From positions 1 to 18,704 of the forward strand of contig JBIKWQ010000066.1 in assembly GCA_044356215.1 (NCBI GenBank): a stretch of DNA of 18,704 bases, read 5' to 3'. This DNA comes from Bdellovibrionota bacterium (GTDB taxonomy: Bacteria > Bdellovibrionota_C > UBA2361 > OMII01). Under the pieces are notes generated by a model, which saw only the letters and a program-made list of their open reading frames with translations, had not been told where the DNA came from and searched no databases. A program made the position numbers and the translations under genes. This document shows positions 1-18,704 of this stretch, one piece after another (the first letter of the stretch is position 1; the number at the start of each line of letters is the position of its first letter).

Positions 1-394
1 TGATGGTCGAGTTGTAGCGGAAGTGGGACTTGTCCCTCGTAGCCATGGCTCGTTGATGGTCGAGTTGTAGCGGAGTGGGACTTGTCCCTCGTAGCGCTGG
101 CTTGGTGATGGTCGAGTTGTAGCGGAGTGGGACTTGTCCCTCGTAGCCATGGCTCGTTGATGGTCGAGTTGTAGAGGAAGTGGGACTTGTCCCTCGCAGC
201 CATGGCTCGTTGATGGTCGAGTTGTAGAGGAAGTGGGACTTGTCCCTCGCAGCCATGGCTCGTTGATGGTCGAGTTGTAGCGGAGTGGGACTTGTCCCTC
301 GTAGCGCTGGCTTGGTGATGGTCGAGTTGTAGCGGAGTGGGACTTGTCCCTCGTAGCCATGGCTCGGCTTTCGCCGAGCCATGGCGAAGTGGGA
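1..394. repeat. Tandem array of 7 units of 52-53 bp (probably truncated by the window edge) ending in a hairpin-bearing terminal unit
   Basis: Units start at 1, 54, 106, 158, 211, 264 and 316. Consensus TGATGGTCGAGTTGTAG(C/A)GG(A)AGTGGGACTTGTCCCTCG(T/C)AGCCATGGCTCGT; units 2 and 6 end GCGCTGGCTTGG. No unique spacers; unit lengths are not multiples of 3. Confidence 0.95.
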
Positions 395-492
395 AAAACA
401 CCTTGTGCTCCGCCTCAGCGCTACCGATACTAGATCTTACGTCTTGTATAGCGCTTGGCTTTTGGGCGGGAATTACAAAAAGGGGATTATTT

Positions 493-744
493 ATGAAGGC
501 AACACTAACTTTGGCGTTATTTTGTTTGGTTGGATTATCAGCTTGTACTCACCATTCAGCTCCAGCTCCTGAGGCGGCTGCTCCAGCAGTTGCGGCTTGC
601 TCGTGCGGCAAAAAGGCATCCAAGTGCGCCTGCGATAAGTGCAAGGATAGCGCGGGTGCTAAGTGCGACTGCGGTAAGGCTAAGATGGCTTGCTCCCATA
701 AGGGACACGCTGATTGTGGTGGCCATAACTGCGGCGGACACTAG
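493..744 (+). CDS. Small Cys/His-rich lipoprotein, metallothionein-like (83 aa)
   Basis: ATG at 493 follows AGGGGA. MK, hydrophobic stretch and LSA-C lipobox (Cys18), then an Ala/Pro linker, then 10 Cys and 4 His in 48 residues (three CxC motifs, two CGGH). The ORF track's 337 start lies within the tandem repeat and is unlikely. Confidence 0.8.
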   Translation: MKATLTLALFCLVGLSACTHHSAPAPEAAAPAVAACSCGKKASKCACDKCKDSAGAKCDCGKAKMACSHKGHADCGGHNCGGH

Positions 745-790
745 GCAAGGCCGGCAAAACCTCGCTATGGGTAGGTTTTGCCGGCCTTCC
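745..790. mobile_element. 46-bp internally deleted copy of the IS5-like MITE; probable bidirectional terminator
   Basis: Left end GCAAGGCCGGCAAAACC is fused to the last 29 bp of the element (TCGCTATGGGTAGGTTTTGCCGGCCTTCC). Flanks are CTAG (741-744) and CTAA (791-794). Forms a 16-bp perfect stem (747-762/773-788) between convergent genes. Confidence 0.75.
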
Positions 791-807
791 CTAAGCGAGG
801 TTTTGCC

Positions 808-1620
808 TCACTGCTTTCCTTGCGGTTGACTCGGCGAGCACCGGTTTATCTCCCACAGTTTCGAATACTTCATTAGGACGCCGTAGCTCTCTATGAAAGC
901 TACTACGAGCCCCGCGGTCCCCTCTCTAAATCCCTTTTTGAATAGGTAGAACTTAAAAAAGCGGGCGATCGGACGGAGGATTATGTGCGCGAAAACATCG
1001 CTGCGCTCCCCACGTTTAGACATGGTAGCCGCCGCGTTAGACGCTAGGGTGTTTAATCGCCTGATATAATCGGTGAGATCGGTAAAGGAATAGTGAAACA
1101 TCTCCCCAGTGCAGCGAGCTGTACCTCCGCTTACACTCGCTTTCTCATGCGGATCCTCGCCGCCCCAAGTTGTGGCGTCGCGCCTGCAAAATCTTAAGCG
1201 GTACTCAGGATACCAGCCGCCCTTTCGCCACCACCTGTTCAGAAAGAATACCACTCGATTTAAGTAGTAGCCGTTGAATTTTATCTCGCCTCTGCTATCC
1301 GCCTCGGTTATGAGCGTCAGCTCCCGCGCCAATTCAGGGGACACCTCTTCGTCCGCGTCTAAGTTTAAAACCCAATCACCGCTACAGAGTGATAAAGCAT
1401 AGCGCTTCTGGTCCACGTAACCGGTCCAGGCGCGGTACGAGATCTTATCTGTGAATTCCCGGCAGATCTCGATCGTTTTATCTGTTGAACCGGAGTCGAC
1501 TATAATTATCTCATCGCACCAGGCAACGCTCTCTAAGCAACGCCGGATCTGGCGCTCTTCATCGCGGCAGACGATGAACGCCGATACTGTGGATCGCGGG
1601 TTTTTATCTGATTTGGACAC
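808..1620 (-). CDS. Glycosyltransferase family 2 (WaaE/KdtX-like LPS core glycosyltransferase)
   Basis: Motifs DEIIIVDSGSTDKT, WVLNLDADE, GWYPEYRLR and the C-terminal FFKFYLFKKGFREG...KYSKLWE are typical of the beta-1,4-glucosyltransferase-like GT2 group. GTG start. Confidence 0.9.
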   Translation of the reverse strand: MSKSDKNPRSTVSAFIVCRDEERQIRRCLESVAWCDEIIIVDSGSTDKTIEICREFTDKISYRAWTGYVDQKRYALSLCSGDWVLNLDADEEVSPELARELTLITEADSRGEIKFNGYYLNRVVFFLNRWWRKGGWYPEYRLRFCRRDATTWGGEDPHEKASVSGGTARCTGEMFHYSFTDLTDYIRRLNTLASNAAATMSKRGERSDVFAHIILRPIARFFKFYLFKKGFREGTAGLVVAFIESYGVLMKYSKLWEINRCSPSQPQGKQ

Positions 1621-1747
1621 TTGTACTCTGCTCCGGGAAGAACTGCCTTAAGTCCGGGTATTCAATAGCTAACAGGGGTTAAAATGCAAGCCCCATAAAA
1701 ATCTGACAGGATGGGCGTGAGATTCGATGAAACCGCGCCAAATCATG

Positions 1748-1776
1748 TCGACACCCCTGGTCAGTCGGTGTAAAAC
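1748..1776 (+). promoter_or_regulatory. Possible sigma70-type promoter for the carbamoyltransferase operon
   Basis: TCGACA-N17-TAAAAC, about 40 nt upstream of the ATG at 1818, in a divergent intergenic region. Confidence 0.35.
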
Positions 1777-1817
1777 ATGGGAGGTAATTACGTCTTAGAA
1801 TCAGGTTGAAATCGCCT

Positions 1818-3635
1818 ATGAACATCCTTGGAATATCAGCTTTCTATCACGACAGCGCGGCTTGCCTAATCAGCGATGGCAAGATAATCGCGGCCGCTCA
1901 AGAGGAGCGCTTTACTCGTAAGAAACACGATCCAGATTTCCCAAAACACGCGGCGGCGTATTGCCTTAAGGCGGGAGGGATCACGATTAAAGATGTCAAC
2001 TTCGTGGCGTTCTACGACAAGCCACTCTTAAAGTTTGAGCGTTTGTTAGAGACCTACCTCGCCACGGCCCCTCAAGGATACACATCTTATGCGCGGGCGA
2101 TGCCTCTTTGGTTAAAGCACAAGTTGTGGATCCCAGATACGATCAAGAGTGAGCTTGGCTATGATGGTGAGGTGCTGTTTACTGAGCACCACCAGAGCCA
2201 CGCGGGGTCGGCGTTTTATCCATCGCCTTTTCAAGAGGCGGCGATCTTAACGATCGATGGAGTTGGGGAGTGGACGACTAATAGCCTCGGAGTTGGTAAG
2301 GGGAACCTCTTCTCGATCATGCGCGAGATCAAGTTCCCGCACTCGGTTGGGTTGCTCTACTCAGCGTTTACTTATTTCACCGGTTTTAAGGTTAATTCGG
2401 GTGAGTACAAGGTCATGGGACTGGCTCCATACGGAGAGCCACGTTACGTTCAGAAGATCTACGACAATCTATTTGACCTACGTGACGATGGCTCGTATCA
2501 CCTCAACTTAAAGTATTTTAATTATATGGAAGGCCTCTCGATGACTAACGAGGGGTTTGATCAACTCTTTGATGGCCCCCGTCGTAAGCCAGAGAGCCCC
2601 TTAACGCAGCGCGAGATGGATCTCGCCGCGTCGATTCAGGTGGTGGTTGAGGAGTGCATGATCCGTCAGGCCAATTTCCTGCACCGTGAGACCGGCTTAA
2701 ACAATCTCTGTATGGCGGGCGGTGTAGCGCTTAACTGTGTCGGTAACGGCAAGCTACTTCGAAGTGGACCGTTTAAAAACATCTGGATCCAGCCAGCCGC
2801 TGGCGATGCGGGGGGCGCGTTGGGAGCGGCCTTGTGCACTTGGTACGGATACCTAAACAATCCACGCCACACCAACGAGCATACCGACTCACAGAGACAA
2901 TCACTCTTAGGGCCTGAATTCAGCGATGAAGAGACTGTATCACAGCTCGCGCAATTTGGCGCTGTAACGAAGCGCGTTCAGGGGGATGAGTTGTTTAAGG
3001 TAACAGCCGATCTGCTAGCGCAAGAGAAAGTTATCGGCTGGTTCCAAGGTCGGATGGAGTTTGGGCCTAGAGCTTTGGGAAATCGAAGTATCTTAGGTGA
3101 TCCTCGTTCGCAAGCTATGCAGGCGACGATGAACTTGAAGATCAAGTTCCGTGAGTCCTTCAGACCCTTCGCTCCAGCGGTTATGCGAGAGCACGTATCA
3201 GAATACTTCGATCTGGATTACGACTCTCCTTACATGTTGATGGTGGCGCCGGTGAGCGAGAAGCGCCGCGTAGCGATGACACCAGATCAAGAGAAACTGT
3301 TCGGTATAGCGAAGTTAAATGTACCGAAGTCTGATATACCGGCGGTAACGCACGTTGATTATTCGGCGCGTATTCAAACCGTCACGGTGTCGCAACACCC
3401 AACTTTTTACAAGTTACTAGCGGCTTTCAAAGCCAAAACAGGATGTCCTGTTTTGGTAAACACGAGCTTTAACGTTCGTGGAGAGCCGATCGTATGTACG
3501 CCGGCGGACGCTTACGCGTGCTTTATGAGAACTAACATGGACGCTCTCATAATCGGCAATATCGTGATGTTGAAAGAGGAGCAGCCAAAGTGGCAGGAGC
3601 GCGAAGATTGGAAGACGAAATTCGAGTTGGATTAG
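1818..3635 (+). CDS. Carbamoyltransferase, NodU/CmcH (SxtI-like) family
   Basis: MNILGISAFYHDSAA, QEERFTRKKH, EHHQSHA, DGVGEW, GEYKVMGLAPYG, AGGVALNC, EFGPRALGNRS, FRPFAP, NTSFN. ATG 1818 preferred over TTG 1806. Confidence 0.95.
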   Translation: MNILGISAFYHDSAACLISDGKIIAAAQEERFTRKKHDPDFPKHAAAYCLKAGGITIKDVNFVAFYDKPLLKFERLLETYLATAPQGYTSYARAMPLWLKHKLWIPDTIKSELGYDGEVLFTEHHQSHAGSAFYPSPFQEAAILTIDGVGEWTTNSLGVGKGNLFSIMREIKFPHSVGLLYSAFTYFTGFKVNSGEYKVMGLAPYGEPRYVQKIYDNLFDLRDDGSYHLNLKYFNYMEGLSMTNEGFDQLFDGPRRKPESPLTQREMDLAASIQVVVEECMIRQANFLHRETGLNNLCMAGGVALNCVGNGKLLRSGPFKNIWIQPAAGDAGGALGAALCTWYGYLNNPRHTNEHTDSQRQSLLGPEFSDEETVSQLAQFGAVTKRVQGDELFKVTADLLAQEKVIGWFQGRMEFGPRALGNRSILGDPRSQAMQATMNLKIKFRESFRPFAPAVMREHVSEYFDLDYDSPYMLMVAPVSEKRRVAMTPDQEKLFGIAKLNVPKSDIPAVTHVDYSARIQTVTVSQHPTFYKLLAAFKAKTGCPVLVNTSFNVRGEPIVCTPADAYACFMRTNMDALIIGNIVMLKEEQPKWQEREDWKTKFELD

Positions 3636-3643
3636 AGCAGTCA

Positions 3644-4105
3644 GTGGTAGAAGCTTCGGCGCCGGCGCTAGCAGCGGAGGTAGATCCGTTGGAGGTTGTG
3701 TCTTTTGGTAAGACTACCCGTCAGCATGTGCGTGAATTCGGCGCTCTGTTCGGGGTAATCTGCCTAGCAGTTGCTGGATGGAGATTATATCGTGGTCACG
3801 ATTTCGCCCCAACGGCGGGGTGGCTAGTCGCTGGTGTGCTTTTTGGGTCTCTTGGTTTTTTCGCGCCGCGATTACTGATGCCTGTTTGGCGGGCATGGAT
3901 GAAATTCGCGCACTACCTATCGATAGTGATGACAGCGGTGCTTTTAACAGTCACCTGGTGCGTGGGCTTTTTGCCGATGGCGTTCGCTTTAAAGGTCTTA
4001 GGCATAAGGCGTATGGATACATCTTTTAAAGCGGACAGGGCTACTTACTGGGAGCCGCGAGACCAAAAATACGATGATTTCAAACGCTTAGAACTTCAGT
4101 ACTAG
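3644..4105 (+). CDS. SxtJ-family membrane protein
   Basis: REFG motif, hydrophobic helices, VWRAWMKFAHYL, TYWEPR and terminal QY. Lies directly after the carbamoyltransferase, as is typical for this family. Start uncertain (GTG 3644 chosen; the ORF is open from 3590). Confidence 0.8.
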   Translation: MVEASAPALAAEVDPLEVVSFGKTTRQHVREFGALFGVICLAVAGWRLYRGHDFAPTAGWLVAGVLFGSLGFFAPRLLMPVWRAWMKFAHYLSIVMTAVLLTVTWCVGFLPMAFALKVLGIRRMDTSFKADRATYWEPRDQKYDDFKRLELQY

Positions 4106-4219
4106 GATTTAAAAAAAGCCTGAAGCGTTTCTGACAAAACCCCTGACTACTGTTCAGCTAGTAATAGTTCTCCTAGGCGGCTTGGTGCCGCTCATGGTTC
4201 TGTAAGTGACAGAGGTTTT

Positions 4220-4657
4220 ATGTCTAACGCTCTTAGAGCTGAGGAATTAGCGGTTTTCAGAGGGCCGGAATACAAGGCCACAGATGGTGGCCTGTATTCT
4301 GGCAAGGTTTATCAATTTCCGATGCAGTACCGCGCGCGTCGCGGAAATATAGGAAAGTCCCTGCTAGGTGCGCTGTTTGTTACTCTAGGGTTAACAGCGG
4401 GGGCGTACGCGCTGGTTTCACCGGAGATCCTGCGTATTTTACCTGTGCCGCACATCGCGTTCGCCTTCTTCGTCCCGTTCGCGACACTACTTTATCTGAC
4501 AGATTTTCGTCTCACTAAGTTGCTTGGCCATATCCTCAAGGGGTTCTCAAGTGTGGTGCTGATCGCCGCGATTAGCTTCGCTGTTGCTAAGTTCACCGAC
4601 AAGGCGGCGCAAGCTCCGATCGAGCAACCAAATATCAGTTACACATCGGTAGGATAG
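4220..4657 (+). CDS. Hypothetical membrane protein (about 3 TM helices)
   Basis: ATG follows AGAGG; three hydrophobic segments; no recognisable family. Confidence 0.7.
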   Translation: MSNALRAEELAVFRGPEYKATDGGLYSGKVYQFPMQYRARRGNIGKSLLGALFVTLGLTAGAYALVSPEILRILPVPHIAFAFFVPFATLLYLTDFRLTKLLGHILKGFSSVVLIAAISFAVAKFTDKAAQAPIEQPNISYTSVG

Positions 4658-4710
4658 ACCCCGCCATTAAACTGATGCGCCGAGATTAATCGCGTAGTAA
4701 CATCAGTTGA

Positions 4711-5844
4711 ATGGCAGACCAAATTAATCCCCTAGACCTAGGTATCCGTTTTATCGTTGAGCCTTCTGGGCCGGTGCTATTAGATCATGAGGCTCGCGCG
4801 CTACAAGACCTACGCCCCGCTGGAATTATGCTACGCAAGCGTAATTTTAAGCAGAATGAACCCTACGATAGTTGGCTTAAGACCTATCGAGATCTCTTAT
4901 TAAGTTGCAGGCAGGCTATCGGGCGTGAATCGATAGTGGTTTCAATCGACCACGAAGGTGGCGCGGTGCATCGATTCCCAGAGCCGATTACGCGATTTCC
5001 ATACGCCGCTACCTATGGCGCCAATCAGGAGTGTGTTTTCGAGGTGGCGTCGATGATGGGCGCTGAGCTCGCGGCTCTCGGGATCAACGTATCTTTCTCT
5101 CCAGTCGCTGATATTCACTCAAACCCAAGTAATCCGGTGATTAATCAGCGCGCCTTTGGAACCGAGCCGGAAGGGGTCGCGGCCGCGGCGATCGCGTGCG
5201 CGCGAGGGCTGCGCCAGAATGGGGTTATTCCATGCGCTAAACACTTCCCTGGACACGGCGATACCGCCACTGATTCTCATTTCTCAGTTCCGGTCCTGTC
5301 GGCGAGTATCGATGATTTGCGTAAGCGCGAACTCGCCCCGTTTAAAGCACTGATTGATTCGGGGATCGAGTTAATCATGACAGCTCACATTATGGTTCCT
5401 AGTCTAGATCCCGATAATCAAGCGACCATCTCGCCAAGGATCCTGACCGACCTTTTGCGAAGTGAGTTGGGCTTTAAGGGGCTAACGGTAGCGGATGCCC
5501 TCGGTATGAGTGGTATCAAGGACCAGGTCGCGGGAGAGGCGTTTGGTGTTACAGCGCATAATGCTGGGCTAGATCTATTCCTGTTTGTAGGTGACAACGT
5601 ATCGATCGATGACGCTGTCTTGGCGCGAGATAGGTTAAGTAACGCCGAAGCGGCGGGTCACTTGGATCGTAGTTCACTCCTGAAAGTTCAGACTAGGGTC
5701 GGTTCATTCATCGACCTGCTTCCAAGAAATGAACCGATCATTATTGCGGCTGAGGACTTAAGGAGACACTCCGAGTTGGCGCGTAAGCTCAAGGAGAACG
5801 CCCCCTGGAGTGACTTTAAATTCAGTCCCGAGGGGTTTTACTAA
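4711..5844 (+). CDS. nagZ: Beta-N-acetylhexosaminidase, GH3 (NagZ)
   Basis: SIDHEGGAVHR, PVADI, the KHFPGHGDTATDSH signature, IMTAHI, LRSELGFKG..VADALGM. Confidence 0.88.
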   Translation: MADQINPLDLGIRFIVEPSGPVLLDHEARALQDLRPAGIMLRKRNFKQNEPYDSWLKTYRDLLLSCRQAIGRESIVVSIDHEGGAVHRFPEPITRFPYAATYGANQECVFEVASMMGAELAALGINVSFSPVADIHSNPSNPVINQRAFGTEPEGVAAAAIACARGLRQNGVIPCAKHFPGHGDTATDSHFSVPVLSASIDDLRKRELAPFKALIDSGIELIMTAHIMVPSLDPDNQATISPRILTDLLRSELGFKGLTVADALGMSGIKDQVAGEAFGVTAHNAGLDLFLFVGDNVSIDDAVLARDRLSNAEAAGHLDRSSLLKVQTRVGSFIDLLPRNEPIIIAAEDLRRHSELARKLKENAPWSDFKFSPEGFY

Positions 5845-5886
5845 GGAAGGCCGACAAAACCCCTCCCTACTGCGAAAGCGGATCTT

Positions 5887-6049
5887 TAGGGCATCGCAGT
5901 TCTTTATCACCACAGAGGACGCAGAGGACACAGAGAACGGCCATTTTATCGGCAATTATGGGGTTTTCTCTGTGTCCTCTGCGTCCTCTGTGGTGAAAAA
6001 TATTTTACTAATTGTCTCAGCAACTTTCCAAAAACACTGCGACGCCCTG
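5887..6049. mobile_element. Nested 163-bp MITE with 9-bp target duplication (ISAs1-like ends)
   Basis: GCGGATCTT is duplicated at 5878-5886 and 6050-6058 but is single in the 13301-13483 copy. TIRs TAGGGCATCGCAGT / ACTGCGACGCCCTG (12/14 match). Confidence 0.85.
5907..5996. repeat. Perfect 31-bp inverted repeat built from 9-nt CRCAGAGGA units
   Basis: TCACCACAGAGGACGCAGAGGACACAGAGAA (5907-5937) and its exact reverse complement (5966-5996), with a 28-nt spacer. Confidence 0.95.
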
Positions 6050-6108
6050 GCGGATCTTGAGCTGCTCTTCGAGTTTTCGAGATGGGAAAAAATCCTCAAT
6101 GTATCACA

Positions 6109-6157
6109 GACTTCGGCGAGCTCAGTCGAGCCGAGCTCGCCGAAGTCAGTCGAGCCG
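6109..6157. repeat. REP-like palindrome insert
   Basis: 15-bp perfect stem GACTTCGGCGAGCTC (6109-6123)/(6133-6147) plus direct repeat TCAGTCGAGCCG (6122-6133, 6146-6157). Absent from the 13301-13483 copy. Confidence 0.8.
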
Positions 6158-6165
6158 GGGATACA

Positions 6166-6238
6166 TCTCCGGCCTTCGCTAAAGCTACGGCCGGCGAGAT
6201 AATGTAGGACCGGACGTAGCCTTGGCGGAGTCTGGTCC
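6166..6238. repeat. Inverted pair of GTAG-type REP-like hairpins
   Basis: CCGGCC-TTCGCTAAAGCTAC-GGCCGG (6169-6194) and GGACCGGAC-GTAGCCTTGGCGGA-GTCTGGTCC (6207-6238). The cores are near reverse complements. Absent from the 13301-13483 copy. Confidence 0.75.
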
Positions 6239-6315
6239 GGTTTTTTCCCATCTCGAAAATCGAATATCAACTCAACCTCCACTTTCTCGCTACGGGTAGG
6301 TTTTGCCGGCCTTCC

Positions 6316-6702
6316 TTAATGAACGATGATCTTCTTGCTACCCTCGCCACCGTTTGTGAAGTCGGTGATGTCTATGTCAGGCTTTGAATCGAATGGATCG
6401 ATCGATGAGCCCCTCGTTTTTCCACTTCCATAAAGCGATCCGCCCAGGGTCCCCTCAAAGCTCTTAGCTAGGGTGTTTATCTGCTTTCTTAGCATAATCA
6501 CTTTGTACGCGGCGTAGCAGAGAAGCCCACCGAGTACTAAGAGACAGAATGCTATCGCTCCAAGCACAAACCTTGGGGCTAGTAATACGACGATTCCTAA
6601 AGCTATCAGGAGGAAACCCGGCAAGAAGGGTATCCCTCTTTTAGGTGATAGAAAAATCGCTCCTGAGATGACTCTGTTGCTTTTGGGGCGAACTTTGACC
6701 AT
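6316..6702 (-). CDS. Hypothetical membrane protein (2 TM helices)
   Basis: 128-aa ORF with ATG start, basic N-terminus and two hydrophobic helices. Its stop abuts the MITE end. Confidence 0.75.
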   Translation of the reverse strand: MVKVRPKSNRVISGAIFLSPKRGIPFLPGFLLIALGIVVLLAPRFVLGAIAFCLLVLGGLLCYAAYKVIMLRKQINTLAKSFEGTLGGSLYGSGKTRGSSIDPFDSKPDIDITDFTNGGEGSKKIIVH

Positions 6703-6869
6703 GAGGCAAAGTATACCCCAGATCGAATTAGATAACCACCAGATCTGGCGAGATATATGATGCGATCTGTAGATCCAATTGAGCCCCCAGCCCGTTTCGG
6801 GTTAGTCTCGTGGCTGGCGGCTCAAGGTGAGAGAAAAGATTCACTGGCTCGCCAAACTTCGGTTGACAT

Positions 6870-8393
6870 ATGGAACGGGAAGTCATGTTAAAGAGCGCTC
6901 GCGAATACAGAGAAAGCCCTAGGCCAGTTACGATATATTCCACTTTGGGGGGAACTAAGGTCGCGCTCGATCCACTAGATCAGAGCGCTAAATCTCCCAA
7001 AGTTCTGATGTATGTTTGTGGATTAACGCCACAGGATCGAGCTCACCTGGGTCACGGCTTGATGGCGATGCGATTTGATATCGTCCGTCGTTATTTAATG
7101 TATCGCGGTCTCGACGTCTTTTTTCTGCAGAACGTAACCGACATCGACGATAAGATCATCGCCAAGGTCTTAGCTACAGGCGTGGATCCTCTTAAGATGA
7201 CCCGTGAGTACTCTGACGAGTTCTATCAGAATTTAAAGAAGCTTCATGTACTTGAGGTTAATAAGCTAACGCGAGTAACAGAGTTCGTGCCGCAGATAGT
7301 GGCTTTCGTTGAGCGATTAATAGAGAAGGGATTCGCCTACGCAACGCCGGAAGGGAACGTCTATTTCGATGTCGCGAAGAAGGCTGATTACGGCAAATTA
7401 TCGAATCAAAATGTGGCGATGCTTTTAGAGAGTGTGCGCAAGGAGGTCGAGAGAGATAAGCGATCACCGGCTGATTTTGCCCTCTGGAAGCGAGATAACA
7501 GCACATCGCTCTCTTTCGAATCACCGTGGGGTGTGGGCCGCCCAGGGTGGCACATCGAGTGCTCTGTTATGATCTATGAGGCGCTGGGAGAGCTGATTGA
7601 TATCCATGGAGGAGCTGTGGATCTTAAGTTCCCTCACCACGAGAACGAGATCGCTCAATCAGAGGCCCATTCGGGACACGGCTTCGCTTCTATCTGGATG
7701 CACTGCGGTTTGCTTAATATCGATGGCCAAAAGATGTCTAAGTCCCTAAACAATTTTATACCGCTAGGTGAGGCGATCGATCGGTACGGGGTTAATCCTC
7801 TACGCTTCGCCGCAGCGCGGTCGCATTATCGTTCAAGCTTAGATCTCAGCAATAAGCTGATGCGCGATTCGATAAATTCACTCCTTGAGTTCCATAGGCT
7901 TTTTGATCGGGTGAGAACAGATGAGTTAGATCTCAGCGCGAAAGCCGCTAGCGATAGCGATTGCCTCCGTCTGATTGAGGACTTTGAGGCGGCGATGGAC
8001 AGTGATTTTAACTCATCTGAGGCGATTGTAGCTCTGGAGCGAGCTAAAAGCGCGCTGATTCAGGAGGTCGATAAGATCGCCCCTGGCGCTGATATTCCTG
8101 AGGGCATCACGACCAGAGTTTGGGTGTTACGAGAGTTAGGAAATATCTTAGGTGCATTCTTTGATCCACTAGCTGTTGTTGAGACTGAGGGATTGCGGTT
8201 AGCAGCGGCCTCGTATGGCGCCACCGCATTAACGCCAGAAGAGGTCAGAGCTCTTACTCAGCAGCGCGTAGAAGCGCGAGCGGCGAAAGATTTCGCGCGC
8301 TCTGATGAGCTACGAAAGCAGTTAAGCGCTCACGGGGTTGAGGCGTTGGACTCTAGGAGTGGATCGAGTTGGCGCTTTAGGACTGGTGATTAG
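6870..8393 (+). CDS. cysS: Cysteine--tRNA ligase
   Basis: MYVCGLT, HLGH (HIGH), NVTDIDDKII, DFALWK, SPWGVGRPGWHIECS, DLKFPHHENE, KMSKS and C-terminal DFARSDELR. Start may be ATG 6885. Confidence 0.97.
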   Translation: MEREVMLKSAREYRESPRPVTIYSTLGGTKVALDPLDQSAKSPKVLMYVCGLTPQDRAHLGHGLMAMRFDIVRRYLMYRGLDVFFLQNVTDIDDKIIAKVLATGVDPLKMTREYSDEFYQNLKKLHVLEVNKLTRVTEFVPQIVAFVERLIEKGFAYATPEGNVYFDVAKKADYGKLSNQNVAMLLESVRKEVERDKRSPADFALWKRDNSTSLSFESPWGVGRPGWHIECSVMIYEALGELIDIHGGAVDLKFPHHENEIAQSEAHSGHGFASIWMHCGLLNIDGQKMSKSLNNFIPLGEAIDRYGVNPLRFAAARSHYRSSLDLSNKLMRDSINSLLEFHRLFDRVRTDELDLSAKAASDSDCLRLIEDFEAAMDSDFNSSEAIVALERAKSALIQEVDKIAPGADIPEGITTRVWVLRELGNILGAFFDPLAVVETEGLRLAAASYGATALTPEEVRALTQQRVEARAAKDFARSDELRKQLSAHGVEALDSRSGSSWRFRTGD

Positions 8394-8408
8394 CTACAAG
8401 AGTTTAAT

Positions 8409-9599
8409 ATGAGTTTAGAAGCGCATAGACCACCAGATGAGAAACGCTATCGTATCGCGTTGATGGGGACGCGAGGAATCCCCGCGCGATACGGTGGATT
8501 TGAGACCTTCGCCGAGCAGTTGTCGTCACGGCTTGTTGCGCGAGGTCATCAGGTTATCGTTTACGGTAGATGTAAATTTAGTGATAAGTGGGGAGCGCGC
8601 GAGGCGATTAGCGGAGTCGAGCGTCGAGAGACCCCAACTATTTTTCATAAGTATCTTGAGACCCCGCTTCACGCTCTTACCTCAGCGCTCGATTTACTCA
8701 GCCAAAAAGTCGACGCGGTTCTCTTATGCAACGGGGCTAATTCGCCGCTAGCACCGATAATACTCTGCAAGCGGGTGCCTCTGGTTATTAATGTCGATGG
8801 TATAGAGCGTAATAGAGCTAAGTGGAACTGGGCGGGTAAAGCTTGGTATCTACTTGGCGAGCACTGCTCAGTTTGGTTCGCTACGAGGGTGGTTTCTGAC
8901 GCCAAGGTTATTGCTGAATATTATAAGGGAGCCTACGGGATCGATTCGACGGTGATCCCTTACGGGGTGCATCCGGTAAAGAGGCCAGCGGGACCTACCC
9001 TAAGTCAGTTTGGTCTAACAAGTGGTCGGTATATCCTCTATGTAAGCCGCTTAGAGCCCGAGAATAACGCTCTAGGAGCTATTCAAGCCTACAAGATGGT
9101 GAAGACGGAGATGCCACTGGTGATAGTTGGAGACGCTCCTTATGCCGATGATTACAAGCGACAGCTTAAAGAGACCGCGGCTGGCTCGAACGTCATATTC
9201 ACTGGATATCAGTTTGGAGAGGCCTACCAGGAATTTCAGAGCAACTGCTACCTTTATATTCAAGCTACCGAAGTTGGTGGAACTCACCCAGCCCTGATTG
9301 AGTCGATGTCTTATGGGAACGGTGTGATCGCTAATGGAACACCTGAAAACATCGAAGTTGTGGGTGATGCTGGGGTGATATTTGAGAAGAATAATTTTGA
9401 GGATCTAGCGCGGATCTTATCGGAGCTTTTAAGCAGCCCTGATAAGATATCTGAGCTGGGCGAGAGGGCCAAGGATCGCGTGGCTCGAAACTACTCTTGG
9501 GATAGCGTAGTGGCGCGATACGAGGAGTTAATCGGCGCGTTAGTGTCAGGTAAGAGCGACCTGACTAGTGTGGCTTCAGAGGCTAGTCATGCGGCGTGA
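8409..9599 (+). CDS. Glycosyltransferase family 4 (DUF1972-type N-terminus)
   Basis: GTRGIPARYGGFETFAEQL, NVDGIE, RLEPENN, EVGGTHPALIESM. Confidence 0.92.
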   Translation: MSLEAHRPPDEKRYRIALMGTRGIPARYGGFETFAEQLSSRLVARGHQVIVYGRCKFSDKWGAREAISGVERRETPTIFHKYLETPLHALTSALDLLSQKVDAVLLCNGANSPLAPIILCKRVPLVINVDGIERNRAKWNWAGKAWYLLGEHCSVWFATRVVSDAKVIAEYYKGAYGIDSTVIPYGVHPVKRPAGPTLSQFGLTSGRYILYVSRLEPENNALGAIQAYKMVKTEMPLVIVGDAPYADDYKRQLKETAAGSNVIFTGYQFGEAYQEFQSNCYLYIQATEVGGTHPALIESMSYGNGVIANGTPENIEVVGDAGVIFEKNNFEDLARILSELLSSPDKISELGERAKDRVARNYSWDSVVARYEELIGALVSGKSDLTSVASEASHAA

Positions 9600-10005
9600 T
9601 GAGATAGATAAACCGATCGTGATATTTGATGGAGTCTGCGGCTTCTGTGATCGGTTCGTCGCGTTGGCCCTTAAAAATGACACTGGTGGCACGCTTTTAT
9701 TTACCCCGAACAGATCGAATTTCGGGGCGTCTCTCTGTCAACGTTTAAATCTTACTGAAGAGAGTGAGCGAACTATTATAGTGGTGATTGGAGAGAGGGT
9801 TTTGCGAAGAAGCGACGCGATATTCTTTATCTCTGAGCGGCTTGGGCAGCCCTTTAGCTATCTGGCTTTTTTCAAGATTATACCCCGTTTTCTTCGCGAT
9901 TCTGTGTATCGGATAGTAGCTGCCGTAAGAAGGCTAGTTCCCTTTAGTCACTCTAAGTGTGAGCTCCTTCCTCCTGAGCTAAAAAAGCGGGTCATTGAGG
10001 ATTAG
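9589..10005 (+). CDS. DCC1/YuxK (DUF393) thiol-disulfide oxidoreductase family protein
   Basis: IVIFDGVCGFC (DxxCxxC), RSDA, IPRFLRDSVYRIVA, C-terminal Cys. ATG 9589 overlaps the GT4 3' end. Confidence 0.9.
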   Translation: MRRDEIDKPIVIFDGVCGFCDRFVALALKNDTGGTLLFTPNRSNFGASLCQRLNLTEESERTIIVVIGERVLRRSDAIFFISERLGQPFSYLAFFKIIPRFLRDSVYRIVAAVRRLVPFSHSKCELLPPELKKRVIED

Positions 10006-11923
10006 TAGTGTAGATCTCAACCCCACAGTTTAATTTACTGTGAAACCTCCATCCGGTCGCCTCAAGCCAGCTCTTCATCTGTTCGAGAGGAACTCGTTCG
10101 TTTTGGCACGGATAACCGAGACCAGATGGATAATTTACGCCAGGAACGAGGGGGAGCTCTGGATACATACCGAACCACGGTGATTTTTCACGTAGCTCAG
10201 AGAGGTACTTAGGCCAATCTCTATCAGCCGGACAGTAAGCGTATTCGAAGCGCGCTAGCCCGAGTCGACCAGCGATGTTTGAGTCGATCGATAGGGGACG
10301 GGTCAAAAGATTAAGCGTCTGTCCCTGTAGTAGCTCGGGAAGCTCCTTACACTCAGTGTAGCTAGAGATGCGATTTAGTGAGTAATTAGGGAGCCATTCG
10401 GTAATCCCCAATCTCCACAGCGTTCCGCAATACGCTCCGATAACACAGAGGGTAACGATGATCGGATACTTCTCAGCGCGCGCTCCCCACAGAAGCGCGA
10501 AGGCGGCGAGAGGAACGACCACGAAGCGTCCTGTTGTGTTTAGAGATAACGGGGCTAACTGTGCTACGCACAGCGCTATAAAGCCAATGAGAGCCAGCCA
10601 GCGGTAGCCTCTTTTAACTCCAAAGATAAGGAACGGAAGAACGGCTATCGATAGAAATCCCGCGCGTAGCTGGTTTCCGGTGAATATAGGAACGTAGCTG
10701 TTTCCGGTATGGAGATCGAAGAGTCCATACAGTTTGCCGAATCCCAATTTGAAATACCACTCCTCACGCAGCGGCTCAGATCTGATTGCGCTTACCGGCT
10801 CTGAGAGCCAATGAATAAACTGATAAGCCAACGATCTGATAATCTCGCGCGAGCCACCACCGAGGTTAGAGTTGGCCTTACCGGCGGAGCCTCCCATCAG
10901 ATCTCCAAAAAGTGTGTAGATCGGATAGTACGACAGGAACATGAAGAAACCGGCGGCCAGGCATCCAGCTATTCCAGAACCGATAACGCGCCAATTCCAG
11001 ATCTCTCTCCACGAGTAGATCGTTAAGACTAAGCCGATTAACGCGCCGGAGAAGAGAGCGTACTGCTTGCACGCCATACCAACCCCAAGCAGGCACGGGA
11101 ATATAAAAGCGCGAGCCCTCATGCTATCAAGAGATAGAAATAGGGCGGTCGCAGCGATCACAGGAAAGGTCGCGGCGATGTCCGAATTGACCCCTGAGAC
11201 CCTTAAGCAAAGGGTTGGAAACGAGAGGAACGCCAGTAGGGAGATTAGTGCCGCGCGATGACTAAGACCGAGAGAGCGTCCGATCACGAAGACCCCGAGG
11301 GCCGCCCCGAGAGAATAAAAAGTTCCAGCCCACGAAAACGTGACGAATCCGCAACCAAGGAACACAGGTGGAAGTAGGGAAGCGCTACCACCCAGAGCCG
11401 CTCCGAGCTGCTGCCATATTGATGTTCCCCAACCATCAAAATTTCCGTGCCAACTCCACATTAAGGCGCGCGGTATGTGGTAGTTATTGGCATCAAACTC
11501 AGCGGGGCCGGAACGCCACGCGTCAAAGAGTTGATTGAGCCAGAGATTTAGCCCTAGCGCTACGCAAGCCAACAAGAAAGGGTCAACCCATTTCGGTCTG
11601 TATCTAAGGGATGAAACCGCCACAAAGAGAGCGCGAGCGCCGAAGATAGCGCGAGCGGCCAGGATCGCGCCGATAGCGAGGTATACCACCCTAAAAACCG
11701 GAACCTCGAGGTGTCTAAGGTTTCCAAGCAGGAGAGGAGTGGTGAGATTAATCACCTGGTAGAGGGTAAGTCCTGCGAGTCCAGCCCAGATAAAGCCGTA
11801 GCGTTTAATTGAGCGCGAAAAATTTAAAACGCACAGGATCGGAAGCGCCAACTGAAATAAAGTGAGCCAATAACACGTCTCGGACATGAGGGTATGGTAG
11901 GGGGATTGGACTTGGGTTCGCAA
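9992..11923 (-). CDS. Polytopic membrane protein, probable GT-C (ArnT/PMT-like) glycosyltransferase
   Basis: About 12 or more hydrophobic segments, D-x3-YHIPR loop, NSDI and GMACK motifs, soluble C-terminal domain. Start may be ATG 11887. Confidence 0.65.
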   Translation of the reverse strand: MRTQVQSPYHTLMSETCYWLTLFQLALPILCVLNFSRSIKRYGFIWAGLAGLTLYQVINLTTPLLLGNLRHLEVPVFRVVYLAIGAILAARAIFGARALFVAVSSLRYRPKWVDPFLLACVALGLNLWLNQLFDAWRSGPAEFDANNYHIPRALMWSWHGNFDGWGTSIWQQLGAALGGSASLLPPVFLGCGFVTFSWAGTFYSLGAALGVFVIGRSLGLSHRAALISLLAFLSFPTLCLRVSGVNSDIAATFPVIAATALFLSLDSMRARAFIFPCLLGVGMACKQYALFSGALIGLVLTIYSWREIWNWRVIGSGIAGCLAAGFFMFLSYYPIYTLFGDLMGGSAGKANSNLGGGSREIIRSLAYQFIHWLSEPVSAIRSEPLREEWYFKLGFGKLYGLFDLHTGNSYVPIFTGNQLRAGFLSIAVLPFLIFGVKRGYRWLALIGFIALCVAQLAPLSLNTTGRFVVVPLAAFALLWGARAEKYPIIVTLCVIGAYCGTLWRLGITEWLPNYSLNRISSYTECKELPELLQGQTLNLLTRPLSIDSNIAGRLGLARFEYAYCPADRDWPKYLSELREKSPWFGMYPELPLVPGVNYPSGLGYPCQNERVPLEQMKSWLEATGWRFHSKLNCGVEIYTTNPQ

Positions 11924-12017
11924 GGGATTAACGTGCGGGTATATCTCGCATGATAGTAGGAGCCTTAGACAACAAGGTAAGAGGGTCGGAGTCTTAGATC
12001 GCGGGTGGGTACTAGAA

Positions 12018-13656
12018 CTAAAACTTCAGCCCAAAGTCTCTTGAAAAAGGCGGTATCATTTTAGGTCGGCTACCTACTTCATACTCCTCATAGCTCGCGA
12101 TATCGTAGAATCGCTTTTTCAACATAGAAAGTTCGTGCACCCCAGTTAGACAGATTTTATTTGTAATAGTTGGAAAATTAGGCCTTACATGGTCAGAAAG
12201 CTTTAAAGCTGAGGCGATAAAATTCACGACCATACCAACGTAGAGACTATCGCTCCTATAGTCAAAGACGTGACATTCTCCAGCTCCTTTTTCATAGGGG
12301 CCGGGCACATATACTATGTATGGCGGAATCTCTGCCGCATCTGGTTCGCGCGGATTAGTCACTTTAGGAACCCCGAAGCACACTAACAGACGCGCGAAGT
12401 CGTTGTTCACCGCGTCAAATCCGAAGAAAGTAGAATTTAGCTCCTTTCCAAAGATCACATTGTGGCACGTCTTTCCCGCGAAAAATGTTAACGCGCCCGC
12501 GGTGTCATCAAACAATTGATATTGCGGATGATCTCTAAGCGCCCGCGCATACCTTACGCGCTGTCCTTTAACATCTAGTCTTAGCTTTTCGCTCTTAGTC
12601 AGCTGTTCAAATAAGAGAGCAGAAAAGAAAGCATGTATGCCACAGTCGTTGGCAATCCCAACGCCAAGGTCAAACCCCTTTTGGTCTTCAACACTTTTAT
12701 TCCGCTGCAGAAGTCCATACTGCCCAGGCAGGCCGTTTCTATCCGAGTCCACCGCCCATGACTCTACGCAGTACGAATTTACTAAGAGGGCATCACCGAA
12801 CCGTCTTAGAAGGTCCTGACCGACCTTCGACATAAGCCATTGAAAGGGCGCCGTTCCCATGACCCAGTCAATGTGATTTATGCGATCGGGATTATTGGCA
12901 GCTAAATTAGCCATCGTATCGATTTCATCGGGTAAGCATGCTGGCTTCTCATTGTAGATGGGCGCTCCCGTATTACCAACGTAATACTCGCAGGTAGGAA
13001 GGTGAAGCGCTGGTGGAGTGGCGTTAAAAACACCCTTGATTGAGGATAATCGGTCCATGCCTAGCGTGCCGCTGGCGCAGTACTCATAATCGACCCGCAT
13101 ATTCCTTAAAACGCTCTCGATGCCGGCGCCGTTCTTCGTTCCCGCAAGCTCATAAATGGAGGCTGCATCGGTAAGAATTAGCTTTAATTTCTGGCGTAAG
13201 TCCGGAACTTGATTAATTACCTGCTCTAACGCAGGGAGTAAGAACGTTTCGGTGAGGTGCCCGCACCCACATATGTTTAAAACTAGCTCTGAGTTGTTAA
13301 GGAAGGCCGGCAAAACCTACCCGTAGCGAGAAAGTGGAGGTTGAGTTGATATTCGATTTTCGAGATGGGAAAAAACCGCAAGTGTATCCACTGTGATACA
13401 TTGAGGATTTTTTTCCATCTCGAAAACTCGAAGAGCAGCTCAAGATCCGCTTTCGCAGTAGGGAGGGGTTTTGCCGGCCTTCCTTAAGCGACTTCTCCTC
13501 CTCATTAATCGCTGTCAACTGCTCACTATAAATGTGTTTAAAAGGTGAGATCGGATCGCTAGTATAAATCAGCGCATCGGTGTTAACCTTCAACTGAACC
13601 TGATTTTCGGGCCGATAAATCGGCAGTATTGAACCAGCATTAAAAGTTCTTAACAT
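12018..13656 (-). pseudogene. Gfo/Idh/MocA-like oxidoreductase interrupted by a MITE
   Basis: ICGCGHL Rossmann-like, NATPPALH and NEKP motifs. Removing 13301-13483 plus one TTAA fuses the two ORFs in frame (..EEKSL-NNSELV..), giving 483 aa from ATG 13656 (preceded by GAGGA). Confidence 0.75.
13301..13483. mobile_element. 183-bp IS5-like MITE with TTAA target duplication
   Basis: 17-bp perfect TIR GGAAGGCCGGCAAAACC; TTAA at 13297-13300 and 13484-13487; long imperfect internal hairpin 13352-13432; no transposase. Confidence 0.92.
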
Positions 13657-13762
13657 ATGATTCCTCAACCCTTCTTCTCTAGTACAGGCACTTGAAGGTC
13701 TTTTGTAACCTTAAGGGTAAGAAGAACGGCCGAAGCAGACGATTTTCTACGATTGCTCGAAG

Positions 13763-14752
13763 TTAATCCCTCCCTCGCCGCGCCACAACCAGCGCGCTGT
13801 GCGGCGCCGGGTACCCCTCTACGGTGAGGCTTGGGTCATTGGGATCTAGAAAATCCGCTAAGCTCTCATACGGCGCCCAATCAGTGCGGCGTTGCTCAGC
13901 AGTTGTGACCGGCCCAAAATGATGAATCTCTGGGTCGCGAAATCCTGCTCGAGTTAACAGTGTCGAGAGGGCCTCTGCCGATGGAATAATCCAAGCGTTA
14001 CGCATCTTGGCGTAGCGCTCTTGAGGAACAAGCATATGGGACCCGGGCCCCGGGATAACTAAGCTCTCTAAGATGACACGCCCGCCAGGTTTAGTCGCGG
14101 CGAAAAGCTTCTTACACGCGGTGAATGGATCCCGCTGATGATAAATCACCCCCATACAGAGCACCAAATCAAAGAACCCAGGAAATGAATCGACCGTTGA
14201 GAGGCCAGTTGGGACAAATGCTAAATTAGGAAGTTTAGCTAATCCTTGCAGTAACCCAAACTGCAACCAGCACCGCTCAATCGGATCAAACCCGATCGCG
14301 ATCTCCGGATTAAGGCCAGCTATCTTGAAAAGAAAGTAGCCGCTGTTAGATCCCACATCAGCTACTTTGAGTCCTTTAAGGTCACCGAGAATACCTTGAA
14401 TTCGCCCCCATTTAAGTGGGGATCTCCACTCTGAATCAATTGTCGTGTCTCCAATTCGATAAGGACCTATGCGCCAAGGTAGTAGCTGCTTTAAAAGGTC
14501 CTCAAAGCCCTTAGGAGCTGCTGATTTAGGTAGATCGAACTCAATAGTGTCGCCCGAGAGAGAGACGGCGCGTGCTGCAGGTAATAATTTAACCGCCTGC
14601 CCCACCTGATGGGAAAGAGGTGCCCAGTGCGGTGATTTGCGCATCGTTAGCCAGGCTGAGCGGATGTCGCTAGCTAGCGGCTTAAGTATAATCGCTCCCC
14701 TGTAGGGTTTTAGGTTGGTGAGTGTATGAAGCATAGATCTTACAGAGTACAC
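13763..14752 (-). CDS. cmoB: tRNA U34 carboxymethyltransferase CmoB
   Basis: PWRIGPY, IDSEWRS, DVGSNSGY, MGVIYH, RYAKMRN, EQRRTDW, ESLADFLDPND, TVEGYPAP. Start GTG 14752 or ATG 14734. Confidence 0.93.
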   Translation of the reverse strand: MYSVRSMLHTLTNLKPYRGAIILKPLASDIRSAWLTMRKSPHWAPLSHQVGQAVKLLPAARAVSLSGDTIEFDLPKSAAPKGFEDLLKQLLPWRIGPYRIGDTTIDSEWRSPLKWGRIQGILGDLKGLKVADVGSNSGYFLFKIAGLNPEIAIGFDPIERCWLQFGLLQGLAKLPNLAFVPTGLSTVDSFPGFFDLVLCMGVIYHQRDPFTACKKLFAATKPGGRVILESLVIPGPGSHMLVPQERYAKMRNAWIIPSAEALSTLLTRAGFRDPEIHHFGPVTTAEQRRTDWAPYESLADFLDPNDPSLTVEGYPAPHSALVVARRGRD

Positions 14753-14839
14753 CTGGTCTTACCGCGCGTAAATAAAAGACATAACTACCTATCCGTCCTG
14801 GCTTTCCCGGTATCGCTCGACCGTATACAATAGCGTGAT

Positions 14840-15229
14840 ATGGCAGCAGCTACGCAAACCACACAGAGTATCGTTGTTTCCGTTAATCCAACACCGATCG
14901 ATGAACAGACTCGACCAGAAGAGGGGGTCTTCGCTTTCGCTTATACCGTACGGATCGAAAATAGGTCAGATCAAACAGTTCAGCTAATCGAGCGACACTG
15001 GCTAATTGAATCAGCCGGTGAGCAGATCGGCGAGGTTGTTGGCCCAGGAGTTGTTGGGTTGCAGCCGATACTAGAGCCAGGTCAGCACTTTGAGTACACC
15101 AGCTCAACGGTTATTAAAGACCCAGTAGGCTCAATGCGTGGTTCATATATTTTTAATCGCAAGGGTGGAGGATTTTTCACCGCAAAGATACCAAGATTCT
15201 CCCTAATTTCTCAGCAATTCTGTAACTAG
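14840..15229 (+). CDS. apaG: ApaG protein
   Basis: FAYTVRIEN, VQLIERHWLI, GPGVVGLQP, FEYTS, GSMRGSY, IPRFSL. Confidence 0.95.
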   Translation: MAAATQTTQSIVVSVNPTPIDEQTRPEEGVFAFAYTVRIENRSDQTVQLIERHWLIESAGEQIGEVVGPGVVGLQPILEPGQHFEYTSSTVIKDPVGSMRGSYIFNRKGGGFFTAKIPRFSLISQQFCN

Positions 15230-15265
15230 CATTAGACATATAATTTTTACAAACGGAGCCAAAAG

Positions 15266-16753
15266 ATGCCAAAAGATTTCTTCTCGGTCGCTAACACAAC
15301 AAGTCTGCAATCTCTAAGGCCTGGAGCTAAGATCCATGTTATCGGAGTCTGCGGTGTCGCGATGGCACAGATAGCTACTTCGCTCTGCGATCGTGGTTTT
15401 ATTGTGTCAGGAAGTGACAAAGAGTTCTATGAGCCGATGAAGAGTCTGCTTGCTAATTCAGCGGTGAAGACAGAGTCGGGATATAAGCGCGAGAATGTGC
15501 CGACAGATGTTGATCTTGTTGTAATCGGAAATTCGATTAGCTACGGAAATCCCGAGGTGGATGTAGTAGAGGAGTTAAATCTCCCATACACCTGTTTCCC
15601 GAAGATATTACAAGAGGTAGCGATCGCTGGGAAACACTCTATCGTGGTTACGGGAACGCACGGGAAATCCACAACTACCGCGCTAATCGCGACGCTCTTG
15701 GCTCAAGATGGCCGCGAACCATCTTACTTTGTTGGTGGAGTCGCTCAAGGGTTGCCGCAGAGTCTTAAGGTTGGCAGCGGTGGTTACTCAGTTGTTGAGG
15801 GAGATGAGTACGACAGCGCGTTTTTCGCGAAGGTTCCTAAGTTCTCTTTCTACACACCGGATACAGTTATAGTAAACGCGATCGAGTACGATCACGCTGA
15901 TATCTACTCAAGTGTCGAGGCGATAGAAAACGAGTTTTCTAAGTTTATTTTGGGGCTAAAAGAGACCAGCACAGCGGTGTGCTGTATCGATTTCCCCAGA
16001 GTTAAGAAGTTAGTGTCTGAATGGAAGAAGAGCGCTAAGTGCGAGATCCTTACCTTTGGCGCTGACCCAGACGCGGATTTTGTAATCGTTAATCGTGAAG
16101 CTCAAGGGATGTCGCAGCGTGTCACAGTAACAGGCCCAGGGTTAGGTGGTTGCACCTTTGAGATCCCGATGGTTGGGGAGTACAACGCGCGTAACGCGTT
16201 AGCTGGAGTAATCGTATCGCAGATTATCGGGATGGAGCTCGGCAAAGTAACTGAGTACTTGGCTACCTTTAGAGCTGTAAAGAGACGACAAGAGATTCGG
16301 GCTAAGAAAGGTGGAGTAGTTTTGATTGAGGACTTCGCGCATCATCCCACCGCCGTGGCCCAGACAGTTGACGCGATACGCGAGGCGTTTCCTTCCGCTA
16401 GATTGTTCGCGATCTTTGAACCTAGATCGAACACCTCGCGTAGAAAAGTTTTTCAGCAGGAGTACATCCAAGCGTTTAAGCGCGCCGACCAAGTGGTGTT
16501 AAAGAACGTCCAGGCGCGCGCGATCGATACAGGAGTTGAGTTAATCGATGTAAAGACACTGAGTAATGAGATCGCAGCGTCAGGAGTTCCGTCGCTCTGT
16601 TTTGAAAACGTAGATCAGATTCGCGAATATATTTGGAGTGAGATCCCCCGCGACCGTCCGGATTCAGCCCCGGTGCAGGATGTAGTTTTCGTGATGTCCA
16701 ACGGCTCGTTTGATGGGCTAAATGAGAGCTTGAGTCGGGATTTGGTGGGGTAG
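15266..16753 (+). CDS. mpl: Murein peptide ligase Mpl (MurC-like)
   Basis: GVCGVAM, GTHGKSTTT, EGDEYDSAFF, DHADIY, DFAHHPTA, FEPRSNT and MSNGSF; these motifs favour Mpl over MurC. Confidence 0.9.
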   Translation: MPKDFFSVANTTSLQSLRPGAKIHVIGVCGVAMAQIATSLCDRGFIVSGSDKEFYEPMKSLLANSAVKTESGYKRENVPTDVDLVVIGNSISYGNPEVDVVEELNLPYTCFPKILQEVAIAGKHSIVVTGTHGKSTTTALIATLLAQDGREPSYFVGGVAQGLPQSLKVGSGGYSVVEGDEYDSAFFAKVPKFSFYTPDTVIVNAIEYDHADIYSSVEAIENEFSKFILGLKETSTAVCCIDFPRVKKLVSEWKKSAKCEILTFGADPDADFVIVNREAQGMSQRVTVTGPGLGGCTFEIPMVGEYNARNALAGVIVSQIIGMELGKVTEYLATFRAVKRRQEIRAKKGGVVLIEDFAHHPTAVAQTVDAIREAFPSARLFAIFEPRSNTSRRKVFQQEYIQAFKRADQVVLKNVQARAIDTGVELIDVKTLSNEIAASGVPSLCFENVDQIREYIWSEIPRDRPDSAPVQDVVFVMSNGSFDGLNESLSRDLVG

Positions 16754-17026
16754 GGGGCGTAACAAAGAGCTAGGAAGTCGATTAATCCTAATGTTTTGCG
16801 TCATATCTGTTACTTATGCTAATTTTAAGTAACAAATTCCGCGTTTGGCTTTACTAAGAGAGGTGCTAAGTAAGCCCACCTGAGATTCATAAACTTATCG
16901 TGGAAGATCGCGCTCGCATTCAAAGAAATAATCATGAGCACCGCCGTATTTGCTCGTGTAGGGGGTTAATAAAGCATAAGTTACGGCACGTTTACGCACC
17001 CGAACAGAAACATTTGACCCATTCCC

Positions 17027-17054
17027 TAAAGCTCCCCCTCCTTTAAGCCGAATC
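17027..17054 (+). promoter_or_regulatory. Possible sigma28 (FliA/SigD) promoter
   Basis: TAAA(17027-17030)-N16-GCCGAATC(17047-17054), about 120 nt upstream of the flagellin start; resembles TAAA-N15/16-GCCGATAA. Confidence 0.5.
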
Positions 17055-17177
17055 TTCCCCCATACAGGGCAAGACGCATTCATAGCGTCAAATTTAAGCT
17101 AAGCCGCTCTCTCGGGTAATCCGGGAGAGCCTTAGCGCGCCCTATTTGCCGGTTTCAGTGAGAAGTTTGGCGACACG

Positions 17178-18035
17178 ATGTCGGTTTCTATCTTCGATAA
17201 TCTCTTATCGCTTAGGCTTGCGTCTCAGATGCGAGTTACTAGCGCTAAGTTGGGCGCGGCGATCGAGAGAGCAGCTTCTGGTAATCGAATTAATAGGGCC
17301 TCTGATGACCCCGCTGGACTCGCTATCGCCGAAAAGTTAAGAAGTGACTCGCGCCTGATGAGTGTTGCTCTGCGTAACGCGAACGACGCACTTTCGGTCA
17401 CCAATGTCACTGATGACGCGTTAGGTGAGATCGCTAATATCCTCTCACGAATGTCTGAGTTGGCTTTACAAGGAGCTAACAGTACATATAGCGATACGCA
17501 GCGCTCAGCGATTCAATCCGAGTTCGCCGCGTTGGGCTCGGAGGTAAATCGCATCTCAGCTAGTGTTTCATTTAATGGAAACAATCTCCTCTCTGCTAGC
17601 TCAGAGTTAGTGGCGCAGATAGGAATCACTGGCGATGCTAATTCACGGATAATTTTGCCAGCCGTCTTGGGAACATTAGATTCGCTTGGTCTTGGTAGTG
17701 GCGCTGCGTTAACTTATTCAGTGAGCGGCACCACTACAGATTACGCCGCATCCGCGTCTCAAACAGCTTATACCGCTATTCAAGGGGCGATTGATGATAT
17801 CACCCAGCGCCGCGGGACAGTTGGTGCGACAGCTGCGCGCTTAAATTCCGCTGTATCTAATCTCTCTGTTAATCGCGAGACAACTATATCCGCGGAAGCT
17901 GCGATCCGTAATTCTGACGCGGCCTCAGATATGGCGGAGGTAGTGAGTCTGCGGATCTCAAGAGAGATTCAGTTCTCTCTCTTCGCCCAAGCGAATCAGA
18001 TGATGGCGAGGGTTTTGGTGGTGCTTTCCGCGTGA
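17178..18035 (+). CDS. Flagellin-family protein (short, D0/D1 only, divergent)
   Basis: SGNRINRASDDPAGLAIA, RNANDALS, RMSELALQ, FNGNNLL, RGTVGA..RL, AQANQ. Confidence 0.92.
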   Translation: MSVSIFDNLLSLRLASQMRVTSAKLGAAIERAASGNRINRASDDPAGLAIAEKLRSDSRLMSVALRNANDALSVTNVTDDALGEIANILSRMSELALQGANSTYSDTQRSAIQSEFAALGSEVNRISASVSFNGNNLLSASSELVAQIGITGDANSRIILPAVLGTLDSLGLGSGAALTYSVSGTTTDYAASASQTAYTAIQGAIDDITQRRGTVGATAARLNSAVSNLSVNRETTISAEAAIRNSDAASDMAEVVSLRISREIQFSLFAQANQMMARVLVVLSA

Positions 18036-18233
18036 ATCTCACTTGTTATCTTTATCGTGCACCTATTTCCTTCTCCTCCCCCTCCTCTTGATCCCTCCTT
18101 ATCCTAATCCTGCACCTGCACCTATCTCCTCCTCTTCAGATAGGTGAAATAAGCAAAGCTAAATCTCCGTGGCCCTCCGCGACCTCGATGTAGAATTTAT
18201 TCTAAGATAGTTCTACAGGCTCAAGGGAAGAGG

Positions 18234-18381
18234 AAACCACAGAGGAACACAGAGGGGGGAATATAATTTAATCGTGGCCTGGCTGACTCTTTGGGTTATA
18301 ACCTCTGTGATCCTCTGTGTACCTCTGTGGTTTTATCCCTATCCGTAACATCTAGAATGGAACCGCAGAGGATCACAGAGG
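18234..18381. repeat. CACAGAGG-family inverted repeat (10-nt period) plus extra arm
   Basis: 18234-18255 pairs with 18312-18333 (21/22). Extra units at 18302-18309 and 18361-18381. Confidence 0.85.
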
Positions 18382-18404
18382 CTAGGATTAAAGTAGCATC
18401 TTTC

Positions 18405-18428
18405 GGAGCGCGGCGCTCCCGCGCCGCT
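18405..18428. repeat. Short GC-rich REP-like hairpin
   Basis: GGAGC-GCGGCGC-TCCC-GCGCCGC-T; 7-bp stem 18410-18416/18421-18427. Confidence 0.55.
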
Positions 18429-18552
18429 TAGTGTGGGCTTGCCCTAGGCATGGTTATCGCTGTTACCCTGCAACAGCTATTCATCGCTCCGTGGCCCCCT
18501 TACCTAAAAATAGCTTATTTGAAGTAAACTCTATTTAGGGATTGACCGTAAA

Positions 18553-18681
18553 CACGTGCACCTGCTCGTGCTCGTAAACGTGAAACGTCCCCGAATTCAT
18601 GGTCACACAGAAGCCGAACTAAGATGGTAGAAGTGGCACATCGGGTACGTTTACGAGCAAGTGCACGAGCACGTTCACGTG
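18553..18681. repeat. Inverted arrays of degenerate hexamers
   Basis: CACGTG CACCTG CTCGTG CTCGTA AACGTG..CCCGA versus TCGGG TACGTT TACGAG CAAGTG CACGAG CACGTT CACGTG. 13-bp perfect core at 18569-18581/18647-18659. Confidence 0.8.
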
Positions 18682-18704
18682 GGAATGGCCGTGTAAAGCT
18701 TATT

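What the first reader, a model, noticed from the sequence alone, without database searches (positions are those of the whole stretch)
5845..6315. Russian-doll element: several distinct palindromic/mobile modules nested inside one MITE
Seen: alignment to the unexpanded sister copy (13301-13483, opposite orientation) accounts for the length exactly: 183 + 172 (163-bp MITE plus 9-bp duplication) + 48 + 68 net = 471. The inner MITE itself contains a perfect 31-bp inverted repeat. The window therefore supplies its own empty-site control showing the inserts are separable. Inference: a layered set of non-autonomous parasites that use one another as safe landing sites, needing several different trans-acting enzymes, none encoded here.
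Basis: partly seen in the sequence, partly recalled or inferred. Interest (0 to 1): 0.8.

Follow-up and report, generated by a model that had tools for sequence, protein, structure and literature searches.

The report
Nested transposon relics with tiny insert
This 471-base stretch is a small gene-less transposon that later took in other small repeats, an ordinary kind of layering, except that one passenger is a 24-base unit found letter for letter in bacteria of many unrelated phyla.

Summary
5845-6315 is a 183-bp palindromic MITE, like its sister at 13301-13483, plus 172 + 48 + 68 bases.

The three inserts are not equivalent, and only one is private to this copy.
- **163-bp insert (5887-6049):** a true, abundant MITE with 155 loci and 9-bp target duplications. 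It sits inside the outer MITE only here, which is no more than chance predicts (0.8-5.7 expected).
- **68-bp insert (6168-6235):** never occurs alone. It defines a 251-bp subfamily (21 of 54 complete copies).
- **48-bp insert (6110-6157):** two copies of a 24-nt unit, also present in a 299-bp copy (C109) and in a second MITE family.

The forms 183, 251, 299 and 471 bp all coexist in this genome.

The outer element behaves like an IS5-type MITE, with GGAAGG ends and YTAR duplications. The 163-bp MITE shares its ends with an IS4/Tn5-like element, not ISAs1.

The 21-mer core of the 24-nt unit occurs exactly in at least 121 loci of many phyla, always after a G and often nested in itself. It looks like an SDR-type very small mobile element with an unknown mover. 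The "safe landing site" idea is not supported.

The parts
5841..5844 (+). Left target duplication of the outer MITE (CTAA). It contains the TAA stop of the GH3-family gene 4711-5844.
   Evidence: 44 of 54 complete copies have YTAR on both flanks. Here the flanks are CTAA / TTAA, one mismatch.
5845..5886 (+). Outer MITE, left arm. The terminal inverted repeat GGAAGGCCGACAAAACC is at 5845-5861. The last 9 bases, GCGGATCTT, are the target of the inner MITE.
5887..6049 (+). Inner 163-bp MITE ('M1'). Its ends are TAGGGCATCGCAGT / ACTGCGACGCCCTG. It holds a perfect 31-bp inverted repeat at 5907-5937 / 5966-5996.
   Evidence: 155 loci and 76 full copies; 37 of 76 have a perfect 9-bp duplication and 52 of 76 have at most 2 mismatches., I2.
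6050..6058 (+). Second copy of the 9-bp target duplication GCGGATCTT made by the inner MITE.
   Evidence: (D4).
6059..6109 (+). Outer MITE, left half of the central hairpin up to the apical loop (..TGTATCACAG).
6110..6133 (+). First 24-nt unit of 'M2' (ACTTCGGCGAGCTCAGTCGAGCCG), inserted after a G in the apical loop of the outer hairpin.
   Evidence: filled and empty paralogues. (exact 21-mer in 121 loci of many phyla, preceded by G in 125 of 125).
6134..6157 (+). Second 24-nt unit of 'M2'. Its first 13 nt are the reverse complement of those of unit 1, and its last 11 nt are the same, so the pair forms a 13-bp stem.
   Evidence: (D2, I4). The same doublet occurs at C109:4548-4595 and C52:15783-15830.
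6158..6167 (+). Outer MITE, right half of the apical hairpin (GGGATACATC; the short copy has TGGATACACT).
6168..6235 (+). 68-bp 'M3', two hairpins. Their loops carry the motif CTTCGCTAAAGCTAC (6174-6188) and its inverted relative GTAGCCTTGGCGGAG (6216-6230). This module defines the 251-bp subfamily.
   Evidence: 21 of 54 complete copies; never alone. (motif census).
6236..6315 (+). Outer MITE, right arm. The terminal inverted repeat GGTTTTGCCGGCCTTCC is at 6299-6315.
   Evidence: 100% identical to the sister copy.
6316..6319 (+). Right target duplication (TTAA). It contains the stop codon of the minus-strand ORF 6316-6702.
13301..13483 (-). Sister copy of the outer MITE in its basic 183-bp form, flanked by TTAA / TTAA.

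Best explanation
The 471-bp stretch is one copy of an IS5-type MITE built up in steps. Each step still exists as a separate form in the same genome.

**Step 0, the basic MITE.** It is 183 bp and forms one long hairpin. It has GGAAGG... terminal inverted repeats and inserts at YTAR with a 4-bp duplication.

**Step 1, the 68-bp module.** A double-hairpin module lies just 3' of the hairpin tip. The composite then spread as a 251-bp subfamily.

**Step 2, the 24-nt unit.** A 48-nt doublet of a 24-nt micro-element sits in the apical loop after a G, giving the 299-bp form seen at C109.

**Step 3, the 163-bp MITE.** In this copy alone, a MITE of a different family (ends TAGGGCRTCGCAG) transposed into the left arm and duplicated 9 bp of it.

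**Shown**
- The anatomy.
- The target duplications.
- The copy counts.
- The coexistence of the intermediates.
- Filled and empty paralogues for the 24-nt unit.

**Inferred**
- The order of the steps.
- That the outer element is moved by an IS5-group transposase. None with matching ends was found.
- That the 163-bp MITE is moved by an IS4/Tn5-like transposase whose copies are collapsed at contig ends.
- That the 24-nt unit is itself a very small mobile element copied by an unidentified trans-acting enzyme.

The nesting of the 163-bp MITE is a chance hit, not a strategy.
For: **Anatomy and arithmetic:**

**Outer family**
- 110 loci and 54 complete copies: 29 of 181-184 bp, 21 of 248-252 bp, and one each of 237, 263, 299 and 471 bp.
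- 44 of 54 have YTAR on both flanks and 35 of 54 have identical 4-mers.
- YTAR is the documented IS5 duplication (PMC5009759, passages).
- Relatives carry mostly 182-183-bp copies. The full 68-bp module appears in only 2 of the 34 other genus genomes searched. The short form is therefore the older one.

**163-bp MITE**
- 155 loci, 76 full length, and 37 of 76 with perfect 9-bp duplications.
- One copy lies inside the outer family.

**Intermediate form**
- C109:4390-4688 (299 bp) aligns to the whole part of the window copy right of the inner MITE at 96.6% over 266 nt.

**24-nt unit**
- Exact 24-nt increments between filled and empty copies of two MITE families.
- 14 of 35 genus genomes have it, against 0 hits for the reversed control. 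One genome has 12 matches, 11 of them carrying the same T-to-C variant.

**Candidate mover of the 163-bp MITE**
- Seven contig ends begin with 19 of 19 bases of its terminus.
- Seven more begin with TAGGGCTTCGCAGC followed by an ORF with a DruA domain.
- A 751-aa relative in G044 has DruA, Tnp_DNA_bind, DDE_Tnp_1 and Dimer_Tnp_Tn5.
- I recall, from no call, that Tn5/IS50 makes 9-bp duplications.
Against: **No autonomous partner for the outer MITE**
- No IS with the outer MITE's ends was found. The only PF01609 hit in the genome is an unrelated IS4-type element.
- The eight DUF772 loci fetched from the genus searches do not carry the GGAAGG ends.
- That IS5 itself ends in GGAAGG is recalled, not tested.

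**The two extra modules are not clean single gains**
- The 68-bp module and the 24-nt unit are each present or absent in both terminal-repeat lineages of the outer MITE (GGAAGGCCGG and GGAAGCGAGG).
- A single gain followed by vertical spread is therefore too simple. Recurrent site-specific gain or loss, or recombination between copies, is needed.
- In G015 a diverged unit and the 68-bp module already sit together in the outer MITE, so part of the layering is old.

**The link to the Tn5-like element is incomplete**
- Its interior is not assembled.
- The two kinds of contig end were not shown to belong to one element.

**Junctions rest on one assembly**
- The nested junctions rest on one metagenome-assembled contig.
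- The laid public contigs do not bridge them.
- However, the 9-bp duplication of outer sequence around the inner MITE is hard to get from a mis-join.
Confidence: 0.8

Rival explanations
1. Deletion series. The 471-bp form, or a long composite, is ancestral, and the 299-, 251- and 183-bp forms arose from it by internal deletions.
For: The 68-bp module is never seen alone. It is present or absent in both end-lineages at exactly the same junction. Precise loss could produce that pattern.
Against: - Only 1 of 54 complete copies is 471 bp and 1 is 299 bp.
- The inner MITE is flanked by a 9-bp duplication of outer sequence that is present once in every other copy. That is the signature of insertion.
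- Relatives carry mainly 182-183-bp copies.
- The 24-nt unit is also found in unrelated hosts.
Confidence: 0.04
2. Mosaic by recombination. The 48-bp and 68-bp modules were not inserted by any transposition. They were moved between palindromic repeats by gene conversion, template switching at hairpin tips or illegitimate recombination. Only the 163-bp element is a transposition.
For: - Both modules are polymorphic in both end-lineages.
- The window's 68-bp module mixes features of the two subfamily variants.
- In G011 the outer MITE's central hairpin plus the 68-bp module sits inside a MITE with quite different arms.
- The second 24-nt unit is a half-inverted copy of the first. This is the pattern that an intrastrand template switch gives (inference).
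Against: - Recombination between repeats does not explain an identical 21-mer in 121 loci of many phyla with unrelated flanks, always after a G, with a preferred CGG^YG context and self-nesting.
- It also does not explain exact 24-nt increments in two unrelated MITE families.
Confidence: 0.12
3. Functional structured element. The composite is kept because its hairpins act as a terminator, an mRNA stabiliser or a protein-binding site between two convergent genes, and the modules are functional parts.
For: - It lies between convergent genes whose stop codons are in the target duplications.
- It folds very strongly.
- Single hairpins with the 68-bp module's loop motif look like terminators next to tRNA genes: C52:2094-2251 and C12:20999-21164, and L014 in a relative.
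Against: - No Rfam family reaches its threshold.
- The copies sit in 110 unrelated places with transposon-type duplications.
- Only this copy has this combination.
- Orthologous gene ends in G044 and G006 have no such element.
Confidence: 0.04

Closest known systems
IS5-group insertion sequences and their MITEs
   Same: It duplicates a 4-bp YTAR target: 44 of 54 copies have YTAR on both flanks. The IS5 motif is documented in PMC5009759. It is short, has no gene, has terminal inverted repeats, and has many copies between genes.
   Different: No full-length IS with these ends was found in this genome or in the genus loci examined. The GGAAGG resemblance to IS5 ends is recalled only.
Nested MITEs (well known in plant genomes; recalled for cyanobacteria such as Microcystis and Anabaena)
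   Same: One MITE is inserted in another with its own target duplication, and a paralogous 'empty' copy exists.
   Different: Here the layers include units far smaller than a MITE. My phrase searches found no paper describing nested MITEs in prokaryotes. The cyanobacterial cases are from memory.
Small dispersed repeats SDR4-6 of Nostocaceae (Elhai et al. 2008, Genome Res 18:1484). The paper is not held, so I know it only from recall and from passages citing it.
   Same: The unit is 24 nt, which lies within the 21-27 nt range I recall for SDRs (from no call). It can form a hairpin. It is inserted exactly, nests in itself and in MITEs, and has no gene.
   Different: - The sequence is different.
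- It is found in at least a dozen phylum-level labels, not one family. A citing paper states that no SDR was found outside Nostocaceae among HIP1-rich cyanobacteria (PMC5861425).
- Copy number per genome is low, 1-12 matches in the 14 genus genomes that have it.
REP/REPIN elements with RAYT transposases (PMC3116915 abstract and passages; PMC3733652 passages)
   Same: The 68-bp module is an inverted doublet of short hairpins that carries a GTAG tetranucleotide. The genome encodes a RAYT: NF047646, 88.2 bits against a cut-off of 80.
   Different: - GTAG lies in the loop with variable stems, not at the foot of a conserved stem.
- The RAYT gene is flanked by a different repeat.
- The module is not dispersed on its own.
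Ssn GIY-YIG single-strand nucleases and their SRM/NTS hairpin repeats (Chenal et al. 2025, PMC11893778; abstract and sections 6, 7, 10 read)
   Same: A single-domain 81-aa GIY-YIG gene (C75) is followed at once by an array holding 8 of the genome's 78 copies of the motif that fills the 68-bp module's loops. That is the gene-beside-its-repeat pattern of Ssn.
   Different: - The motif is not the NTS/SRM sequence printed in the paper.
- Membership of cd10448 could not be tested.
- The repeats are seen on one side only, and the contig ends there.
- No activity is known.

Membership tests
IS5-group MITE (outer element) | 4-bp target duplication YTAR | tested here: met
   44 of 54 complete copies have YTAR on both flanks, 35 of 54 have identical 4-mers, and 53 of 54 have it on at least one flank. 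The motif is documented for IS5 in PMC5009759.
IS5-group MITE (outer element) | Terminal inverted repeats shared with a full-length IS5-family element | tested here: not met
   No such IS was found in this assembly or in the 8 DUF772 loci of the genus. MAG assemblies often drop IS copies, so this is weak negative evidence.
MITE in general (outer and 163-bp elements) | Short, no coding capacity, terminal inverted repeats, many copies, target duplications | tested here: met
   The ORFs 5810-6202 and 5956-6282 lie wholly inside repeat sequence.
IS4 / Tn5-like derived MITE (163-bp element) | 9-bp target duplication | tested here: met
   37 of 76 are perfect and 52 of 76 have at most 2 mismatches. 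That Tn5/IS50 makes 9 bp is recalled.
IS4 / Tn5-like derived MITE (163-bp element) | Ends shared with an element that encodes the transposase | tested here: inconclusive
   The end TAGGGCTTCGCAGC (12 of 14 bases shared with the MITE consensus end) is followed by an ORF with a DruA domain. The G044 relative is DruA + Tn5-type. The interior is not assembled in G000.
   The only PF01609 hit in the genome is an IS4-type gene with DUF4372 and other ends. The gene found beside matching ends is DruA/Tn5-like.
SDR-type very small mobile element (24-nt unit) | Exact short insertion seen as filled versus empty sites | tested here: met
   Exact 24-nt increments in the outer MITE (C18 +24; C109 and window +48) and in a second MITE family (C96, C53, C52 versus 8 empty copies). 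All comparisons are between paralogues, not orthologues.
SDR-type very small mobile element (24-nt unit) | Self-nesting and dispersal to unrelated contexts | tested here: met
   Units lie inside units in L035, L047, L059, L060, L102, L103 and L108. There are 121 loci with unrelated flanks, and no neighbour family is shared by more than 3 loci.
SDR-type very small mobile element (24-nt unit) | Restricted to Nostocaceae, with sequence of SDR1-8 | tested here: not met
   The labels are Planctomycetota, Bdellovibrionota, Chloroflexota, Latescibacterota and others. The SDR sequences themselves could not be compared because the paper is not held.
REPIN / RAYT system (68-bp module) | Repeat flanks the RAYT gene and is dispersed on its own | tested here: not met
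   The RAYT at C53:13043-13684 is flanked by a different repeat. The module is never found outside the outer MITE.
Ssn / SRM system (loop motif of the 68-bp module) | Small single-domain GIY-YIG gene flanked by its hairpin repeat | tested here: met
   An 81-aa GIY-YIG (PF01541, 47.8 bits) is followed by a 29-nt-period array with 8 motif copies. This is seen on one side only.
Ssn / SRM system (loop motif of the 68-bp module) | Protein belongs to cd10448 and cuts the motif as single-stranded DNA | not testable with these tools
   No CDD is on hand. There is no NCBIfam or PDB match.

The most novel reading that the evidence does not exclude
The 48-bp insert is two copies of a 24-nt, gene-less mobile element (G|ACTTCGGCGAGCTCAGTCGAGYCG). 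This element is shared letter for letter by bacteria of a dozen or more phyla, by viral contigs and by a cultured cyanobacterium's plasmid. It inserts after a G, preferring CGG^YG, adds exactly 24 nt (so it stays in frame inside genes), and nests in its own loop. It would be among the smallest and most widely shared mobile DNAs known. Its mover, which is not encoded next to it, is unidentified.
Probability: 0.55. Interest if true: 0.8.

Novelty: new variant of a known kind. Interest (0 to 1): 0.55.

Why it matters
**The nested MITE.** As a nested MITE this is a tidy textbook case. One genome preserves every intermediate (183, 251, 299 and 471 bp). It shows that what looks like several insertions into one copy is mostly inheritance of an already composite subfamily.

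**The passengers.** The wider interest lies in the two small modules.

- *The 24-nt unit.* It is identical across phyla, and in this genome it occupies the same site in several MITE lineages. This points to a very small mobile element with an unknown and presumably widespread mover.
- *The loop motif.* The 68-bp module's loop motif clusters beside a tiny GIY-YIG gene, which gives a directly testable enzyme-substrate pair.

If the 24-nt unit is truly mobile, its exact length of 8 codons and its presence in open reading frames make it a source of in-frame protein variation.

Tried and rejected
- **Rfam.** No family reaches threshold in the window. Only microRNA-like hairpin noise appears below threshold.

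- **Orthologous empty site.** In G044, G006, G007 and G035 the neighbouring gene pair (small ORF and CysRS) is kept, but the GH3 gene is not adjacent. No true empty site could be read. No outer MITE lies there. G007 instead has another MITE with the 163-bp family's ends.

- **Hairpin-loop targeting of the 24-nt unit.** Many single cases look like insertions into hairpin loops. Two tests on the multi-phylum sample show no enrichment.
  - Anchored stems of 5 or more: 21 of 122 against 16 of 122 controls.
  - Folded empty sites: 20 of 117 against 19 and 13 of 117, p = 0.43.
  - I dropped this claim as a general rule. It holds only for the palindromic MITE hosts in this genome.

- **Enzyme next to the unit.**
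  - No protein family recurs in more than 3 of 121 flanks.
  - One flank (L063) has a RAYT-like ORF. There the unit lies between inverted flanks (ggcgggttcg / cgaacccgcc).
  - There are no GIY-YIG hits.

- **Whether the two kinds of contig end belong to one IS.**
  - The C125 piece of a Tn5-like C-terminus has no matching end.
  - The interior is absent from the assembly.
  - A degenerate copy lies beside an IS66 remnant on C82, which left IS66 as an unresolved alternative.

- **Public runs.**
  - 20 of 24 listed runs hold part of the stretch.
  - In the 4 laid, contigs stop inside the terminal repeats.
  - The joints that skip 172, 48 or 128 bases cannot be told from paralogous copies.
  - One run's joints that skip about 390-420 bases have short sides and may come from mini-elements.
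  - This gives no evidence on polymorphism of this locus.

- **Literature.**
  - Elhai 2008 could not be read.
  - The 16-mer of the unit is in no held paper.
  - Phrase searches for nested MITEs in prokaryotes found nothing relevant.
Full report
**1. What is there**

The window is contig C48 of a 3.24-Mb, 131-contig assembly.

The region 5845-6315 and the reverse complement of 13301-13483 align end to end apart from three blocks that are present only in the long copy.
- The shared parts are 95.6-100% identical.
- The blocks are 172 bp (a 163-bp element plus a second copy of GCGGATCTT), 48 bp and a net 68 bp.
- The inner element has a perfect 31-bp inverted repeat within 35-nt arms.
- As single strands, the short copy folds into one long hairpin. 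The long copy folds into the same hairpin with each extra block as its own side hairpin (z = -10.9 and -14.7).

**2. The outer element**

Genome-wide it has 110 loci, many at contig ends.
- 54 copies are complete. 29 are 181-184 bp and 21 are 248-252 bp. There is one each of 237, 263, 299 and 471 bp.
- Its ends are GGAAGGCCGGCAAAACC.
- 44 of 54 copies have YTAR on both flanks, and 35 of 54 have the same 4-mer on both sides.
- YTAR is the documented IS5 duplication (PMC5009759, passages). That IS5 ends begin GGAAGG is my recollection.
- No full-length partner was found. The genome's one PF01609 gene has other ends, and the eight fetched IS5-type (DUF772) loci from the genus search lack these ends.
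- The family is present in 13 of 18 genus genomes first sampled and in 1 of 12 genomes of other families, mostly as 182-183-bp copies at 80-89% identity. The short form is therefore the older one.
- Two named MAG records labelled Bdellovibrionota carry the same family (L034, L107). This suggests where the genus belongs.

**3. The 163-bp insert**

It is a genuine, abundant MITE of another family.
- It has 155 loci, of which 76 are full length.
- 37 of 76 have perfect 9-bp duplications, and 52 of 76 have at most two mismatches.
- Only the window copy lies inside an outer element.
- With 17.6 kb of outer sequence, 0.84 such hits are expected if insertion were uniform over the genome. 5.7 are expected if it were uniform over the 15% of the genome outside long ORFs.
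- Nesting is therefore not enriched, and the 'safe landing site' idea is not supported for this module.

Its ends recur at contig ends in two forms.
- One form (7 ends) shares 19 of 19 terminal bases with the MITE.
- The other (7 ends) reads TAGGGCTTCGCAGC and is followed by an ORF with a DruA/DUF4338 domain.
- A 751-aa relative in G044 has DruA, Tnp_DNA_bind, DDE_Tnp_1 and Dimer_Tnp_Tn5.
- An IS4/Tn5-type mover fits the 9-bp duplication (recalled for Tn5).
- The interior is not assembled. I could not show that both ends belong to one element. A degenerate copy next to an IS66 remnant on C82 leaves some doubt.

**4. The 68-bp block**

All 38 matches of 58 nt or more lie in or against outer-MITE sequence at the same position. 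A 39th, at 78% identity, lies in a degenerate outer copy.
- It is therefore the mark of the 251-bp subfamily, not an insertion private to this copy.
- It is nevertheless a gain. Relatives mostly lack it. A full copy is seen only in G015, inside the outer MITE, and in G011, inside a MITE with different arms that shares the outer element's central hairpin.
- It is present or absent in both end-lineages of the outer MITE (GGAAGGCCGG and GGAAGCGAGG) at one exact junction. This needs recurrent precise gain or loss, or recombination.

The block is two hairpins whose stems vary but whose loops hold a conserved motif, [AT]AGCYTTRGCRAAG, once in each orientation. The genome has 78 copies of this motif, against 0.19 expected. 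They are distributed as follows.

| Location | Copies |
|---|---|
| In or at outer MITEs | 45 |
| 29-nt-period array directly after the genome's only small (81-aa) GIY-YIG gene, C75:3767-4012 | 8 |
| Similar array on C41, beside a tRNA-like 3' end | 14 |
| Elsewhere, several in terminator-like hairpins next to tRNA genes | 11 |

These counts rest. The gene-beside-its-repeat pattern is the one described for Ssn nucleases and their SRM repeats (PMC11893778, abstract and sections 6, 7 and 10). Family membership and activity could not be tested. The genome's RAYT (NF047646) is flanked by a different repeat.

**5. The 48-bp block**

It is two 24-nt units. The second has the first 13 nt inverted and the last 11 nt the same, so the pair forms a 13-bp stem.

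In this genome the unit occurs at about eight loci.
- In the outer MITE it always follows ..CAG at the hairpin tip. It occurs twice in the window and in C109, once in C18, and in a degenerate copy on C89.
- It also lies in the centre of a second palindromic MITE family (C52 twice; C96 and C53 once each). Eight other aligned copies of that family lack it, and the difference is exactly 24 nt.
- C109 is the 299-bp intermediate. It matches the window copy at 96.6% over the 266 nt to the right of the inner MITE.
- The unit sits at the same outer-MITE site in both end-lineages. It is also there in other species (L034, L107, G015).

**6. The unit outside this genome**

The records are labelled Planctomycetota, Bdellovibrionota, Chloroflexota, Latescibacterota, Nitrospinota, Nitrospirae, Desulfobacterales, Bryobacteraceae/Terriglobia, Verrucomicrobia, Gemmatimonadota, Tectomicrobia and others, plus one Promethearchaeota MAG.
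- *Viruses and a plasmid.* It is in 11 stretches of 10 viral contigs. It is also on a plasmid of cultured Picosynechococcus sp. PCC 8807.
- *Within the genus.* 14 of 35 genomes have 1-12 matches with at most 2 mismatches. The reversed control gives none. One genome has 12 matches, 11 of them carrying the same T-to-C variant.
- *Flanks.*
  - The unit is preceded by G in 125 of 125 cases.
  - It is followed by CCG (75) or TCG (42).
  - The context is roughly CGG^YG.
- *Nesting.* Units lie inside units at three positions of their own loop region.
- *Coding context.* 25 of 70 full-length loci have an open frame of 200 aa or more across the unit. In GC-rich DNA that is only suggestive.
- *Hairpin loops.* Insertion into hairpin loops is not enriched in this sample.
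- *Neighbour genes.* No neighbour gene recurs.
- *Literature.* No held paper contains the sequence.

The nearest described class is the small dispersed repeats of Nostocaceae. I know these only from recall and from citing passages, because the paper is not held.

Earlier notes of this scan report other tiny hairpin units shared across phyla, with different sequences. The phenomenon has therefore been seen before in this scan, but this unit has not.

**7. Reading**

The most economical history is 183 bp, then 251 bp (68-bp module), then 299 bp (24-nt unit doublet), then 471 bp (163-bp MITE). Only the last step is private to this copy.
- A deletion series is excluded by the target duplication, the copy counts and the relatives.
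- Recombination between palindromic repeats probably contributes to the patchy distribution of the two small modules. It cannot explain the multi-phylum identity of the 24-nt unit.
- The window itself encodes no transposase.
- The genome holds candidate enzymes for two of the modules, and none was identified for the outer MITE or the 24-nt unit.

**8. Limits**

- All filled-versus-empty comparisons are between paralogues.
- The nested junctions rest on one metagenome-assembled contig, and public contigs did not bridge them.
- IS interiors are missing from the assembly.
- The supplements of the Ssn paper, which list SRM variants and homologues, were not consulted.

Noticed in passing
window 745-790: A 46-bp mini-version of the outer MITE. 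It is just the two terminal repeats (GCAAGGCCGGCAAAACC ... GGTTTTGCCGGCCTTCC) around a few bases. Similar 23-50-bp remnants flanked by YTAR occur at C1:10250, C88:22185, C27:11518, C7:23502, C17:505 and C127:4568. They could be internal-deletion derivatives or excision leftovers.
   Followed up: partly
window 5842-5844, 6316-6318, 13297-13299: The YTAR target duplications of the outer MITE supply the stop codons of the adjoining genes: the GH3-family gene, the minus-strand ORF 6316-6702 and the minus-strand ORF 13297-13668. Because YTAR always contains TAA or TAG on one strand, this MITE can land on a stop codon and give it back.
   Followed up: no
G000 C75:3767-4294 (L182) and C41:5000-5823 (L183): An 81-aa single-domain GIY-YIG gene is followed by seven 29-nt repeats (ATGGCAAGCCCACACACTTCGCTAAAGCT). 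A larger array of the same units lies on C41, next to a tRNA-like 3' end. The pattern resembles an Ssn nuclease with its repeat.
   Followed up: partly
G000 C53:13043-13684; C37:34642-35607; C60:16191-16898: A RAYT (NF047646) is flanked upstream by repeats of GCGCGCCGGAGGCGCGC...GGGTAGG. Two further weak Y1_Tnp-like ORFs lie among GTAGCCGGGCTAC hairpins. These are separate REP-like families in the same genome.
   Followed up: partly
G000 C100:1-127 versus window 5887-6013: In another copy of the 163-bp MITE, the 28-nt spacer between the perfect 31-bp inverted repeats is inverted relative to the window copy. Flipping between the arms would give this result.
   Followed up: no
G000 C82:43325-46963 (L025): An IS66-type remnant (TnpB_IS66 and the start of TnpC) is cut by an intact IS4-type element (392 aa, DUF4372 + DDE_Tnp_1). 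It is followed by a degenerate copy of the end shared with the 163-bp MITE. This is another nested arrangement.
   Followed up: partly
G036 (genus relative), 12 places listed: This genome has 12 matches to the 24-nt unit's core. 11 of them carry the same T-to-C change (ACCTCG...), and 8 of those carry it as the only change. This suggests amplification of a local variant within one genome.
   Followed up: no
L043 and L083 (Bryobacteraceae and Tepidisphaeraceae MAG records); L061: The 24-nt unit lies in frame inside long open frames, read as ..DFGELSRA.. In L043 and L083 the frame looks like a DDE transposase.
   Followed up: no
window 1806-4105: A carbamoyltransferase gene (Carbam_trans_N/C) is followed by a small ORF with a weak SxtJ-family match (36.7 bits). 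The window also holds glycosyltransferases, CysRS, a Mur ligase, ApaG and a flagellin gene, an ordinary housekeeping context.
   Followed up: no
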